Origin: Candidatus Enterousia sp.
GTDB taxonomy: Bacteria; Pseudomonadota; Alphaproteobacteria; Rs-D84
Direction of reading: 5' to 3'
Length of the DNA stretch: 64,000 bases
Assembly: GCA_045617905.1 (NCBI GenBank)
Contig: JAZLJO010000014.1
Span: 516-64,515 of the forward strand
Part shown: positions 1 through 64,000 of the stretch, in pieces
Numbering within the stretch: the stretch's first letter is position 1
How the letters are laid out: each line of letters starts with the position of its first letter
The notes under the pieces: model-generated
Database searches by the model: none
What the model was told of the DNA's origin: nothing
The model's input: the letters and a program-made list of their open reading frames with translations, nothing else
Program-made: the position numbers and the translations under genes

Positions 1-8
1 TACGTAAA

Positions 9-533
9 ATGTATCCAAACATAACCAGTAATACAGATACACGAAAAAAATTTTATAATCCGAATAAAACTGCATATCTATCAGATGCTGTATCCGCAGG
101 GATATGTCAATGTGCAGAAATTGCTATACTGACCCAGATATATTTACAACAACAAAATTTTGATACAAAATTTTTCAGCGGTGAAATCTTACAATCCGAT
201 GGTCAAGAATTTGGCGAACCACACAGCTTTATAATATTGAAACAAAATACGGAACAATACATATATGACCCGGCCAATCCACTGCGAACAAATCAAGAAA
301 TCTGCATTCCAAGAATTCAATTTATAAATGCAAACAACCTAAAACGTTTTTATGAAGTAATCAATAAACCGATTTCCAACAACAGTCGAAATTGCGCCTA
401 TGTAGAAACCGTTTGTCCTTTTAACAATCAAAAATTGTATTATGGTGTTGGTGATGGCATGAATGTCTTTGAAAAATTTATAATCAAATCCCAACAAGAA
501 TATATACAACAAAATTCTATGGGTCGGGAATAA
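9..533 (+). CDS. hypothetical protein with a transglutaminase-like / papain-like Cys-His-Asp signature
   Basis: 174-aa ORF. The ordered motifs GICQCAEIA (Cys), GEPHSFIIL (His) and YIYDPAN (Asp) have the spacing of transglutaminase-core cysteine peptidases. The frame is open to the window edge, so the N-terminus may be cut. Confidence 0.4.
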   Translation: MYPNITSNTDTRKKFYNPNKTAYLSDAVSAGICQCAEIAILTQIYLQQQNFDTKFFSGEILQSDGQEFGEPHSFIILKQNTEQYIYDPANPLRTNQEICIPRIQFINANNLKRFYEVINKPISNNSRNCAYVETVCPFNNQKLYYGVGDGMNVFEKFIIKSQQEYIQQNSMGRE

Positions 534-656
534 TCATCAAAAAAAGTCTGTCCAAAGTACAAAACAAATATATTACAGGTTGCTAATTGCTTATTTAATA
601 TAATATCCACCAAATAAAAATTGACACACGGTATTTTTGTGCTATAAAAACAACAA

Positions 657-1523
657 ATGATAACGAAAAATAAAACAGATTTTGGTGATATTGGACTTGC
701 TGCTTCATGCAGTCTTTTTAGTGAAGCGGGGTTAAAATACTATAAAGAAACATTGCCAAAGATAAATCCTGATATAATAGATTATATTAACGAACGGAAT
801 AAGTGTACTACCTATATTTTAAAATCCGAATATGGCAATAATATTGGTGCAACCGGTAAAAAAATATTAAACGGCATCGAAAAATATAAAAACTTCACAG
901 AAATGTGTGTCGGATACGCACCAGATGTCCATTCACAATCATTACTTTACGCATTACGCTTTATAATGTGTTACGATTTTTTATTGGATAAATATAACCA
1001 TTCACAAACTAATTTTTCTTTTGTTGATTTGGGCTGTGGTCTTTTCCCATTTGCTGCCATATTTCAAGATATATGTCATATTGATGATACGTATATAATA
1101 GATATAAACCCAAAAATAACCGATATTTATGTCCGGGTTTCGCAACAAATTAGTGGTACAATTCCAAAGGTTATATCGTGGCAAGAAGCCAAAGATATGG
1201 CACAAAATAAATCATTAAGTGCATTAACTTCTGTGGGATGTTTCCCATACATGGAAAAAGAAGAACAAATTAAACGAATAAAATTCATTCATAAGAATAT
1301 TCCATATTATTTAATCGAAATAAAATTTAACGTTGATAATTGCGGGGGACCTAATACATTTTCATTAGCAGATTTAATGAAAAATAAACTACAAATAGAA
1401 AACTCTCAAACAATGGAATATTTTCTAACAAAAAACTCAAAAAAATTCTTACGTTATTTTTTAAAAGCCAGCAATAATCGTGAATTTTTATTACACGATC
1501 GCAGTTTATTTCTAAGCCGATAA
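657..1523 (+). CDS. putative class I SAM-dependent methyltransferase-like protein
   Basis: 288-aa ORF with a motif I-like FVDLGCGLFPF followed by an acidic post-I strand (YIIDINP). There is no other recognisable domain. Confidence 0.4.
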   Translation: MITKNKTDFGDIGLAASCSLFSEAGLKYYKETLPKINPDIIDYINERNKCTTYILKSEYGNNIGATGKKILNGIEKYKNFTEMCVGYAPDVHSQSLLYALRFIMCYDFLLDKYNHSQTNFSFVDLGCGLFPFAAIFQDICHIDDTYIIDINPKITDIYVRVSQQISGTIPKVISWQEAKDMAQNKSLSALTSVGCFPYMEKEEQIKRIKFIHKNIPYYLIEIKFNVDNCGGPNTFSLADLMKNKLQIENSQTMEYFLTKNSKKFLRYFLKASNNREFLLHDRSLFLSR

Positions 1524-1567
1524 AAGTGCAACCAGGCCCCCAATAGAAAAAAAAGAACTGTTTTTAA

Positions 1568-3052
1568 TTAATTACCTGCACCCCCGCCACCATTTATATA
1601 CCCATAAATTACATTTAACAATTCAACCATCGCCATGGTATCCTGGCCACAGTATTCATGTAAATCTGTCATCATTTTTTGACTTTCACCAATCGATTGT
1701 TTACCTGTCATAAAATCCATAAATTGATTACTGGCCTGGGTTCCATTATGTATTCCTAAATCGTCATAAGACATATTTGGAACAAATGCAGGTAATGTTT
1801 TTTTGATTGATGCACTGCCACACTGACATGGTTTATACAACAAACGCGTGCGGAACGGTATTAACAAATCAACCATTCTGTCATTTATTGCATTTAATCC
1901 ATCGGCATATTCTGGAAAATCACGTGCCATTTCGGTATTTCGCCCGTATTCAAATGCCTGATTATAAACAATAACAGATCCCGTTGTTCCGCAACATTCA
2001 ATTAATTTTTGTATTAATCCAGGGCGTGGATCTGTTTCATTATCTGAATGCAAATATTCATAATGTTCAATCGGGGCATTTGGCGAACGCTGCACATGTA
2101 ATGAAAATTGAAAACATATTTGTTGATATGGACGACTGTTATCAAACATCGGAACCGCCGGCTGAATCGATTCATAGTCTAAGAAATATAATGGATATTG
2201 CAACCCATTTACAAATTCCCGCAAACCCAACTTATCAATATATTCTTGGTTATTCAAATACGCCTCTATATCACCTGGGTGCATTTGTCTTGTCATCGCA
2301 TCTGGGGGCAATAATTTTAAATCAGCCCCATATTTTGAATACAATTCGTCTGCCAAATCACCACGAAACGCATCAAAAACAGAATATTTCGGCACATTTT
2401 CCCAACAATATTTTTTATAACCACATTCATAAAACTTACCACATTTACATTTTGATATAAAAACATCTGAAACCGGTACTTCTAAAAATGCCCGCAACCG
2501 TTTTATTTCCCCTTCAACCGTTTCAATCGATTGTAATTCGTCATCGGCCGGATTCAATTTAAACAAATTATTCAAATTTAAATCACCACACCGCACATAA
2601 TCAGGATTAAATGTTAAAATATAACAATTTTTTACAGACATCCCACATTTATTTAAAACATAACGTTGGAAAGACGTATCTATAAAATGGTAATCATGTG
2701 GATGATTAGTCGATTTAACCTCTATGATATTCCACGTGCCATCATAATTATTTTGCAAAATATCAATCGCACAATATTCACCGTTTACCGTTACAAATGT
2801 GGCCTCGTAAATAAACGGAACATTTACATCAATTGCGTTTTGTGTTTGAACAATTGCATCATATTCCCATGGTTTCGCCGTTATATTCACACCACCGGGG
2901 AAACGACCACACGCCAATTCACCAACACGTGTTCCACGTTCCAAAACTGTCATATCCATTTCGGGGATTAAATCCCTGCGATGTTTTTTAAACCACAATG
3001 CATTTGGACATTTTAAGCCCAAGACATAATCTGATTTTGATATTTTTAACAT
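1568..3052 (-). CDS. DUF2779-like protein with an N-terminal PD-(D/E)XK-type nuclease motif
   Basis: 494-aa ORF. The N-terminus ISKSDYVLGLKCPNALWF, then AIDIL...IIEVKST (D...E-x-K), and the C-terminal YFLDYES segment match my recollection of the DUF2779 family. Confidence 0.55.
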   Translation of the reverse strand: MLKISKSDYVLGLKCPNALWFKKHRRDLIPEMDMTVLERGTRVGELACGRFPGGVNITAKPWEYDAIVQTQNAIDVNVPFIYEATFVTVNGEYCAIDILQNNYDGTWNIIEVKSTNHPHDYHFIDTSFQRYVLNKCGMSVKNCYILTFNPDYVRCGDLNLNNLFKLNPADDELQSIETVEGEIKRLRAFLEVPVSDVFISKCKCGKFYECGYKKYCWENVPKYSVFDAFRGDLADELYSKYGADLKLLPPDAMTRQMHPGDIEAYLNNQEYIDKLGLREFVNGLQYPLYFLDYESIQPAVPMFDNSRPYQQICFQFSLHVQRSPNAPIEHYEYLHSDNETDPRPGLIQKLIECCGTTGSVIVYNQAFEYGRNTEMARDFPEYADGLNAINDRMVDLLIPFRTRLLYKPCQCGSASIKKTLPAFVPNMSYDDLGIHNGTQASNQFMDFMTGKQSIGESQKMMTDLHEYCGQDTMAMVELLNVIYGYINGGGGAGN

Positions 3053-3253
3053 TTAATTTTATCCTTACAATTAGACCTTCATTTAAACATATATTTTATC
3101 ATAAATTCATAAAAAATCAGTTATTGTGACACTAATAACGTATATTTTATACATTCAACAAAGCTATCTTTCTTGTATCAGTATTGGGGCCAGATACTTA
3201 CATTATATCATCACGAACAAAGACCATTATTTTTAAATCTATTGCTATTGTTT

Positions 3254-3397
3254 TTATAACCTGAGACATTGCATCAAAACATATGGTCTGTTTTGAGACA
3301 AAAAATACGTAGTTTCCAAAGGTCCTGTTTTTACATCTTTCATTGTCCCATATGTTCCATTCTTGACAAAATTACCGATTATTTCTGTTTGATTCAT
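3254..3397 (-). CDS. small hypothetical ORF (47 aa)
   Basis: An ATG is preceded by AGGAATGATAT (SD about 7 nt upstream). It is not in the supplied track because it is under 60 aa. No homology was recognised. Confidence 0.2.
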   Translation of the reverse strand: MNQTEIIGNFVKNGTYGTMKDVKTGPLETTYFLSQNRPYVLMQCLRL

Positions 3398-3525
3398 ATA
3401 TCATTCCTATGATTTAATATTGAAATAATAAAACACAACTACGACATTTTTGGTCGTGTTTTTACAATTTTTTTCATGGTCATCTAAAATCATATCAACA
3501 ATAAAAATTTTTTATTGAGATAACG

Positions 3526-3553
3526 TTGACTTAGACAATTTTTCATACATAAT
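3526..3553 (+). promoter_or_regulatory. candidate sigma70 promoter of dnaB
   Basis: TTGACT (3526-3531), a 16-nt spacer and CATAAT (3548-3553), about 20 nt upstream of the AAGGAG SD of dnaB. Confidence 0.4.
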
Positions 3554-3575
3554 TCAATCAACAAGGAGAAATTGT

Positions 3576-5141
3576 ATGAGCATGGATTTTACACCGAAAA
3601 ATTTACCAACAAATTTGGAAGCGGAACAAGCCGTATTGGCGGCGATCTTAATGAACAATCGCGCATTAGAACACATTTCGGAATTTTTACGTGCCGAACA
3701 TTTTTCCCACCCTGCACATCAGGCTATATATAAACTGGCCATGCGACAATTTGCATCGGGCATCCCATTTGATATAATTACCGCAAAAAATTATCTGGAA
3801 CAACAGGGGGAATTAGAAACCGTCGGTGGTGTTGATTATCTAAGTCAATTGGCCGGTGCCGGTGCAACTGTTGTTAATGTTGAACAATATGGACACATTG
3901 TATATGAAAATGCAATGCGCCGTGAATTGATTGATTTGGGACATTCTATAACAGATCATGCGTATATCGAAGATATTGATAATCCCGTATCCACACAAAT
4001 CGAAGTTGCGGAACAAAAATTATTCGAAATGGCAGCAACAGGAACAACGGGACGCGACGTAACACCAATCGCATCCGCATTACAAGAGGCCTTAAAAGAA
4101 GCCGAAATCGCATACAAGGCCGACGGTAAATTATCTGGTTTAACCACAGGATTAACCGCATTAGATCAATCAATCAGTGGCTTACATCACAGTGATTTAA
4201 TTATTATCGCTGGCCGTCCTGCCATGGGAAAAACAACATTGGCAATGAATATCGCATTTAATGCAGCAAATGCTATTTTATATGGTCGTGCAAATGAAAA
4301 ATACAAAGGTGCCGTCGCATTTTTCAGTTTAGAAATGTCATCATCACAATTGGCCGCACGTGTTTTATCATCACAATCAAAGGTTCCCGCATCCGCTATG
4401 CGCGAAGGTAATTTAAGTGATGAAGATTTTTTAAAAATGTCACAATATTCCGATGCCATCAGTCGTGTTCCATTATATATTGATGACACACCCGGTATGT
4501 CTGTCCCAATGTTGCGCACACGTGCCCGCAGATTGGCCCGCAAAAGCGGTGGATTAGCATTGATTGTTATTGACTATTTACAGTTAATGACGTCACCTGG
4601 TGGTAAACGCAGTGATAACCGTGTTCAAGAAATTTCTGAAATAACCCGAGGATTAAAAATGTTGGCCAAAGAATTAGATGTCCCGGTTATCGCCCTGTCC
4701 CAATTATCGCGTAGTGTTGAACAACGTGATGATAAACGTCCACAATTGGCGGACTTGCGTGAATCTGGATCTATCGAACAAGACGCGGATATTGTAATGT
4801 TCACATATCGTGAAGAATATTATTTGGAAAATCGTGATCCTTCACAACGAATTTCAGGCAATACCAACGATAAAATCCAAGATTCATGGCAAAAACGTAT
4901 GGAACGTGCCCGTGGCAAAGCCGATATTATAATCGGCAAAAACCGTCATGGTCGTCCAGAAACTGTTCGCACTGCATTTTTTGGAGATTACAGTTTATTC
5001 GATAATTTGGATGAAATCGAGGCCCGCGGTGACAATGATTATTCATTCGACGGTCCAAACCAACAACAAACACCACAAATGACAGACGGTGGATATGGTC
5101 CTGAAATACTAAATGATGCAGATATCCCAGATGACATGTAA
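3576..5141 (+). CDS. dnaB: replicative DNA helicase DnaB
   Basis: N-terminal LPxNxEAEQAVLAAIL, Walker A GRPAMGKT, Walker B LIVIDYLQLM and the RecA-like motifs SQLSR and RESGSIEQDAD. It has an acidic C-terminal tail. Confidence 0.95.
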   Translation: MSMDFTPKNLPTNLEAEQAVLAAILMNNRALEHISEFLRAEHFSHPAHQAIYKLAMRQFASGIPFDIITAKNYLEQQGELETVGGVDYLSQLAGAGATVVNVEQYGHIVYENAMRRELIDLGHSITDHAYIEDIDNPVSTQIEVAEQKLFEMAATGTTGRDVTPIASALQEALKEAEIAYKADGKLSGLTTGLTALDQSISGLHHSDLIIIAGRPAMGKTTLAMNIAFNAANAILYGRANEKYKGAVAFFSLEMSSSQLAARVLSSQSKVPASAMREGNLSDEDFLKMSQYSDAISRVPLYIDDTPGMSVPMLRTRARRLARKSGGLALIVIDYLQLMTSPGGKRSDNRVQEISEITRGLKMLAKELDVPVIALSQLSRSVEQRDDKRPQLADLRESGSIEQDADIVMFTYREEYYLENRDPSQRISGNTNDKIQDSWQKRMERARGKADIIIGKNRHGRPETVRTAFFGDYSLFDNLDEIEARGDNDYSFDGPNQQQTPQMTDGGYGPEILNDADIPDDM

Positions 5142-5144
5142 AAA

Positions 5145-5167
5145 TTCCCCGGCACCAAACCGGGGAA
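5145..5167 (+). terminator. hairpin after dnaB (weak terminator)
   Basis: TTCCCCGG-caccaaa-CCGGGGAA forms an 8-bp stem, but no clean U-run follows it. Confidence 0.4.
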
Positions 5168-5267
5168 TCATCCTATTTGGTATAAACAAATTATTTTTCC
5201 TTGCCAAATCAAAAAAAATTGACTAGTATTTTGTCAAGATTAAAACATTCGCAAGAGGGACTTTATA

Positions 5268-6275
5268 ATGGCACAAGAAGAAATCATTTTTCCAAATAAT
5301 ATACGCAACATACGTTTGGCAGCTGGGATGAAAATGACAGAATTGGCCCGACGCACAGGTTTATCGTTATCTGCGGTTTCAAAAATCGAAAAGGGTGTGC
5401 GACGTCTGAATCAAAAACAGATTTTAAGCATTTGCAATATACTTGGGTGCAAATTATCTGATATATTTATCAAGGATACAGATGATGTTGCCGATCAATG
5501 GCAAAGTGAAATTAAACGCCGTTTAACCGACAATGAAGACAGTGGTTTAAAAATATTCGGCAGTGGTCTGCGTAAAATTCGCCAGTTATCCGGAAAAACA
5601 ATTGCCCGTGCTGCCAAAGATTCAGGGATGACATTATCCGTTTATCATAAAATAGAAGTTGGACAACGCGAAATATATCAAAATGAAATTGAACCGTTGG
5701 CCCAATCATTTGCAATGAGTGTTGAAACCATGTTTGATAAAATTGCAACACTGTATAAATCTGGCGAATTAAACAAACAAATAAACAAAGTCAAAGAACG
5801 CGTTAAATCTGTTTTAGAACCCGGCAATCCGGTTGCTGGCATTGACATGAAGGGCAACCTGTACGGTGCGAAATTGTATGACAGTGCACGTCGTAAATTA
5901 GTCCCCGTATTTGGCACCCCAGATGGACGTGCAATATCATTTAAAAAAACAGACAAAACAATGATTGCTGCCCCCATGACACTAGAGGGACGTCAAGGCA
6001 TATATGCCGTTGTTCCAAATTCAAAACGTTTGGGTGGTTTTATACCTGCAAAATCATACGTTTTTGTTGATGCATTAACCGAACCCGCGATTGGTGATTT
6101 GGCGGTATGCATTGATACAGATTTCTCAAAAATGGGTATTGACGATACCGCTACCGCCCAGATTGTCAGTGTTCGCCAAGATTCCAAGGGTAAAATATAT
6201 GGACAAATATCTTCACCCGAAGAAAAATTAATCGGCAAAACAATGCATAAAGTTATTATGATTGTTACCGAATAA
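5268..6275 (+). CDS. transcriptional regulator with two tandem XRE-type HTH domains and a C-terminal beta-rich domain (possibly S24/LexA-like)
   Basis: Two Cro/C1-type HTH segments (IRNIRLAAGMKMTELARRTGLSLSAVSKIEKG and LRKIRQLSGKTIARAAKDSGMTLSVYHKIEVG). The C-terminal part has a GDLAVCI strand reminiscent of LexA-type domains. Confidence 0.65.
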   Translation: MAQEEIIFPNNIRNIRLAAGMKMTELARRTGLSLSAVSKIEKGVRRLNQKQILSICNILGCKLSDIFIKDTDDVADQWQSEIKRRLTDNEDSGLKIFGSGLRKIRQLSGKTIARAAKDSGMTLSVYHKIEVGQREIYQNEIEPLAQSFAMSVETMFDKIATLYKSGELNKQINKVKERVKSVLEPGNPVAGIDMKGNLYGAKLYDSARRKLVPVFGTPDGRAISFKKTDKTMIAAPMTLEGRQGIYAVVPNSKRLGGFIPAKSYVFVDALTEPAIGDLAVCIDTDFSKMGIDDTATAQIVSVRQDSKGKIYGQISSPEEKLIGKTMHKVIMIVTE

Positions 6276-6303
6276 CAACATCAACAAACGGGGGGATTTT
6301 TAT

Positions 6304-6948
6304 ATGCAAGCCAAGGCCAGTGTTGTTGCACAAAAATTGATAAATTTATATCGCCAAGAACACGTTATCACGGGTGGTTGGTCTGCAGTTAATCAGGTAT
6401 TTATTGCCGAAGCAACCCCCGATGTGATCAAAGAATTACAAACCTTACCAACCGGTAATATATTAATCCGTCACATTGAAAATTTACGCAGTGGCAAAAC
6501 ACCAATGAATGGGATTGAACGTGAATTATTACCATACGGTGGCATGATGATGGAAAACACGACAACGTCATCATTAACAGCAACAGAAATTGACGAATTG
6601 ACAAATACCATTAATTCATTTACCCCAGATCAGTCTGGTTTAGATTCAATATTACAATTAAATTCGGTAAAAAAATTTGGTACAAAATGGTCCACAGCAA
6701 TTCGGGCCGCTTTATCAGAACATCCTGATTTAGTTCAAAAATGGGCAATTATTACACAAACATATCGTGCATACAGTTTGTGGGCCAATGCCACCACTAT
6801 GCTGAATCAACCATTGTCCGAAAGAATCAGGGCAGAAATTCAGGCTGATATGCCCGAATTCGAAACATATTTACCAATGTTTGGCATCCAAGGGACCGAA
6901 TTGTTGGAAAAATTACGTAATTACATCAGAACACGTGATCAAATTTAG
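6304..6948 (+). CDS. hypothetical protein
   Basis: The ORF restarts at ATG 6304, which is preceded by the GGGGGAT SD. The track start at 6262 overlaps the upstream stop. No motif was recognised. Confidence 0.5.
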   Translation: MQAKASVVAQKLINLYRQEHVITGGWSAVNQVFIAEATPDVIKELQTLPTGNILIRHIENLRSGKTPMNGIERELLPYGGMMMENTTTSSLTATEIDELTNTINSFTPDQSGLDSILQLNSVKKFGTKWSTAIRAALSEHPDLVQKWAIITQTYRAYSLWANATTMLNQPLSERIRAEIQADMPEFETYLPMFGIQGTELLEKLRNYIRTRDQI

Positions 6949-6986
6949 TTTTTTATTCGAAGCAATAACAGATATTAATAACAAAC

Positions 6987-7012
6987 AAAGGCGTTCATTT
7001 AAGAACGCCTTT
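6987..7012. terminator. bidirectional hairpin between convergent genes
   Basis: AAAGGCGTTC-atttaa-GAACGCCTTT forms a 10-bp stem flanked by A/T runs. Confidence 0.6.
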
Positions 7013-7038
7013 GCTTAACGTAAAAAACACATACGCAA

Positions 7039-7365
7039 TTATTTCTTTTTAACAACTTTCTTTGTAACTGGTTTTGCAGCAACTTTCTTTGCAGCTGGTT
7101 TCACAGCGGCTTTCTTTGCAACTGGTTTTGCAGCAACTTTCTTTGCAGCTGGTTTCACAGCGACTTTCTTTGCAGCTGGTTTTACAGCGGCTTTCTTTGC
7201 AACTGGTTTTTCTGCAACTTTCTTTGCAGCTGGTTTTACAGCGGCTTTCTTTGCAACTGGTTTTGCAGCGGCTTTCTTTGCAGCTGGTTTTTCTGCAACT
7301 TTCTTTGCGGCTGGTTTTTCTGCAACAGTTTTCTTAGATGCAGATCTTAAGAATGAAAAAGCCAT
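7039..7365 (-). CDS. Lys/Ala-rich histone H1-like basic protein (AKKPAAKK repeats)
   Basis: The 108-aa product is almost entirely A-K-K-(V/A)-A-x-K-P-(V/A) repeats. A strong SD (AAAGGAGAG) precedes the ATG. The composition resembles bacterial H1-like nucleoid proteins (AlgP/BpH1/Hc-type). Confidence 0.8.
   Translation of the reverse strand: MAFSFLRSASKKTVAEKPAAKKVAEKPAAKKAAAKPVAKKAAVKPAAKKVAEKPVAKKAAVKPAAKKVAVKPAAKKVAAKPVAKKAAVKPAAKKVAAKPVTKKVVKKK
7050..7330. repeat. imperfect tandem DNA repeats (24/48-bp periodicity) inside the H1-like gene
   Basis: The units ctttctttgcagctggttt(t/c)acagcg / ctttctttgcaactggttttgcagc recur head to tail. Confidence 0.8.
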
Positions 7366-7868
7366 TCTTTCTCTCCTTTCATATTTTGTTTTGCTTAGAA
7401 CAAAACTATTTTGTTCTTAATTTTCATTTTATATGAAATGACATTTTTAGTAAAGCATAAAGTGAATTTTTAGGCACATAAAAATTTTTTTTACAACTTT
7501 TGTTTTTCATAAAATTTTATTTTTAATGTTAAATCAATTTTTTCAAAATATATTTTTACATAAATTTAATAAATTTTTTTCATTCACAACCACTTACAAA
7601 GTGCAGATTTCTGCAATATTATAAACATAATACAACAACACAATATATCCATTTACAAACAAAACGAATAAACAAAATCCGCAAAATATTTTCCGTTTTT
7701 TATTTATACAATTATATATTTTTCAAAAATTTTTTTTATGATCTGCATATAAAACATATAAAAATATTCAACTGTATATTTTTTATTAAAATTTTTTCAG
7801 AAAACCCACATATAAATTTTAACAATCCGTACATTAAATATTAAATTTTCCGATTCGGATAAACATAA

Positions 7869-7958
7869 AAATTTGCGCAAACGCATTGTCTGCATTGCGG
7901 TAGGCACCGTTATTCAACCGGATGACGGTGCAAGAGTTTTTTGCCCCCCACGATTGTA
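7869..7958. repeat. conserved noncoding element, copy 1 (paired with 34708-34809)
   Basis: It shares the ordered blocks aaatttg.gc, attgtctgc, taggc, ccgttattcaac, tgacgg, aagag and ccca.gatt with copy 2. No conserved ORF is present in any frame. Confidence 0.6.
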
Positions 7959-8073
7959 AAGTTAGGTGCGTTTATGCAGTTATAAAATTGTATTTTATTT
8001 CACAATATTCACATTTGGATGGTACATTTTCCCCATTCACCACCACGTTAATCATCCACCCGTTTGTGTTTTA

Positions 8074-8514
8074 TCATTCACCAACCGACCCGAACAAAGA
8101 ATCACGAAATGCGGTTATAAGCAAAGCTCTATTTTGACAGAGCTTAGGACAAGTGCTAGTGTTATCTGCTGCAATTTGACGTAAAATATTCACCCAGCCT
8201 GACTCCATTGGGTGCGTCATCTTGCACCAACAGCGCCGACCTGTTGTTTCGCCTCCAACCGCATCTAAGTCTTTTCTCACCGTATAATTATCTCCACTAC
8301 CTGATATCGCTAAATCTGCTGCTACCCCCGACACAGCACCATAACTAAATTCTACATTCCATGTTCCGTTTTCATCACTATATGAACCCGATTTCCCGTT
8401 TTGACTGGGGTCCAATGCGATTACTATCACATCTTCTTTGGCGCATAACGATGTTGCATTTGCACCAAACACACCAAAAAACGACAAAAACATACATATC
8501 ATCAACTTTTTCAT
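8074..8514 (-). CDS. small secreted Cys-containing protein, paralog 1
   Basis: Start reassigned to MKKLMICMFLSFFGVFGANA (a signal peptide) after the AAAGGGGAAAAA SD. It shares LC.K, C(W/F)CKM and NTS.C..C blocks with the next gene. Confidence 0.6.
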   Translation of the reverse strand: MKKLMICMFLSFFGVFGANATSLCAKEDVIVIALDPSQNGKSGSYSDENGTWNVEFSYGAVSGVAADLAISGSGDNYTVRKDLDAVGGETTGRRCWCKMTHPMESGWVNILRQIAADNTSTCPKLCQNRALLITAFRDSLFGSVGE

Positions 8515-8530
8515 TTTTTCCCCTTTATTA

Positions 8531-8956
8531 TTACCATATCGATTCATATATCGCACTTCTGTATACTGATTTTTCGGCAATTTCAATGGCACAATCTTTT
8601 GCACAATTATTTGCACACGACGTATTATCATTATACGTTTTTATAAACACAAAATACGATGCCGCAGGTAACTTCATTTTGCAAAAACAGTTCGAACCTT
8701 CATCTTCGGTATCCGCAACCCCCGTATTTACAATACCATATCCGGCCCCAGGCATGTTCGTACATAACCCTTTGCCCTTTACATTTGTTCCATCGGACAT
8801 TTTTATTTCCCAATAATTACCTGTTACCGACTTAACTTCACCACCAACGCTTTTTCTTAAAATAGCAACCGCTGTATTCGTTTTTTTACACAGCGTTACC
8901 CCATAAACATGCGTATTCATAAATATCAGTAAATATATGCATATTATTTTTTTCAT
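8531..8956 (-). CDS. small secreted Cys-containing protein, paralog 2
   Basis: Start reassigned to MKKIICIYLLIFMNTHVYG after the AAAGGGGGAAAA SD. It is a paralog of 8074-8514. Confidence 0.6.
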   Translation of the reverse strand: MKKIICIYLLIFMNTHVYGVTLCKKTNTAVAILRKSVGGEVKSVTGNYWEIKMSDGTNVKGKGLCTNMPGAGYGIVNTGVADTEDEGSNCFCKMKLPAASYFVFIKTYNDNTSCANNCAKDCAIEIAEKSVYRSAIYESIW

Positions 8957-8970
8957 TTTTCCCCCTTTGA

Positions 8971-9704
8971 CTATTTTACTACATGATAGCTTTTGCCATC
9001 TTCGGTCCGGATATTTAATGTCCCACGCCCAGTCCCAGGTAACAAATTTACATAACATACGTTTTCTCCAAAACCAACGTTCAATGACGGCGCTATTTGT
9101 TTTTCTGAATATATTGGATATTTATATGTTTCACCTGTTCCATTCTTTATGTTAAAACTTTGCGCACCATGACCGCATAATGAACCACATGTCCCCAATT
9201 CTGTGTACACGCCACCATCGCACATAATAACACAGGTCTTTATGTCATCTGTTACCGCAAATCCGTATGAATCACAGACCGTATCTATTATTTCATAGTT
9301 TTCATATCCATTGGGACATGTATCTTCACTGGGGGCAACTATGACGTCACTGCTGACGATGGCATTGTACAAACCATCCGGACAATTACCCTTTCCATAA
9401 CTTTTACATGTCCCAGATACCATATATTGACCATCGGGACATAATATCGCATCCGTAACCATGGGCTTTACATAATCATTTGTTATTTTATAAATATCAT
9501 AACCATCGGGACATTCACCATCTGGGGCAAATATAAATGTTCCCGACACCAATTTGTCAACAATCAAATATCCATCAAAACACGAATCCAGGGCGTACGA
9601 AACATTCGAAAACAATAAAACACATGAAAAATACAGAATTTTTATCCCGGCAGAACTATACCTCTCTCTCTCTCTAGAGTTCCGCGGGTTACAGTGTTTC
9701 GCAT
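8971..9704 (-). CDS. secreted C-P-(D/N)-G-x-Y repeat protein, out of frame at an (AG)7 tract (candidate phase-variable gene, currently OFF)
   Basis: A promoter, SD and ATG at 9704 are followed by (AG)7. The ATG frame stops at 9644-9642. The long ORF (9645 to 8971) is offset by 1 nt and encodes the signal peptide KILYFSCVLLFSNVSYA, but has no ATG/GTG start of its own. Confidence 0.6.
9662..9675 (-). repeat. (AG)7 dinucleotide tract, written (CT)7 on the plus strand
   Basis: Read directly from the sequence: cc tctctctctctct agag. Confidence 0.95.
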
Positions 9705-9726
9705 TTCTTTCCTTTTCCTTGGCTTA

Positions 9727-9755
9727 ACAATAGTAAATAATCCATTTTTTGTCAA
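9727..9755 (-). promoter_or_regulatory. near-consensus sigma70 promoter for the (AG)7 gene
   Basis: On the minus strand: TTGACA (9755-9750), an exactly 17-nt spacer and TATTGT (9732-9727), about 20 nt upstream of the AAGGAAAAGGAAAG SD and the ATG at 9704. Confidence 0.55.
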
Positions 9756-9795
9756 AGCTTTTCTGGTGACATGTCATCTTTGGGTTTTAATAATT

Positions 9796-10734
9796 TTACC
9801 GCTGCTTTTTTTCATCCATAAATGATTCATTCGGAATATCTGGGGCTGTTTTCACCATATCAGTCGTAATTTCCGTTTCTGCAACAACATCTTTTTCATC
9901 TACATTTTTTATATCATCCACATTATTGTCTAACGTATTATTTGACCACGTTTGCATAATCTTCAAATTCGCAATTTGCAACATATCACGTTCCAATATA
10001 ACCGCAATATATGCATTGATATTATTAAAATTCGGGGTTTCACCTTCACATTCAGACAACACACGTGAAATCAAATCCGCCACATCAGAATCTGCCGTTT
10101 CCAAACGTTTTTTTAACCAATCGACCAATACATCTACACATTCCCCATCACCGGTCAGCATACAAAATCCACGTCCGTCTTTATCAATTACAAAACGAGA
10201 ACCTGTTGGACATATACAACGTCCAGCCCCATCTGGATATTTCGCATTATCTGGGATAAAAACCGCATCACGAATATTACAACACGCACGTCCAATTGTT
10301 GTTTCCCGACGCGACACACATGTTAACGGAGGCTTTTTTTTCTGCTTTGCTGTTGCATTATCAACACATCTGTTTCCATTCCAAAACACAGATTTATTTA
10401 TCAATCTACGCTTACATTCCAAATACTGTTGCAATTTGGAATTATTTAAACATTGAAAACATTGCGGTGTTTTTTTCCAAACACTGTCACTGATTATATA
10501 CGACCCATTGTTTTTTGGATCGGAATATATCATATCACGGGTTATATCAATTTCACGTCCCGCGTTTTCCGTTTCAGCAACGTAGACCAACAACCCATTT
10601 TTACATCCTATATTTTCATCAATACCATTTAACCAAAAATTATTTAAACCCGTAACATCACATACACGGTCTGCAAATGCAGTACGCACCAACAAAAAAC
10701 AAATAAAAAATAAACGGTTATAATGTATGTACAA
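9796..10734 (-). CDS. secreted Cys-rich protein
   Basis: 312-aa ORF with a TTG start after GAGGGG, the signal-like N-terminus YNRLFFICFLLVRTAFA, and many Cys residues (CFQC, CCNI, CICP). Confidence 0.55.
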   Translation of the reverse strand: MYIHYNRLFFICFLLVRTAFADRVCDVTGLNNFWLNGIDENIGCKNGLLVYVAETENAGREIDITRDMIYSDPKNNGSYIISDSVWKKTPQCFQCLNNSKLQQYLECKRRLINKSVFWNGNRCVDNATAKQKKKPPLTCVSRRETTIGRACCNIRDAVFIPDNAKYPDGAGRCICPTGSRFVIDKDGRGFCMLTGDGECVDVLVDWLKKRLETADSDVADLISRVLSECEGETPNFNNINAYIAVILERDMLQIANLKIMQTWSNNTLDNNVDDIKNVDEKDVVAETEITTDMVKTAPDIPNESFMDEKKQR

Positions 10735-10822
10735 ATCCCCCTCACTCTAGATATAGCATATATACAAAATTTACCGACATAAATACAAGTATTTTTTATG
10801 GCTCAATCAATAAATATCTGTT

Positions 10823-11548
10823 TTAATCCTTTGACAAATATGGGAAATGAATTTCATCGCCATAAACGAAATACATATTATCATCACGTTCTAAAATAAC
10901 CGCACCATCATCATTAATCCCGGTAAATTTATACATCTGCCCACGATATTCGACATTTCCATTTAAACCAATTGCCGATTCCATCCATCGGTCACGAACA
11001 TTATCAAATGATGCATCCAACCATATATCCATATTTTTTAATAATCGTGACAATAATTCTGATTGCAAAACATCCGCATAATTTTCCAATTTTGTTGTTT
11101 TATAACCAGAAACGGTTGGATTCGATTTTATATTCACCCCAATACCAACAACAACATAATCACCAACAAATTCAATCAAAACACCACAAACCTTTTGCCC
11201 TGCAATCAATATATCATTTGGCCATTTTATTTGTGCGTCCACACCAAACGATTTGATTGTTTCCGCAACCGCAACCGCAACGGAATATGCAATTTGTGGC
11301 CGACGAACAGGTGCATCATAAATTATACTGATATACAAATTACCATGATGCGAAACCCACGAACGGTTATACCGCCCATACCCCGCCGATTGAGCTGCAG
11401 CACATATAACCATGCAATTTTCCGCGTTTCCACGTTCAATCAACCCATGTGCGTATGTTTGGGTACTGGGGATTTTATCAAACATCAATACTTTATATCC
11501 GGCCAATGGTATAAATTCCGTCGTTTTGTAAAATGAAATCCCGACCAT
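10823..11548 (-). CDS. birA: biotin--[acetyl-CoA-carboxylase] ligase
   Basis: FDKIPSTQTYA, AAAQSAGYGRYNRSWVSHHGNLYIS (the GRGRxGRxW-type biotin-binding loop) and KWPNDIL. The start is uncertain: 11548 overlaps the upstream ORF, and 11485 is the alternative. Confidence 0.8.
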   Translation of the reverse strand: MVGISFYKTTEFIPLAGYKVLMFDKIPSTQTYAHGLIERGNAENCMVICAAAQSAGYGRYNRSWVSHHGNLYISIIYDAPVRRPQIAYSVAVAVAETIKSFGVDAQIKWPNDILIAGQKVCGVLIEFVGDYVVVGIGVNIKSNPTVSGYKTTKLENYADVLQSELLSRLLKNMDIWLDASFDNVRDRWMESAIGLNGNVEYRGQMYKFTGINDDGAVILERDDNMYFVYGDEIHFPYLSKD

Positions 11549-11912
11549 ATTTGTGTCGCAATTGATAAATCGCGGTATCAACCGCATGTGTCGAGGCATC
11601 CGGCGAATACCCCAGTGCAACTTTTAAATCATTTGCACCAACACCACCGCTTTTATCCAATATGGCAATAATCTGTTCCTGCATTGGTGACAATGACACC
11701 GGACGACCAAAAATTTTACGAATAATCTTTGAACGGTCCATGGCATTTAATACCGCAATCTGCAAATCCATAATATCAACCGGCCGCGGTATATCTAAAA
11801 CATCCATATTTACATCGGCAGTATTTGGCACATCCAACACAACCGCCCCCAAATCAACCAAAATTTGTCGCCAAAACACATCGGATGAAAAAATTCTAAT
11901 TCCGTCAAACAT
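11493..11912 (-). CDS. winged-helix (OmpR/PhoB C-terminal-type) DNA-binding protein without a receiver domain
   Basis: The C-terminal LSPMQEQIIAILDKSGG...HAVDTAIYQLRHKYGRDFI pattern is typical of trans_reg_C domains. Start chosen at MFDGIRIF. Confidence 0.5.
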   Translation of the reverse strand: MFDGIRIFSSDVFWRQILVDLGAVVLDVPNTADVNMDVLDIPRPVDIMDLQIAVLNAMDRSKIIRKIFGRPVSLSPMQEQIIAILDKSGGVGANDLKVALGYSPDASTHAVDTAIYQLRHKYGRDFILQNDGIYTIGRI

Positions 11913-11949
11913 TACCCACAGAATAATACACATGCATAACAAATGTCCA

Positions 11950-11978
11950 TAAAAAATACAGTCCCATAACAGGACTGT
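11950..11978 (-). terminator. rho-independent terminator
   Basis: On the minus strand: ACAGTCC-tgttatg-GGACTGT followed by ATTTTTT. Confidence 0.7.
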
Positions 11979-11992
11979 GTTCTAATCTAAAA

Positions 11993-12238
11993 TTAATCGT
12001 GTTTTTTTGTATCTATGTATTTTGTAAAATCTTGTATTTTCGCACCAGTCGACGATAAAATTTTTGAAATACTGTTGGTTGATGGCCAACGTGGCTGTCC
12101 CGCCCTGGACCAACGTTTACTTTTGTTAAATGTTGTTGGATCTAAACCGCTGCTTTTTGCCAATCCCGAACATGACATACCATGTTCAGACGCGAATCGC
12201 TCTATTGCCCGCCATACATCATCATGTGTCATTTTCAT
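11993..12238 (-). CDS. small HTH protein resembling the N-terminal domain of alphaproteobacterial LexA/S24-type repressors
   Basis: THDDVWRAIERFASEHGMSCSGLAKSSGLDPTTFNKSKR...RWPSTNSISKIL matches a widely conserved alphaproteobacterial HTH pattern from memory. Confidence 0.6.
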   Translation of the reverse strand: MKMTHDDVWRAIERFASEHGMSCSGLAKSSGLDPTTFNKSKRWSRAGQPRWPSTNSISKILSSTGAKIQDFTKYIDTKKHD

Positions 12239-12412
12239 CCCCTTTTTTTAAGAAATTCTGTCATAGGTCCTTCACCTATGTAATAAATTTTATTCCCAAA
12301 CACTACTTTTTTTCAACAGGTCGCATTTCCTAAAAACCGCTAAAAACCGCCATTTTTCACAAAAAATTTCCGGCCAATAATAATTGGCCAAAAAATTTTT
12401 TGACAATTATTC

Positions 12413-12441
12413 TTGACAAATCAAATTTAATGTATTACATT
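12413..12441 (+). promoter_or_regulatory. candidate promoter of the intergenic RNA
   Basis: TTGACA (12413-12418), a 17-nt spacer and TACATT (12436-12441). A second TTGACA lies at 12400-12405, and an A/T-rich UP-like tract is upstream. Confidence 0.45.
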
Positions 12442-12447
12442 TCGATT

Positions 12448-12640
12448 CGTCAAAGGAACAAAACCGATGACCAGGTGATAACACCTGTGGGGCCCGGGGA
12501 TTCAGACTCCCTCCTACATTCTCTCTCCTCTGGACCTTGGACCCCAAACATTTTTAGTTTAGAATGCCCATTTCTTTTTCTCCTTTCCTTCCTTTCGGGG
12601 CATTCGGAAACACCCCGGGGCAACCCGGGGTGCTTTTTTT
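12448..12640 (+). ncRNA. candidate ~190-nt structured small RNA with CU-rich (anti-SD-like) loops
   Basis: It is bounded by the promoter above and a strong terminator. It is locally GC-rich in an AT-rich genome. It contains the hairpin CAGGTG-ATAA-CACCTG (12472-12487), the CU-rich stretches CTCCCTCC and CTCTCTCCTC, and the hairpin GAATGCCC / GGGCATTC (12562-12605) enclosing a 28-nt CU-rich loop. Confidence 0.45.
12611..12640 (+). terminator. rho-independent terminator
   Basis: CACCCCGG-ggcaac-CCGGGGTG followed by CTTTTTTT. Confidence 0.85.
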
Positions 12641-12687
12641 ATATTTTTGCGGTTTTCTGCAAAAAATTACCGATTCGGCTTTTTGTA

Positions 12688-12696
12688 TGGTATAAT
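12688..12696 (+). promoter_or_regulatory. extended -10 promoter element of clpP
   Basis: TGGTATAAT lies about 30 nt upstream of the clpP ATG and downstream of the preceding terminator. Confidence 0.5.
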
Positions 12697-12726
12697 ATAC
12701 CCAAATAAACTAAAGGATTATAAGTT

Positions 12727-13308
12727 ATGGCATTAATACCAATGGTTATCGAAGAATCACCACGTGGTGAACGTTCGTTTGATATTTATTCACGTTTATT
12801 ACGTGATCGTATCGTTATGATTTGTGGTCAAATCGAACCAAATATGGCAAACAGTATCGTTGCACAGTTATTGTTTTTGGAATCTGAAAACCCAAATGCA
12901 GAAATTTCTGTTTATATCAACAGCCCTGGCGGTGACGTCAGTGCAGGTTGGGCAATTATGGATACAATGCAATATATAAAATCACCTGTATCAACGATTG
13001 GTATGGGTTTGGTGGCATCCATGGGGTCTGTTTTATTGGCAGCTGGAACCAAAGGCAAACGTTTTGCACTACCAAACACCAGTATCATGATTCATCAACC
13101 ACTTAGTGGTTTTGAAGGTCAGGTAACTGATATGGAAATTCGTATGCGCGAAGCACAACGTACAAAACAAACGTTAATTCGTCAAATGTCAGATTTTACA
13201 GGACGCGATGAACAAGAATTGTTCAATGCAATGGAACGTGATAATTGGATGCAACCTGAACAGGCCAAAGAATTTGGTTTGATTGATGGTGTTTTGCAAC
13301 GTAAATAA
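12727..13308 (+). CDS. clpP: ATP-dependent Clp protease proteolytic subunit
   Basis: [16 protein letters not shown], the GLVASMGS catalytic Ser context and IMIHQP for the His. Full length, 193 aa. Confidence 0.97.
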
Positions 13309-13326
13309 TTTAAACGGGATTTTAAG

Positions 13327-14598
13327 ATGAGTAATGATAAAAACCAAACACCAACCGACAATCAAAAACAATCCGGACAGTTTTGCAGTTTTTGTGGTAA
13401 AGCTGTACACGAGGTTAAAAAATTAGTCAGTGGGCGCAATGTTTGTATATGTGATGAATGTATAAATCTGTGCAATGATATTATGGCTGAAGATTTAAAT
13501 TCAACCGTAAATCAAAGTGCAGAAAAATTACCAACACCATCACAAATTTACAAGGTGTTAAACGACTATGTAATCGGACAAGATTCTGCCAAACGTGCAC
13601 TATCTGTTGCGGTATATAACCATTATAAACGCCACAGTGCTGCATTAAAAACAAATGTTGAAATACAAAAATCAAACATTTTAGTTATTGGTCCAACAGG
13701 AACAGGTAAAACATTATTTGCACAGACATTGGCACGCGTTTTGGATGTTCCATTTGCAATTGCAGATGCCACCACATTAACCGAAGCAGGATACGTTGGT
13801 GATGACGTTGAAAGCGTTTTAACCCGTTTACTGCAAAACGCAAATTTTGATGTAGAACGTGCCAGTCGTGGAATAATCTATATTGATGAAATTGATAAAA
13901 TTTCACGCAAATCAGAAAATCCATCATTAACACGTGACGTATCCGGCGAAGGAGTTCAACAGGCATTACTTAAATTAATCGAAGGAACAGTTGCAAATGT
14001 TCCAGCAGGTGGTGCTGGCCGCAAACACCCGGGTGAAGCAACTGTTCAATTAGATACATCAAAAATATTATTTATCTGCGGTGGGGCATTTGATGGTTTA
14101 AATAAAATAATTGCATCACGAAAATGCGAACGTGCGGGTATCGGATTCGGTGCAAATGTTCAATCAAAAAAAGAACGCGATGCAAAATCATATCTGGATG
14201 ATGTAGAACCTGCGGATTTGGTAAAATTCGGCATTATTCCAGAATTAGTCGGACGTATGCCCGTAATTACAACATTGCAAGATTTAGACGAAAATGCATT
14301 GGTAAAAATTTTAACAGAACCCAAAAACGCAATTGTAAAACAATATGCAGCCATGTTGGAAATGGATGGTGTAAAATTAACAATTACAGATGACGGTTTA
14401 CGTGAGATTGCCAAATTGGCCACCGCACGAAAAACTGGGGCACGTGGTCTGCGCAGCATATTGGAAAAAATATTATTAACACCAATGTTTAATGCACCAG
14501 ACAATACGGAATTGGTCGAAATCGTGATTGATAAGAGTGTTGTTTTGGGCAAAAAAGCCCCTATTGAAATATTACATGATTCGAAACGTGTCGCATAA
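13327..14598 (+). CDS. clpX: ATP-dependent Clp protease ATP-binding subunit ClpX
   Basis: C4 zinc finger (CSFCGK...CDEC), Walker A GPTGTGKT, Walker [10 protein letters not shown], sensor/IGF-loop regions, and GARGLRSI. Confidence 0.97.
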
Positions 14599-14600
14599 AA

Positions 14601-14631
14601 AACAACCGGCAAAAATGCCGGTTGTTTTTTT
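14601..14631. terminator. bidirectional rho-independent terminator (clpX / priA convergent)
   Basis: AACAACCGGC-aaaaat-GCCGGTTGTT with T-runs on both strands. Confidence 0.85.
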
Positions 14632-14638
14632 ATAAAAA

Positions 14639-16849
14639 TCACATAAAATTCTGCGGTCCAACATCAATTTTTATTCTAATATTTACGGGCACTTTAACAT
14701 TCGAAATCCAATGTGCAACCAATGGTTGCAATAATGCATTTTGCCCACCGGCAATTAAAAAACGCATACGATACCAATTTCTGATTTGATATACTTGGGC
14801 CACAATTGGCCCCATTATTTTTACACCATCTGCATGTGGGGCACTGTGTGCCAATGCGTTACAAAATTGTTGTAATACATTTTCTTTTTTTCCTTCAACA
14901 ATCAACGCAATTAATTGTCCAAATGGTGGCATTTGGGCACTGCGACGGGCAAGCATATCATTTTTCATAAACGTATCCCTGTCGCCAGCGCAAATTGCCG
15001 TCAACACTGGATGTTCCGGTTGATACGTTTGTAACAATACCCGTCCAGGAAATTCACCTCGCCCAGCCCGGCCTGCAACCTGAAATAATTGTTGGAAAGT
15101 GTGTTCAGCCGCACGAAAATCCGTTCCAAACAACCCCATATCTGCATCAATAACCCCAACCAATGTTAAATTAGGGAAATGATGTCCTTTGGCTAAAATT
15201 TGCGTTCCAATTACAATATCTATTTCACCGTTTTCCATTTTTGTAACAATACGTTCCAAACTTTGACGCGAACTAATCGTATCACTGGATACCAATGCAA
15301 CACGTGCGGTGGGAATGCGTGCAGAAATTTCTTCGGCAATTTTTTCCAATCCAGCCCCACGCATAGATGTTTCACCACCACAATCGGGACAAACATTTGG
15401 TAATGGTGCAATACGTCCACACATATGACACAACATTTTTCCCAACCGTTGATGATATGTCATTCCAACACTGCAATCAGGACATTGTGCATTCCACCCA
15501 CATTTTTTACATTGAATAATCGGTGCATAACCACGCCGATTTACAAATAACATTACCTGTCGGCCTGCACTTAATGTTTCACAAATTGCATCACATAACA
15601 CCGGAGACAACATTCCAGGATATGTTTTATCATCATTATCGGTCGATAACCGATATTCTGTTGGACGATATTCACGCATATCGATCGTTTCAATTTTAGG
15701 TAACGCGGCACCACCAAACCGTGATGTTAACCGCAAATGATTGTATTTTCCAACAATAGCATTTTGCAATGTTTCTGCAGATGGGGTAGCACTGGCCAAT
15801 ACAATTGGAAAACCAGATATTTTTGCACGCAACACTGCCATATCACGTGCATGATAATTTCCCATATCTTCCTGTTTATATGATGTATCATGTTCTTCAT
15901 CTACAACAATTAATCCCAAATTTTGCCATGGCAAAAACAATGCACTGCGTGTTCCAACAACCATACGAATATCACCACGCATTACACCACGCCATATATC
16001 ACGACGACGGACGGCTGTTAAATTACTGTGCCAAACCACAGGGGGGGCACCAAAACGTTTTTCAAAACGCGACATAAATTGCGCAGTCAATGCAATTTCT
16101 GGCATCATTAATAAAACAGAGGCACCACGATTATATGCACACCATGCAGCATCAAAATATACCTGGGTTTTACCACTGCCCGTAATTCCATCCAACAAAT
16201 GCGCTGAATATCCGCCATGTTCAATTGCTGTCTCTATTGATTGAGCAGCGGCCGCTTGTTCAGAATTTAAAACAACATTGGCCATATCGTGATATTGATA
16301 TATAAATTGGTTATCATTTTTTGGGCGTTTTATAGTTGCAACCAATGCACCAGAATCAATCATTGAACGAACAACCGTTGAACTAACCCTGGCAATATTT
16401 TGAATATCAGACGCAGACATCGCATCCCCATCATTTGACGCAAATGCATCGGCAACCGCCTGACGATTGGTGGTCATACGAATTTTTTCAGATAAATTGA
16501 ATTCATATAATTGTTCCTGTTTCGGGGGTAAAAATGCATCTGGAACATTTAATATCATACGTAACACCGCCCCAGGGGCCATCAACGTCCAATCGGACAT
16601 TTTTTTTATCCACTGTAAATCTGTAATATCCAATCCCATACCCGATATTGGGGTTGCTGATTTTATTTTTTCGTTCGGCAAATTACTGTCCCCTGGCCCC
16701 CAAACAACACCAACATATTGTCTGTTCATAACACGACATTCACAAAACGTTCCAAAATCTGCACAATCCGTCAATCGGTAATCATAACCGGTATTTACCA
16801 CATTCGGTAATAATATTTTAACAATATCGCCAGATTTAAACATAACCAC
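14639..16849 (-). CDS. priA: primosomal protein N' (replication restart helicase PriA)
   Basis: Walker A GITGSGKT, the DEEH box VVDEEHD, and two Cys4 zinc clusters (CKKCGW..CPDC, CHMCG..CPDCG). The start is GTG 16849 or ATG 16843. Confidence 0.93.
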   Translation of the reverse strand: MVMFKSGDIVKILLPNVVNTGYDYRLTDCADFGTFCECRVMNRQYVGVVWGPGDSNLPNEKIKSATPISGMGLDITDLQWIKKMSDWTLMAPGAVLRMILNVPDAFLPPKQEQLYEFNLSEKIRMTTNRQAVADAFASNDGDAMSASDIQNIARVSSTVVRSMIDSGALVATIKRPKNDNQFIYQYHDMANVVLNSEQAAAAQSIETAIEHGGYSAHLLDGITGSGKTQVYFDAAWCAYNRGASVLLMMPEIALTAQFMSRFEKRFGAPPVVWHSNLTAVRRRDIWRGVMRGDIRMVVGTRSALFLPWQNLGLIVVDEEHDTSYKQEDMGNYHARDMAVLRAKISGFPIVLASATPSAETLQNAIVGKYNHLRLTSRFGGAALPKIETIDMREYRPTEYRLSTDNDDKTYPGMLSPVLCDAICETLSAGRQVMLFVNRRGYAPIIQCKKCGWNAQCPDCSVGMTYHQRLGKMLCHMCGRIAPLPNVCPDCGGETSMRGAGLEKIAEEISARIPTARVALVSSDTISSRQSLERIVTKMENGEIDIVIGTQILAKGHHFPNLTLVGVIDADMGLFGTDFRAAEHTFQQLFQVAGRAGRGEFPGRVLLQTYQPEHPVLTAICAGDRDTFMKNDMLARRSAQMPPFGQLIALIVEGKKENVLQQFCNALAHSAPHADGVKIMGPIVAQVYQIRNWYRMRFLIAGGQNALLQPLVAHWISNVKVPVNIRIKIDVGPQNFM

Positions 16850-16902
16850 AAAATACTTGTTTTTTTTTATTTTTTCAATACGATTGTTACCAAGGATTTA
16901 AT

Positions 16903-17625
16903 ATGTTATGGAAAATATTTTTTTTAGGTTTGGATTTTCTATGTAATTTTATTCCACACCGTAATACACGCAAACATATCCGAATACATGTACTGTATGA
17001 TTGGCGAAAAAAATTCAAAGCATTACGTGCAGCATATCCTGAATTACATTTTCGACATTTCCGCATTATCAAGGGCGGTTGGAATATCGGCTTTATCATA
17101 GACAACAAATATGTTTTTAAGATACGTAAATTTTACGATAACACCATCCCTGCCCAACGGATTGAACGTGAACAAAGAATAACAAACGCATTCGCAAACA
17201 TTGTAAATTTACGTATTCCGCATATTGAAATTGTAAAAACCGGTGGATATACATTTTATAAATATGATTTTATCCCTGGTAAAAATTTAACTACTTTTTC
17301 ACAAAACGTTATTAACAACAATGCAAAAAAATGGGCACATACGTTGGCACAATTCATTTTTTTAATGCACAATGCACGTCCAACGGGTATTGACGATTTA
17401 CGTGACATGGATGGTGATGGGTGGAATCATAATGATATTTGCAATAACATTTTGGTTGATAAAAAAACAATGGAAGTTGTTGGTTTAATTGATTGGGAAT
17501 ATTCCGGATGGGGAACACTAGAAACCGAAATTGCCAATTGTACCAGATTTTCAAAGAAAATGCGTGCATCCGGTATAAACGATATGATACAATCAGAATA
17601 TGAAGCATTATGCAAAAACAAATAA
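16903..17625 (+). CDS. aminoglycoside/choline-kinase-like phosphotransferase (APH family fold)
   Basis: The Brenner-type catalytic segment WNHNDICNNILVD is followed by GLIDWEYSGWG. An AAGGAT SD precedes the ATG. Confidence 0.6.
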   Translation: MLWKIFFLGLDFLCNFIPHRNTRKHIRIHVLYDWRKKFKALRAAYPELHFRHFRIIKGGWNIGFIIDNKYVFKIRKFYDNTIPAQRIEREQRITNAFANIVNLRIPHIEIVKTGGYTFYKYDFIPGKNLTTFSQNVINNNAKKWAHTLAQFIFLMHNARPTGIDDLRDMDGDGWNHNDICNNILVDKKTMEVVGLIDWEYSGWGTLETEIANCTRFSKKMRASGINDMIQSEYEALCKNK

Positions 17626-17637
17626 AGGCATTGATTT

Positions 17638-18108
17638 ATGAACCCCCAAAATCCAATTACAAGCATTTTTCAAGATTATAAAAAAATGATGCGCATAACC
17701 GCATTCTTGAATGCAAAAAGAAACCAAGACAAACAAATAAACGGTCGTGATTGGCGCAAACATATCGAATATTCCACAAAAATGGAAGAATTCATAATTA
17801 ATGATACAAAAAAATTTATTACAAAACAGATTGAAAACACGAAAACAACAACCAATTTAAGACAAATTCGTCGTTTGGTTAACCGCATTGCACACTATTT
17901 ATCTGTATATAAAATGCGTGACGTAAAATTTGATAATGCACCACAGTCCCAATTAATCAAACAAAAACGAACACAAATAAAAAAACTGCTGATAAGGACA
18001 TTATACACGGAATTACCCGCTGTTAATAGATTGCGCAAAACAAAGATAACAACTAAGAAAAAACCGTTAGTATATATAGAATTATTATCAGTAAGCCAAT
18101 CCAGATAA
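17638..18108 (+). CDS. hypothetical basic protein (paralog pair member 1)
   Basis: 156-aa ORF that shares the N-terminal IFQDY.K and W.K...YS.K.E blocks with 18250-18762, and has a Lys/Arg-rich C-terminus. Confidence 0.45.
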   Translation: MNPQNPITSIFQDYKKMMRITAFLNAKRNQDKQINGRDWRKHIEYSTKMEEFIINDTKKFITKQIENTKTTTNLRQIRRLVNRIAHYLSVYKMRDVKFDNAPQSQLIKQKRTQIKKLLIRTLYTELPAVNRLRKTKITTKKKPLVYIELLSVSQSR

Positions 18109-18249
18109 ACAACGCACAAGCACTAAAAAAACTATCAGAATATATTTTATACATATTATGTCAATGCATGTAAGATATATAGCAATAAAAAAACTTGACA
18201 ACTTACCATTTAGTATTAAAATACAATCACATGATTAAACGGAGGTAAT

Positions 18250-18762
18250 ATGAAAAAAGAAGAAATTTTTCAAGACTACTTAAAATATATCAAACAATAT
18301 ATTATTGATGAGTATCCAAAATCATATATAAATTCAGACAAAATCGGAAACGGATGGTGTAAAAATTTTAAATATTCTGCAAAAATCGAAAACGGCTTGA
18401 TTGAAAAAACAAAAGTTTTTTTACGTCTTATAAATAATACAGATTTAAATATGTTAAATTTGTTAACAGGTGATATAGCAAACTTTTTGTCTAATTATAC
18501 ATGCAAAAAAAATAAAAACTGTGATTGTTTCGATATCAAATTTAAAGCTGCCCAAGAATTAAAAGAAATACTATTCAATAAAAACACGTACATTCAAACA
18601 TTACATAAATTTCAAAGAAAGCGCAAAATTGCCAAAGCACAAAGTAAAGAAAAGCGTAAAAAATTTGATAAGGCCATAAATACTGTTAAACAAACAAGAG
18701 ATAAAAAATTCAGTCAAGATGTTATTAAAGAGTTTTATGATTCAACAAAACGTAGAAACTAG
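18250..18762 (+). CDS. hypothetical basic protein (paralog pair member 2)
   Basis: 170-aa ORF after a GGAGGT SD, with a Lys-rich C-terminal tail. Paralogous to 17638-18108. Confidence 0.5.
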   Translation: MKKEEIFQDYLKYIKQYIIDEYPKSYINSDKIGNGWCKNFKYSAKIENGLIEKTKVFLRLINNTDLNMLNLLTGDIANFLSNYTCKKNKNCDCFDIKFKAAQELKEILFNKNTYIQTLHKFQRKRKIAKAQSKEKRKKFDKAINTVKQTRDKKFSQDVIKEFYDSTKRRN

Positions 18763-18767
18763 TTAAA

Positions 18768-18797
18768 ATAAAAACCATGTTGTCATGGTTTTTATTT
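18768..18797. terminator. bidirectional hairpin terminator
   Basis: AAAACCATG-ttgt-CATGGTTTT flanked by A/T runs. It overlaps the miaA stop. Confidence 0.7.
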
Positions 18798-19679
18798 TAC
18801 AACCATTTCAATATCATTATCCGTTGGAATGTGTTCTATTGTACAATCAGAATTAAATTGTGTCCGAAACCACGTCCGTTGACGTTTAGCATATTGGTTT
18901 GTCTTTATAATCCAATTTTCAATACATTTTTCATGCGTAATTTCACCACGTAAATATGCACACAACTGCCCTGCCCCAATGGCTCGATTGGGATCCCATC
19001 CGGTCATTATAATATTATGCGCCTCTGCAACGGCACCACCAGATAACATTTGTGGAATACGTTTTACAATGCGTTCACGCAATAAATCCGCCGGTGGATT
19101 TATTAATATTTTATATGGTGTTGGGCTTATTTGCCCCACACGCGGCACCGATTGATACTCTGATAAATGGTGTGATGTTTGAAAAAAAACTTCTAACGCA
19201 CGGGCAACACGTTGTGGATCGGTCGCCACAAAATCGGGGGACAATATTTTACGGGCAGCTTCAATATCAGATTCAACCAATATACGGGCACGTTTACGAT
19301 TTTCCGCACTGATATCTGGCATTGGAGATATACCATTTATAATGGCATTAATATAATATCCCGTTCCACCAACAAAAATTGGAATCCGACCATTTGTACG
19401 TGCAAAATCGTACTCACGACGTGCCATATTTTGATAATCCGCAACACTGATTTGATCCGTTAATGGTAATATTGAAAATAATCTGTATGGCACACCATCA
19501 ATTTCATCCGTAACAGGACGCGTGGCAAACGGGCTGGCCGAAATATTTTCAATACCACGATATATTTGAACACTGTCACAATTTATTATTGTCCCATTTA
19601 TGCGCAACGCCAACCTATGGGCAAAATCAGATTTTCCCGATGCAGTTGGTCCAGTAATAACATATGCATTGTGTATCAT
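18792..19679 (-). CDS. miaA: tRNA dimethylallyltransferase
   Basis: P-loop GPTASGKS, DSVQIYRG, and GGTGYY. Confidence 0.92.
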   Translation of the reverse strand: MIHNAYVITGPTASGKSDFAHRLALRINGTIINCDSVQIYRGIENISASPFATRPVTDEIDGVPYRLFSILPLTDQISVADYQNMARREYDFARTNGRIPIFVGGTGYYINAIINGISPMPDISAENRKRARILVESDIEAARKILSPDFVATDPQRVARALEVFFQTSHHLSEYQSVPRVGQISPTPYKILINPPADLLRERIVKRIPQMLSGGAVAEAHNIIMTGWDPNRAIGAGQLCAYLRGEITHEKCIENWIIKTNQYAKRQRTWFRTQFNSDCTIEHIPTDNDIEMVVK

Positions 19680-19794
19680 TTGCCAAAAATTATAAATGTC
19701 CCGAATATAAATTTCAATTGTAATCTGTAAAAATGTAGTGCATTATATACAGGTCCAATAAAATGGTACAACAAAAAAAGAAAGGATATAAAAC

Positions 19795-20796
19795 ATGTCG
19801 AAAGTAAGAGTTGCTATTAATGGTTTCGGACGCATTGGACGTTTGGTTTTGCGTGCTGCGTTGGAATCAGGTCGTGACGATATAGAATTTGTTGCGGTCA
19901 ATGATTTGGCCCCAGCGGAACAAAATGCATACTTGTTGGAATACGATTCTGTTCATGGAAAATTACCAATGGATGTTAAGGTTGATGGGGAATACATCGT
20001 TGTCGGCAATCATAAAATTAAATGCATTGCAGAACGTGATCCATCAAAATTACCATGGGGCGATTTGAACATTGATGTTGTTATGGAATGCACTGGTTTG
20101 TTCACCGCCGCAGAAAAGGCCCGTGTTCACTTAGATTGCGGTGCAAAACGCGTTTTGGTATCTGCCCCATCTGCGGGTGCCGATAAAACAATTGTATTCG
20201 GTGTTAATCAAGACACATTGACATCTGATGATTTAATTGTTTCAAATGCCTCATGCACCACTAATTGCCTGGCACCCGTGGCTAAGGTTTTAGATGACAC
20301 ATTTGGTGTAATATCTGGATGGATGACAACGGTTCATGCATACACAGGCGACCAACAATTATTAGATAAAAACCACAAAGATTTCCGTCGTGCACGTGCC
20401 GCCGGTCTGTCCATGATTCCAACCAGCACAGGTGCCGCCAAGGCAATCGGTTTGGTATTACCAAATTTAGCTGGCAAATTGGATGGTATGGCAATCCGCG
20501 TTCCAACACCGGATGTATCTGTTGTTGAGTTAGTTGTAAATTTGGAAAAAGATGCAACTGTTGATGCAGTCAATAGTGCAATGCGTGCCGCACAATCAAA
20601 AACATTTGGTTATAATGATAAAATGTTAGTATCTGTGGATTTCACACACGATTCACACAGTTCTATATTTGATGCCGGCCAAACAAAAGTTTTGGGTGAC
20701 AAATTGGTTCATGTAACCGCATGGTATGATAATGAATGGGGTTTCTCTAACCGTATGGGTGATACAGCGGTTGCAATGGGACGCTTGATTAAATAA
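19795..20796 (+). CDS. gap: type I glyceraldehyde-3-phosphate dehydrogenase
   Basis: NGFGRIGR, SNASCTTNCLAP (catalytic Cys), and WYDNEWGFSNR. Confidence 0.96.
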   Translation: MSKVRVAINGFGRIGRLVLRAALESGRDDIEFVAVNDLAPAEQNAYLLEYDSVHGKLPMDVKVDGEYIVVGNHKIKCIAERDPSKLPWGDLNIDVVMECTGLFTAAEKARVHLDCGAKRVLVSAPSAGADKTIVFGVNQDTLTSDDLIVSNASCTTNCLAPVAKVLDDTFGVISGWMTTVHAYTGDQQLLDKNHKDFRRARAAGLSMIPTSTGAAKAIGLVLPNLAGKLDGMAIRVPTPDVSVVELVVNLEKDATVDAVNSAMRAAQSKTFGYNDKMLVSVDFTHDSHSSIFDAGQTKVLGDKLVHVTAWYDNEWGFSNRMGDTAVAMGRLIK

Positions 20797-20814
20797 TTAT
20801 CATTTCTTAACAAA

Positions 20815-20846
20815 AAAGATGGATTTACAAAAATCCATCTTTTTTT
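20815..20846 (+). terminator. rho-independent terminator after gap
   Basis: AAAGATGGATTT-acaa-AAATCCATCTTT followed by TTTT. Confidence 0.85.
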
Positions 20847-20887
20847 ATGTTCAACAATAAATTTGAATTACTTTTCCAAAAACACGA

Positions 20888-23284
20888 TTATTTTTTTATA
20901 ACAAAGTTCACCAATTTATTTGGTACAACAATTGTTTTTATAATTTCCGCATTTTCCAATTTCTTGGCTACGACCACAGTTGCGGTTTGAATAATTTCCT
21001 GTTCGGTGGCTGTTGCAGATATATCAAAATCTGCTGCACGTTTACCATTAACAGACGCAACAATTGTAACCGTGTGTTTTACCAATTTCGATTCATCATA
21101 CGTTGGCCATGGATTAAATACCAACATATCTTTATTACCCAATTTTTCCCACATTTCTTCGGTTAAATGTGGCACAAATGGATTCATTAACTGAATCAAT
21201 GTTGCATATGCAATCCGTGGCATTTTACCAGAAAATTGATTAAAAAATTCCATCATTGCAGAAATAGCTGTATTAAAACTCATATTTTCAATACGATCTG
21301 TTACATCTGCAATTAATTGATTAACCAGACGTTCCTGTTCGGCATCCATCAAATCATCAGACAAATTATCTGACATATTTTCAACACGTTTCAAGAAACG
21401 TTGAACCCCTGCCAGCGCACCTTCAGACCAATTTGCATTTTGGTTCCACGGCGCTAAAAATAAAATTGTCATACGGCATGCATCTGCCCCTGCACGGGCA
21501 ACAACATCTGAACTGGGCACAGTATTTCCCAATGATTTAGACATTTTTCGCCCATCAGGTGCCATAATTAACCCCTGGGTTGTACGACGTTGATACGGTT
21601 CTGGATTTGGCACCAGCCCCAAATCAAATAAAACTTTGTACCAAAAACGCGAATATAATAAATGACGGGTATTATGTTCATTACCACCATTGTAATGATT
21701 TACCGGCATCCATTTTTCCATCTGTTGACGCGAACAAAATTCTGAATCATTTTTTGAATCTAAGTACCGCAAATAATACCAAGACGACCCCGCCCATTGG
21801 GGCATAGTATCCGTTTCGCGTTTCGCAGTCCCCCCACAACATGGACATGTCGTATTAACCCAATCCGTGGCACGTGCCAATGGTGATTCTCCTTCTTCGG
21901 TTGGTCGATAATTTTCAATACGTGGTTGCAATACAGGTAAACAATCGTCAGGTACAGGAACCCAACCACATTTTTCACAATATACCAATGGGATTGGTTC
22001 ACCCCAATACATCTGACGTGAAAATGGCCAATCTTTCAATTTATATTGTTTGGCGGCATGTGCAAATCCCCCCTGTTCGCCGACACGAATTGCGGCGGCA
22101 ATTGCATCCGATTTATTCATCCCATTCATAAAATCGGAATTAATATGTTCACCATCGCCTTCCCACACACTATCAGGTTCACCACCAGATAACACCGGAA
22201 TTATATTCAAACCAAAACGCTTTGCAAAATCCCAATCACGTTTATCATGTGCAGGCACCGCCATAATTGCACCATGCCCATAATCACCCAATACATAATC
22301 CGCAATAAAGACCGGAATTTCTTTTCCTGTATACGGATTTTTCGCCATAATACCTTCTAATTTTACCCCTGTTTTTTCACGTGTAACATCTGTTCGTTCA
22401 ATTTCAGATTTTGCCTTTGCGGCACAAATATATGCACGGACGGCATCGGCATTTTGTATTTTTCCATTCTTCAACCATTTAGCAACTAATTTGTGTTCAG
22501 GTGCCAAAACAGTAAATGTAACACCAAATATCGTATCAACACGTGTTGTATAAACGGTCATTACATCATCACCAACCATAAAATCAACATCGGCACCATA
22601 TGAACGGCCAATCCAATTTATCTGTTGTGTTTTGATATGTTCAGAATAATCAACCAAATCCAAATCTTCAATCAATCTGTCAGCGTATTTGGTCATTGCC
22701 AAATTCCACTGCATTTTCATTTTCTTTTCAACCGGTCCATGACACCGTTCACATTTACCATCTTCTAATTCTTCGTTGGTCAATGTTGTTCGACAATTTG
22801 GGCACCAATTCATTGGCATTTCAGACTTGTATGCTAGTCCTGCCTTAAAGAACTGAATAAATTGCCATTGAGTCCATTTAATATATTCAGGGTCCGATGT
22901 TGCCAATTTAGATTCTGGATTAAAAGACATTCCCATAACACTGATATCTTTTTCAAACAATTGAATCAATTTTGCAACAGAATCACTGGGATGCAATCCA
23001 CACTTTGTTGCATATTTTTCCGCAGAAATTCCCATAGAATCATAACCAATTGGAAACAAAACATCAAATCCCTGCATACGGCGAAAACGTGCCCGCACAT
23101 CCATTCCTGTATATGGCAACATATGACCAACATGCAGTCCACTGCCCGATGGAAACGGGAATTCAATCAAATTATAATATGTCGGTTTTGACCCATCATT
23201 TTTCGGAACAAACGCACGTGCATCACGCCAACGTTTCTGCCATTTTGATTCACGATCATGAATTTTCGTAATATCATCTGCCAT
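20888..23284 (-). CDS. leuS: leucine--tRNA ligase
   Basis: The HIGH-class motif (GLHVGHML) and KMSKS (RKMSKSLGN). Start moved to ATG 23284 (MADDITKIHDRESKWQKRW), which is preceded by the AGGGGTG SD. Confidence 0.96.
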   Translation of the reverse strand: MADDITKIHDRESKWQKRWRDARAFVPKNDGSKPTYYNLIEFPFPSGSGLHVGHMLPYTGMDVRARFRRMQGFDVLFPIGYDSMGISAEKYATKCGLHPSDSVAKLIQLFEKDISVMGMSFNPESKLATSDPEYIKWTQWQFIQFFKAGLAYKSEMPMNWCPNCRTTLTNEELEDGKCERCHGPVEKKMKMQWNLAMTKYADRLIEDLDLVDYSEHIKTQQINWIGRSYGADVDFMVGDDVMTVYTTRVDTIFGVTFTVLAPEHKLVAKWLKNGKIQNADAVRAYICAAKAKSEIERTDVTREKTGVKLEGIMAKNPYTGKEIPVFIADYVLGDYGHGAIMAVPAHDKRDWDFAKRFGLNIIPVLSGGEPDSVWEGDGEHINSDFMNGMNKSDAIAAAIRVGEQGGFAHAAKQYKLKDWPFSRQMYWGEPIPLVYCEKCGWVPVPDDCLPVLQPRIENYRPTEEGESPLARATDWVNTTCPCCGGTAKRETDTMPQWAGSSWYYLRYLDSKNDSEFCSRQQMEKWMPVNHYNGGNEHNTRHLLYSRFWYKVLFDLGLVPNPEPYQRRTTQGLIMAPDGRKMSKSLGNTVPSSDVVARAGADACRMTILFLAPWNQNANWSEGALAGVQRFLKRVENMSDNLSDDLMDAEQERLVNQLIADVTDRIENMSFNTAISAMMEFFNQFSGKMPRIAYATLIQLMNPFVPHLTEEMWEKLGNKDMLVFNPWPTYDESKLVKHTVTIVASVNGKRAADFDISATATEQEIIQTATVVVAKKLENAEIIKTIVVPNKLVNFVIKK

Positions 23285-23346
23285 ATTTATCACCCCTGAT
23301 TTTTTATTCAAATTTTATATAAAATATTCATTGTTTCAAGGCAATT

Positions 23347-25131
23347 TTACATTTTCCCCGCTACAATATCATGAAATATTTCTGCCGGTACTGTTCCGCC
23401 AGTTATTTTTGATGACATTGGTGTAAAATCATCATTTCCAACCCAAACACCAACCACCAAATCTTTTGTTGCACCAACAAACCATGCATCACGATTCCCA
23501 TTACTGGTCCCCGTTTTTCCACCCAAAACCCCGGCACCTGCAGCACGTTTACCAGTTCCCCCATTACGAATAACATCTGATAATAAATCTGACATATATT
23601 CAACCGTTTGTGGCATCAACACCTGTATGGGATCGGATGGATTGCGTTCATACAACACGCGACCTGCGGGATCAGTAATTTTTGTAATTGAATATGGACG
23701 TACAGATTGTCCATCATTCCATATAACTGCGTATATTGTTGTCAAATCCAACAAAGACATTTCAGATGCCCCCAATACAGTTGAATATTCACGTCGCAAT
23801 TGTGTTCCAACCCCCAATCTGCCGGCCATATCCAGCACGGTATCAATTCCATATTCATTTGTTAATTTTAATGGGACAGAATTAACACTTTTCGCAAATG
23901 CCGTTGCCAATGTTATATCACCATAATATCGCTGATTGTAATTTTTGGGGTTATAATCCCCGATTGCAAATGGCGAATCATTTACATATGTTGACGGTGT
24001 TAATCCATGTTCCAACGCAACCAAATATACAACCGGTTTAAATGTACTGCCCGGTTGACGCATTGCCAAAGCACGATTAAATTGACTGTTTTGATAATCG
24101 GCACCACCGACCATCGCCCGCACCGCACCATCACGCGACATAGCAACCAAGGCCCCTTGGTATTTATCAACATGCCCTGGTAATATTTTTGCCGCAGCGG
24201 CCTGTAATTTCATATTCATTGTTGTATAAACTAATAAATCAGAATCCATTACACCGATACGTGATTTAACTTCATCCATGACAAAATCAGTCCAATATCT
24301 ATAAATATTTGTATCAGGCATTGATACCGCCGCCCCCAATTCACGGGCAGCAATTCGTGCCTGATTTATGGTAATATAATTTTGCCGAACCATTTCTTGC
24401 AATACAACACGTGCACGTGCAATGTTTTTTTCAGGATTTCTAATTGGACTGTATGTTGTTGGTGCCTTTAACATTGCGGCTATTTGTGCGGATTGTGCAA
24501 TCGTTAATTTGTTGGCTGATTTATTAAACATTACCCGCGCCACGGCATCAATGCCACGCATTCCACCAACCAATGATACACGGTTCATATACAAATCCAA
24601 AACCTGATTTTTATCAAATCTGTTTTCCAACCAATATGCTAATATTAATTCCTGAATTTTGCGTGACACCTTTTTTTCTCGTGATAAAAATATGTTTTTT
24701 ACTGTTTGCTGGGTAATAGATGATCCACCTGCCGCCAATCGACCATGAATTAAATTCGCAACCACTGCCCGTAAAATTCCACGCATATCAATTGGCCCAT
24801 GTGAAAAAAAACGTTTATCTTCTATTGCAATTATTGCCTGCCACACATGGGGTGGCAACGTATTAACAGAAACAGGTGTCCCCATTATTCGGTTTGAACT
24901 GCGAATTTCATTTCCATTTTTATCCAAAAATATTATCGCTGGTTGACGGGTTTCATGTAACACAGTATCCAATGAAGGCATTTGCAAAAAAATAATCAAC
25001 ACATATATCGCGCAAATTGCAATACACAACATCAATAAATTGATTAACACACCAAATACACGCCACCGCAGTTTGCGTTTTTTGGGTGCATTTTTTTCAT
25101 TATTTTTATCCTGCCTGCAAATTTGCGCCAC
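23347..25131 (-). CDS. class A penicillin-binding protein (glycosyltransferase GT51 plus transpeptidase)
   Basis: N-terminal TM segment, GT51 motifs (EDKRFFSHGPID, GGSSITQQ, RKIQE), and transpeptidase motifs STFK, SVN and KTGTS. Confidence 0.88.
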   Translation of the reverse strand: MAQICRQDKNNEKNAPKKRKLRWRVFGVLINLLMLCIAICAIYVLIIFLQMPSLDTVLHETRQPAIIFLDKNGNEIRSSNRIMGTPVSVNTLPPHVWQAIIAIEDKRFFSHGPIDMRGILRAVVANLIHGRLAAGGSSITQQTVKNIFLSREKKVSRKIQELILAYWLENRFDKNQVLDLYMNRVSLVGGMRGIDAVARVMFNKSANKLTIAQSAQIAAMLKAPTTYSPIRNPEKNIARARVVLQEMVRQNYITINQARIAARELGAAVSMPDTNIYRYWTDFVMDEVKSRIGVMDSDLLVYTTMNMKLQAAAAKILPGHVDKYQGALVAMSRDGAVRAMVGGADYQNSQFNRALAMRQPGSTFKPVVYLVALEHGLTPSTYVNDSPFAIGDYNPKNYNQRYYGDITLATAFAKSVNSVPLKLTNEYGIDTVLDMAGRLGVGTQLRREYSTVLGASEMSLLDLTTIYAVIWNDGQSVRPYSITKITDPAGRVLYERNPSDPIQVLMPQTVEYMSDLLSDVIRNGGTGKRAAGAGVLGGKTGTSNGNRDAWFVGATKDLVVGVWVGNDDFTPMSSKITGGTVPAEIFHDIVAGKM

Positions 25132-25270
25132 AAAAAATCCTTTTGATAAATTATATCACAAAGTACGCAACATACCAAAACATCCACGTAAAAATTTGTA
25201 TAAACAGCGATTATTCTTGATTTAAAAATTCATGACTCGGTAACCTGCACAAAAAAATTAAACCAATAAT

Positions 25271-26341
25271 TTATTTTTTTATACCAGAACCACTGATTAC
25301 AGTTTTAGAACGCCAAATTAATATCCCAAATAACCTTATATCACATTGAACCTTGTTATATGAAATCGTAATTACATTAAACAATCCAAACAAACGACAT
25401 TTTTTTGAATAAATACGTAATGCCTGAATCACATCAATAACACCCTGAACGTCACCATTTGCCAACGCTAAAAACAACCCATTATTATTTTTACGCATTT
25501 TTTCCAAAAATTTCATTTTACGAAATAATTTACACATGGCATACGCAACATCCCCAACCCCCTTTACATTTTTATGCAATAATTCATCATATAAAAAACT
25601 GAAATGTCTATATGCCCCACAAACATAATCACCATACGAAACCGACACACTGTTATATATATTTATGTTATATTCCATGGCTTTAACAGCATCAGCAAGC
25701 TTTTTTTCATTAAAAATATCCGAATTCAATGAATCAATTCTACGACAATAATTGTAATAAACACCACGAACAATTCCCAATTCTGTCCGCATTGCACAAA
25801 CAACCATTGTCTCGAAAACCTTATCCTCACAAACCATCAATTTAGGATACCTGATATTTGCTGAATTTAAAAAATCACGCCGATAAATTGCCGTATAATG
25901 ATATTTAAAGTTATGCTTATTTATGCGTAAATCACGCATTGAACGATTTGGATCTATACGAATCTTTCCATCAACCTCGAATACACGCAGCTGGCCACAG
26001 GCAACATCTAAATTACCGGTATCGGCACATCGGACCAAGCGTTCAAAAAAATATTCGTCCACAAAATCATCTGGATCAACAAAACCGATATATTCGCCAC
26101 GTGCTGCGTCAATACCACGATTACGGGCAACGGCCACACCCTGATTTTTTTTATTTTCAATAACACGCACACGTAAATCGGCACGTGCCCACATTTTTAA
26201 AATATCCAGTGTTCCATCTGTTGATTTATCATCAACACAAATAATTTCAATATCACGTAATGTTTGGTTTGATATACTTCGCATTGCCCGATCAACGTAT
26301 GGGGCAACGTTATAGCACGGAACAATTACAGACAATTTCAT
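25271..26341 (-). CDS. family 2 glycosyltransferase
   Basis: LSVIVPCYN, DDKSTDGT, and DPDD (DxD). Confidence 0.8.
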   Translation of the reverse strand: MKLSVIVPCYNVAPYVDRAMRSISNQTLRDIEIICVDDKSTDGTLDILKMWARADLRVRVIENKKNQGVAVARNRGIDAARGEYIGFVDPDDFVDEYFFERLVRCADTGNLDVACGQLRVFEVDGKIRIDPNRSMRDLRINKHNFKYHYTAIYRRDFLNSANIRYPKLMVCEDKVFETMVVCAMRTELGIVRGVYYNYCRRIDSLNSDIFNEKKLADAVKAMEYNINIYNSVSVSYGDYVCGAYRHFSFLYDELLHKNVKGVGDVAYAMCKLFRKMKFLEKMRKNNNGLFLALANGDVQGVIDVIQALRIYSKKCRLFGLFNVITISYNKVQCDIRLFGILIWRSKTVISGSGIKK

Positions 26342-26342
26342 A

Positions 26343-27302
26343 TTAAAAAACCTTTAAAAACAACCATAAAATTAAACGTTTTCGCAATGACAAATATTTT
26401 GTCGGGAACACACGTGTTCCGTATATTGGCCGCAACATATCCGCAACCTGATGCATCATTCGTCCAAAACCAATCGATTTATAAACCGTTTCCTGCAACA
26501 CCAATAAACCATATCCCTTATAAAACCATTTTTGAAACACGGGATGATAATATTTATCCATAATTTCACGTAACCTGTATAACGTCGGTACCATCCACGC
26601 AAATTTTTCCTGGTTAAAATCCGTACGCGATATACAATTTTGTGAAAAACGATGATATACCACCATTGTTGTCGATTCAACTATACGCGGTGCATGTGGA
26701 ATAATTTCAAACATGAAACATGTATCCTCGCCCGGGTACAATTTTTCATCAAAACGTACATTACCGATACATTCACGCCGGAACAAACGACGCCATACCC
26801 AAACAAAACGATATTGTCCACCCATTTTTGACATTTCAATCATATCATCAACTGTATTTGAAAATAATTGAAATGGCATATTGGCATAATTTATATTATT
26901 TGGACAACGCGACAATGAAAAATCTTCATCAACGATAACCCCACCACCACCGGCAATATCTGCGTGGTTTTGTTCAATTAAATCATATAATACACCAATG
27001 GCCCCGGGGCAAAAACAATCATCTGAATCCAAAAATGTGATATATTTTCCACGTGCCATATCAATACCACGATTACGGGCGGCACTGACCCCGGCATTTT
27101 TTTGAAAATACGCAACAAACCGTTTATCTTTCTTTAACCAACGGTTAATTATTTTTTTACTGTCATCTGTTGAACCATCGTCAATAATAATACATTCAAA
27201 ATCTGTAAACGACTGCGTTGCAACAGATGCCAAACAATCATCTAAATATTTGGCATTATTATAATTTGCAACAATTATTGATATTTCTGGCACCTTTTTC
27301 AT
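26343..27302 (-). CDS. family 2 glycosyltransferase
   Basis: ISIIVANYN, DDGSTDDS, and DSDD (DxD). Confidence 0.85.
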   Translation of the reverse strand: MKKVPEISIIVANYNNAKYLDDCLASVATQSFTDFECIIIDDGSTDDSKKIINRWLKKDKRFVAYFQKNAGVSAARNRGIDMARGKYITFLDSDDCFCPGAIGVLYDLIEQNHADIAGGGGVIVDEDFSLSRCPNNINYANMPFQLFSNTVDDMIEMSKMGGQYRFVWVWRRLFRRECIGNVRFDEKLYPGEDTCFMFEIIPHAPRIVESTTMVVYHRFSQNCISRTDFNQEKFAWMVPTLYRLREIMDKYYHPVFQKWFYKGYGLLVLQETVYKSIGFGRMMHQVADMLRPIYGTRVFPTKYLSLRKRLILWLFLKVF

Positions 27303-27544
27303 AGAATCATTTCCACCATAAATTAAAAAATTCTAACGACAACCAAAGTTTTCGAAATCTTTCGTTGATTAACATTTCTATGTTACTTATTTATTCTTTG
27401 CTTTGCAACATTATACTTTTCTTTTTGCCACAATTTTGTCCGTATAACAATAAAGTTCAGAAATAGTAACTGTCTTTCTATAATACGCTTTGTATTCCGT
27501 CATACCCTATTCTAGCATTTAACAAATCCCATATTTATTACCCA

Positions 27545-27584
27545 ATAAAACAAAATCCAAAGGCGTATTATAATAAACCTTTGG
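27545..27584 (-). terminator. rho-independent terminator after the Cys-rich gene A
   Basis: On the minus strand: CCAAAGG-(14 nt)-CCTTTGG followed by ATTTTGTTTT. Confidence 0.6.
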
Positions 27585-27642
27585 GGTATTATTGCGTTCG
27601 TATCTTTATATTTTCAGTTATTACAAAACGATATACACCATT

Positions 27643-28230
27643 TTATGACGACAACAGATAATAACAACTTGATTTAAAATGATAACTTCCTTTGGCATCG
27701 GAAAAATAAGTCGTCGACGGATAATAACAACTGGCTTGCCCACCATTTCCACTGCTGCTTGGGGTTTTATTATCTTTTTTAGGACAATCGAGACAAGTGG
27801 TTGAGCCTTTGTATTGGCCAGACTCGCAACATGTCCCAGTTGTAGTATCAAAATAAACGGCACAATTAGAATTATTCGTTGTACTGCTGTTTCCTATTGT
27901 ACTCTTCGTACACGTAGATTTAACCAATAAAAAACCAGACCCCCAAGAAGGCGAAGTTCCACATGGCTTTTTTTCTTTCAAAATTTTCTCACTTGCCACA
28001 GAATTGAAACATATATTTCCACCACATAAAGATCCGCTTATAGATCCGTCACCTTTATTTTTCCATGAATGACTTTGAAAAGCATCAGTGTATAACAATG
28101 CGGTTGTCGAATTATTAGAGTTACCGCAACAATAAATAAAACCACTTGAAACATACGCTTCTGCAGCCGCCTGTTGTTCCATACGCAACAACATCATCAA
28201 AGCCATCAATGCCAAACGTCGTAAAAACAT
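27643..28230 (-). CDS. secreted Cys/Ser/Thr/Asn-rich protein, family member A
   Basis: Signal peptide MFLRRLALMALMMLLRMEQQAAAEA. The C-terminal pattern is C..G.Y....C..CP......C...... D.KG.(Y/F).F...C.Y. An AGGGG SD precedes the ATG. Confidence 0.65.
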   Translation of the reverse strand: MFLRRLALMALMMLLRMEQQAAAEAYVSSGFIYCCGNSNNSTTALLYTDAFQSHSWKNKGDGSISGSLCGGNICFNSVASEKILKEKKPCGTSPSWGSGFLLVKSTCTKSTIGNSSTTNNSNCAVYFDTTTGTCCESGQYKGSTTCLDCPKKDNKTPSSSGNGGQASCYYPSTTYFSDAKGSYHFKSSCYYLLSS

Positions 28231-28299
28231 CTTTTCCCCTTATACCACACAATATAAAGGTTATTATATATATATATATATATATCAAGCACAAATTTT
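28173..28299 (-). repeat. shared 5' module, copy A (promoter, TA tract, SD, first 20 codons)
   Basis: Identical to 31376-31506 except for 2 substitutions that I can see and the TA-unit number. Confidence 0.9.
28263..28288 (-). promoter_or_regulatory. putative promoter with a (TA)10 spacer tract
   Basis: On the minus strand: TTGATA (28288-28283), a 14-nt spacer made entirely of TA repeats (tract 28265-28284), and TATAAT (28268-28263). Confidence 0.5.
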
Positions 28300-28395
28300 T
28301 GTGCCATAATCCCAACATCAAAATATATACGATTGAAATTTTTTTTGTTATCATTAGAATAAACATGTTATTAATTTATAATAAAGTAATATTAA

Positions 28396-29373
28396 ATGAG
28401 CAAAGTCAGCATTATTATCCCTGTATTTAATAGCGACAAATGGATATCACGTTGTCTGGACAGTTTAATTAAACAAACATTAACAGATATTGAAATAATA
28501 TGCGTAAATGATGGCAGCACCGATAATTCATTAAAAATTCTGAATAAATATGCCAACAAAGACCCAAGAATTGTCGTAATTTCACAAAAAAATGATAAAG
28601 GCCCTGGCAAGGCCAGGAATGTTGCAATAAAACATTCGACATCACCATACATAATGTTTTGTGACAGTGATGATTGGTATGAACCAAATATGTGTGAAAT
28701 AATGTATAATACAATTACAACCCAAAACATAGACGTTGTTTCATGTCATTGCAGTTTCGAATACGAAAACGCCGATACCAAGAAAAAAGAAATTAGGGAT
28801 AAAATTTATTATAACAAAAATTATGAAGGTAAATTCAAATTAACCGAAAAACAATTTGCAAATACAAACGTATTATTATGGGAAAAAATTTTCCGGGCGG
28901 ATATAATAAAAAAATACGGGATAAAGTTTTTACACCAAAATCCCCACGATGATGACAGTTTTTGGTTTGAATATGCAGCGGTTGCAAATAACATTTATTA
29001 TATCAAAGAAAAATTATATCACTATTTTGTCCGTATTGGTTCTATCATGAGCAAAAAACTTAATAAACAAGAAGACCCATATTGTAAATTTGCCATTGCA
29101 GACCATGTTTTAGATTTTTATATTCAACATTATAAAAATGTTACCCATCGTATGTTAACCAGTATTATACAATGTTATTATGTTTTGACATTAAATGATC
29201 TGATACAGGATGGAAAAGAAAACGAAATTAACGATTTAATTTCAAAAATAAATACCAAATTAGAAAACATCAACATTCCATACAGATTGACCATGTTAAA
29301 AAATAAAGTTCAAATTATAAAATTAGAACACAATCAAAAATATTCTTACCGTCCTGATTGGGAATACATGTAA
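28396..29373 (+). CDS. family 2 glycosyltransferase
   Basis: VSIIIPVFN, NDGSTDNS, and DSDD (DxD). Confidence 0.85.
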   Translation: MSKVSIIIPVFNSDKWISRCLDSLIKQTLTDIEIICVNDGSTDNSLKILNKYANKDPRIVVISQKNDKGPGKARNVAIKHSTSPYIMFCDSDDWYEPNMCEIMYNTITTQNIDVVSCHCSFEYENADTKKKEIRDKIYYNKNYEGKFKLTEKQFANTNVLLWEKIFRADIIKKYGIKFLHQNPHDDDSFWFEYAAVANNIYYIKEKLYHYFVRIGSIMSKKLNKQEDPYCKFAIADHVLDFYIQHYKNVTHRMLTSIIQCYYVLTLNDLIQDGKENEINDLISKINTKLENINIPYRLTMLKNKVQIIKLEHNQKYSYRPDWEYM

Positions 29374-29438
29374 TTTTTAAACATATAATATTGAAAAATT
29401 TAATTTTAAATTTAATATAAAGCGTATGGGGTAATAAA

Positions 29439-30383
29439 TTGAAAACAATTTTAGTTTGTGGTGGCACCGGTTTTTTGGGTTCAAATTTATGTAATCGTCT
29501 GGTTGCAGATGGCAACAATGTAATATGTATCGACAATAACTATACAGGTCGTATTTTCAATATAAAAAATTTATTAGCCAATCCAAATTTTACCTTTATA
29601 AATCATGACGTTTGTAATCCAATTGATATCACAGAACCATTACATCAAATTTATAATTTGGCATGCCCCGCATCACCCGTCGCATATCAGGGTAAACACA
29701 GTATCACAACAACAAAAACATGCGTTTTTGGTGCAATAAATGTATTGGAATTGGCCAAACAAAATAATGCCCGTATTTTACAATTTTCCACATCAGAGGT
29801 TTATGGGGAACCAATGATCCATCCCCAGGTTGAAACATATCGTGGAAACGTAAACCCAATTGGGATCAGATCATGCTATGACGAAGGGAAACGTTGTGCC
29901 GAAAGTCTGTTCTTTGATTACCATAGACACGAAAATGTAGATATTAAAATTGTTCGAATATTCAATACATATGGCCCGAATATGGATCCAAATGATGGAC
30001 GGGTAATAAGTAATTTTATATGTCAGGCATTGCGTGGCCAAAATATCACGATTTATGGGAATGGGAACCAAACACGATCGTTTTGTTATGTTGATGATTT
30101 AATAGATGGTATTATTCGCATGATGGATTCAGAAAGTAATTTTACCGGTCCGGTAAATCTTGGCAATCCTTATGAAATTACAATCAAACAATTGGCAGAA
30201 ATGATCATTACAAAAATTGGTGGAAATATTATATACAAAGATTTGCCATTGGACGATCCAACACAACGTCGCCCCGATATCACATTGGCAAAAACAAAAT
30301 TGGGTTGGGAACCAAAAACAACACTTGGTGACGGTTTAGATAAAACAATAGAATATTTTAAAAAGAAAATTTCATCTATTTAA
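29439..30383 (+). CDS. UDP-glucuronate decarboxylase (UDP-xylose synthase)-like SDR
   Basis: The Rossmann motif [10 protein letters not shown], the catalytic YDEGKR (YxxxK), and end-to-end resemblance to UXS/ArnA-C-type enzymes. TTG start. Confidence 0.85.
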
Positions 30384-30473
30384 TATATATTAATATGATG
30401 TGCTATTAAACAGATATAATCTTTAATAAAAAACGAAACATTTTCTTATTATTTTTTTTCATAATCCCCACAA

Positions 30474-30778
30474 TCACGAGCCAAAATAATAACACGTTTC
30501 CGACATCTTAAAACTTCCTTTGGAATCCCTGCCTGTCGCCCCAGCAGGTATATAGCAGCCCGTAATACCAACCGGACTTGTATTGGTATTTTCGTGTAAT
30601 ATTTTTGTATTACTACTATAACTGGATGGTGCACTTGGACATTCACGACAAACATTACCAGATGCCAGATAATAATCACCATAACATCTGCACCCATAAG
30701 CCTCTGTTAATAAATCGTTCCATTGGTATATGTTCCACCAATTCCACCGGTAATATTACATTTTTTTGTAAAATATGT
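30474..30778 (-). pseudogene. promoterless, frameshifted fragment of the Cys-rich family (C-terminal half only)
   Basis: The minus strand translates to ..TYFTKKCNITGGIGGTYTNGTIY* and then, shifted by 1 nt, EAYGCRCYGDYYLASGNVCRECPS...GCYIPAGATGRDSKGSFKMSETCYYFGS*. This aligns with the C-termini of 27643-28230 and 30858-31433. It has no signal peptide, SD or 5' module. Confidence 0.5.
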
Positions 30779-30857
30779 TTAACTATGGAATTATAAGGCA
30801 GATGAATTAAAACATATACAATACAGCACAAAATTATTGAATCAAAAAACGCCCATT

Positions 30858-31433
30858 TTATGACGTATAATTACAACCATTGGTAAAATAAAATGTCCCC
30901 TTAGCATCTGTAAATCTAGTCGTGCTATCAAACCTACATGCAACAATAGGTGCCTGTCCCCCTGCCCCACCTGGGTGCACATTATAATGTGCAGGACACT
31001 GTATACAATCACCACTTAACAAATAATAGCCGGATGAACATGAAACAGACTGACCAGATGACGCCAACATAACATCACACGAATACCCAGCAGAAGATGT
31101 TGTCATTGTAGACTCACACCCCTTCATAATCCGAATTTCTTTGCCAGCACCACCAAACTTTATAGAATTGACCAAATCTGAAGAAATACACACCGCTGCC
31201 GTTGTATTATTACAAACTTGATTTTTACATCGGCCCGTTAAAGCATCTGACGACGCATAAGTAGCAACAGTACTTGATGGGAACGAAAATTTATACGTAG
31301 AAACCGCACTTGATACAGATATGCCTGCACCGCAATTTCCATTACATGCACAATACACATACCCCGCATACGCACGTTGTTCCATACGCAACAACATCAT
31401 CAACGCCATCAATGCAAAACGTCGTAAAAACAT
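30858..31433 (-). CDS. secreted Cys-rich protein, family member B
   Basis: Signal peptide MFLRRFALMALMMLLRMEQRAYA. The C-terminus reads CSSGYYLLSGDCIQCP...CRFDSTTRFTDAKGTFYFTNGCNY. Confidence 0.65.
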   Translation of the reverse strand: MFLRRFALMALMMLLRMEQRAYAGYVYCACNGNCGAGISVSSAVSTYKFSFPSSTVATYASSDALTGRCKNQVCNNTTAAVCISSDLVNSIKFGGAGKEIRIMKGCESTMTTSSAGYSCDVMLASSGQSVSCSSGYYLLSGDCIQCPAHYNVHPGGAGGQAPIVACRFDSTTRFTDAKGTFYFTNGCNYTS

Positions 31434-31506
31434 CTTTTCCCCTTATACCACACAATATAAAGGTTATTATATATATATATATATATATATATCAAGCACA
31501 AATTTT
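31376..31506 (-). repeat. shared 5' module, copy B
   Basis: See 28173-28299. Confidence 0.9.
31466..31495 (-). promoter_or_regulatory. putative promoter with a (TA)12 spacer tract
   Basis: On the minus strand: TTGATA (31495-31490), an 18-nt TA-repeat spacer (tract 31468-31491), and TATAAT (31471-31466). Confidence 0.5.
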
Positions 31507-31522
31507 AGGGTAAAAACATACG

Positions 31523-32938
31523 TTATTTTTCATTATTATAATAGCGCTGAACTTCGGTCATTACAAAATTAAATAACTTTCCGGCCATTGTATCAGATGG
31601 CACCGACCAATTTTTATCCAGGTATGGCATCGCTGCAACCAATATAAAACGTGCCATAAAATGAAAGATTTCACTTTCCAAAACCTGATTGGGACGAACC
31701 GGGGCATTTATTATATGAAAAACTTCATTCTCGATCGCATTATCTAATTTATCCAAAATGGCATCAAAAATTTTTTGCGGATAATGCATTGTACAATTTT
31801 TTGGAAAACCGTCAAATATTGTAACGGCCCCATCTTGGTTATACAGCATATTCCATCCAACACGATCAAATAAATCATCCAAACATTGACATATCATTAA
31901 ATTGTATTCACGCACACCACATTCATGAATATTTGCCCCAATACGTTCGAATTTTCCCGCATTTTTGACACCATCTTTACGTGAATGTTCGTATTGGATA
32001 TGTGTTTGACGTTCAAATTCAAAAAACGTCCTAACCTGGCAAATAATTTCCATTGGTACGATATGATCTGCTGTTCCAATATTAATAATCAATTTTGCAT
32101 CACGATAATTGCGTTGATTTTTAACATTATAAAAACTGTCCCGTACACCCAATACACGATCCGGCATCACTTCACGAACACGTTCAATAAAAAAACGTGC
32201 CTGCGGGACCAAATCAAACAAACATTTTACACGCCACACATCTTTTAAACGCCTGTGTACAGGGACGATTTTATCCAATGATCTTACCAAATCTACGGAT
32301 ATATTTTCATGTCCAGATCCAATTATCCCCAACACGACCGCCGCTGCATTAGTTATAAATTGAGATTCAAATTTTTCACGTATTTTATCACAAACCGCAT
32401 TAACGGATGCATTCCGCCCATGTTCTGTTAAAACCTGGGCGGTTGTATCCAAAACATCCTGCAAATATTGTTTATAATATTTTCCGGTAATTTTATCTAA
32501 TGCCCTGTTAATATTTTTTTGTGCACCAACAATCACCGTTACAATGGATGATACAGACAAATCAATTTTATGTGCATCACCGGCCGAAAAAAATTGATTA
32601 CGCATTGGATCCGCATCCAAACGATGGTGAACAATATATGGCATCAATGGATGAATGTCTGATATTCTAATACGTTCTTCTATGGCACGATCATTTTCGT
32701 AATCATACCGCAAAACCGGGGCCTTTGGTGCACCAAAACATTTACCTAAAAAATAAAAAACCTCACCAAACCATTTCATACCATTTGAATACAGTTGGGA
32801 TAAATATTTTGCCGCATCATCATTGATATCACCATTTATACGGGCATTATCAATAATGGACAGATTTTTTCTGTCATGTTCGGCCACCATATCTTCAACC
32901 GATTGTTCAATAAAATTTTTATTTTCCATATCAGACAT
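31523..32938 (-). CDS. hypothetical protein with a central RelA/SpoT-like nucleotidyltransferase-fold segment (divergent)
   Basis: 471-aa ORF starting 15 nt after the lysS stop. The segment RLKDVWRVKCLFDLV...RDSFYNVKNQRNYRDAKLII...VPMEIICQVRTFFEFERQTHIQYEHSRK parallels the synthetase-domain blocks D.AG.R.I / KDYI.NPK..GYRS.H / E.Q.RT....WA...H..YK. Confidence 0.4.
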   Translation of the reverse strand: MSDMENKNFIEQSVEDMVAEHDRKNLSIIDNARINGDINDDAAKYLSQLYSNGMKWFGEVFYFLGKCFGAPKAPVLRYDYENDRAIEERIRISDIHPLMPYIVHHRLDADPMRNQFFSAGDAHKIDLSVSSIVTVIVGAQKNINRALDKITGKYYKQYLQDVLDTTAQVLTEHGRNASVNAVCDKIREKFESQFITNAAAVVLGIIGSGHENISVDLVRSLDKIVPVHRRLKDVWRVKCLFDLVPQARFFIERVREVMPDRVLGVRDSFYNVKNQRNYRDAKLIINIGTADHIVPMEIICQVRTFFEFERQTHIQYEHSRKDGVKNAGKFERIGANIHECGVREYNLMICQCLDDLFDRVGWNMLYNQDGAVTIFDGFPKNCTMHYPQKIFDAILDKLDNAIENEVFHIINAPVRPNQVLESEIFHFMARFILVAAMPYLDKNWSVPSDTMAGKLFNFVMTEVQRYYNNEK

Positions 32939-32953
32939 ATATTATTTACACCA

Positions 32954-34420
32954 TTATTTCATTATAGGGAACAAAACGATATCACGCGTTGTCGGCACAT
33001 CAAATATTATTGTTGCCAAACGATCAACCCCCATACCAACACCAGATATTGGTGGAAAACCATGTTCCATGGCACGAACGAAATCGTTATCCGGATTAAA
33101 TGCCTCATCATCACCATTGGATATATTTTTTGCCTGTTCTTCAAATGCCGCCAACTGTTGAATCGGATTCACCAATTCAGAATACCCTTTGGCCAATTCA
33201 GCACCACAAACAACCAATTGGAACATATCCAAACGTCGTTCATCCGCATCAGAACGACGTGCCAATGGCACCATATAGGTTGGATAATTGTATAAAAATG
33301 TTGGTTGAATAATATTGCCACGGATTTTACGTTTATACACATAATCAACCAATGCAGGTAATGATTTTAAATCATCCAATTCACCGGCTGGGAACATACC
33401 ATTTGCAACAATTTTTTCACGCAATGCATCAACATCTTCAAAATCCAAAATATTACACCCAAATAATTCATTCATACGTGCGGTATAATCAATCATTTCA
33501 TATTTTGAAAAATCCAACGGGGTTCCCTGATATTCAATCTGTAATGTACCACGACATTTCTGCAATAAATATTGAACCAAATCCCATGTAAATTTAATAT
33601 TGCGCTCAAAATCCCAGTATGCCGCATACCATTCAACCATCGTAAATTCTTGCAGATGCATTGCATCCATGCCTTCATTTCGGAAATCCTTGGCAACTTC
33701 GAATACACGATCAAAACCGGCACCGATTGATTCCTTTAAGAATAATTCTGGTGAAATACGTAATTGAAAATCTGCATCCAATGCATTATGATGTGTAACA
33801 AATGGACGTGCCGCAGCCCCAGATGCAATATTTTGCATAATTGGCGTTTCGATTTCCAAATATCCATTATCCCACATAAATTCGCGCCAATAACGTTCCA
33901 TTTTAAAACGGCCAACCAACGCACGACGTGATTCAGGATTTGAAATTAAATCCAAATAACGTTGACGATAACGCGTTTCCATATCGGTTAAACCATGGAA
34001 TTTTTCCGGCAACGGACGTAATGCCTTTGATAAAATATCATAATGTTGAACACGAACCGTTAATTCACCCGCAGTCGTATGATACAGAACCCCAGTAATA
34101 CCAATAAAATCCCCTAAATCAACATTAGCCTTCATAAATTTATACTGGTCTTCACCCAATTCTTCACGTGACATAGAAAATTGAATTTCGCCATCAATAT
34201 CATAAATGCGGCCAAACATCAATTTTCCCAGCCAACGCAGGGCTGTAACACGTCCCGCCAATTTAACAGACACGTCATCCGACAAATTACGTGCATCACA
34301 AATTGTATGGCTGCGATCAAACCTGTCTTTCCATACAACACCATCACGTGCACGGATATTTTCAGCCTTTTGTAATCTGGCCTGTAATTCATTGGTTGAT
34401 ATTGTTACATTTTCTGACAT
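32954..34420 (-). CDS. lysS: lysine--tRNA ligase, class II
   Basis: N-terminal OB-fold region and class II motifs (DFRNEGMD, GVGMGVDRL). Start moved to ATG 34420, which is preceded by the AAGGAA SD. The track start is 34441. Confidence 0.95.
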   Translation of the reverse strand: MSENVTISTNELQARLQKAENIRARDGVVWKDRFDRSHTICDARNLSDDVSVKLAGRVTALRWLGKLMFGRIYDIDGEIQFSMSREELGEDQYKFMKANVDLGDFIGITGVLYHTTAGELTVRVQHYDILSKALRPLPEKFHGLTDMETRYRQRYLDLISNPESRRALVGRFKMERYWREFMWDNGYLEIETPIMQNIASGAAARPFVTHHNALDADFQLRISPELFLKESIGAGFDRVFEVAKDFRNEGMDAMHLQEFTMVEWYAAYWDFERNIKFTWDLVQYLLQKCRGTLQIEYQGTPLDFSKYEMIDYTARMNELFGCNILDFEDVDALREKIVANGMFPAGELDDLKSLPALVDYVYKRKIRGNIIQPTFLYNYPTYMVPLARRSDADERRLDMFQLVVCGAELAKGYSELVNPIQQLAAFEEQAKNISNGDDEAFNPDNDFVRAMEHGFPPISGVGMGVDRLATIIFDVPTTRDIVLFPIMK

Positions 34421-34445
34421 TTTACGTTCCTTGTTATACATTTAC

Positions 34446-34478
34446 ATAAAAAACGGACGCACAGAAATATGCGTCCGT
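34446..34478 (-). terminator. intrinsic-terminator-like hairpin in the lysS leader (possible attenuator, or terminator of an upstream transcript)
   Basis: On the minus strand: ACGGACGC-atatttctgt-GCGTCCGT followed by TTTTTTAT, ending about 25 nt before the lysS ATG. Confidence 0.6.
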
Positions 34479-34707
34479 CCCAAACTGATGGTCGCACGCA
34501 ATTAATAATTTTTTTTCAAACCACACATTTTATACATTTTCATACGTCCCGGTTCCATTACCATTTACCGCAAATTGCGAACCACACAGATTATGCCAAA
34601 AAAAAACAAAAAGTAAAGAAATAAAAACATTGTTTTTTAGGGCGAAAAAACCTCGCCGGTTCTGTCACACTCCGATTTTCCCACAGATATGAATTTATTA
34701 TCCATAT

Positions 34708-34809
34708 AAATTTGTGCGAACTACATTTTTTATTATTGTCTGCGACGCAATAGGCCCCGTTATTCAACGGGGTGACGGCGTAAGAGAAAGTTGCTATCCC
34801 AGATTACGT
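34708..34809. repeat. conserved noncoding element, copy 2 (paired with 7869-7958)
   Basis: It has the same ordered blocks as copy 1, plus an ~11-nt insertion after the first block. Confidence 0.6.
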
Positions 34810-34882
34810 TCTTTTGCATACTTTTTTAGCAACAAAATCATAGTTACGGTCGGAACATCTCTCTCGATCGTCATGCCGGCCA

Positions 34883-35179
34883 TCATCGTGATTGCAATAA
34901 TCTAACATCATCAAATTCTGGATACCTGGTAAACATTGTGCGTGCGAATGGACACATTGGTATAATTTTACGGTGTTGTTTACGTGCCAAATCACAAACA
35001 AGACGAACCAAATTCAACCCTATTTTTGAATTTCTGAAATCATCCGATACAAATGTATGATCGATTATAAATTTATCAATACCAACGCGAACAAATGATA
35101 TTTCACCAATATTTTTTCCATGCAACATTGCATAATATCCCGTCCCGTTATTACATAAAACATATTCAATATCATCCAT
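34883..35179 (-). CDS. small GNAT-like N-acetyltransferase (YjdJ-type)
   Basis: 98-aa ORF. The pattern IIDHTFVSDDFRNSKIGLNLV...IIPMCPFARTMFTRYPEFDD matches the ~90-aa GNAT-like family as I recall it. Confidence 0.65.
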   Translation of the reverse strand: MDDIEYVLCNNGTGYYAMLHGKNIGEISFVRVGIDKFIIDHTFVSDDFRNSKIGLNLVRLVCDLARKQHRKIIPMCPFARTMFTRYPEFDDVRLLQSR

Positions 35180-35242
35180 TACATGCCCCCTTTTTATAAA
35201 TTATACCAACAACCATTTCGCATATAAATATGATTGAATACA

Positions 35243-35265
35243 CAAAAAAAGGGGCATTTAGCCCC
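35243..35265 (-). terminator. rho-independent terminator after ldh
   Basis: On the minus strand: GGGGC-taaat-GCCCC followed by TTTTTTT. Confidence 0.8.
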
Positions 35266-35276
35266 AAATAATATTA

Positions 35277-36224
35277 TTATTTTTTTAAATTTATCGCGTC
35301 ATAATTTTTTCTTATCACCTTCGCACTGTTTTTCAACGCAGTTCCATCATCTGGTGTCATTTTTGGTGTTAATGATACCACCGCCCCATTAAATCCAACA
35401 ATGCGTGGCATTGACATTGCAACTTTGCGTGGCCCAATACCGGTCGTACAACTAACGGTTAAAATGCGATGTTCATCATTTGCAATACAACGCACCAAAT
35501 CGGCAACCGCAGCACCAATTCCATCCCATGTTGCACCACGCCCCCGAATAATTTCATACGCGGCACTGTGCACACGATGTGATATTGTTTTACGCGCAGT
35601 CACAGACAAAGGTATTTTTACCTGTTTGCAAAGATCATCCAATGCCAATCCACCAATTGTAACCCCCGCCCAATCAACAACACTGCTGTCACCATGTTCA
35701 CCTAATACACATGCATTTACCGATTGACTGGATACACCAAATTGATGTGCCAATATTGTTCGCAAACGTGCAGTATCCAACATTGTTCCCGTTCCAATCA
35801 CACGTTCTGATGGTAATTTTGTTAATTTTTGTGTTAACATCACCATTACATCCAACGGATTTGTAACGACGATTATTTTAACCGTTTTTGCATCAACATT
35901 TGCCATAACATTTGGAATAATATCGGCCAATACTGCTGCATTTTTATTCAATAAATCTGTGCGCGTTTCCCCCGGTTTTTGATTTGCCCCTGCTGCAATT
36001 ATCACAATATCTGCCCCACGAATGCCTTTATAATTACTGGCCGCAGATATTTTTACATCAAAACCAAACGTTGCCGCATGTCCCAAATCAGCCGCCGCCG
36101 CGGTTGCACGAATGGCATCACGGTCAAACAAAACCATTTCATGAACATACCCGGTATTACGCACCGCCGTTGCAACGGCAGAACCGACAGATCCAATCCC
36201 AATAATTGCGATTTTCATATTCAA
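35277..36224 (-). CDS. ldh: L-lactate dehydrogenase
   Basis: The Rossmann motif IIGIGSVGSA, GANQKPGETR (Gln at the LDH/MDH discriminating position), and the GEHGDS motif. Confidence 0.82.
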   Translation of the reverse strand: MNMKIAIIGIGSVGSAVATAVRNTGYVHEMVLFDRDAIRATAAAADLGHAATFGFDVKISAASNYKGIRGADIVIIAAGANQKPGETRTDLLNKNAAVLADIIPNVMANVDAKTVKIIVVTNPLDVMVMLTQKLTKLPSERVIGTGTMLDTARLRTILAHQFGVSSQSVNACVLGEHGDSSVVDWAGVTIGGLALDDLCKQVKIPLSVTARKTISHRVHSAAYEIIRGRGATWDGIGAAVADLVRCIANDEHRILTVSCTTGIGPRKVAMSMPRIVGFNGAVVSLTPKMTPDDGTALKNSAKVIRKNYDAINLKK

Positions 36225-36306
36225 TCCTCTTAATTATATTTCTTTGAATATTATAACATAAAAACACAATAATCTGTATAAACATATTGGATTCTAATCG
36301 CAATAC

Positions 36307-37461
36307 CTATACATCAAAATTATAATTTTTTACAGATTTTACAATTGATTCAACCAATTTATCTTGATGATTGGCACTTTGTAATAATTTTTCTTCATCC
36401 GGATTTGATAAATGTCCCAATTCAATTAATGCCCCCGGTACGGTCGAACGCAATACGGCGAACGGCGCATGACGAACATCTGGCCCCGGTTGTTGTTCAA
36501 TATTTGATTTCACAAATGCACGGGAACAACCGCTGGCGTATTCTTCGGACATTTCTGCAACCGCATGCTGTTGCAATGCAGACAAAGCACTGCGAATATT
36601 TGGTTCAAAATCTGAAAAACCATTTACGCCGATTTTATCTGCTGCATTTTCCGATTCTGCTAATTTTTTTGCTTCCTCGTCAGATGCCTTTTCCGATAAT
36701 GTATAAATTGAAAATCCCTTCATTGTACGTTTTGGGTTGGCGTTTGCATGTAATGATAAAAACAAATCTGCTTTACGTTTTTCGGCAATTTCTGCACGTT
36801 CTGCCAATTTTAAATATCTGTCATCACTGCGGGTTAAATACGTTTTAAAACCGTTTGATTCCAAACGTGATTTTAATTTTTTTGCAACAGATAAAACTAT
36901 TGTCTTTTCCTGGGTTCCGTTACGACCAATACACCCCGGATCTTTGCCCCCATGGCCCGCATCAATAACAACAATATATTTTTTTGATGTATCAACCGAT
37001 GACTTAGATGTTTTATTTGTCGGCTTTGATGTTGAACGTTTACCTGCGGCAAAATCCAAAACCAAACGATAATCATTATCACCATTTGGTTCCAAAATCA
37101 TAATTTGCGATTTTGGGATTTCTGCAATATCAGAATTTAAATTTGCAATAATATCTATACGATCCCCTGTTTGGGTCTGCGTTATAGATTTAACCAATGT
37201 CCCATTTGCCAAATTTGGTTTCAAAAATTTATTTGGTGCCGTATTTGCAAAACCAACCGTTAATTGATTTGGTGAATATGTTAATGAATATGATGGTTTA
37301 ACAGCAGTTTCAATAACCAAACGTGTCTTTCCATCTGGCTGATTACCAGTTCGAACATTTTTTAATGCGTTTCGTGCTGCAAATGCAACACGTGGCAACA
37401 TACACAGCGCCGCCACACCAAAACCACCAATTTGTAAAACCGCCCTACGTGAAAACTTCAT
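36307..37461 (-). CDS. N-acetylmuramoyl-L-alanine amidase (AmiC-like, with an AMIN domain)
   Basis: RR-containing signal peptide (SRRAVLQIGGFG...AFA), an AMIN-like N-domain, and an Amidase_3 core (IDAGHGGKDPG...LSLHANA). Confidence 0.88.
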   Translation of the reverse strand: MKFSRRAVLQIGGFGVAALCMLPRVAFAARNALKNVRTGNQPDGKTRLVIETAVKPSYSLTYSPNQLTVGFANTAPNKFLKPNLANGTLVKSITQTQTGDRIDIIANLNSDIAEIPKSQIMILEPNGDNDYRLVLDFAAGKRSTSKPTNKTSKSSVDTSKKYIVVIDAGHGGKDPGCIGRNGTQEKTIVLSVAKKLKSRLESNGFKTYLTRSDDRYLKLAERAEIAEKRKADLFLSLHANANPKRTMKGFSIYTLSEKASDEEAKKLAESENAADKIGVNGFSDFEPNIRSALSALQQHAVAEMSEEYASGCSRAFVKSNIEQQPGPDVRHAPFAVLRSTVPGALIELGHLSNPDEEKLLQSANHQDKLVESIVKSVKNYNFDV

Positions 37462-37507
37462 TACGATATTAAATTATACCAAAAAATATCATTTTTTTCA
37501 AGTTTAT

Positions 37508-37538
37508 CAAAAAATAATAACGGGGCCATTGGCCCCGT
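37508..37538 (-). terminator. rho-independent terminator
   Basis: On the minus strand: ACGGGGCC-aat-GGCCCCGT followed by a T-rich run. Confidence 0.75.
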
Positions 37539-37544
37539 TTATAT

Positions 37545-38282
37545 TTAATTCAAAAAGTATTCAATTGTTGATACAACACGAACCGTCTTATTTATCTGAC
37601 TGGTTTCATCGGCATTTGGCGTTTGTTCACGTGGCAAAATTGAAAACACACCCTGATTTGCACGACGGATTTTACCAACCCGGGCATCAGAACTTTTTGC
37701 AAATTCATCTGCGGCCTGGCGTGCATTTTGTGTTGCCGCCTGTAACATTGCAGGTTTAATATCGTTTAAGCCCGTAAACAAATATGCAACGGGCGATCCA
37801 TATTCTTGGTTATCAAAAACGACCCCTTGGGCAACCAATGATCCGATATTACGTAATGTTTCTTCAACTAAATTAACCTGTGCAGACCGAACTGTTATTT
37901 CCTGGGTTAAAATATAGCGTGGGCCATTTGAATTATCACGATATGGATTGGCCATTAAATCGTTTGTATTTATACGCCCAACCATAATTTCTGTATCTGT
38001 AAATCCACGTGATGTTAAATAATCTGCTATTTTTATCATATTATCATGCAATTTTTTCTGCACAGCCGCCAAATCAGAACCGGTTGATTGAAATTTAATT
38101 ACCCATACTGCAACATCGGCAACAACATCACGTTCAGCCAACCCTTTAACGGTTACTGTTCGATTATTCATATGTGCGGCATAATATCCGCGTCCAACCG
38201 AAAAACCACCAAACGCCAATCCAACACCAACCAACGCAGCAGAAATTACTTTATTTTTAATTGTCATCCCTTTGATTTCCAT
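37545..38282 (-). CDS. SIMPL-domain (DUF541 / BP26-like) periplasmic protein
   Basis: N-terminal TM/signal segment and overall resemblance to BP26/Omp28-type proteins (V.V.G.AE..V.AD.A...I). Confidence 0.7.
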   Translation of the reverse strand: MEIKGMTIKNKVISAALVGVGLAFGGFSVGRGYYAAHMNNRTVTVKGLAERDVVADVAVWVIKFQSTGSDLAAVQKKLHDNMIKIADYLTSRGFTDTEIMVGRINTNDLMANPYRDNSNGPRYILTQEITVRSAQVNLVEETLRNIGSLVAQGVVFDNQEYGSPVAYLFTGLNDIKPAMLQAATQNARQAADEFAKSSDARVGKIRRANQGVFSILPREQTPNADETSQINKTVRVVSTIEYFLN

Positions 38283-38302
38283 TTTTTACCCCCATTTTTA
38301 TG

Positions 38303-39889
38303 TTAAACAAATTTTTCTGGTATAAATTTCAATATACGTTTCCATATACGACGGAATAACCATGTGTCCGGGCAACGATAATGCACACGTGGTAACACAT
38401 CATTTTGACGTTGTCCAATCCATATTGGTGCATTTCCTTGCATGGCAATCCGCCACGAAATTTGTGTATCTTTTTTTATCATATCACGTAATTTTTTTGC
38501 AAAATCTTTACTTTCAAAAATCGCAACATTTTCTGTATTAAAATATGCACTGCGTGGATCTAAATTAAAACTGCCAATCCACGAAATTTCATCATCAAAA
38601 ACAATTGTTTTACTGTGCAATACAGAAAATTTAGATATTTTTTTATTTTTCCGCCATGGTCTGCGTCCATGTAAATTTTCCGCCGCCGCCATAAATTCAT
38701 AAACATCTGCCCCAGATTCCAATAATTTTTGTCTGTATTTTTCCCATTTTGCATACACCGATGGTGCATTTGTTGATGCCAATGAATTTGTTACAATTGT
38801 TAAATGAACCCCACCATTTTCTTGGCGTAATAAATTTTCCAACCCACCCTGACCTGGGACAAAATATGCCGCAGACATATAAACACTGTTTTTTGTTTCC
38901 GCCCATAAATGTTGCAACGCGCGCACAATATCACCACGATATTCATGTTTTTCCGCCATTGTCATTTCAATTTTACGTGGCATATCTGCTAAAAATTTTC
39001 CACGTCCCCAACTGAAATCAAAATTTTTTTTCTTAAATTCAGATTGGACATACGATGTAATTTTATTATGACGGCGAACCGCATCCGCACTTTTTTCCGC
39101 CATATCCGCAAATTTTCGTTCCAAACGCCGAATTGCCCCATGCGATTTTGCACGTGGAAAAACAGACGCCGGTATTGCCAAATGATAATTCCAATATTCA
39201 TCAAAACTGGCGGTGGCATATCGGGTCATATCACCCAAAAACAAAACATCGGTATCGGAAAAATTTGATGCAGTTTCCGGATAAAAATAATTACTGCCAA
39301 CATTACGACCACCGGTAATATACGCAACATTATCAACAATAAATAATTTATTATGCATTCTGGAATTTAATCGATTAAAATCCATAAAAAATTGCGGATA
39401 ATATAAAACCGATGATCGATTGGCAACGGTATTAAAAACCTTTACTTCGATATTTTTATGTTGATTTAATAATAAAACATCCGCGATATCAGATTTTGTC
39501 CCATAATCATCCAACAATATTCGAACCTTAACCCCACGATCGGCCGCATTTTTTAATTCACCAATTAAAACCTTGGATGAAAAATCATTGCTGTATATAT
39601 ATGTCTGTAAATCAATTGTTTTTGTTGCCATACGTGCAAACGCCGCGCGTATAATAAACGCCGCCAATCCATCATCAATCAATGTTGCACCACTGATTGC
39701 ATGACCACACATCAATTCATCGGCATAGCACTGGGCAATTGGTGTTTGCATTGGATCATAATCAAAATCGGCATCTGTAATTTTTGGAACATATTCACAC
39801 AATCGTCGATCATATGTTGATGTCGGCACTGTTATATAACCAATCGGTAACCACCGTATAAAATTATTAAATATATTACCCAAAAACAA
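38303..39889 (-). CDS. phospholipase D family protein (two HKD motifs)
   Basis: HNKLFIVDNVAYITGGRN and LHSKTIVFDDEISWIGSFN. Confidence 0.85.
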   Translation of the reverse strand: MFLGNIFNNFIRWLPIGYITVPTSTYDRRLCEYVPKITDADFDYDPMQTPIAQCYADELMCGHAISGATLIDDGLAAFIIRAAFARMATKTIDLQTYIYSNDFSSKVLIGELKNAADRGVKVRILLDDYGTKSDIADVLLLNQHKNIEVKVFNTVANRSSVLYYPQFFMDFNRLNSRMHNKLFIVDNVAYITGGRNVGSNYFYPETASNFSDTDVLFLGDMTRYATASFDEYWNYHLAIPASVFPRAKSHGAIRRLERKFADMAEKSADAVRRHNKITSYVQSEFKKKNFDFSWGRGKFLADMPRKIEMTMAEKHEYRGDIVRALQHLWAETKNSVYMSAAYFVPGQGGLENLLRQENGGVHLTIVTNSLASTNAPSVYAKWEKYRQKLLESGADVYEFMAAAENLHGRRPWRKNKKISKFSVLHSKTIVFDDEISWIGSFNLDPRSAYFNTENVAIFESKDFAKKLRDMIKKDTQISWRIAMQGNAPIWIGQRQNDVLPRVHYRCPDTWLFRRIWKRILKFIPEKFV

Positions 39890-40010
39890 ATTATCCCATT
39901 CCTTTGTGTTTTGGTATTATAAAACAAAAAATATTTCATGCCAATGGAAAACATCCATAACAAATTTTAATTTAAATAAATCACACATGCCTCAGGCATT
40001 AGGTTTTCAG

Positions 40011-40039
40011 AAATAAAAATACCCCGCATGGGGTATTTT
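40011..40039 (-). terminator. rho-independent terminator
   Basis: AAAATACCCC-(4 nt)-GGGGTATTTT immediately after the stop, with a T-run on the minus strand. Confidence 0.8.
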
Positions 40040-42291
40040 TATTTCGAACACTCCGTCGTACCATCATCTTTTATTTTAAAAGTATACCCAGCACTACACT
40101 GACAATTCGGATATGTCCCTGGGGATGCCGGTGCATAAGTGGTTGGACAACTCATACACTTATTATATATCACGGAATAAACACTCGTGTTTGCAGCACA
40201 CTTACACTCTGGATAGATGCCCGTAGAACCATCTGGGCAGGTTTTATTCTCTGACATCAGGTTATTCACAAACTTTACAACATCTGCCCCATCAACACTA
40301 GATGAATTTACAGACATACACGTACTCGCCAATGCACCGCATGCCTTTATTGCAATATTATTAGTACTAGCAGTTGCCGAATAAGCCGAAGAATACCCAT
40401 TAGTACTTAAACATGCCATCAGTTCGGTTGGACAATTTTCTGCATAATTGGCAACGACCGAATCCTGTTGCGCCTTAATCGTCGTTAACGTCCGGTTCAA
40501 ATACTCAACAACGACCTGATTTTTCACCTTAAACGATCCTTTTTCATATGTATAATCCTGACATTTATTCAACACCGATATACACATACCATAATTTTTT
40601 CCCTTCTCTGCATAACCAATTTTATACATCAAATACTTCGCCAAATTATTATCAGTCGGCATATTTTTAAGTGCCTCATTTGGCATACTTTTATCTACAT
40701 AAGCCGCAACACTCCCAGTAGTCCAAGCATTCACAGCGGAAGAATCCGTATATCCCCATGTAGCATATAACCCCGAGGTTCCACCAACTGCCCCCGGTGT
40801 TCCACCAACAACAATTGCACCATCAACAATATATTTTCCGGTTGGGTCTAAACATTTTTCATAATCATCACCACAGACAAAATCATCCTGCATACATGAA
40901 TCCAATGCATTTACACATGCGCGCAAATCGTATTGATTTTTTTGTTGGGCAACCATTAAACGCGCCTTTTGTAAAACTGTTTTTGCATTACGCACCGTTG
41001 CAGTCATTTGATCATTTGAATCGGATAATTGACGTTCATACGCAATACATTGCTTGTCAATTTCCAAATCATACGCATTTGTTATTACATTTGCATCAAC
41101 ACCCTGGGCTGTGCAATTATTCAAAACCGCCGCCTTACACCGTGATGTTGCCGTTTTATATAATGTTTCACCACGTTGATTGCTGATTGTTTCTGTATTA
41201 CTGGACGTACCAAATAACGACCCCAGATCAAACCCAGTACTATCGATATTAAAATTCAATAACCCCGACAAATCCAACGACATACCATTGTTATTATCAG
41301 ACGCCGCCGCCTTACCAGTTTTGATATCGACAATCATATTTTTAATTTTATCCAACGATGTCTTTAATGAACTGTTATCGGTTTTACCACTCATCGCGTC
41401 TTCGGCCGCCGTTTGCGTAAACAATGTTTCAACTTCATCTGCCGACAAACCGATATACTGAATTTGTTGTGCAACATCTTGCAATGCCATTGTTGCTTCT
41501 TTCAACGCAGTTTCCGTTTTTTCATAATTTTTTAAATTTTTACTGCATGTGCAACGTCCCTGATTATCGTCCAAAACGTTACAATAATTATCCATACATG
41601 ATTGATACTGGGCCTTACAATAATCTGTCAATTGGGCCAATTCATCCATTGTTGTTGTATCAGTCGCCGTGGCGGCATTTGTTGCCGTTACATTAATCGC
41701 ACTGCCGATACCAGATGAACGTGCCATTGGGGCACGTGATGCCACCGCAACACCAACACGGGCATTTGCATTATATAACGAATTATTTGACGTCGTTAAC
41801 GTTGCCGCACGTGCCTGAACAGCCGGCTGTGTGGTTGCATTCATACGACGCGTCGACACATTTTGCACCGTACTATCTTTCACATTCGCAGAACGCACCG
41901 CTGTTCCACGTCCATTACGCGTCACTGTTGTACGACCAACCGCAGCATTTGTCCCCATCGTTGCTGTTGCATTCCCAACAACGGCACTGCGTGCAGATAT
42001 TGCGCGCCCACCGCTGGGCATTGCACGTGACACAGTCCCATTTGTCGATCGCGTTGGGACTGCACGCGTTGCAGCGCCACGCGCATTTGCATTACGCGTT
42101 GCAACCACATTCGAGGCCGATTGAACAATCTTTGCCTTTGGCATATCATCTGTAGAAACTTCAACACCTGTCATCACAGCATCATCTGCATCCGTATATT
42201 CAACAACATCATCTGCGATATATTCCGGTGCAACCTCAGCAAATGCGGGCATTACCAATAATCCAGCGATAACAACAATCAATCTTTTCAT
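40039..42291 (-). CDS. large secreted protein: Arg/Ala/Thr-rich low-complexity region, Cys-patterned helical core, and a C-terminal CP..Y Cys repeat
   Basis: Start moved to MKRLIVVIAGLLVMPAFA (a signal peptide) after the AAGGGA SD. It contains the motif DYCKAQYQSCMDNYCNVLDDNQGRCTC, and the C-terminus reads CPDGSTGIYPECKC...CMSCPTTY...CQCSAGY. Confidence 0.65.
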   Translation of the reverse strand: MKRLIVVIAGLLVMPAFAEVAPEYIADDVVEYTDADDAVMTGVEVSTDDMPKAKIVQSASNVVATRNANARGAATRAVPTRSTNGTVSRAMPSGGRAISARSAVVGNATATMGTNAAVGRTTVTRNGRGTAVRSANVKDSTVQNVSTRRMNATTQPAVQARAATLTTSNNSLYNANARVGVAVASRAPMARSSGIGSAINVTATNAATATDTTTMDELAQLTDYCKAQYQSCMDNYCNVLDDNQGRCTCSKNLKNYEKTETALKEATMALQDVAQQIQYIGLSADEVETLFTQTAAEDAMSGKTDNSSLKTSLDKIKNMIVDIKTGKAAASDNNNGMSLDLSGLLNFNIDSTGFDLGSLFGTSSNTETISNQRGETLYKTATSRCKAAVLNNCTAQGVDANVITNAYDLEIDKQCIAYERQLSDSNDQMTATVRNAKTVLQKARLMVAQQKNQYDLRACVNALDSCMQDDFVCGDDYEKCLDPTGKYIVDGAIVVGGTPGAVGGTSGLYATWGYTDSSAVNAWTTGSVAAYVDKSMPNEALKNMPTDNNLAKYLMYKIGYAEKGKNYGMCISVLNKCQDYTYEKGSFKVKNQVVVEYLNRTLTTIKAQQDSVVANYAENCPTELMACLSTNGYSSAYSATASTNNIAIKACGALASTCMSVNSSSVDGADVVKFVNNLMSENKTCPDGSTGIYPECKCAANTSVYSVIYNKCMSCPTTYAPASPGTYPNCQCSAGYTFKIKDDGTTECSK

Positions 42292-42400
42292 GTGAAATTT
42301 CCCTTCTTTGGTGTTAATTATAACATAATACACAAATCATAACAAACGTTTTTTACAAAAAACAATGCATTTATTTACCAATTTGGCAAAATATTTATAC

Positions 42401-42429
42401 AAAAAACAAAAATCCCCGTTTGGGGATTT
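42401..42429 (-). terminator. rho-independent terminator after proS
   Basis: AAATCCCC-gttt-GGGGATTT with a T-run on the minus strand. Confidence 0.8.
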
Positions 42430-43866
42430 TTAATATGATTTTGCAACAAAAACATACGTTGGATCTTCTTCATCCAAACAACGACGACTGATTTTATACG
42501 TATCCATCAACGTTTCAAAACGATCATTCGTTGTTAAATCATATTTAATGCGGAAAAATCCAATTTGTCCCGCCTGTAATGCAGCATCCAATGCATCTAC
42601 AGATTCAACATTATGAATCATCCCCTTATTACGTTCACGTGCCGCATTTAACATATCAACCTGCATCTGGGACAATATTTGTTGTACATTTTGCATCAAA
42701 TCTGCGTTACCAATTGAACGTTTCGATTCTTTGCCCAAATCACGACGCGTAATTGTCACCGTCCCTGTTTCCATTTCACGTCCCCCAATTTCTATACGCA
42801 ATGGCACCCCACGTTTAATCCATTTCCACATTTTATCCGGCGCCCGCATATCAGACACATCAACCAATACACGCACCCCCAACGCCCGCAAATCGTCACC
42901 CAATTTTTCAGAATACGCATTTAATGCATCCGCATTTTCATCACGCGTAATTGGAATAATTACAATTTGATATGGCGCAACCGCCGGTGGTAAAACCAAT
43001 CCATCATCATCAGAATGTGTCATAAACAGCCCCCCCATCATACGTGTTGATGTTCCCCAACTGGTTGTCCATGCATGTTGTAATTTACCATCTGTTCCCA
43101 AAAATTGAATACCAAATGATTTAGAAAAATGTTGTCCCAAATCATGCGATGTCCCGGCCTGTAACGCTTTGCCATCTTGCATAATTTGTTCATTTGTATA
43201 CGTATGGTCTGCACCGGCAAAACGTTCTTCGGGGGTTTTTTCGCCCATAATAACCGGCACCGCTAAAACCTGTTCCATATAATCACGATACATCAAATGC
43301 ATTTTTATTGCATCGGCATTGGCAGCATCGTGCGTGGCGAAAACATTATGACCTTCTTGCCAATTAAATTCAGATGTCCGCAAAAACATACGTGGCCGCA
43401 TTTCCCATCGCATAACATTAACCCACTGATTTAATTTCATCGGCAAATCACGATATGATTGAATCCAACGGGCCATTGCATCACCAATGATGGTTTCTGA
43501 TGTTGGACGGATAATATACGGTTCCGTTAATTTAGATTCTGGATCCGGTTGCAAAACCCCGTCAATATTTTTCAAACGATAATGTGTAACAACGGCGGCC
43601 TCTTTTGCAAAACCTGCAACATGTTCTGCTTCGCGATTAAAAAAATCAATTGGTATCAATAATGGGAAATTTGCATTCAAAACCCCACAGGCCTTAATTC
43701 TTTTATCCATTTCATCACGCATTAATTCCCAAATTGCCCATCCATACGGTTTAATTGTCATACATCCACGCACAGGGGCATTTTCCGCCAGATCTGCGGC
43801 AACGATTAAATTTTGATACCATTCACTAAAATTTTCCGATCTGGTTGGTGTAATTGCTGTTTTCAT
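42430..43866 (-). CDS. proS: proline--tRNA ligase (archaeal/eukaryote-like architecture, no INS domain)
   Basis: 478 aa, with N-terminal FSEWY, class II core motifs, and a C-terminal domain ending in the conserved terminal Tyr (..VAKSY). Confidence 0.93.
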   Translation of the reverse strand: MKTAITPTRSENFSEWYQNLIVAADLAENAPVRGCMTIKPYGWAIWELMRDEMDKRIKACGVLNANFPLLIPIDFFNREAEHVAGFAKEAAVVTHYRLKNIDGVLQPDPESKLTEPYIIRPTSETIIGDAMARWIQSYRDLPMKLNQWVNVMRWEMRPRMFLRTSEFNWQEGHNVFATHDAANADAIKMHLMYRDYMEQVLAVPVIMGEKTPEERFAGADHTYTNEQIMQDGKALQAGTSHDLGQHFSKSFGIQFLGTDGKLQHAWTTSWGTSTRMMGGLFMTHSDDDGLVLPPAVAPYQIVIIPITRDENADALNAYSEKLGDDLRALGVRVLVDVSDMRAPDKMWKWIKRGVPLRIEIGGREMETGTVTITRRDLGKESKRSIGNADLMQNVQQILSQMQVDMLNAARERNKGMIHNVESVDALDAALQAGQIGFFRIKYDLTTNDRFETLMDTYKISRRCLDEEDPTYVFVAKSY

Positions 43867-44708
43867 CTTGTAATCTCTTTTTCTGTTTTATCTTTTAATT
43901 CCATATATTTATCCGAAACCTGTTTTTGCAATATTTCTGCAATTTGTTTTCTATCTAATCCCACCAATGGCGGCGGTGGCAATAATGTTATTTCAACCCG
44001 AAAACCACCAATCAACATGATATGAAACACCTGCATAAATGCACTGCGTTCACGTGTGGCCAATGGACCAAAATCAATTTTTTTATTATCAAAATACCCA
44101 TAATGATTTGCCAAATCGTTATCCGATATAACATCACCATTACGAAAACGATAATGCATTGCAATTGGTTGAACAACAACATTTGAATTTTCAACAAAAT
44201 TAAACAACGTACTTTTAAACGGTTTTACATATGCCCCATTTGTTGTTGTTCCCTCTGGAAAAACGAACATAGGATATTTAACATGCATCACACATTCTTG
44301 GACATCACGCAATGCCTCGGCGGCATGGGATGGACGTCGATCTACAAAAATTACACCAAATTTTTCTGCAATCCATCCAACAATTGGCCATGAACGTAAT
44401 TCTTTTTTTGCAACAAAACTGCCACCAAATGCAATCGGAAATGTAGCAATTTCAAATATAGAAATATGATTTGATACAACCATCAATGGCCGACGTTTAT
44501 CCAATTGACCACGAACAATAATTTTTAATCCCGCCAATTTTACCAAAAACCACATAAATACCCGCATATACGCAACGGATATTCTGCCACGCGGCAACAA
44601 AATAATTATTGGCAATTGTCCGACCACCAATAACCAAAACAAAATAAAACGAAATACGGCTGATATAAAATCAAAAACGTTTGGATGTTTTACATATGCC
44701 CCAGACAT
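43863..44708 (-). CDS. olsA: lysophospholipid / lyso-ornithine-lipid O-acyltransferase (PlsC family)
   Basis: The NHISIFE (HX4D/E) and FPEGTTTNG motifs, and an N-terminal TM segment. It overlaps neighbouring genes by 1-4 nt, so it is probably part of an operon. Confidence 0.65.
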   Translation of the reverse strand: MSGAYVKHPNVFDFISAVFRFILFWLLVVGQLPIIILLPRGRISVAYMRVFMWFLVKLAGLKIIVRGQLDKRRPLMVVSNHISIFEIATFPIAFGGSFVAKKELRSWPIVGWIAEKFGVIFVDRRPSHAAEALRDVQECVMHVKYPMFVFPEGTTTNGAYVKPFKSTLFNFVENSNVVVQPIAMHYRFRNGDVISDNDLANHYGYFDNKKIDFGPLATRERSAFMQVFHIMLIGGFRVEITLLPPPPLVGLDRKQIAEILQKQVSDKYMELKDKTEKEITR

Positions 44709-45667
44709 TATTCATCACCTTTATCCGTTTCTTTAACATCTGCAATATATTCTGCATCATCCGCATCTTCTTGTAAAACAAACTGACACAACGCACGTAT
44801 AACCTTAAACGGTCCGGTTACTGGCAACAACATTATTTTACCCAACGTTTTCATCGTTCCGTCTTTTTCTTCTATATCATTTAATGCGTTCTCTGTCCCC
44901 AAGAAATGTTTTTGATACGTTGGATCCATATCACGCGTCCGAACCATTACAAAGACATCATATGAATTAAATGGCTTATCAATAAAAACACCACGTCCAA
45001 ATGTTGCCCCTAAACGCAAATACCCTTTAATCAATGGGGTCATTTGACGTTTGGCTTCATCCGCATCAACAAATTCTTCGGGCAAAATATTCATACGTGA
45101 CAATTTTGGATTAACATCCGATGCAAATTTTTCTGGTAAAACCGTTGCACGTAAATTCGCAGGTGATAAATGATTATAATACAAATATGATATCGCCTGG
45201 GCTGATGCAACAGATTTTGTCCCAGCCCACGACGCAACACCAAACAATACAGCGATACGATGTCGCACAATATATTCACCCAAACCAGCCCACAACATAC
45301 GCATCACCAATGCATTTTCACGATATTCTGGTGCCACACACGCACGTGACATTTCAACAATATTACCTTTGTATTTTTTTATTTTTGAAATATTAAATTC
45401 GTTTTCTGTATAAAACCCCCCCATTTTTTCGGCGGCACCACGATCAATAATACGATACGTTCCAACGACACGCCCATTATGAAATACAGCCATATAATCC
45501 GCAAAACGATCATATGAATCATATTCTTCACGTAAATTTTTTTGTTCTTCGGTGGCCGACGCCCCCTCTTCTTCGACAAAAACATCATACCGCAATTGTC
45601 GCACCTGCCGACGTTCATCTTTGTTACGTGTCAAACGTACTTCGAAATCACGCACCTTAATAGTCAT
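44708..45667 (-). CDS. olsB: GNAT-type N-acyltransferase resembling ornithine-lipid synthase OlsB
   Basis: QLRYDVFVEEEGA...DSYDRFADYMAV is typical of OlsB/hemolysin-like N-acyltransferases. Start moved to ATG 45667 after the AAAGGAT SD. Confidence 0.6.
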   Translation of the reverse strand: MTIKVRDFEVRLTRNKDERRQVRQLRYDVFVEEEGASATEEQKNLREEYDSYDRFADYMAVFHNGRVVGTYRIIDRGAAEKMGGFYTENEFNISKIKKYKGNIVEMSRACVAPEYRENALVMRMLWAGLGEYIVRHRIAVLFGVASWAGTKSVASAQAISYLYYNHLSPANLRATVLPEKFASDVNPKLSRMNILPEEFVDADEAKRQMTPLIKGYLRLGATFGRGVFIDKPFNSYDVFVMVRTRDMDPTYQKHFLGTENALNDIEEKDGTMKTLGKIMLLPVTGPFKVIRALCQFVLQEDADDAEYIADVKETDKGDE

Positions 45668-45763
45668 TAATAAATCCTTTTTATAAATATATGTTGTCAA
45701 GAATATCAAAGAATATGCACATTATCAATTATTTTCTTATTGTTTTTACCCTATAAACAATTT

Positions 45764-45788
45764 ACAAAAATCGCCAGAATTGGCGATT
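45764..45788 (-). terminator. hairpin terminator
   Basis: AAATCGCCA-gaat-TGGCGATTT. Confidence 0.65.
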
Positions 45789-45789
45789 T

Positions 45790-46845
45790 TTATTTCAATT
45801 TATCGGCCAGTTCTGCAATCGCAATTGCATACCAATTTGAACTGTTCCATTTTTTTATACGATAAAAATTTGGATATGTTAAATACGCATATACAACCGT
45901 TTGCGGCATAACATCTGTATCCATATCAACCGCAACATCCGTTACATCACGCGAATCTGTAATTGTTCGAACATCTGCAACTAAACCGGCTGTTATATCT
46001 GCAACCGGAATTGATGTCCCATCCGGATTGGTTATACCCATCATTGCCCATTCGGTTAATGGACGACGTGTATTTCCATCCAACAGTGTTAAATCAAAAT
46101 CAGCGGGCAAAATTACCCGACGGACAATACGTTCATGTGGGTTCCAACCTAATTTATGTAAATAATTTCCGGCACTGGCCATTGCATCACCGACACTGTT
46201 AATTATATCTATTTTCCCATCATTATTACCATCAACGCCATATTGTGCCAACGTTGTTGGTATAAATTGAAAATGTCCCATGGCACCAGCCCAACTGCCG
46301 TAAATATTATTAATTGGCAATTTGTTTTTGTCTGCAATTTTCATCAATGCAAACAACTGATTTGTAAAAAATGTTTCACGACGGCCATCATACATCAATG
46401 TCAAAAAAGCATCCGTTAAACGATATGCCGCCTTAAATTCACCATAATTTGATTCCATTCCCCAAAATGCCAAAATAACATTTGCCGGAACACCATATTT
46501 TTTTTCAACACGTGCCAATAATGTTGGGTATTTTGTCCGCATCATACGACCATTTTTAATACGCGTTTGATTTACCGTCCGCGTCAAATATCCATCCAGT
46601 GTTAATTTGAATTCTGATTGATTTTTATCACTTTTCACAATACGCGGTATAAACGCCGGTGTTTTTAATGTAGCATCAATCGTTGCCTGTGATATTTTTT
46701 GTTCGCGTGCACGCAACCGCACACCATCAACTATTGCATCCCAGCGTTCCATATCGAATTCACCAGATGCAATTGCACAATTAAACACAATAAACGACAT
46801 AACAACCGCACAAAAAATGCGTTTAACATACAGATTATTTATCAT
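45790..46845 (-). CDS. lytic murein transglycosylase (MltB/SLT_2-like)
   Basis: Signal peptide, FWGMESNYG, and GAMGHFQFIPTT. Confidence 0.85.
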   Translation of the reverse strand: MINNLYVKRIFCAVVMSFIVFNCAIASGEFDMERWDAIVDGVRLRAREQKISQATIDATLKTPAFIPRIVKSDKNQSEFKLTLDGYLTRTVNQTRIKNGRMMRTKYPTLLARVEKKYGVPANVILAFWGMESNYGEFKAAYRLTDAFLTLMYDGRRETFFTNQLFALMKIADKNKLPINNIYGSWAGAMGHFQFIPTTLAQYGVDGNNDGKIDIINSVGDAMASAGNYLHKLGWNPHERIVRRVILPADFDLTLLDGNTRRPLTEWAMMGITNPDGTSIPVADITAGLVADVRTITDSRDVTDVAVDMDTDVMPQTVVYAYLTYPNFYRIKKWNSSNWYAIAIAELADKLK

Positions 46846-46855
46846 ATTTCCCCCA

Positions 46856-48376
46856 TTAAAATGCGTATTTTACACCCAAAGATATACCAAATGATTGCCA
46901 ATTTGCATATTTTAATTGGTCTTCGTATTTTTCGGTATGTGCAGGCACCGTAACCAACACAGGAACATAAATTTCTTGTCCCGCTGAATTGGTAATTATA
47001 TCATAAACATATTGACCGTATTCATCAACCTGGAATGTCGAATATTCTGCGACATACAATTCACCACCAACTTTACCTACATGATACATGTTTGTATCAA
47101 CCTTTAATGATAATTGAACACGATCAGACAATCTGTAATTATATTCCATTTCTGCAGAATACGAATACGACCCATTACTGCCTTCGTCTAAGAAACTGGG
47201 GTTTTGCTGCCAATCCGTGCGATTTGGCCATGTTCCTTCGGATGAATATTTGGGCATACCAACCTGAACATAAAAACGTAATTTATCATTCAACGTCATC
47301 TGTTTTTCAATTTCCAAACCAAAATACAGACCACTCCACGTTGTATTATAAATATGCGTTGTTCCATCAACACGAACAGGACCATCGCCACCAATAATTA
47401 CACATTCACCACCGGCAACACCCCACGGCAATTCACCCATCGTTGAATTCCAATCAACCGTTGTTATCGTTTCACCTAATCCAATATATCCCCCCGTCGA
47501 TTCCAATGGCACAACCTTGATATCTTCGGGCGACATACAAACCTGATACAAATTTGGATCTGGGACAACATTTATCGGCAATGCAAAATAATTCCCCTCT
47601 TCATCACCATAGACATAGTCACCGCCACTGGTCATCAATGGCAAATAAACCGCCTGATTTGGATATATATGATTCGACATTTCCAAATTGTGTTTAAAAA
47701 TTTCATAACCAATCGTTGGCGACAATTTCCATCCCGCAACATCCCAAATATGACGTGCACCAAAACCTAAACGCAATCTGCTGGTATTACCAGTTTGATT
47801 CCCCATAGAAATTGTAAATATACCAATATCTGGATACGCCCAATCGTATGGTTCCAAATCATAATCCATGGACAGACCGCCACTTTCAAATTTACCATAT
47901 GCGTATTCACCATATGCAAATAAATCAAAATTACGCAAATTAAAATTATGTTGTGCCTTTACCCCAATTTCATTAAATATCATATCATCCCATTCTAAAA
48001 TGGAATTAACGCTGCTTTTAAATGAAAAATCTGCAAAACGTCGTGTATATTGTGCGGTTATTGTTGTCGCACTTTCCGTCTCAACCGGCATTGCGATACC
48101 ATTTGGGGTCATAATACCACCAAACGAACCATTTGCAGCATTTGGCATTTGCTGACGTGGTATTTGATACGTATATGAACGACTGCCAACAATTTGTTTA
48201 TTTCCAGATTGCCCAACATAATGGGTATACCCCTGATTTTGGTACGCATTATACCCAATTTGATTTGCATTTGCCCCGGACATTTTTTGATAATATGCCG
48301 GCACCCCTTCGTTTGACGCAACGGCATCAAACGACATAATCAAAGCGGTCAAAAACGCGATATAACTGCCTTTCAT
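46856..48376 (-). CDS. outer-membrane beta-barrel protein
   Basis: Signal peptide MKGSYIAFLTALIMSFDAVA, alternating amphipathic strands, and a C-terminal ..LGVKYAF ending in Phe. Confidence 0.6.
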   Translation of the reverse strand: MKGSYIAFLTALIMSFDAVASNEGVPAYYQKMSGANANQIGYNAYQNQGYTHYVGQSGNKQIVGSRSYTYQIPRQQMPNAANGSFGGIMTPNGIAMPVETESATTITAQYTRRFADFSFKSSVNSILEWDDMIFNEIGVKAQHNFNLRNFDLFAYGEYAYGKFESGGLSMDYDLEPYDWAYPDIGIFTISMGNQTGNTSRLRLGFGARHIWDVAGWKLSPTIGYEIFKHNLEMSNHIYPNQAVYLPLMTSGGDYVYGDEEGNYFALPINVVPDPNLYQVCMSPEDIKVVPLESTGGYIGLGETITTVDWNSTMGELPWGVAGGECVIIGGDGPVRVDGTTHIYNTTWSGLYFGLEIEKQMTLNDKLRFYVQVGMPKYSSEGTWPNRTDWQQNPSFLDEGSNGSYSYSAEMEYNYRLSDRVQLSLKVDTNMYHVGKVGGELYVAEYSTFQVDEYGQYVYDIITNSAGQEIYVPVLVTVPAHTEKYEDQLKYANWQSFGISLGVKYAF

Positions 48377-48483
48377 AATTTAGATCGTATGCATTATATC
48401 ATAAAAACACATATCTTTGAAATGTTTTTATTACACAACCTTTAATCTGGATTTTTTTTCAAATTGTTTTATCATGCCAACAA

Positions 48484-49542
48484 ATGATTGACGCACACAA
48501 TATTTATATTCATACACCGTTTTGCATATCAAAATGCAGATATTGTGCATTTTATTCATTTGCATCACCCGCCCCAGATTGGGACACCTTTGCCACCGGC
48601 ATAATAAATGAAATCAAATATTGGGCAGAACTCATCGGCAAATTTTCTGTTCCAACAATATTTTTTGGTGGTGGCACACCATCTTTGATGCCCCCAAAAA
48701 CATTAAATTCAATAATCAACGCAATTAAAACACATTTTTTAATTGCCCCCAATTGTGAAATCACAATGGAATCTAATCCTGGGACACTGAATGCAGAAAA
48801 ATTGTCCGTCTTTAGATCAATTGGGATAAACCGCCTGTCGATTGGGATTCAACGATTGGATGATGAACAATTAATCTTTTTGGGACGTCGTCATACTGTA
48901 TCGGACGCCATGCGATTAATTGATGCGGCCAACAAATTAAATTTACGCGTATCCGGTGATTTCATATATGGAATACCAAATGATACACCATCGGACATTC
49001 AAAAAATGTGTAATGAAATAAATACAATTGGCCTGCAACACGTATCAATGTATGAATTAACAATCGAAACAGGAACCCCATTTTATAAAATGGGATTAAA
49101 CATGCCATCAAATACAGATATGGCGGATATGTATAATGCAATTTCAAAAAATTTATCTCTTCCGCGGTATGAAGTTTCAAATTATGCATGTCCCGGCAAT
49201 GAATGTCGTCACAATTTGAACATATGGAATGGTGCACCATACATTGGTCTGGGCCGCGGGGCGGCCGGTCGGCCATTTTTCAATAATCACTGGCATGAAC
49301 AATCTGGGGGCATGCCACCTAAAATTACTAATTTGACCATAAACGCACGTGCCACGGAAAAAATTATAACAGGACTGCGGACATTAAATGGTGTAAAAAT
49401 GACGACTGATGTAAAAAATATTATAAATTATGATTTTATAAACAATAACCCCGATTTGTTACAGATAACCCCAGACAACAGACTGCGGACCACTGAAAAA
49501 GGCATGTTGATTCTGGATAATTTATTGGTAAACTTAATATAA
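48484..49542 (+). CDS. hemW: radical SAM heme chaperone HemW (HemN-like, oxygen-independent coproporphyrinogen oxidase family)
   Basis: The radical SAM motif CxxxCxYC (CISKCRYC), GGGTPS, and a HemN_C-like tail. Confidence 0.85.
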   Translation: MIDAHNIYIHTPFCISKCRYCAFYSFASPAPDWDTFATGIINEIKYWAELIGKFSVPTIFFGGGTPSLMPPKTLNSIINAIKTHFLIAPNCEITMESNPGTLNAEKLSVFRSIGINRLSIGIQRLDDEQLIFLGRRHTVSDAMRLIDAANKLNLRVSGDFIYGIPNDTPSDIQKMCNEINTIGLQHVSMYELTIETGTPFYKMGLNMPSNTDMADMYNAISKNLSLPRYEVSNYACPGNECRHNLNIWNGAPYIGLGRGAAGRPFFNNHWHEQSGGMPPKITNLTINARATEKIITGLRTLNGVKMTTDVKNIINYDFINNNPDLLQITPDNRLRTTEKGMLILDNLLVNLI

Positions 49543-49569
49543 GCAAACATTTAAATCACAGGACAGGAA

Positions 49570-51561
49570 ATGGAACACAAATTGTTAAATATAATTGGCG
49601 TTGCCGCTGTAATCGCGGCATTGTCTGTTGCACGTTACATTACCACACAGGAGAAAACAATGAACGCAGGAATAAAAACCGAAAATATGGACATATCTGT
49701 TCGCCCAGGCGACAACTTTTTTGACTATGCCACCGCAGGATGGCGCAAATCTCATCCGATTCCAGATGATTATACCAGATATGGCACATTTGAAATATTG
49801 GCAGAAACAAATATGGAACGCGTTCGCAAAATTGCCGAAACAGATTCTGGCAAAATCGGCACACTATATAAAATTACAATGGATACGGAAAAACGTAATG
49901 CCGATGGTATAAAACCGGTTATAAAACAATTAGATGAAATCAACGCATTAACATCTGTAAAACAACTGCCCACATTTTTGGGTAAATTTCATCGTATAAC
50001 ATCTGCATTTTGGGGCGATGGGGTTGGTTTAGACGAAATGGACAGCGAACATTACCTGTATAATATATATCAGGGTGGACTGGGCCTGTCACGTGATTAT
50101 TATTTCGATACGGATGAAAAATCTGTTGAAATTCGCACAAAATATAAAAAATTCATTGCAGAAATACTGAATAATTTTGGAATTTCTGGGGATGCAGAAA
50201 AATTATATAAAATCGAAGAACGTATGGCGGGGGCATTTTTCACCAAAGAAAAATTACGTGATCCAAACGCAAATTATCACAAATTAAGCATTGATGAAAT
50301 TCGCAAACAATTTTCTGGTTTTGATTGGGACGCGTATTTATCATCACGTGGTGCAACGGCCGCAACACACATTAATATTGGCCAACCCGCAGCGATAACA
50401 GAATCAATAAAAATAATGAATGATACTGATTTTGAATTAATTAAAACGTATTTAAAATATCGTATTGCCTTGGCCGCCGACACATTATTAGACGATAAAA
50501 CATACGATATAACATTTGATTTTTATAATCGCACAATGGCCGGCCAACAAGAACAAAAACCACGTTGGAAACGTGCCGTAGGTTTGTTAGATGGAACATT
50601 AGGCGAAGAAATCGGACATTTATATGTAAAAAAATATTTTCCATCAGATGCCAAAAATCGCATGCAAAAATTGGTAAAAAATTTACAACGGGCATTAGGT
50701 ATGCGCATTGAACAATTATCTTGGATGTCGGACACAACCCGTCAACAGGCATTAAAAAAATTAAATACATTTAATGCAAAAATCGGTTATCCCGATAAAT
50801 GGCGCGATTATTCCAAATTAGAAATTGTCGCTACTGATTCTTTGTGGGATAATATGATGCGTGTTTCACAATTCGAAGATGAATTTTGGTTAAATAAAAT
50901 TGGTCAACCCAAAGATTCTACGCTATGGTATATGAACGCACATGAAATCAATGCATATTACGATCCGTCTACAAATGAAATCTGTTTTCCTGCCGGTATT
51001 TTACAATACCCCTTTTTTGATATGAACGCAGATGATGCATTTAATTATGGTGCCATCGGCAGCATTATCGGCCATGAAATGACACACGGTTTTGATGATT
51101 CTGGCCGAAAATTTGACAGCCATGGCAACATGACCGATTGGTGGACAGAATCTGATGCCGTGGCGTTTACAGAACGTGCAAATGTATTACGTAAATTTTT
51201 CGATAGCATTGAAATTGCACCAGGCATTCATGCAAACGGTGAATTTACATTGGGCGAAAATTTGGCGGATTATGGTGGCGTTACCATATCATTTACCGCA
51301 TATAAAAATTTTGGTACCCCAACGCCAACATCAAATGGATTGACATCTGATATGCGATTTTTTATTTCATACGCAACCAGTTGGGCGGCCAATATCCGCG
51401 AACCCGAGGCATTGCGCAGAACAAAAATTGATGAACATTCATTACCACAAAATCGTGTAAATGGCATATTACCGCACATAGACGCCTGGTACGATGCATA
51501 TAATGTAACACCCGAAAACAAAATGTACATTGCACCAGAAAAACGCGTAAAATTATGGTAA
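49570..51561 (+). CDS. pepO: M13 family zinc metalloendopeptidase (PepO-like)
   Basis: The HEMTHGFDD zincin motif, GENLADYGG, N-A-Y-Y (NAYYDP), and an N-terminal signal/anchor. Confidence 0.9.
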   Translation: MEHKLLNIIGVAAVIAALSVARYITTQEKTMNAGIKTENMDISVRPGDNFFDYATAGWRKSHPIPDDYTRYGTFEILAETNMERVRKIAETDSGKIGTLYKITMDTEKRNADGIKPVIKQLDEINALTSVKQLPTFLGKFHRITSAFWGDGVGLDEMDSEHYLYNIYQGGLGLSRDYYFDTDEKSVEIRTKYKKFIAEILNNFGISGDAEKLYKIEERMAGAFFTKEKLRDPNANYHKLSIDEIRKQFSGFDWDAYLSSRGATAATHINIGQPAAITESIKIMNDTDFELIKTYLKYRIALAADTLLDDKTYDITFDFYNRTMAGQQEQKPRWKRAVGLLDGTLGEEIGHLYVKKYFPSDAKNRMQKLVKNLQRALGMRIEQLSWMSDTTRQQALKKLNTFNAKIGYPDKWRDYSKLEIVATDSLWDNMMRVSQFEDEFWLNKIGQPKDSTLWYMNAHEINAYYDPSTNEICFPAGILQYPFFDMNADDAFNYGAIGSIIGHEMTHGFDDSGRKFDSHGNMTDWWTESDAVAFTERANVLRKFFDSIEIAPGIHANGEFTLGENLADYGGVTISFTAYKNFGTPTPTSNGLTSDMRFFISYATSWAANIREPEALRRTKIDEHSLPQNRVNGILPHIDAWYDAYNVTPENKMYIAPEKRVKLW

Positions 51562-51564
51562 ACA

Positions 51565-51590
51565 AAAACGGGGCAAATGCCCCGTTTTTA
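51565..51590. terminator. bidirectional rho-independent terminator
   Basis: AAAACGGGGC-aaat-GCCCCGTTTT. Confidence 0.85.
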
Positions 51591-51604
51591 TTAATAAAAA
51601 ATTA

Positions 51605-51934
51605 TCAATAATGTGATATAACATGTAATACAACACTGACAACAAACAACAATGTAACCACCGCTAATATCACTTTTTGTTTATGATGATTATTTGTTTC
51701 ATGACAATGTTGACACGCGCATTTACAATCACGCATAACCAACACCCACGACAGTCCCAACATCAATGCCGAAAAAACAAACAACCATGGTTCCATCCAC
51801 TGTGATATGACATGCGAATGTGCAAATTCTGGCCCAAACAATGATAATACAGACAAACCAACTGGTAACACACAACAAAACAAATGCGGCACTATTGATG
51901 CAATTATACCAATTTTAACAGCCTTGTTTTTCAT
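51605..51934 (-). CDS. small polytopic membrane protein with Cys/His clusters (MerC-like?)
   Basis: 109 aa with four hydrophobic segments, HLFCCVLP, and CKCACQHCHETNNHH. Its resemblance to MerC-type metal transporters is only compositional. Confidence 0.4.
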   Translation of the reverse strand: MKNKAVKIGIIASIVPHLFCCVLPVGLSVLSLFGPEFAHSHVISQWMEPWLFVFSALMLGLSWVLVMRDCKCACQHCHETNNHHKQKVILAVVTLLFVVSVVLHVISHY

Positions 51935-51956
51935 ATATTCCCCCGAATATTTTTAT

Positions 51957-52481
51957 TTATCTGTGTCCATTGTTTTTTGCCATTATTTTTTCAAGCACCA
52001 TTTTCATCGGTTTATTTGCGTCAAAACAACTGTGTCCAATATTTTTCACAGATGGCATTGTAATATGATTAACATTTGTATCATACCGTAAAAAACCATT
52101 TGATACAGAAACCGTTTTTTGAAAATTTACACCGATAATGTTACCGTCTTTAACCTTAACGATTTCTTTTTTCCCTGCGATAATTACATATTTATTAAAA
52201 TCACCTTTAATTTCAACTTTTTTATTTTCTATTTCTTTTTGAAACATACATATAAAACCATCAAAAACAGCCGCCGGATTATACAAGCGTTGCTTTTCGA
52301 TATCATAAATAAAATACCCCATCATTAACTGTTTTTTTGAATCTATTTTATAAAAAATATCTTTTTTGTTATCTTTAACACAATAACCATTTTTATTAAA
52401 ATATACATTATTGACCCGGACATTATACCCTATGATACGGCCATCTATTGTTACCATAAACTTTTGTTCTTTTTTACTCAT
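51957..52481 (-). CDS. hypothetical protein
   Basis: 174-aa Lys/Asn-rich ORF with no motif recognised, apart from a possible BspA-type LRR-like end (ITMPSVKNIGHSCFDAN). Confidence 0.4.
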   Translation of the reverse strand: MSKKEQKFMVTIDGRIIGYNVRVNNVYFNKNGYCVKDNKKDIFYKIDSKKQLMMGYFIYDIEKQRLYNPAAVFDGFICMFQKEIENKKVEIKGDFNKYVIIAGKKEIVKVKDGNIIGVNFQKTVSVSNGFLRYDTNVNHITMPSVKNIGHSCFDANKPMKMVLEKIMAKNNGHR

Positions 52482-52554
52482 CTAACACTTATCCTTTTTA
52501 TTTGGGTCTTTTCTTATATCACAATTTTTTTTCATTGTCAAAACAAAACCTACC

Positions 52555-52639
52555 TGGTGCAGGCGGGGGGATTTGAACCCCCATAGATTACTCTGCTGGA
52601 ACCTAAATCCAGTGCGTCTACCAATTTCGCCACGCCTGC
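52555..52639 (-). tRNA. tRNA-Leu (anticodon UAG)
   Basis: The cloverleaf was folded by hand: acceptor GCAGGCG/CGCCTGC, D-arm GGCGAAATTGGTAGACGC, anticodon loop TTTAGGT, a long variable arm, T-arm GGGGG-TTCAAAT-CCCCC, and an encoded CCA. Confidence 0.93.
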
Positions 52640-52916
52640 AAATTTATCAATATACCGGATAGTTACGCGGGTATAACTTGCCAGGATGTTCCAAATCGGT
52701 CTTAACCCCACAAGATGTTACCACCAACGTAATCAACAATAAAAATCCACAAAATATTTTATTCATTCGTTCGGATTATACTGCACACATGCATACATGT
52801 CAAATTTTTGACTATTGTATTTTATATTTTTGTATATATAACCCAATTAAAAATTATCATCGATAAATAAATACTCTTGCAAAACAATTATTATTTCGTA
52901 TAATCTTCCCACAACA

Positions 52917-53006
52917 GGAGACGTGGCAGAGCGGTTGAATGCGCTTGACTCGAAATCAAGTATACGGGCAACTGTATCAAGGGTTCAAATCCCTTCGTCT
53001 CCGCCA
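52917..53006 (+). tRNA. tRNA-Ser (anticodon CGA)
   Basis: Acceptor GGAGACG/CGTCTCC, anticodon stem-loop CTTGA-CTCGAAA-TCAAG, a long variable arm, T-arm AGGG-TTCAAAT-CCCT, and an encoded CCA. Confidence 0.93.
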
Positions 53007-53018
53007 TGATAATGAAAA

Positions 53019-53047
53019 ACACACACCAACATGGGTGTGTGTTTTTT
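53019..53047 (+). terminator. rho-independent terminator after tRNA-Ser
   Basis: CACACACC-aacatg-GGTGTGTG followed by TTTTTT. Confidence 0.85.
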
Positions 53048-53100
53048 GTTATCACAGACGCAAATCGACAAATTAACCGGTAATGTGTTATAAATTTTCA

Positions 53101-55053
53101 CTAACGCATTATTTGCTGTATTTCATTAATTATAACTATTTTTCTTACCTCTTCCCAATACTTATCCGTAAATTCAAAACCTGCTTTTTTACAAAACTCT
53201 GCCTCGTACCCACGTTTTATACATATTGGTTGTTGGCTTCCAGATTGCATTTGCTTACACCAATCTGGACGTTTCGGTGAATCATACAATTTTTGGAACC
53301 CATCGCTTATTTCTTTGCTTTTGAGACTCCCATTTTTTATTAATCCCCTAAGGTCTCTAGTACTCAACCACTTATTATCTTTTTGTGGTAAATCATTTTC
53401 CTTGGTCAACAATTCAAAATCATACCCATGATTGTTTGCCCAATCACAAAAATCATTAACATTATTTTTATTTATACATATTGGTTGCAGGGTACCAGAT
53501 TGCATTTTCTTACACCAATCTGGACGTTTCGGTAAATCATACAATTTTTGGAATCCATTGCTTATTTCTTTGATTTTGGATTGGCCATTTTTTATTAATC
53601 CCCTAAGGTCGCTAGCATTCAACCAATCAGATGTTTTCTGTTCTATTGACGGATGATTTCCCTCATATTCGTTAAACAACGTTATTAAGTCTGCTGTTTT
53701 TGTTATTATGCGTGTAAAACCATATTGAATATTTTCCGATGTTTTTTGTTCTGATTGTCGTTTAGACATTTGTCTGTTATTTTTAATATCATAATTATCG
53801 GGCAATACTATTGGTGCATGTATTATATCTTTGAATAAAATCTGCGATACACCCGCTGCCGTTTCTAACATAGACTCAATCGGTTCATTTGCAACGCGTT
53901 GGAATACCATATCAATCACAAATGCAAACTTATCCTTATCTTTTGGATTTACTCTTAAAACACGACCGGCTGTCTGTTCTGCCTTGACCCTGGAATGCGT
54001 TGGATAATTCATACATAAACTAACATTCACATCATCAAAACCTTCGGTCATGGTACCAACCTGACATGCAACCTTGTATTTTCCATTTCGGAACTTATCT
54101 TGATATTCTTTAAAATTATCCGTTTTACTGTTTAATGAAATCGCAATTTCCTTTCCTGCTAATTTATTTATTTTTTCTGCCTGTAAATTTGCAATTTCTA
54201 TATTTGGACAATTTATTAATGCCTTGCATTCACTAAAATCCACCCCTGTTTCTTCATCACGCTCCTCCATATAAACCCGTGCAACCTCTTCTGTCAATTC
54301 TTCGGTATTTAATTTAAACGATTTATAATCATAATCCCCGGTATTATCTAATTTGGCCTGTGATAAATCACATACCATACTGGATCGTACCAAAATATTC
54401 TTTACCGGACACAATATCGATTTTTTTACCGCATCATTTATTGGCATTGCCACCAATTCTGTGGGCAATAATTTGGCAACTGTTTTATTTGCTTCATAAT
54501 CCGGCGTTGCACTAAAACCCATAACGGGGCTGTATTCAATTAACTTTTTTAATAATTGTGCGGTTTTATCCCCCAACATATGATGTGCTTCGTCCGCAAA
54601 TACAAACCCAATATTTTTAACATCTATATTTTCAATTAATTTTGACAACGATTGATACGTTGTAATTATTACATCTGAATCCGTTTGTTTTTCTTTACCA
54701 TAAAACTCGCTGGCTGTTAAATTTGCAAATCGTTTTAATTCGTTTTGTGTTTGGTCAATCAATGCAATACGTGGTACAATAATTAACACCTTTTTACGAT
54801 TATCACCTGCACCATTTAAATACGCATGTGTTAACAAAGAAAATGTAACGGTTTTACCAAAACCCGTTGGCAATTTACAATAACTGTGTGCGAATTCAGA
54901 CGCAGTAAATCCATTAAATTTATTCAAAATATCATATTGATGATCACGTAAATCAACCGTTGAATCATTAATAATCCCAGCATGGCCTTCATGACCATTC
55001 AAACCCATAAATAAATAATTTACCTGTTGTTCAATATCAGAATGCATAAACAA
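53101..55053 (-). CDS. superfamily 2 DEAD/DEAH-box helicase (ResIII-like) with a tandemly duplicated C-terminal module
   Basis: Motif I LPTGFGKT, motif II FADEAHH, motif III GFSATP, and motif VI QTAGRVLR. The C-terminus carries two ~85-aa repeats (..DLRGLIKNG..K.KEIS.GFQKLYD.PKRPDWCK.MQSG..QPICI..). Confidence 0.8.
   Translation of the reverse strand: MFMHSDIEQQVNYLFMGLNGHEGHAGIINDSTVDLRDHQYDILNKFNGFTASEFAHSYCKLPTGFGKTVTFSLLTHAYLNGAGDNRKKVLIIVPRIALIDQTQNELKRFANLTASEFYGKEKQTDSDVIITTYQSLSKLIENIDVKNIGFVFADEAHHMLGDKTAQLLKKLIEYSPVMGFSATPDYEANKTVAKLLPTELVAMPINDAVKKSILCPVKNILVRSSMVCDLSQAKLDNTGDYDYKSFKLNTEELTEEVARVYMEERDEETGVDFSECKALINCPNIEIANLQAEKINKLAGKEIAISLNSKTDNFKEYQDKFRNGKYKVACQVGTMTEGFDDVNVSLCMNYPTHSRVKAEQTAGRVLRVNPKDKDKFAFVIDMVFQRVANEPIESMLETAAGVSQILFKDIIHAPIVLPDNYDIKNNRQMSKRQSEQKTSENIQYGFTRIITKTADLITLFNEYEGNHPSIEQKTSDWLNASDLRGLIKNGQSKIKEISNGFQKLYDLPKRPDWCKKMQSGTLQPICINKNNVNDFCDWANNHGYDFELLTKENDLPQKDNKWLSTRDLRGLIKNGSLKSKEISDGFQKLYDSPKRPDWCKQMQSGSQQPICIKRGYEAEFCKKAGFEFTDKYWEEVRKIVIINEIQQIMR
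53215..53630. repeat. 255-bp-period tandem duplication inside the helicase 3' end
   Basis: caccaatctggacgtttcggt.aatcatacaatttttggaa occurs at 53258 and at 53513. About 160 bp per unit is highly similar. Confidence 0.85.
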
Positions 55054-55165
55054 ACCTCTTCAGTCAAAATATAATACAACTATTATAATTGTCAAGTTTA
55101 TGTTTGAATTTTGTTATTATTTAACCGCCTGTTCATATCTATGGTATTGGTACAGCTTTTTAGGT

Positions 55166-55292
55166 AAAAATCCCTGTTTTATAAAAATAAATTCCCTGTT
55201 ATTTTTACGGGAATTTTTATGATAACGGCCCGAAATCTGGCGTATTTAACAAAAACATCGTGCAAAAAAACACTAAAAAATCCCTGTTTTAT
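55166..55292. repeat. 17-bp direct repeats AAAAATCCCTGTTTTAT (two exact copies, 110 bp apart) plus a related inverted pair
   Basis: Exact copies lie at 55166-55182 and 55276-55292. A related AAATTCCCTGTTA (55189-55201) faces ACGGGAATTT (55207-55216). All lie in the divergent helicase/Fic-like intergenic region. Confidence 0.8.
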
Positions 55293-55377
55293 CGTTTGAC
55301 ACATCGGGCTATTATTAAACACCACCAGGATAACAAAAAACGCACACAAGTTGGGTATGTGTTCACGCAAACAAATA

Positions 55378-55405
55378 TTGACACAAATATTTTTTATAAT
55401 ATGAT
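55378..55405 (+). promoter_or_regulatory. candidate promoter of the Fic-like gene
   Basis: TTGACA (55378-55383), a 16-nt spacer and TATGAT (55400-55405). Confidence 0.45.
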
Positions 55406-55438
55406 TACAGTGTTTTATATTAACTAAAAGTCAATTCT

Positions 55439-56158
55439 ATGAACAACGATAAATTATTAAAAGTTATCAATTTCAACCAATACAAAATAAATAACAAATT
55501 GTCTGCGTCTGTCATGTTAACAAAGACTTATCATGCATGGCTGGAAAATAAAATATCCAACACAGAAAGTAAATGTTTATATGCGGTGCAGACTAACACC
55601 AAAGAAAATCCATCTTTTAAATCTAATTATTCATCTGGTTTTCAAAGTATTTTTGATTACAATTGCGCATCCGGTTTACGCAAGGCGTTTAATTATATCA
55701 TTGAACAAAAAGATCAATATATAGATATACATGAAATAACACAAATCCATTATTTAATATGCAATGAAAATAATATTACCGTTAATGATACATTCATTAG
55801 ACCTGGTGTAATAAAACGTGAAACCGCAAACATCTTACTTAACCGGTTGCAATTGGCACAATACGAACAAGAAAAAAATATTTATCCAGCCTTTCGCATC
55901 CACTATGACATAATTAAATTACAGGCATTTGATGATTATAATAAACGTACTGCTCGAATGGTTATGAATTGGATTTTAATAAAAAATGGATATTCCCCAA
56001 TATTTTTTATCAAAGAAAACGATAAAACAGAATATCAAAAATCATTACTTAACAATAAAATGGGTAATCATGAACAATATATTGAATATATGTTACAAAC
56101 AATGATATCATCCCAAAAAGATACATTGAATTTTTTATCCAAAACCACGTTTCGTTAA
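55439..56158 (+). CDS. Fic/DOC-fold protein with a degenerate active-site motif
   Basis: QAFDDYNKRTARMVMNWIL aligns with the Fic motif HxFx(D/E)GNGRxxR. F, D, N and both R residues are kept, but the catalytic His is Gln and both Gly residues are lost. Confidence 0.55.
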   Translation: MNNDKLLKVINFNQYKINNKLSASVMLTKTYHAWLENKISNTESKCLYAVQTNTKENPSFKSNYSSGFQSIFDYNCASGLRKAFNYIIEQKDQYIDIHEITQIHYLICNENNITVNDTFIRPGVIKRETANILLNRLQLAQYEQEKNIYPAFRIHYDIIKLQAFDDYNKRTARMVMNWILIKNGYSPIFFIKENDKTEYQKSLLNNKMGNHEQYIEYMLQTMISSQKDTLNFLSKTTFR

Positions 56159-56235
56159 ACGTATATGGAACAAGAAACACCAATAAAGCAGCAATAAACA
56201 ATCCCCCCCAAAACGGGGTATTACGTTGGCAAAAT

Positions 56236-56260
56236 AAAACACGCCAATTGGCGTTTTTTA
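56236..56260. terminator. bidirectional hairpin terminator
   Basis: The palindrome ACGCCAATTGGCGT flanked by A- and T-runs. Confidence 0.8.
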
Positions 56261-56283
56261 TTTACATGAACAAAATCCATTAA

Positions 56284-56880
56284 TTATTTCTTATCTTTGT
56301 GCTTTGGCATTTCTTTTACATCATTGTGCATGTTGGCACAATCACATTTTTTATATTCATTACGTGTATTTTTTAATTGTTGTTTTTGTTCATCAGTCAA
56401 AATCGATTCAAAATCATGCCTGTGTTCTTTAAACAAACGGTGTTGTTTTTCATCCAATTTTCTTAAATCTTTTCGTAAATCTTTACGCATATTTTCAATT
56501 TTACGAAATTGTTCATCGGTCAAAATCGCCTCTATTTTTTCTTGATAACGTTCATGCAATGCAACACGGGCCATATGCATTTCATGAATATCATCTTTGT
56601 GTTTTTTACCTAATGTTTTAAATTTTTCACGTTGTTTGTCTGTTAATTTAACATCATGGTTAAAATCCGGCCGTCCAAAATCATGTTCCATACGCATATC
56701 ATGCGGGGGCATCATCACACCGCCATCAATCATAAACATCGGACGTGGGGCATCCATTAAAACCATCATCTCAACCCCCGCATCTGTTTTACTTTTTTGT
56801 GGTACTTTTATTACATCATTTGCAAACGAATTTGACACCCCAATCAGCATATAAACAACACCCACAAATATTTTCTTCAT
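56284..56880 (-). CDS. periplasmic LTXXQ-motif (CpxP/Spy/ZraP-like) protein, His/Met-rich
   Basis: Signal peptide, three LTD(K/E)Q repeats (LTDKQREKF, LTDEQFRKI, LTDEQKQQL), and many His/Met residues (PHDMRMEHDF, HEMHM). Confidence 0.7.
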   Translation of the reverse strand: MKKIFVGVVYMLIGVSNSFANDVIKVPQKSKTDAGVEMMVLMDAPRPMFMIDGGVMMPPHDMRMEHDFGRPDFNHDVKLTDKQREKFKTLGKKHKDDIHEMHMARVALHERYQEKIEAILTDEQFRKIENMRKDLRKDLRKLDEKQHRLFKEHRHDFESILTDEQKQQLKNTRNEYKKCDCANMHNDVKEMPKHKDKK

Positions 56881-56941
56881 TTATTTCCCCTTTGGTTAAT
56901 ACATCTAAATAAACGACTAAACATAATAAAACGTTCATTTT

Positions 56942-57424
56942 TTATAATAAAAATTTTAATTCATCCGCTAATTTTTGACGCGCGGTAAATATACGGGATT
57001 TAACCGTTCCAACAGGTATTTTTAATCTTTGTGCAATTTCATCTTGGCTATACCCTTCAAATTCCTGTAAAACGATTACCTGTTTTAATTTTTTTGGTAA
57101 TTTATTAACTGCACGTAAAACAATTTTTTGCCGTTGGACCACATAATACATATCTTCGGGGTTCGGCATACCATCCGCTAAATTTTCTGGTATTTCTGAC
57201 GCATTACGTTCATGAATAAAAAACTTACTTTTGAAATAATCTGTACAAATATTATTTGTTATTACACAAACCCACGATTTTTCTTTACCTTGTTCCCGAT
57301 AAGTTTCACGTTTTTGCCACAGGCGAATAAACACCTGTTGTTCCAAATCAGGATTTACGCCCCCTGTTTTTTTACGTATTATGCGACGCACCAGTTTTTG
57401 ATATTTATTCACCATATCAAACAT
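56942..57424 (-). CDS. ECF-type RNA polymerase sigma-70 factor
   Basis: A region 2 (QQVFIRLWQK..Y....K..W) and a region 4 HTH (YSQDEIAQRLKIPVGTVKSRIFTARQKL). Confidence 0.88.
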   Translation of the reverse strand: MFDMVNKYQKLVRRIIRKKTGGVNPDLEQQVFIRLWQKRETYREQGKEKSWVCVITNNICTDYFKSKFFIHERNASEIPENLADGMPNPEDMYYVVQRQKIVLRAVNKLPKKLKQVIVLQEFEGYSQDEIAQRLKIPVGTVKSRIFTARQKLADELKFLL

Positions 57425-57663
57425 TAAATTATCCCCATTGCATCAAATTCATCGATATAATATTCCATACTATCATACGATGGATACAATTGCGCATATA
57501 AATCATTAACCGATGTATGGTTATTATATTGATGAATTGCAACCGGTGACATAATTAACACAGCCAACACAATAACGCAATTATTGCGAATCGTTCGTTT
57601 CACACTTTTTCGATGTTGATACAAGGGGCGTGCCTCTTGTAATAAAACAGACAATTTATCCAT
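57424..57663 (-). CDS. small single-pass membrane protein translationally coupled to the ECF sigma gene
   Basis: 79 aa with a TM segment (CVIVLAVLIMSPVAI). Its stop overlaps the sigma start (ATGA-type overlap). Confidence 0.5.
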   Translation of the reverse strand: MDKLSVLLQEARPLYQHRKSVKRTIRNNCVIVLAVLIMSPVAIHQYNNHTSVNDLYAQLYPSYDSMEYYIDEFDAMGII

Positions 57664-57827
57664 AAAAATCGTTCCTTTGCATATATTATAACGATATATT
57701 TTACATTAGGGTTCAAAAAATCATATAAAAAAATAATTATTTGTTTTTTTCACGATTTTTTATTTGACACAACAACTTTTTTTGATATATGTTTGCGAAA
57801 CATTCACCACCAATCAAAGGAGTCCCC

Positions 57828-59561
57828 ATGTTCCCCAAAACACTATATGGTTTCTATTGGCAATGTATAAAAAAACACCCATGGTATTTTAGTATCATGA
57901 TATTACTTGGCACAACATTAACCGCTATGGAACGGGTGCTGCCACCATTTGTATCAAAATGGGAAGTTAACATTTTTGAATATGCCATAACAAATAATAC
58001 ATCAAAAATTATCCATTTGATGATTTTGATATTTTTATTAATGACAACCACCAGAATAATAGCTTGGTTAGAATCGTGGTGTAGTTCACATTACAGTCCA
58101 TTAGTTAATCGTTATACAGATATGGCATTATTATGCCGAATATACCAAAATGATTGTGGTTATTTTGTTGATACAATGGCCGGTGAAATATCCCCAAAAC
58201 TATCAAACATTGTTCATGGATTAAATGACATGATATGCAATCCTTTAAACAGGTTTGCAGGACTTATAACCAGTTTTATCATAGTTATTGGTATGTTACT
58301 AAAAATAAATATTTGGTTTATGGTAATAATTTTATCAACAAGTATTATCCGCTCCGTGTGGCGTTTTATGTGGCAAAAACGTACGAATAAATTACGCAAA
58401 GAACATGTTGCTGCATCTGCAAAAATTTCCGGCATAAAAACCGATGGTCTAAACAACGCATTGACCGTTCAGTTATTTGCAAATGAAAACACGGAAACAC
58501 AATGGTTATCCAAACAATTTGATGAAAGTATAAAAATTGAAAAAAATATTCATTTTATTAATCGCATTCGTTTTGTTCCAACATCATTTGCATATATGTT
58601 TGCCAGTTTGGGAACATTGATATTGGCAATATTCTTAATCCAAAACAACCAAATTTCTTTGGCAGATGCAATTTTTTCAACCACAGCATTTATGACAATT
58701 AATAGTATTTTTTTCAATTTATCTGATTTGTTTTTAAAATTTTCTGAACAACGTGCAACGATTGAAAAATCATGGTCAGACATTATCGCCCCTATATCTG
58801 TTATCGACAAACAAAATGCACACATTTTAAAATCAAAACAAATGGCGATTGAATTTGACAACGTTACATTTGCATATAAAGACACAAAAATTTTAGACAA
58901 ATTATGCATAAACATACGCCCCAACGAACGTATCGGCATTGTTGGCTTGTCGGGTGCTGGCAAATCAACAATCGTAAATTTATTATTACGTATGTATGAT
59001 GTTCAATCAGGTGCAATAAAAATAAATGGTCATGACTTACGTGATATCACAAAAAAATCATTACGTAAAAATATCGCCATTGTTCCACAAGACACATCAC
59101 TGTTTAACAGAACAATTTTCGATAATATTGCATATGCGAAACAGAATGCAAAAATGTCGGATGTTATTCGTGCAGCAAAACAGGCACAAATACATGACTT
59201 TATCACATCGTTACCCGCAGGATACAACACAATCATTGGGAACCGTGGATTAAAATTATCTGGGGGCCAGCGCAGCCGTATCGCCATCGCACGGGCAATA
59301 TTAAAAAACGCCCCTATTCTGGTAATGGATGAAGCAACCGCCGCATTAGATTCAGCCAGTGAATCTGCAATTCAAACCGCAATGAAAAACGTAATGAAAA
59401 ACAAAACAGTTATTGTAATAGCACATCGGTTATCCACACTAAAATCAATGGATCGCATCATTGTTATTAACAAAGGCCATATTATCCAATCCGGCACCCA
59501 CAAACAATTAATACAAAAAAACGGTATTTATAAAAAATTATACACCATACAAAAACAGTAA
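57828..59561 (+). CDS. ABC exporter, fused permease/ATPase (MsbA-like family)
   Basis: Six predicted TM segments, Walker A GLSGAGKST, signature LSGGQRSR, and Walker B ILVMDEATAALD. Start moved to ATG 57828 after the AAAGGAG SD. Confidence 0.9.
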   Translation: MFPKTLYGFYWQCIKKHPWYFSIMILLGTTLTAMERVLPPFVSKWEVNIFEYAITNNTSKIIHLMILIFLLMTTTRIIAWLESWCSSHYSPLVNRYTDMALLCRIYQNDCGYFVDTMAGEISPKLSNIVHGLNDMICNPLNRFAGLITSFIIVIGMLLKINIWFMVIILSTSIIRSVWRFMWQKRTNKLRKEHVAASAKISGIKTDGLNNALTVQLFANENTETQWLSKQFDESIKIEKNIHFINRIRFVPTSFAYMFASLGTLILAIFLIQNNQISLADAIFSTTAFMTINSIFFNLSDLFLKFSEQRATIEKSWSDIIAPISVIDKQNAHILKSKQMAIEFDNVTFAYKDTKILDKLCINIRPNERIGIVGLSGAGKSTIVNLLLRMYDVQSGAIKINGHDLRDITKKSLRKNIAIVPQDTSLFNRTIFDNIAYAKQNAKMSDVIRAAKQAQIHDFITSLPAGYNTIIGNRGLKLSGGQRSRIAIARAILKNAPILVMDEATAALDSASESAIQTAMKNVMKNKTVIVIAHRLSTLKSMDRIIVINKGHIIQSGTHKQLIQKNGIYKKLYTIQKQ

Positions 59562-59570
59562 ACAAAACAA

Positions 59571-59590
59571 ACCGCCATTTTTATGGCGGT
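59571..59590 (+). terminator. hairpin after the ABC gene
   Basis: ACCGCCAT-tttt-ATGGCGGT with a weak U-run. Confidence 0.5.
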
Positions 59591-59598
59591 TCAATTCC

Positions 59599-59675
59599 TG
59601 GCGCACCCGGCGCGATTCGAACGCGCAATCCCCGCCTTCGGAGGGCGATGCTCTATCCAGTTGAGCCACGGGTGC
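59599..59675 (-). tRNA. tRNA-Arg (anticodon CCG)
   Basis: Acceptor GCACCCG/CGGGTGC, D-arm GCTCAACTGGATAGAGC, anticodon loop CTCCGAA, T-arm GCGCG-TTCGAAT-CGCGC, and an encoded CCA. Confidence 0.93.
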
Positions 59676-59723
59676 ATCTGCAACTATTATATTTATATCC
59701 CTATGAAATGCAAGTTTATTAAA

Positions 59724-60789
59724 TTACGCACGCTGCAATGCCGCCAACATAAAATCATCTAAATCACCGTCCAAAACCGCTGTCGAATCGGTATTTTCAA
59801 CATTCGTTCGAACATCTTTGACCAATTGGTATGGATATAAAACATAGTTACGAATTTGGCTGCCCCATTCTATTTTTTTCTGGGCCGCCTTGGCTGCATC
59901 TTCTTCAGCTGCACGTTTTTGCAATTCCAATTCATACAATTTACTGCGCAACATTTTCATCGCCATTTCACGATTTTGAATTTGACTGCGCTCATTTTGA
60001 CATGTAACAACCGTATTAGTTGGAATGTGGGTTATACGAACGGCACTGTCCGTTTTATTGACATGTTGTCCACCAGCACCAGATGAACGATATGTATCAA
60101 TCCGTAAATCTTTTTCATTGATTTCGATTTCAATCGTATCATCAACATCAGGCCAAACATCCACAGATGCAAAACTGGTTTGACGTTTTCCATTGGCATT
60201 ATACGGTGATATACGAACCAAACGATGAACACCAATTTCATTTTTCAACCAACCGTATGCACGTTCACCTGATATACGATAGGTAACATTTTTTATCCCA
60301 GCCGTATCGCCTTCGTGTTCTTCAACAACATCTATCCCAAAATTATGACGTTCAGCCCACCGCGAATACATACGCGATAACATTTGCGCCCAATCCTGTG
60401 CTTCGGTTCCACCAGCACCAGCCTGAATAAATAAAAACGCACCATTTTTATCCGCAGGTTCACGAAATAATGTGATAAATTTTGCACGATGTGCAACATC
60501 CGCCAATTTTTCAATTGCATTCAAAACATCCGTATCATCTGGTGCCAATTCATATAATTCACACAAATTAGCATACTCTTTAATCATCGATTTTAATTCA
60601 TCCAATGATTTTTCACGTGCAGATTTTTTTTGCAACAGTGCACGTGCTGCATCGGGATTATCCCACAAATTCGGATTATTTACCTGTAAATTTAGTTCAT
60701 CAATTTCATTTTGCAATTTATCTGGGTCAAAGAAACCCCCTGACGGCAGAAATGTCGTCAGAAATTTGTGTCAAAATTTCATTTACCAT
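59724..60789 (-). CDS. prfB: peptide chain release factor 2, requiring a programmed +1 frameshift
   Basis: Frame 0 is ATG 60789 MVNEILTQISDDISAVRGFL followed by TGA. The +1 frame continues DPDKLQNEIDEL... and contains the GGQ motif (SGAGGQHVNKT). Confidence 0.95.
60726..60741 (-). promoter_or_regulatory. RF2 programmed +1 frameshift site
   Basis: The minus strand reads AGGGGG TTT CTT TGA C, that is, an internal SD-like element 3 nt upstream of the canonical CTT-TGA-C shift site. Confidence 0.93.
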
Positions 60790-60917
60790 AATCATGATAT
60801 ATCAGGTTATCAATTTATTTTTCTAAATCAATGTTTTTTGCACTTTTTAAATGAATGTTTGCCTTTCACAGCACAATATGATACAATAAACACGATAAAT
60901 ACGAGAGGGATTTCACA

Positions 60918-62084
60918 ATGAAACGTACGATTGTTGCATTAGGTGCACTGGGGGCGATTATTTTTGGGGACGCATTTGCGGTCACACGTGGCAACCAGGT
61001 AAATGCAAACGCGTACAAACAGAATCAAAAAAACACATATTTTTTGGTAACCCAACCAGATGTTGACACAGCATGTCGCGAACGTATTTATAAATGTTTA
61101 TCTAATTATTGTGGTGACACAACAATTATTCCAGGCCAAAATAATTCACGTTGCCAATATGCAACAGAAAGTGAATTATATAATTATGCCCTGTTATGTC
61201 TGCAAAAAGATACATCTATACTGTTACCACAATACAATGTGAATTATCATAATGGAACTGGCGGCACAAACACTGCAGCCCGCCTGTGTCCACCGTATGT
61301 TCAACAAGAATTGATGTCATATTTATCGATGGCCAATATGGCAACACAACTGCAAAAATCGCACTCTGATTTATGTTTGCAACGTCGCCAAGAATTAGAA
61401 GCTGCAATTTCATGCCATGCGATTGCGATGGAATACGGTAACAGTACATCCAGTCAATTAATCAATCAATTAACAGAATACTGTGGTTCTGGTGTTCCAG
61501 GGGGCAGCACTGAAATGGTCACGCGTTTTTCCAACGCCGGTAACATCGGGGCAAATATTTGGGATTGGGCTAATAAAATCGTTAGTGCCGATATGAATAA
61601 AAAGGGAACTGATTGGCAAAATGCGATGGATTCCGTATTGGCCACCTATGCCAACCGTATGAATTTGGCATGTGGGGATGATTATAAAATAAATACAGCC
61701 ACACATAACACCACAATTCCTAACACCAACACATTACAAAATGCAATCATTGGAACATCCAACACCGCATTTCCATCTGCAATCACAACCCCCAATCAGA
61801 CCGGAACACAGTCGTTATATATGGAAATAACAACTATGTCCGAAATGTGGGATTACAACACCGCATATCAGGTTGTAAATGCCGCAATGTCAAATCCGGC
61901 CACAACGCAAAATGCTTTTCTAACGTCCAGCCAGATGGACAATATGCAAAATGCATATAAATTAGGAACCAAGGTTTTCATTATGCGTGACAGTGCACGT
62001 TGTTATGTAATTCCAGTAAATTCATTAACAGCAACCGAAACATCCCTGATTGCACAAACATTTGCCAGTTGTATCAGCAAATAA
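60918..62084 (+). CDS. secreted Cys-patterned protein related to the core of 40039-42291
   Basis: Signal peptide MKRTIVALGALGAIIFGDAFA. The motif ACRERIYKCLSNYCGDTT....NNSRCQY parallels DYCKAQYQSCMDNYCNVLDDNQGRCTC. Confidence 0.6.
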   Translation: MKRTIVALGALGAIIFGDAFAVTRGNQVNANAYKQNQKNTYFLVTQPDVDTACRERIYKCLSNYCGDTTIIPGQNNSRCQYATESELYNYALLCLQKDTSILLPQYNVNYHNGTGGTNTAARLCPPYVQQELMSYLSMANMATQLQKSHSDLCLQRRQELEAAISCHAIAMEYGNSTSSQLINQLTEYCGSGVPGGSTEMVTRFSNAGNIGANIWDWANKIVSADMNKKGTDWQNAMDSVLATYANRMNLACGDDYKINTATHNTTIPNTNTLQNAIIGTSNTAFPSAITTPNQTGTQSLYMEITTMSEMWDYNTAYQVVNAAMSNPATTQNAFLTSSQMDNMQNAYKLGTKVFIMRDSARCYVIPVNSLTATETSLIAQTFASCISK

Positions 62085-62094
62085 ATAAAAAACA

Positions 62095-62117
62095 AAGCAC
62101 CTTTTGGGTGTTTTTTT
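62095..62117 (+). terminator. rho-independent terminator
   Basis: GCACC-tttt-GGGTG followed by TTTTTTT. Confidence 0.7.
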
Positions 62118-62178
62118 ATACTCCAAAGCACAAAAAATAAAAAAGTTTAACTTTTTTTATTTTTTTTGCATTTTATGC

Positions 62179-62208
62179 TTGACCTCCGATTCGTTTTTAT
62201 TCTAAGAT
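62179..62208 (+). promoter_or_regulatory. candidate promoter with a long (~170 nt) leader
   Basis: TTGACC (62179-62184), an 18-nt spacer and TAAGAT (62203-62208). Confidence 0.35.
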
Positions 62209-62380
62209 TGTTGTATATACAAGGAGAACAGATAAAGAATTCCAAGAAAACCACGCAAAACGCCGGAATTCTAACAAAACGAACAACAAAAATAAAATTT
62301 ATATATTTGATTTGTAAATACACCGTGTAAATACAAAAAATATTAAAATTTTACCGCCAACACCCGAAAGGAGGGGACAG

Positions 62381-62716
62381 ATGCAAAAAAACATTAAAGA
62401 TATTATGATTGCTTTGAACAAAGTTTTAACAACAACCGTTTGGGTTAACGAAGACCGTCAAATAGTATCTTTGGCCGACGAATTGCAAATCGGCAAAAAC
62501 AATGCCCCACGTTCAATTGAAGATTTATCACGTGCCGCATTAATTGGTGCATACGTTTCATTACAAATCCGCACAGATAACTTTGATGTTGCAGCTGAAA
62601 CATTAGACACACAAATATTGGCTGTTCGCGTAAAGGAAATGGTATTCGCCGAAGCAAAAAAGATCATGGATACAGCAGATCAGTTTACAAACGAATCCGT
62701 CGCACGTGCCGCATAA
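62381..62716 (+). CDS. hypothetical protein (111 aa)
   Basis: A strong SD (GAAAGGAGGGG) lies 5 nt before the ATG, and a terminator follows. No motif was recognised. Confidence 0.6.
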   Translation: MQKNIKDIMIALNKVLTTTVWVNEDRQIVSLADELQIGKNNAPRSIEDLSRAALIGAYVSLQIRTDNFDVAAETLDTQILAVRVKEMVFAEAKKIMDTADQFTNESVARAA

Positions 62717-62768
62717 ATCCGCGTCATACATGCCAAACAGTTTCTGGTAAAACCAGAAGGAAGGGAGC

Positions 62769-62801
62769 CGCCGCCGTCAAGCAATTGACGGCGGTGTTTT
62801 T
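62769..62801 (+). terminator. rho-independent terminator
   Basis: CCGCCGTCAA-gcaa-TTGACGGCGG followed by TGTTTTT. Confidence 0.85.
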
Positions 62802-62863
62802 ATATTTTTTACAATAATATTATGATATAATTTATGACATGTAATACAATCAAAGGATACAAA

Positions 62864-63808
62864 ATGAAATATTCTGATTTTGGTTTGGTAAACACACACG
62901 AAATGTTTTTAAACGCAATCAACGGTAAATATGCCATACCAGCATTTAATTTTTATAACATGGAAACATTAAATGCAATAATGGCCGCCGCACGCGATAC
63001 AGACAGTCCTGTTATACTGGCGGTATCAGAATCCGCATTAAAATACATGGGGCCAAATATGTTAATGGGAATGATTTCTGGATTACGTCTAAGTCCCGAA
63101 CGATCTGTTGCATTACATTTGGACCACGGTGGCAGTTTCGATGCATGTAAAAATGCTGTTGATTTAGGTTTTTCATCAGTTATGATTGACGCCAGCAAAT
63201 TATCATTTGAAGCAAACATTGAATTAACAAAACAGGTTGTAGAATACGCCCACGCCCACAATGTTTCTGTCGAAGCAGAATTAGGCACATTGGCAGGAAT
63301 TGAAGACGAAACAACATTTGGCACAGAATCCAGTTATACCAACCCAGATGATGTTATTAAATTTGTAAATGCAACCAATATTGATTCGTTGGCAATTGCA
63401 ATCGGAACCAGTCATGGTGCCTATAAACGCAAATCCGATGACGAAACATTACGTTTTGATATATTAGATGCAGTTGCAAAACAACTGCCATCATTTCCAT
63501 TGGTATTACATGGGGCATCCAGTATTCCAGAACATCTGGTAAAAACAATTAATAAGTTTGGTGGTGACATTAACGGGGCACGTGGCATTTCAACCGATCA
63601 ATTACGCCACGCAACAGAAATGAATATATGTAAAATTAACGTCGACAGCGATTCACGTTTGGCATTTACTGCCGGTGTCCGGCAATATTTTGCAGAAAAT
63701 CCATCAAAATTTAATCCACGTGATTTTTTAGGAACCGCAATAAATTTAATTCGTCAAAACTGTATTGATGAAATAAATAACGTAATGGGGTCAAATAACA
63801 AAATATAA
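62864..63808 (+). CDS. fba: class II fructose-bisphosphate aldolase
   Basis: IPAFNFYNMETL, HLDHG, and GTSHGAYK. Start moved to ATG 62864 after the AAAGGA SD. Confidence 0.93.
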   Translation: MKYSDFGLVNTHEMFLNAINGKYAIPAFNFYNMETLNAIMAAARDTDSPVILAVSESALKYMGPNMLMGMISGLRLSPERSVALHLDHGGSFDACKNAVDLGFSSVMIDASKLSFEANIELTKQVVEYAHAHNVSVEAELGTLAGIEDETTFGTESSYTNPDDVIKFVNATNIDSLAIAIGTSHGAYKRKSDDETLRFDILDAVAKQLPSFPLVLHGASSIPEHLVKTINKFGGDINGARGISTDQLRHATEMNICKINVDSDSRLAFTAGVRQYFAENPSKFNPRDFLGTAINLIRQNCIDEINNVMGSNNKI

Positions 63809-63828
63809 TCACAATATATTATTAACAA

Positions 63829-63866
63829 AAAAAAACGGTTCCAAATAAACCGGAACCGTTTTTTTC
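63829..63866. terminator. bidirectional rho-independent terminator (fba / efp convergent)
   Basis: ACGGTTCC-(9 nt)-GGAACCGT flanked by A8 and T7 runs. Confidence 0.85.
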
Positions 63867-63893
63867 ATTATCGAAAAAATACATTACTTAGCA

Positions 63894-64000
63894 CGTTCAA
63901 CATATTCTAATGTTTCGGTATTAACAACAATTTTTTCACCCTGTTCAACAAATAATGGAACCTGAACACGAACACCATTATCCAAAATCGCAGGTTTACC
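63894..64000 (-). CDS. efp: elongation factor P, C-terminal end (partial, runs off the window)
   Basis: The minus-strand translation [38 protein letters not shown] matches the EF-P C-terminus. Confidence 0.85.

Follow-up and report, generated by a model that had tools for sequence, protein, structure and literature searches.

Gene A lies on the minus strand (9704-8971) of the window, the entire 64-kb stretch of DNA that was analysed, and heads a conserved three-gene cassette. Its start region was read from the sequence in conjunction with a consensus scan. A -35 box TTGACA (9755-9750, minus strand) is separated by a 17-nt spacer from a -10 box TATTGT (9732-9727, minus strand) that is located 22 nt 5' of the ATG. 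The two elements match the consensus at 10/12 positions and rank among the best sites between 7000 and 12500, an interval in which promoter-like sites as a class were not enriched (30 found versus 23.7 in shuffles). The TTGACA/TATTGT pair is a putative promoter of gene A. It is followed by the purine-rich Shine-Dalgarno (SD) region AAGGAAAAGGAAAG (9720-9707, minus strand), which resembles the SDs of both downstream cassette genes (AAAGGGGGAAAA-ATG and AAAGGGGAAAAA-ATG), and by the ATG at 9704-9702 (minus strand) that opens a 20-codon ORF in the present phase and is the proposed start codon of the ON phase. The block AACCCGCGGAACTCT (9690-9676, minus strand), conserved in alignments with homologous loci, precedes an (AG)7 tract (9675-9662, minus strand) that begins nine codons after the ATG and constitutes the proposed slippage switch. 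The ATG frame in its present, OFF phase is closed by a TAA at 9644-9642 (minus strand). Promoter, SD, ATG, tract and stop had been assigned to these minus-strand positions in the first-pass annotation of the DNA, and all were borne out when the sequence was read again.

The (AG)7 tract is the sole non-AT dinucleotide run of at least five units within the 64 kb, and a 12-nt AG run appeared in 0 of 100 dinucleotide-preserving shuffles. The tract is therefore more than chance would be expected to produce. For fast slippage, seven units is on the short side. Only one AG-tract gene copy is present in the window. Two further SSR loci, (TA)10.5 and (TA)12.5, are located at 28265-28285 and 31468-31492 in identical promoter modules of paralogous secreted-protein genes, and on this basis the genome appears to use SSR switches repeatedly.

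The signal-peptide core IKILYFSCVLLFSNVSYA is encoded in the main frame at 9645-9592 (minus strand) and aligns with the signal peptides of family members. Cleavage is predicted after SYA from the small residues at -3 and -1. The mature part (9591-8971, minus strand) consists of cysteine repeats of the CP[DN]G type and, at the C-terminus, a conserved beta domain, and terminates at a TAG (8973-8971). Four CP[DN]G motifs are present (CPDGY, CPDGQY, CPDGLY and CPNGY); the earlier description of four C-P-(D/N)-G-x-Y repeats is correct in number, but that pattern taken literally fits only two of them. HMMER/phmmer searches of 1.84 billion cluster representatives placed the product in an uncharacterised secreted, cysteine-rich family with 143 representatives at E<=1e-3, the E-values ranging from 1e-58 to 1e-3 and the best matches being 41%, 38% and 41% identical to the gene A product. 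Most members possess ordinary N-terminal signal peptides, some with long n-regions, followed by C-P-x-G-Y-type cysteine repeats that vary in number and by a conserved ~85-aa C-terminal domain with the pattern ..C..LC..G...L.T..G...P.Y..K...PS.N.....CYVNL..G....N....YH.., in which the Cys and motif columns are invariant. An AlphaFold2 model of gene A was confident for the C-terminal beta domain only (residues ~140-224, pLDDT >90) and elicited no significant Foldseek match in PDB or BFVD. The product also had no Pfam or NCBIfam match.

Gene B (8956-8531, minus strand; 141 aa) begins 14 nt after gene A, and gene C (8514-8074, minus strand; 146 aa) begins 16 nt after gene B. Each has its own SD and encodes a signal peptide, with a CFCKM motif in the gene B product and a CWCKM motif in that of gene C. 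The two genes are paralogous, and their family partners are ~150 aa in length with a C[WF]C[KR]M motif. In blastp comparisons gene B was homologous to the B genes of loci L022, L018, L006 and L005, and gene C was 36% and 35% identical to the C genes of L022 and L020, respectively. Homologs of B and C are located 3' of gene A homologs in L005, L006, L018, L020 and L022 (blastp), and the A-B-C order recurs in more than 10 metagenomic loci (tblastx extension).

The genome was described initially as AT-rich and alphaproteobacterium-like, in agreement with a GC content of 31-41% and with the adjacent birA product, which is 94% and 88% identical to those of two contigs from a horse-faeces 'Alphaproteobacteria bacterium' MAG. 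In the MAG sequence with the 94% birA relative, similarity ceases directly after the birA stop codon and the cassette region is absent. Thus, the cassette region is variable between close relatives. Close relatives of the window's own locus were absent from the results of metagenome and viral scans, whether the query was the single protein or the family alignment. The 36-sequence family alignment was too diverse for a locus scan, and a protein search with the same alignment gave only five proteins. A word-indexed protein search with gene A matched solely the window's own product P0001 (192 aa, called from an internal GTG), and the same type of search with the upstream 312-aa gene likewise returned the window's own product only. 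Exact look-up of P0001 and of the gene B and gene C products gave no match. Rfam at the gathering threshold identified tRNAs only, both in the window and in related loci.

Reading frames across the tract

The frame that begins at ATG 9704 is translated as MRNTVTRGTLERERGIVLPG before it terminates at TAA 9644-9642. The long main frame, counted from 9702, is open from a TAA at 9726-9724 to the TAG at 8973-8971 and its translation includes ...RERERYSSAGIKILYFSCVLLFSNVSYALDSC.... The earliest ATG, GTG or TTG in this frame is TTG 9615, which falls within the signal-peptide hydrophobic core; ahead of the core, the main frame of the window has neither an SD nor a canonical start. The scan of the frame from TAA 9726-9724 is in accord with the previous observation that the long ORF has no ATG or GTG upstream of the internal TTG at 9615.

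Editing of the tract in silico confirmed that loss of one AG unit or gain of two joins the ATG to the long ORF, as had been proposed. The edited sequences encode MRNTVTRGTLERER(ER)YSSAGIKILYFSCVLLFSNVSYA|LDSC..., 243 or 245 aa in length with no further stop. Thus, six or nine units produce an open frame from the ATG through gene A and a preprotein of 243 or 245 aa. With the seven units present in the assembly translation stops after 20 codons, and with eight it enters the third frame and stops after 16 codons. The 224-codon body 3' of the tract contains no further stop or frameshift. The region therefore displays two hallmarks of a contingency locus: a perfect short-unit repeat is positioned in the 5' coding region after an ATG with an SD, and its 2-nt unit is not a multiple of three, such that a change of one unit shifts the ATG into or out of frame with an intact ORF.

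Tracts at homologous loci

Logan, ENA and JGI assemblies supplied the DNA of family members. A long dinucleotide tract was present in six further loci where the window has its own: L004 with (AG)8, L020 with (AG)16, L021 with (AG)18, L022 with (AG)19, L023 with (AG)18, and L010 with (AC)10 that lies 3' of the same block, GCCGCAGAAACCT. Locus L007 has a short (AG)4 in frame with its own ATG and with the main ORF, which lends the existence of an ON phase some indirect support. The JGI and ENA sources for related tract loci were 3300031993 (Ga0310696_10000108, tract at ~61,130), ERZ27257203, ERZ27257207 and ERZ27297857. The tract is not invariant among relatives, a comparison that the first-pass annotation had advocated, nor is it an assembly artefact, having been seen in seven independent assemblies; the count of seven is that of the window as assembled.

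The 5' module of L020-L023 aligns with that of the window from the -35 box through the tract, even though the bodies of these genes encode proteins only ~30% identical to the window protein. The four loci have TTGACA or TTGACG at the position homologous to the -35 box, and a -10 box TATCAT that is 22 nt from the ATG as in the window, giving the joint form TAT(C/T)(A/G)T. Their SD is AAAAGGAAAGGACGAA-ATG, and that of the module is AAGGAAAGGA. The pre-tract block has the form AACCCGCAGAACTCT in L021-L023, AAACCGCAGAACTCT in L020, AACCCGCAGAAACCT in L004 and AAGCCGCAGAAACCT in L010. In the module shared by the window and L020-L023 it reads (A/C)CCGC(A/G)GAACTCT, with GGTATA located 3' of the tract. 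The block is read in three different frames among the loci, and the ATG of L004 is in another frame relative to it. Conservation of the block is therefore at the nucleotide level. Tract-bearing homologs retain the upstream SD and ATG rather than possessing a conventional downstream start without these elements.

Loci L022 (JGI) and L023 (ENA) originate from different samples and have an identical called protein of 320 aa. The two sequences match over the first ~7,990 nt except at two SNPs and in the tract, where the difference is exactly one AG unit, the signature of a hypermutable tract. Locus L020, with 16 units, is 97% identical to the L022/L023 group. Thus, L020, L022 and L023 exhibit a further property of contingency loci, a polymorphic tract with constant flanks.

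A change of exactly one unit would give the window, L010 and each of L020-L023 an open frame from the ATG to the mature protein, and both OFF phases are represented among them. The window, L021 and L023 would need a correction of -1, and L010, L020 and L022 one of +1; in-frame lengths for loci of the L022/L023 type are 14, 17 and 20 units. No further stop or frameshift follows the tract in the gene bodies of L010 and L020-L023. Locus L004 has a TGA after the tract in the would-be ON frame, at the site of a Gly codon in the window, and has the appearance of a decayed copy. Each of the seven long-tract alleles (window, L004, L010 and L020-L023) is OFF, a count made on few contigs with sampling biased toward OFF gene calls: L004, L020 and L021, as well as L022 and L023 via the cluster of L020, were reached through truncated, OFF-type gene calls, the window was flagged because it is OFF, and L010 is the sole unbiased sample among the long-tract loci. 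An N-terminal RERERE or THTHTH run was found in none of the family representatives (146 family sequences). Similarly, exact look-up of 10 virtual ON proteins in a collection of 15 billion proteins, a search of low power, returned none.

The proposition that a truncated signal peptide denotes an OFF allele was only partly true. P0056, P0044 and P0051, each with a truncated signal peptide, are OFF alleles with tracts. P0019 lacks a tract and has an ATG upstream in the same frame, its truncation being an artefact of the gene caller, and P0031 has no tract on a contig with only 106 nt upstream of the gene. An ATA start, or coupling between stop and start, also was entertained because in the window, L004 and L007 the hydrophobic core is closely preceded by a main-frame ATA, and this ATA overlaps the leader TAA in the window and L004. 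The proposal was dropped: there is no SD, L010 lacks the overlap, the ATA of L021 is far 3' of the leader stop, and the starts of neighboring genes are plain SD-ATG.

A candidate translational switch and its alternatives

In L020-L023 the first in-frame ATG follows the tract at a distance of ~138 nt, and the main frame has no canonical start before it apart from a GTG two codons upstream. The other two frames are closed across this stretch in the four loci. Comparison of L020 with L022 revealed nine substitutions in the 138 nt, seven of which are at third positions of the main frame (binomial p ~0.008 for at least seven of nine at one given codon position). The ratio of synonymous to non-synonymous changes is 6:3 in the main frame versus 1:8 and 0:9 in the other frames. 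The pattern, which comes from one subgroup of homologs, indicates that the stretch between tract and signal peptide is translated in the main frame and hence that an ON phase is needed. In addition, no canonical start lies in frame immediately ahead of the signal-peptide n- and h-regions of the window and of L021; in L021 the main frame encodes the signal-peptide portion made up of KK and the hydrophobic core but lacks its own start. Collectively, the data argue that the upstream ATG is used and that the ON phase is under selection. The ON product of L020-L023 would have an unusually long extension of ~75 aa before the signal-peptide core. Three stable hairpins are located immediately after the tract in L020-L023 (z -5.4 and -3.1), and no U-run follows them. 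In the two OFF phases of these loci the leader stop is positioned before hairpin 1 or inside it. The window displays no significant RNA structure after the tract (z +1.2).

Gene A is probably an SSR contingency gene that undergoes translational phase variation by slipped-strand mispairing. Transcription would start from the TTGACA/TATTGT promoter, and ribosomes would load at the strong SD and ATG 9704 and cross (AG)n nine codons on, within an N-terminal extension 5' of the signal-peptide core. Units of AG would be gained or lost by replication slippage. With six or nine units the ATG frame would enter the signal peptide, and a preprotein of 243-245 aa would be made and exported (ON). With seven, as assembled, or eight, translation would end after 20 or 16 codons, respectively, leaving no SD-equipped start for a secretable product (OFF). 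The tract of the window presumably switches at a useful rate and ON cells are expected to exist. The OFF state may also lower expression of genes B and C by polarity, and the products of the cassette may have a role at the cell surface or in host or phage contact. The growth of tracts to 16-19 units, and the occurrence of another unit (AC) at the same site, suggest that mutability itself is selected for. The comparative data thus support the original view of the locus as a slipped-strand phase-variable gene, currently OFF, with the layout of the Helicobacter pylori oipA, sabA and hopZ genes.

Permanent, non-adaptive inactivation of a dispensable, fast-evolving gene by frameshift in a slippage-prone tract, that is, a decaying pseudogene, would account for the OFF state of every long-tract allele observed. 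It also would suit L004, in which the ON frame is interrupted by TGA and the ATG is in a different frame to the pre-tract block, as well as the lack of close relatives of gene A and its upstream neighbor and the missing cassette region 3' of birA in the nearest MAG. Decay is unlikely, however, in view of the intact bodies of the window, L010 and L020-L023, each of which is one unit from ON, and of the retention of promoter, SD, ATG and tract flanks among loci whose proteins are only ~30% identical. The expansion of tracts to 16-19 units, the AC unit at the same site and the third-codon-position signature in the ON frame also oppose it. A smaller chance attaches to a miscounted tract, with the true number being six or nine and the gene ON, or with a minority or arbitrary length having been assembled from a mixed population. 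No part of an assembly is less reliable than its repeat counts, and the consensus counts of L022 and L023 differ in near-identical DNA, but 14 bases of AG are short relative to any read length and rarely are miscalled in a consensus, and six other assemblies also are out of frame. Moreover, a miscount would alter only the statement that the gene is currently OFF and not the nature of the locus.

The absence of structure after the tract of the window, and of an SD or canonical main-frame start before its hydrophobic core, bears on a further scheme in which the ATG always opens a separate short ORF whose length and stop, set by the tract, modulate an independently started main ORF, either by an attenuation-like process as in Streptococcus gallolyticus pil1 or by termination-reinitiation. 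The ATG ORF is indeed short and separate in all of the OFF alleles seen, and the overlap of the leader TAA with the main-frame ATA in the window and L004 (gATAa, cTAATA) recalls ATGA/TAATG coupling. The hairpins of L020-L023, with an in-frame ATG before the hydrophobic core and with the two OFF phases ending the leader before or inside hairpin 1, fit the same scheme. Nevertheless, no U-run follows any of these hairpins, the ATA/TAA overlap is lacking in L010, the ATG of L007 is in frame with the main ORF, and the third-position pattern denotes translation of the tract-to-signal-peptide stretch in the main frame, which needs the upstream ATG. A purely regulatory leader is improbable on these grounds. 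Consecutive rare AGA/AGG codons are able to induce frameshifts in certain bacteria. The AG tract might be a site of programmed ribosomal frameshifting or of transcriptional slippage that restores the frame in a fixed fraction of product with the DNA unchanged. This explanation is very improbable: the alleles require opposite shifts (-1 or +1, as above), with no single shift serving the family, and tract length itself varies at the DNA level.

Relation to known phase-variable systems

The sabA, sabB and hopZ genes of H. pylori contain CT dinucleotide repeats in the 5' region that encodes the signal peptide. In H. pylori oipA, the number of CT repeats gives the switch status and ON alleles are documented (PMC10564699). 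Gene A resembles oipA, sabA, sabB and hopZ in having a dinucleotide repeat, AG here and CT there, between the start codon and a mature secreted or surface protein, and resembles the oipA type in that the unit is not a multiple of three and a change of one unit toggles the frame. The likeness is one of mechanism only, as gene A has no sequence or family relationship with the Hop/OipA proteins (no Pfam/NCBIfam, PDB or BFVD match). Furthermore, the host of gene A is an uncultured gut alphaproteobacterium and not an epsilonproteobacterial pathogen, gene A heads a three-gene cassette, and the tracts extend to 19 units and consist of AC in one homolog. The documented ON alleles of oipA contrast with none seen among the alleles of the present family.

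Opa proteins of Neisseria are encoded by a multigene family with CTCTT pentamer repeats in the signal-peptide coding region, a conserved 5' region and a variable body. The gene A family is similarly a divergent surface or secreted family in which every member is equipped with a conserved 5' region that has a slippage tract in the sequence that encodes the leader peptide. Unlike opa, the unit is 2 nt and not 5, the proteins are unrelated and there is one copy in the 64-kb window. Among Alphaproteobacteria, badE and other trimeric-autotransporter adhesin SSR loci of Bartonella have mononucleotide tracts in a large adhesin gene, with switching demonstrated experimentally (PMC11466379). Both badE and gene A involve an SSR frameshift that would turn a surface protein ON or OFF in a host-associated alphaproteobacterium, although the tract of gene A is a dinucleotide at the extreme 5' end and the support is comparative only. 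The claim that this layout was new to such genomes consequently holds for uncultured gut lineages and for dinucleotide tracts, but not for Alphaproteobacteria at large in which SSR loci are known (Bartonella badE, PMC11466379). The literature searched contained no account of a dinucleotide switch in the gene A family or in uncultured gut Alphaproteobacteria.

Leader-peptide phase variation in pil1 of S. gallolyticus combines GCAGA repeats with attenuation (PMC3894217). As in pil1, the repeats of gene A are in a short ORF 5' of structural genes, and L020-L023 have stem-loops after the tract with a phase-dependent leader stop before or inside them. Unlike pil1, the system lacks a terminator-like U-run, stem-loops are missing from the window, the leader would be fused to the structural gene in one phase, and the sequence in between evolves like a coding region. 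Thus, the pil1 arrangement of leader ORF, stem-loop terminator and independently initiated genes was not found at gene A.

More tentatively, the promoter-SD-ATG-pre-tract-repeat block might be a portable, nucleotide-conserved switch module carried by divergent cassette members in uncultured gut Alphaproteobacteria, in which the unit (AG or AC) and length (4-19) of the tract are free to evolve and which is coupled to conserved mRNA hairpins in one subgroup. Three phases might then equate to three expression states and, together with the TA-tract promoter modules, the locus could form part of a multi-locus phasome of a commensal lineage. This extended proposal is possible but doubtful at present. 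According to a recent review, multi-locus SSR phase variation appears confined to pathogens, possibly through database bias alone, and how far phase variation extends beyond them is named there as an open question (PMC11868660).

Gene A presents a textbook candidate for a dinucleotide switch on an uncharacterised secreted three-gene cassette in a low-GC gut alphaproteobacterial lineage known only from metagenomes. Tract-length polymorphism is visible among public metagenomes, two more candidate switches reside in the same 64 kb, and the locus offers a concrete site at which phase variation can be measured directly in gut metagenomic reads. It also draws attention to a protein family that has no match in Pfam, NCBIfam or structure searches and on which hosts or phages probably exert selection. 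The locus serves as a warning, too, that genes of this kind are truncated systematically by gene callers: the database entries for gene A and its relatives begin at internal codons. If the switch module is portable as outlined above, a commensal lineage in which SSR phase variation is unreported within the literature searched would possess a multi-locus phasome.

Organization of the A-B-C cassette

Gene A, which encodes the secreted Cys-repeat protein, is the first gene of a conserved three-gene cassette, A-B-C. The cassette occupies positions 8074-9704 of the window and also is present at the metagenomic loci L005, L006, L008-L011, L014-L018, L020, L022, and L023. Genes B (8956-8531) and C (8514-8074) specify paralogous secreted proteins of ~140-160 amino acids that share the motif C[WF]C[KR]M and have the C-terminal ends ..SIW and ..LFGSV.., respectively. 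No Pfam, NCBIfam or structural matches were found for the products of A, B or C. Two cassettes are arranged in tandem at L018 where they adjoin a tyrosine-recombinase gene. In the window, the minus-strand gene at 7039-7365 encodes a histone-H1-like protein rich in lysine and alanine; the gene consists of approximately ten 27-nt tandem repeats that specify AAKKVAEKP-type units, and its product matched the Pfam family HC2 weakly, below threshold.

Homopolymers of G or C, 7-9 nt in length, were observed in intergenic positions between or after the A, B and C genes of related cassettes: at 1258-1266 in L020, 7589-7595 and 8238-8244 in L022, 8250-8258 and 8339-8346 in L023, and 4648-4654 in L010. 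A G7 tract between genes B and C is common to L022 and L023. These homopolymers may be additional slippage sites.

Structured sequences at the 5′ ends of family genes

In the four loci that share the AG-tract 5′ module (L020-L023), three stable hairpins are located directly 3′ of the tract, for example at 5863-6000 in L022 and 458-600 in L021. One hairpin comprises CACACGCGC-loop-GCGCGTGTG and another GGTTCGC-loop-GCGAACC, and in the third the sequence varies among the loci with retention of pairing. The DNA that contains the hairpins also evolves in the manner of protein-coding sequence in the main frame, that of the secreted protein. When the tract places the ATG outside this frame, translation in one phase stops before the first hairpin and in the other phase inside it.

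Family genes that do not possess the AG module are preceded by a conserved structured element, GGTTGGGGGGCCGC...TTCGAACCCCCCGACC(ACCA), which was located at ~3630-3850 in L005, ~3250-3425 in L016, ~90-300 in L017, ~2780-2935 in L018, ~100-150 in L006, and 1-20 in L019. The L018 copy displays GGAGG/CCTCC compensatory changes. The 3′ end of the element is tRNA-like in appearance; ARAGORN produced no match to the element, and the sole Rfam match, to sRNA-Xcc1, was weak, scoring 26.9 bits where the gathering score is 53.

A variable region downstream of birA

The closest available relative is an Alphaproteobacteria MAG from horse feces, two contigs of which (L001 and L002) encode BirA proteins with 94% and 88% identity to that of the window. 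The similarity stops at the birA stop codon (window 10734-10823 compared with 1651-2034 in L001 and 1650-1919 in L002), and therefore the four downstream secreted-protein genes of the window, namely the gene at 9796-10734 and cassette A-B-C, lie in what, judged from this sequence comparison, is a region variable between strains or species. Both MAG contigs end with the same short repeat (..AATCGGAAAATTTAATATTTAATGTACGGATTGTTAAA).

The minus-strand gene at 9796-10734, upstream of gene A, encodes a Cys-rich secreted protein of 312 amino acids for which a word-indexed search retrieved no relatives. Among candidate start codons, a TTG is merely 2 nt past the GAGGGGGA SD sequence and an ATA is better spaced; the database call begins at an internal GTG and thereby cuts the signal peptide. 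A perfect 10-bp palindrome, TGACATGTCA, is positioned on the minus strand at 9767-9776, 11 nt upstream of the gene A -35 box, and is not conserved in L020-L023. The palindrome could be an operator, or a portion of the 3′ end of the upstream gene.

TA-tract promoter modules

Two further minus-strand genes in the window, at 27643-28230 and 30858-31433, are preceded by TA tracts of 21 nt (28265-28285) and 25 nt (31468-31492), respectively. Apart from the tract, their upstream modules are identical, AAAATTTGTGCTTGA-(TA)n-ATAACCTTTATATTGTGTGGTATAAGGGGAAAAG-ATG, and the identity extends into approximately the first 20 codons. The genes are paralogues with 35% overall identity whose Cys-rich products lack a Pfam match and share a signal-peptide-like N-terminus, MFLRR[LF]ALMALMMLLRMEQ.. 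The tract spans the interval from a -35-like box, TTGATA, to a -10 box, TATAAT; the spacer is 14 nt in one paralogue and 18 nt in the other. The arrangement at both tracts looks like a candidate for promoter-spacer phase variation, and resembles the type described for hif of H. influenzae.

Follow-up and report, generated by a model that had tools for sequence, protein, structure and literature searches.

A candidate (TA)n contingency locus with a recombining array of Cys-rich exported-protein genes in an uncultured gut alphaproteobacterium

Introduction

Phase variation driven by repeat tracts has been documented mostly in cultured pathogens, including Haemophilus, Neisseria, Campylobacter, and Mycoplasma. 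The closest described systems comprise (i) the hifA/hifB genes of Haemophilus influenzae, with (TA)9-11 in the promoter region (van Ham et al. 1993, as relayed in PMC2651432), where changes in unit number were proposed to alter the -35/-10 spacing in 2-nt steps, turning a surface structure on or off (PMC2651432); and (ii) the Vmm and Vmc lipoprotein genes of the Mycoplasma mycoides cluster, which have variable-length poly-TA in their promoters (Persson 2002 and Wise 2006, as relayed in PMC2628566, PMC3053259, PMC2996958), each gene having a tract of N = 10-16 in its promoter region (PMC3053259), and an ON/OFF variation that is transcriptional and operates by dinucleotide insertion or deletion (PMC2628566).

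The locus presented here is probably a contingency locus that combines (TA)n promoter switches with a recombining array of genes encoding Cys-rich exported proteins. It offers a comparatively supported example from a gut alphaproteobacterium of low GC content that has not been cultured and is represented solely by metagenome bins, and the genes putatively under control belong to a lineage-restricted Cys-rich exported-protein family described in no database.

Genes and neighbourhood

The window, i.e. the whole 64-kb stretch of DNA that was analysed, contains two paralogous minus-strand genes encoding Cys-rich, predicted secreted proteins: gene A (27643..28230; 195 aa) and gene B (30858..31433; 191 aa, with the signal peptide MFLRRFALMALMMLLRMEQRAYA followed by G). 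The two proteins show 35-40% amino-acid identity, with divergence beginning after the shared signal codons, and have in common the signal peptide and a C-terminal Cys-rich domain of ~65 aa, the mature parts of both being Cys-rich. The N-terminus displays n-, h-, and c-regions, with MFLRR, a hydrophobic core, and then AYA or AEA at the AXA site, a layout that, judged from the sequence, is typical of a Sec signal; both proteins are presumed to be exported and to play a role at the surface.

Neither protein has a Pfam match above cut-off or any NCBIfam match. The AF2 model of protein B reaches a pLDDT of 81 from 34 sequences (a model from 3 sequences, with a pLDDT of 35, is useless), and its comparison with the PDB by Foldseek returned nothing significant (best match E = 3.5). 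Related DNA is found in only two further genomes, both alphaproteobacterial MAGs, of which one comes from horse faeces; L003 belongs to one of the two genomes, L004 and L008 to the other. A word-indexed protein search recovered only 4 family proteins among 5.8 billion, an exhaustive HMMER search confined full-length members to the same three genomes, and a scan of genome contigs found L003 alone. No other contigs came from exact-protein look-ups with the two family proteins, the 471-aa protein encoded next to B, or the epimerase (see below), and JGI metagenomes gave no match to the DNA pattern AAATTTGTGCTTGATATATATA or to a protein profile. Distant relatives, with only the C-terminal domain in common, carry Ephrin_rec_like, CBM_14, or CarboxypepD_reg modules; the repeat tract is absent upstream of those on L009-L011, so the switch appears specific to a narrow lineage.

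Upstream of gene B and co-directional with it lies a conserved gene for a 471-aa protein (31523..32938, minus strand), whose stop codon falls 16 nt before the 5' module of gene B; no terminator was detected between the two, making read-through into B possible. Copy A has no co-directional upstream gene. The plus strand between the two family genes encodes a GT2 glycosyltransferase (28396-29373) and a NAD-dependent sugar-nucleotide dehydratase/epimerase (29439-30383), an arrangement that is the same in L004 and missing in L003. The start of the divergent GT2 gene is 112 nt past the copy A tract, and its candidate promoter (28333-28360) is located outside module A. Gene A is probably monocistronic, since a terminator-like hairpin follows it (27546..27584, minus strand; CCAAAGG-N14-CCTTTGG, then a U-run; -17 kcal/mol for a 61-nt stretch, z -3.35). 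In the distant genomes L005-L007 (GC 51%), which have the lysS/471-aa gene pair, a cold-shock gene occupies the family's place.

The shared 5' module

Each family gene is preceded by a copy of the same module, both on the minus strand: copy A (28173..28299) at site 2, with the GT2 gene (from 28396) running divergently, and copy B (31376..31506) at site 1, directly after the 471-aa gene. Alignment of 28299..28173 with 31506..31376 discloses 98% identity apart from the TA number, (TA)10 versus (TA)12, and 104 of 106 identical positions outside the tract (98.1%). The count of two substitutions given in the preliminary description is exact; they fall at codon 6 (TTG versus TTT, L/F) and codon 11 (GCT versus GCG, silent), leaving the non-coding part, tract aside, with 0 substitutions. 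This identity alongside a TA count that differs by two indicates that the tract mutates faster than single bases.

From the left edge, AAAATTTGTGC (28299 in copy A, 31506 in copy B), the module comprises (i) the putative -35 element TTGATA (28288..28283 and 31495..31490, the preceding C of copy B making CTTGAT); (ii) the TA tract, (TA)10 at 28284..28265 and (TA)12 at 31491..31468; (iii) the putative -10 element TATAAT (28268..28263 and 31471..31466, its first four bases in copy B coinciding with the final two TA units); (iv) the SD sequence AAGGGG (28241..28236 and 31444..31439); (v) the ATG (28230 and 31433); and (vi) the shared signal codons, up to codon 20, whose first base is the last homologous position (28173 and 31376). 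This order and its positions agree in both copies with the preliminary description, as do the spacers of 14 nt (copy A) and 18 nt (copy B) between TTGATA and TATAAT; two of its figures need correction, the gap from TATAAT to AAGGGG being 21 nt and not 26 nt (32 nt from TATAAT to the ATG), and the common signal-peptide codons numbering 19 and not 20.

A stretch of 35 nt from the module has two occurrences in the window, against 0 expected from 100 shuffles, and (TA)9 is likewise expected 0 times in shuffles, so that chance does not account for the arrangement. The 5' UTR contains an inverted repeat, CCUUUAUAUU / GGUAUAAGGG, able to pair with the SD (31440..31463 in copy B, minus strand; the same repeat at 28237..28260 in copy A), with a folding energy of -8.8 kcal/mol (z -2.5). 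L003 and the site 1 module of L004 (L004_1) retain this stem, with different loops, and a regulatory role for it is conceivable.

Recombination and cassette homogenization

Module B sits at a position orthologous to that of the L003 and L004_1 modules, yet the window paralogues, at 98.1%, are more alike than either is to these orthologues (81-87%), a pattern that fits recent gene conversion or duplication. The earlier proposal that gene conversion maintains a common cassette is supported in the window, where the modules have evolved in concert, but does not extend to the family as a whole: in the L004/L008 genome, identity among the four modules is just 61-83%, so the concerted evolution is lineage-specific. 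The near-identity of the window modules could instead reflect one recent segmental duplication or insertion of gene plus module, with no ongoing cassette-maintaining conversion; the lack of homogenization as a standing family property speaks for this, as does the gain and loss of whole genes in the array, with one family gene in L003, two and a remnant in the window, and four in L004/L008. A single duplication is nevertheless somewhat unlikely as the explanation of the near-identity. The homology has sharp boundaries (28299/31506 and 28173/31376), at site 2 running from 28299 exactly to the first base of codon 20, and the body of gene A and its upstream flank are unrelated to site 1, which is what a short converted stretch or an exact exchange of the module would leave, unlike duplication of a whole gene; in addition, other junctions, at conserved handles, show homologous exchange at the locus.

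Directly downstream of gene B lie the frameshifted remains of a third family gene, truncated at the 5' end (30477..30829, minus strand). This gene is of the C-type, an intact member of which occupies 8509-9120 in L004 (tblastn, 94% identity over 80 aa). Copy B replaced the 5' part of the C-type gene, of which 30829..30477 remains. L003, for its part, joins a B-type coding sequence to the 3' flank of copy A at a shared 13-nt motif, ACGTCATAAAATGG, and a ~1 kb segment is 98-100% identical to L004 with flanks of ~80%. The locus is a recombination hot spot.

Promoter assignment and tract length

The putative promoter hexamers are assigned from consensus matches. The choice made in the preliminary description proves reasonable, TTGATA-18-TATAAT of copy B being the best sigma-70-like site in 10 kb (11/12 matches), and the TTGATA/TATAAT site of L008 is likewise the top promoter-like match in its region; the promoter scan overall found 66 sites, barely above shuffles (52.5 +/- 7.7). 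The tRNA genes of the window carry canonical sigma-70 promoters, TTGACA-17-TATAAT and TTGCAA-16-TATAAT. In sigma-70 -10 elements, A at position 2 and T at position 6 are critical; since the hexamers within the tract lack one or the other, no good -10 remains except the TATAAT at the tract end. Window A, window B, L004_1, and L008 all carry TTGATA-(TA)n-TATAAT, and in L003 the -10 hexamer reads TATAGT. Two other candidates were rejected. An extended -10 made of TGnTATAAG, which overlaps the SD, would end in G where the last base is critical and would yield an mRNA without an SD; a -35 element made of TTGTGC, 6 nt upstream, lacks conservation in L008-type modules.

With the hexamers TTGATA and TATAAT, the spacer measures 2(n-3) nt, and only n = 11-12 gives the 16-18 nt needed by a sigma-70 promoter. 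Tract length is not fixed: the search for further module copies revealed the same architecture in the two other genomes, and n takes the values 10 (spacer 14 nt) in window A, 12 (18 nt) in window B, 9 (12 nt) in L003, 13 (20 nt) at L004 site 1, and 12 (18 nt) in L008, each value being the one consensus of a population in a metagenome assembly and liable to carry assembly error. The objection that the tracts might be invariant thereby falls, the repeat number of five pure tracts in three genomes differing between conserved TTGATA and TATAAT/TATAGT flanks. CTTGATA is kept in 7/7 module copies and perfect tracts of n at least 9 in 5/7; the two further copies, both in the L004 genome, have tracts collapsed to 2-3 units. 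One of these two genes is also frameshifted, at a G6 run, and the collapsed TTGATA-N13-TATAAT copy L004_3 precedes a 315-aa ORF that is intact all the same.

The tract could instead be a hypermutable but functionally neutral AT-rich microsatellite, with a length of no effect on expression and the real promoter elsewhere, B being transcribed by read-through from the 471-aa gene, across the gap in which no terminator was found, and A from a weak ATAACA-18-TATATT site upstream of module A (28351..28322). Three of the five pure tracts have lengths predicted to be OFF, i.e. inactivating for the proposed promoter (n = 9, 10, 13), which is compatible with phase variation and also with an inconsequential tract, and the bare enrichment of the promoter scan leans towards the neutral reading. 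A neutral tract is, however, improbable in view of the following: the only tracts of at least five TA units in the 64 kb are those of copies A and B, both exactly between TTGATA and TATAAT; the three-part design CTTGATA-(TA)n-TATAAT is preserved in two module subtypes only ~65% identical elsewhere, which argues for selection on the design; neutral microsatellites gather interruptions, against the perfect state of most tracts here; and one of the two collapsed tracts accompanies the frameshifted gene. An action through structure and not through spacing, whether by folding of a read-through transcript into a (UA)n hairpin or by a cruciform or melting element that would modulate transcription or bind a nucleoid protein, is very improbable: the self-complementarity of (TA)n, the possible read-through into B, and the adjacent SD-pairing hairpin, which makes RNA-level control conceivable, speak for it, but copy A has no co-directional gene to supply such a transcript, a pure A-U hairpin is weak, and consensus hexamers precisely flank the tract in all pure copies.

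Proposed mechanism and implications

A classic on/off phase-variation switch is the most likely reading of the tract. On this reading, an uncultured gut alphaproteobacterium of low GC content carries the small Cys-rich exported-protein genes as a tandem array subject to recombination, and each gene would have its own sigma-70-type promoter composed of a CTTGATA -35, a pure (TA)n, and a TATAAT -10. Slipped-strand mispairing would shift n by one unit per step and thus the spacer by 2 nt, with a workable promoter only when n is 11 (16 nt) or 12 (18 nt), so that the spacer rule predicts copy B, with n = 12, to be permissive (ON, sub-optimal) and copy A, with n = 10, to be OFF. Independent switching of each gene would result in combinatorial expression. 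A second layer of variation may arise from recombination among the 5' module, a short stop-codon-spanning motif, and other points of the array, moving, replacing, or deleting the variable mature domains and homogenizing the switch cassette.

A more elaborate system, in which variation in this gut commensal has two tiers, is rather unlikely in its entirety. It would couple (i) an independent (TA)n promoter switch at each gene of the array with (ii) mature-domain cassettes exchanged via the 5' module and the short 3' motif, exchange also occurring between co-resident species and 5'-truncated remnants serving as silent donors, while the SD-pairing hairpin might tie translation to initiation at the switchable promoter and not to read-through. 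If true, such a system would imply that Cys-rich surface proteins of a class not described before are under strong selection by immunity or by phages.

Confirmation of the contingency locus would place the proteins under diversifying host or phage pressure, making them candidate adhesins, receptors, or antigens. The TA count per site would also provide a read-level marker for the population dynamics of the organism in gut metagenomes, and the combination of a conserved switch cassette with a variable mature domain, the design of mycoplasma lipoproteins, would have arisen independently.

Comparison with known systems

The hif system and the present locus share a TA tract in the promoter region and a similar range of units (9-13 here), the switching in the present case being a prediction. 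They differ in arrangement, with one tract serving two overlapping divergent promoters in hif and one gene per tract here, where no hif-type shared divergent promoter is found at copy A or copy B; in product, a chaperone-usher pilus as opposed to unrelated small Cys-rich secreted proteins; and in host, a gammaproteobacterial pathogen as opposed to an uncultured gut alphaproteobacterium.

The likeness to Vmm/Vmc extends to a small exported-protein family, clustered genes, and combinatorial expression, and a conserved 5' cassette, consisting of promoter and signal peptide, reportedly stands ahead of variable mature regions there as well. Nevertheless, Vmm/Vmc are lipoproteins of Mollicutes with lipoboxes and repetitive mature domains, whereas the host here is Gram-negative and the proteins have signals typical of signal-peptidase-I substrates, with AXA and without a lipobox Cys, and non-repetitive Cys-rich mature domains; the two families have no sequence relationship.

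Expression-site and cassette recombination systems are represented by msp2/p44 of Anaplasma and pilE/pilS of Neisseria. Similar to these, the present family displays a variable centre framed by two recombination handles, the conserved 5' end and a short 3' motif that is likewise conserved, with 5'-truncated remnants beside expressed copies (30829..30477 in the window, and possibly L002). In contrast, the three genomes give no sign of a dedicated single expression site or a silent-cassette reservoir, and the events resemble occasional evolutionary replacement or deletion rather than programmed high-frequency conversion. The mechanism is hence one known from Haemophilus hif and Mycoplasma Vmm/Vmc; what is new here is the lineage and the protein family.

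Architecture of the shared 5' module

Genes A and B, which encode small Cys-rich, putatively secreted proteins of 195 and 191 residues, are headed on the minus strand by one and the same module (copy A, 28299..28173; copy B, 31506..31376), comprising (i) a left edge, AAAATTTGTGC, (ii) TTGATA, (iii) a (TA)n tract, (iv) ATAAT, the AT of which completes TATAAT, (v) 21 nt, (vi) the AAGGGG ribosome-binding site (SD), (vii) AAAAG, and (viii) an ATG opening 19 codons of signal peptide, MFLRR(L/F)ALMALMMLLRMEQ. The near-identity claimed in the preliminary description is borne out, the copies differing by two substitutions, both coding (codon 6, L/F; codon 11, silent), and by the tract, (TA)10 at 28265-28284 in copy A and (TA)12 at 31468-31491 in copy B. 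The spacers of 14 and 18 nt proposed with these hexamers are likewise correct, whereas the distance of 26 nt before the SD and the 20 shared codons become 21 nt and 19. The two coding sequences diverge once the first base of codon 20 is passed, and the proteins share 35% identity by tblastn and 40% in a MAFFT alignment. Neither feature is expected by chance: one 35-nt stretch of it is present in two copies where none is expected, (TA)9 is absent from shuffled sequence, and the two tracts are the only (TA)n runs of at least five units in the 64-kb window (36.5% GC).

Only one further dinucleotide run in the window reaches five units, a (CT)7 at 9662-9675, which reads (AG)7 in minus-strand orientation; it precedes the minus-strand ORF 9615..8971 by 47 nt and could be another contingency tract. 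G7/C7 homopolymers occur at 16041-16047, 43030-43036, 45416-45422, and 56203-56209 in this 36.5% GC genome, three within long ORFs and one intergenic. In addition, 7053-7326 holds about 10 repeats of a 27-nt unit (81-nt super-period, 85-92% matches), which fall in no ORF of a crude map of ORFs of at least 120 aa; read as a minus-strand coding region, if it is one, this stretch would specify a Lys/Ala-rich repeat protein.

Distribution and genomic organization

Among 5.8 billion proteins, a profile search recovered only the two window proteins and two fragments, and an exhaustive HMMER search, run on 1.84 billion cluster representatives, returned full-length members from the same few assemblies only. 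Relatives were reached by (i) a genome-contig scan, leading to contig L003 ("MAG: Alphaproteobacteria bacterium isolate Horse_feces300", from horse faeces; JAKSTF01 / GCA_024500515.1), about 92-94% identical to the window across the syntenic region; (ii) a search with the 471-aa neighbour of copy B, leading through protein P0006 (84% identity) to contig L004 (GCA_045643525.1), about 80-87% identical in DNA; and (iii) the family protein P0125, leading to L008, another contig of the L004 assembly that continues the locus. Two scans of JGI metagenomes gave no match. The more distant lysS/471-aa pair of contigs L005-L007 (GC 51%) carries a cold-shock gene at the family's place; because of this, and of the rarity of the family in the searches, family and switch appear restricted to one narrow uncultured gut lineage.

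In the window, the order is lysS, the 471-aa gene, the (TA)12 module with B, a remnant of a C-type gene, an epimerase/dehydratase and a GT2 gene on the opposite strand, the (TA)10 module with A, a terminator-like hairpin, two GT2 genes (319 and 356 aa), and a PBP1A-family gene. L003 displays lysS, a 472-aa gene, a (TA)9 module whose -10 is TATAGT, gene B', the 3' flank of window A, and the 319- and 356-aa GT2 genes. In L004, lysS and a 472-aa gene are followed by a (TA)13 module with an intact C-type gene (203 aa; 8509-9120), the epimerase and GT2 genes, B'' behind a collapsed tract and frameshifted at a G6 run, and D (315 aa) behind another collapsed tract, up to the contig break, whereas L008 comprises (TA)12, gene E (202 aa), the two GT2 genes (319 and 356 aa), and the PBP gene. 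The family genes are surrounded by envelope genes, including those for a PBP1A-family protein, three GT2 glycosyltransferases, and a sugar-nucleotide dehydratase/epimerase. CTTGATA starts all seven modules; the pure tracts have n = 9, 10, 12, 12, and 13, and the degenerate ones n = 3 and 2.

The G6 run that splits B'' lies at 11675-11680, where the loss of a single G would bring back the reading frame (…LKGCESLITS…), and a second G6 run lies at 12830-12835 in the third family gene; the frameshift may reflect an error in sequencing, mark a pseudogene, or act as a second repeat-based switch. The assemblies also break at or beside family modules: L001 (1-582) begins exactly at the ATG, L004 ends (13085) 55 nt past its third family gene, and L008 opens 13 nt ahead of a CTTGATA, as expected if repeated or heterogeneous modules confuse assemblers. 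The 471-aa protein (31523-32938, minus) has 614 homologues at E <= 1e-5 and matches nothing in Pfam or NCBIfam; its gene adjoins lysS in all four lineages examined (window, L003, L004, and L005-L007, three copies of one locus), and the two form a conserved gene pair.

Recombination around the cassette

Excluding the tract, the window modules are 98.1% identical to each other, whereas copy B is 86.9% and 81.3% identical to its orthologues in L003 and at the first L004 module. Since site 2, the position of copy A, holds another module subtype in the L004 genome, the site-1 module, directly after the 471-aa gene, appears to have been copied recently to site 2 in the window lineage, where its edges, at 28299 and codon 20, are sharp. 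This supports the earlier proposal that gene conversion maintains a common cassette. A one-off module swap or duplication is a less likely source of the likeness in the window, and the modules of the L004/L008 genome are only 61-83% alike, with no homogenization.

Three further junctions show that the family array is recombinogenic. First, L004 aligns to the window up to signal-peptide codon 14 (31392) and resumes from 30823, so that B plus 34 nt stands in the window where codons 15-78 of a C-type gene would be; directly downstream of B lies the C-type remnant (30829..30477, minus), 5'-truncated, frameshifted, and 94% identical in amino acids over 80 residues, and the first ~78 codons of this gene were evidently replaced by gene B. 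Second, in L003 a B-type coding sequence continues as far as its stop codon, beyond which comes the flank found after A in the window; the crossover lies at the 13-nt ACGTCATAAAATGG common to A and B, and the event was a deletion of 3.2 kb or else the reciprocal insertion. Third, a stretch of about 1 kb (30650-29650; L004 ~8900-9900), running from within the remnant, whose 3' part it includes, through most of the epimerase/dehydratase gene, matches L004 at 98-100% identity, and the sequence to either side drops to about 80%, which suggests recent recombination between lineages. The low-coverage contig L002 may hold a further truncated remnant, an A-type 3' fragment with unrelated AT-rich DNA in front of it.

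A putative promoter-spacer switch

The (TA)n modules probably constitute an SSR promoter switch, a reading of the preliminary description that tract polymorphism, conserved hexamers, and promoter matches support as far as sequence reaches. The spacer between TTGATA and the tract-end TATAAT would equal 2(n-3) nt, giving 12, 14, 18, 18, and 20 nt for the five pure tracts, and because sigma-70 promoters function at 16-18 nt spacing, only n = 11-12 would be permissive. Position 2 A and position 6 T are the most critical two of the -10 element; the hexamers inside the tract, TATATA or ATATAT, lack one or the other, so that the -10 should be unable to slide along the tract. Copy B would accordingly be ON, sub-optimally at 18 nt, and copy A OFF, with predicted starts ~7 nt past TATAAT, near 31459 (B) and 28256 (A).

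In a promoter scan by consensus matching, the copy B TTGATA/TATAAT pair is the best sigma-70-like match in the 10 kb between window positions 25 and 35 kb (11/12), and the L008 site is the best of its stretch. The organism uses canonical promoters: one tRNA gene of the window is preceded by TTGCAA-16-TATAAT, ending 13 nt before the gene, and a second by a perfect TTGACA-17-TATAAT. Neutral microsatellites are an unlikely explanation of the tracts, given their exact placement and purity. The non-coding flanks of the A and B modules are identical, yet the tracts are two TA units apart, which points to a higher mutation rate in the tract than around it; the three-part design is retained in two module subtypes otherwise only about 65% identical, and one collapsed tract accompanies a frameshifted gene. 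It is highly improbable that the tract instead has an RNA- or DNA-structure role.

Three of the five pure tracts, all read from consensus assemblies like every sequence compared, have predicted OFF lengths, and the third L004 gene has kept its ORF intact although the tract in front of it has collapsed. In the 16 nt between the 471-aa gene and copy B no terminator was detected, making read-through into copy B possible.

An inverted repeat in the 5' UTR might reconcile the promoter-spacer switch with read-through. The window-type repeat, CCUUUAUAUU/GGUAUAAGGG with 5' arm CCTTTATATT (31440-31463 and 28237-28260, minus), pairs the SD with CCUUU (-8.8 kcal/mol, z -2.5); the stem is kept with different loops in L003 (3279-3303; -5.0, z -2.4) and at the first L004 module (8478-8502; -3.9, z -1.7), and the repeat is absent from L008-type modules. 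A start ~7 nt past TATAAT would sit inside the 5' arm, leaving the SD free in transcripts of the switchable promoter and masked in read-through RNA, a scheme we infer from three sequences that carry no compensatory changes.

The putatively secreted protein family

The N-terminus displays a Sec signal-peptide layout with an AXA cleavage site and without a lipobox, followed by Cys-rich mature parts; neither A nor B matches Pfam or NCBIfam. At the C-terminus, the final ~65 residues make up a conserved Cys-rich domain, roughly C..GYY...C..CP.....C......F.D.KG.Y.F...C.Y, which recurs in about 30 further secreted proteins that vary in length, some of which also bear Ephrin_rec_like, CBM_14 (chitin-binding), or CarboxypepD_reg. 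The AF2 model of B, from 34 sequences, is fairly confident (pLDDT 81, pTM 0.56) but resembles no PDB structure significantly, its top hit, short of significance, being a TNF-receptor Cys-rich domain; a binding or adhesin-like surface role is our guess. Upstream of the proteins of contigs L009-L011, which share the C-terminal domain only, no repeat tract was seen; there, a GC-rich hairpin and T-run directly precede the SD (L009 2880-2920, L010 340-385, L011 285-320) within a long, structured-looking leader that could be of the attenuator or riboswitch type.

Comparison with known systems

In Haemophilus influenzae hifA/hifB, a (TA)9-11 tract is reported to alter the -35/-10 spacing (PMC2651432), the same TA-tract change of promoter spacing as proposed here; the hif tract is shared by divergent promoters, whereas the tracts described here, when tested for this, proved not to be shared. 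Vmm/Vmc of the Mycoplasma mycoides cluster are nearer, being clustered lipoprotein genes, each with a poly-TA tract of different length in the promoter region (N = 10-16), whose ON/OFF switching is transcriptional (PMC2628566, PMC3053259, PMC2996958): here too the genes are clustered, each with a poly-TA tract of different length, although host phylum, signal-peptide type, and protein family differ. Neither system is homologous to the present one, and the mechanism is already known; the value of the locus rests on its host lineage (uncultured gut Alphaproteobacteria), on a protein family not described before, and on how clearly past recombination can be read around the cassette.
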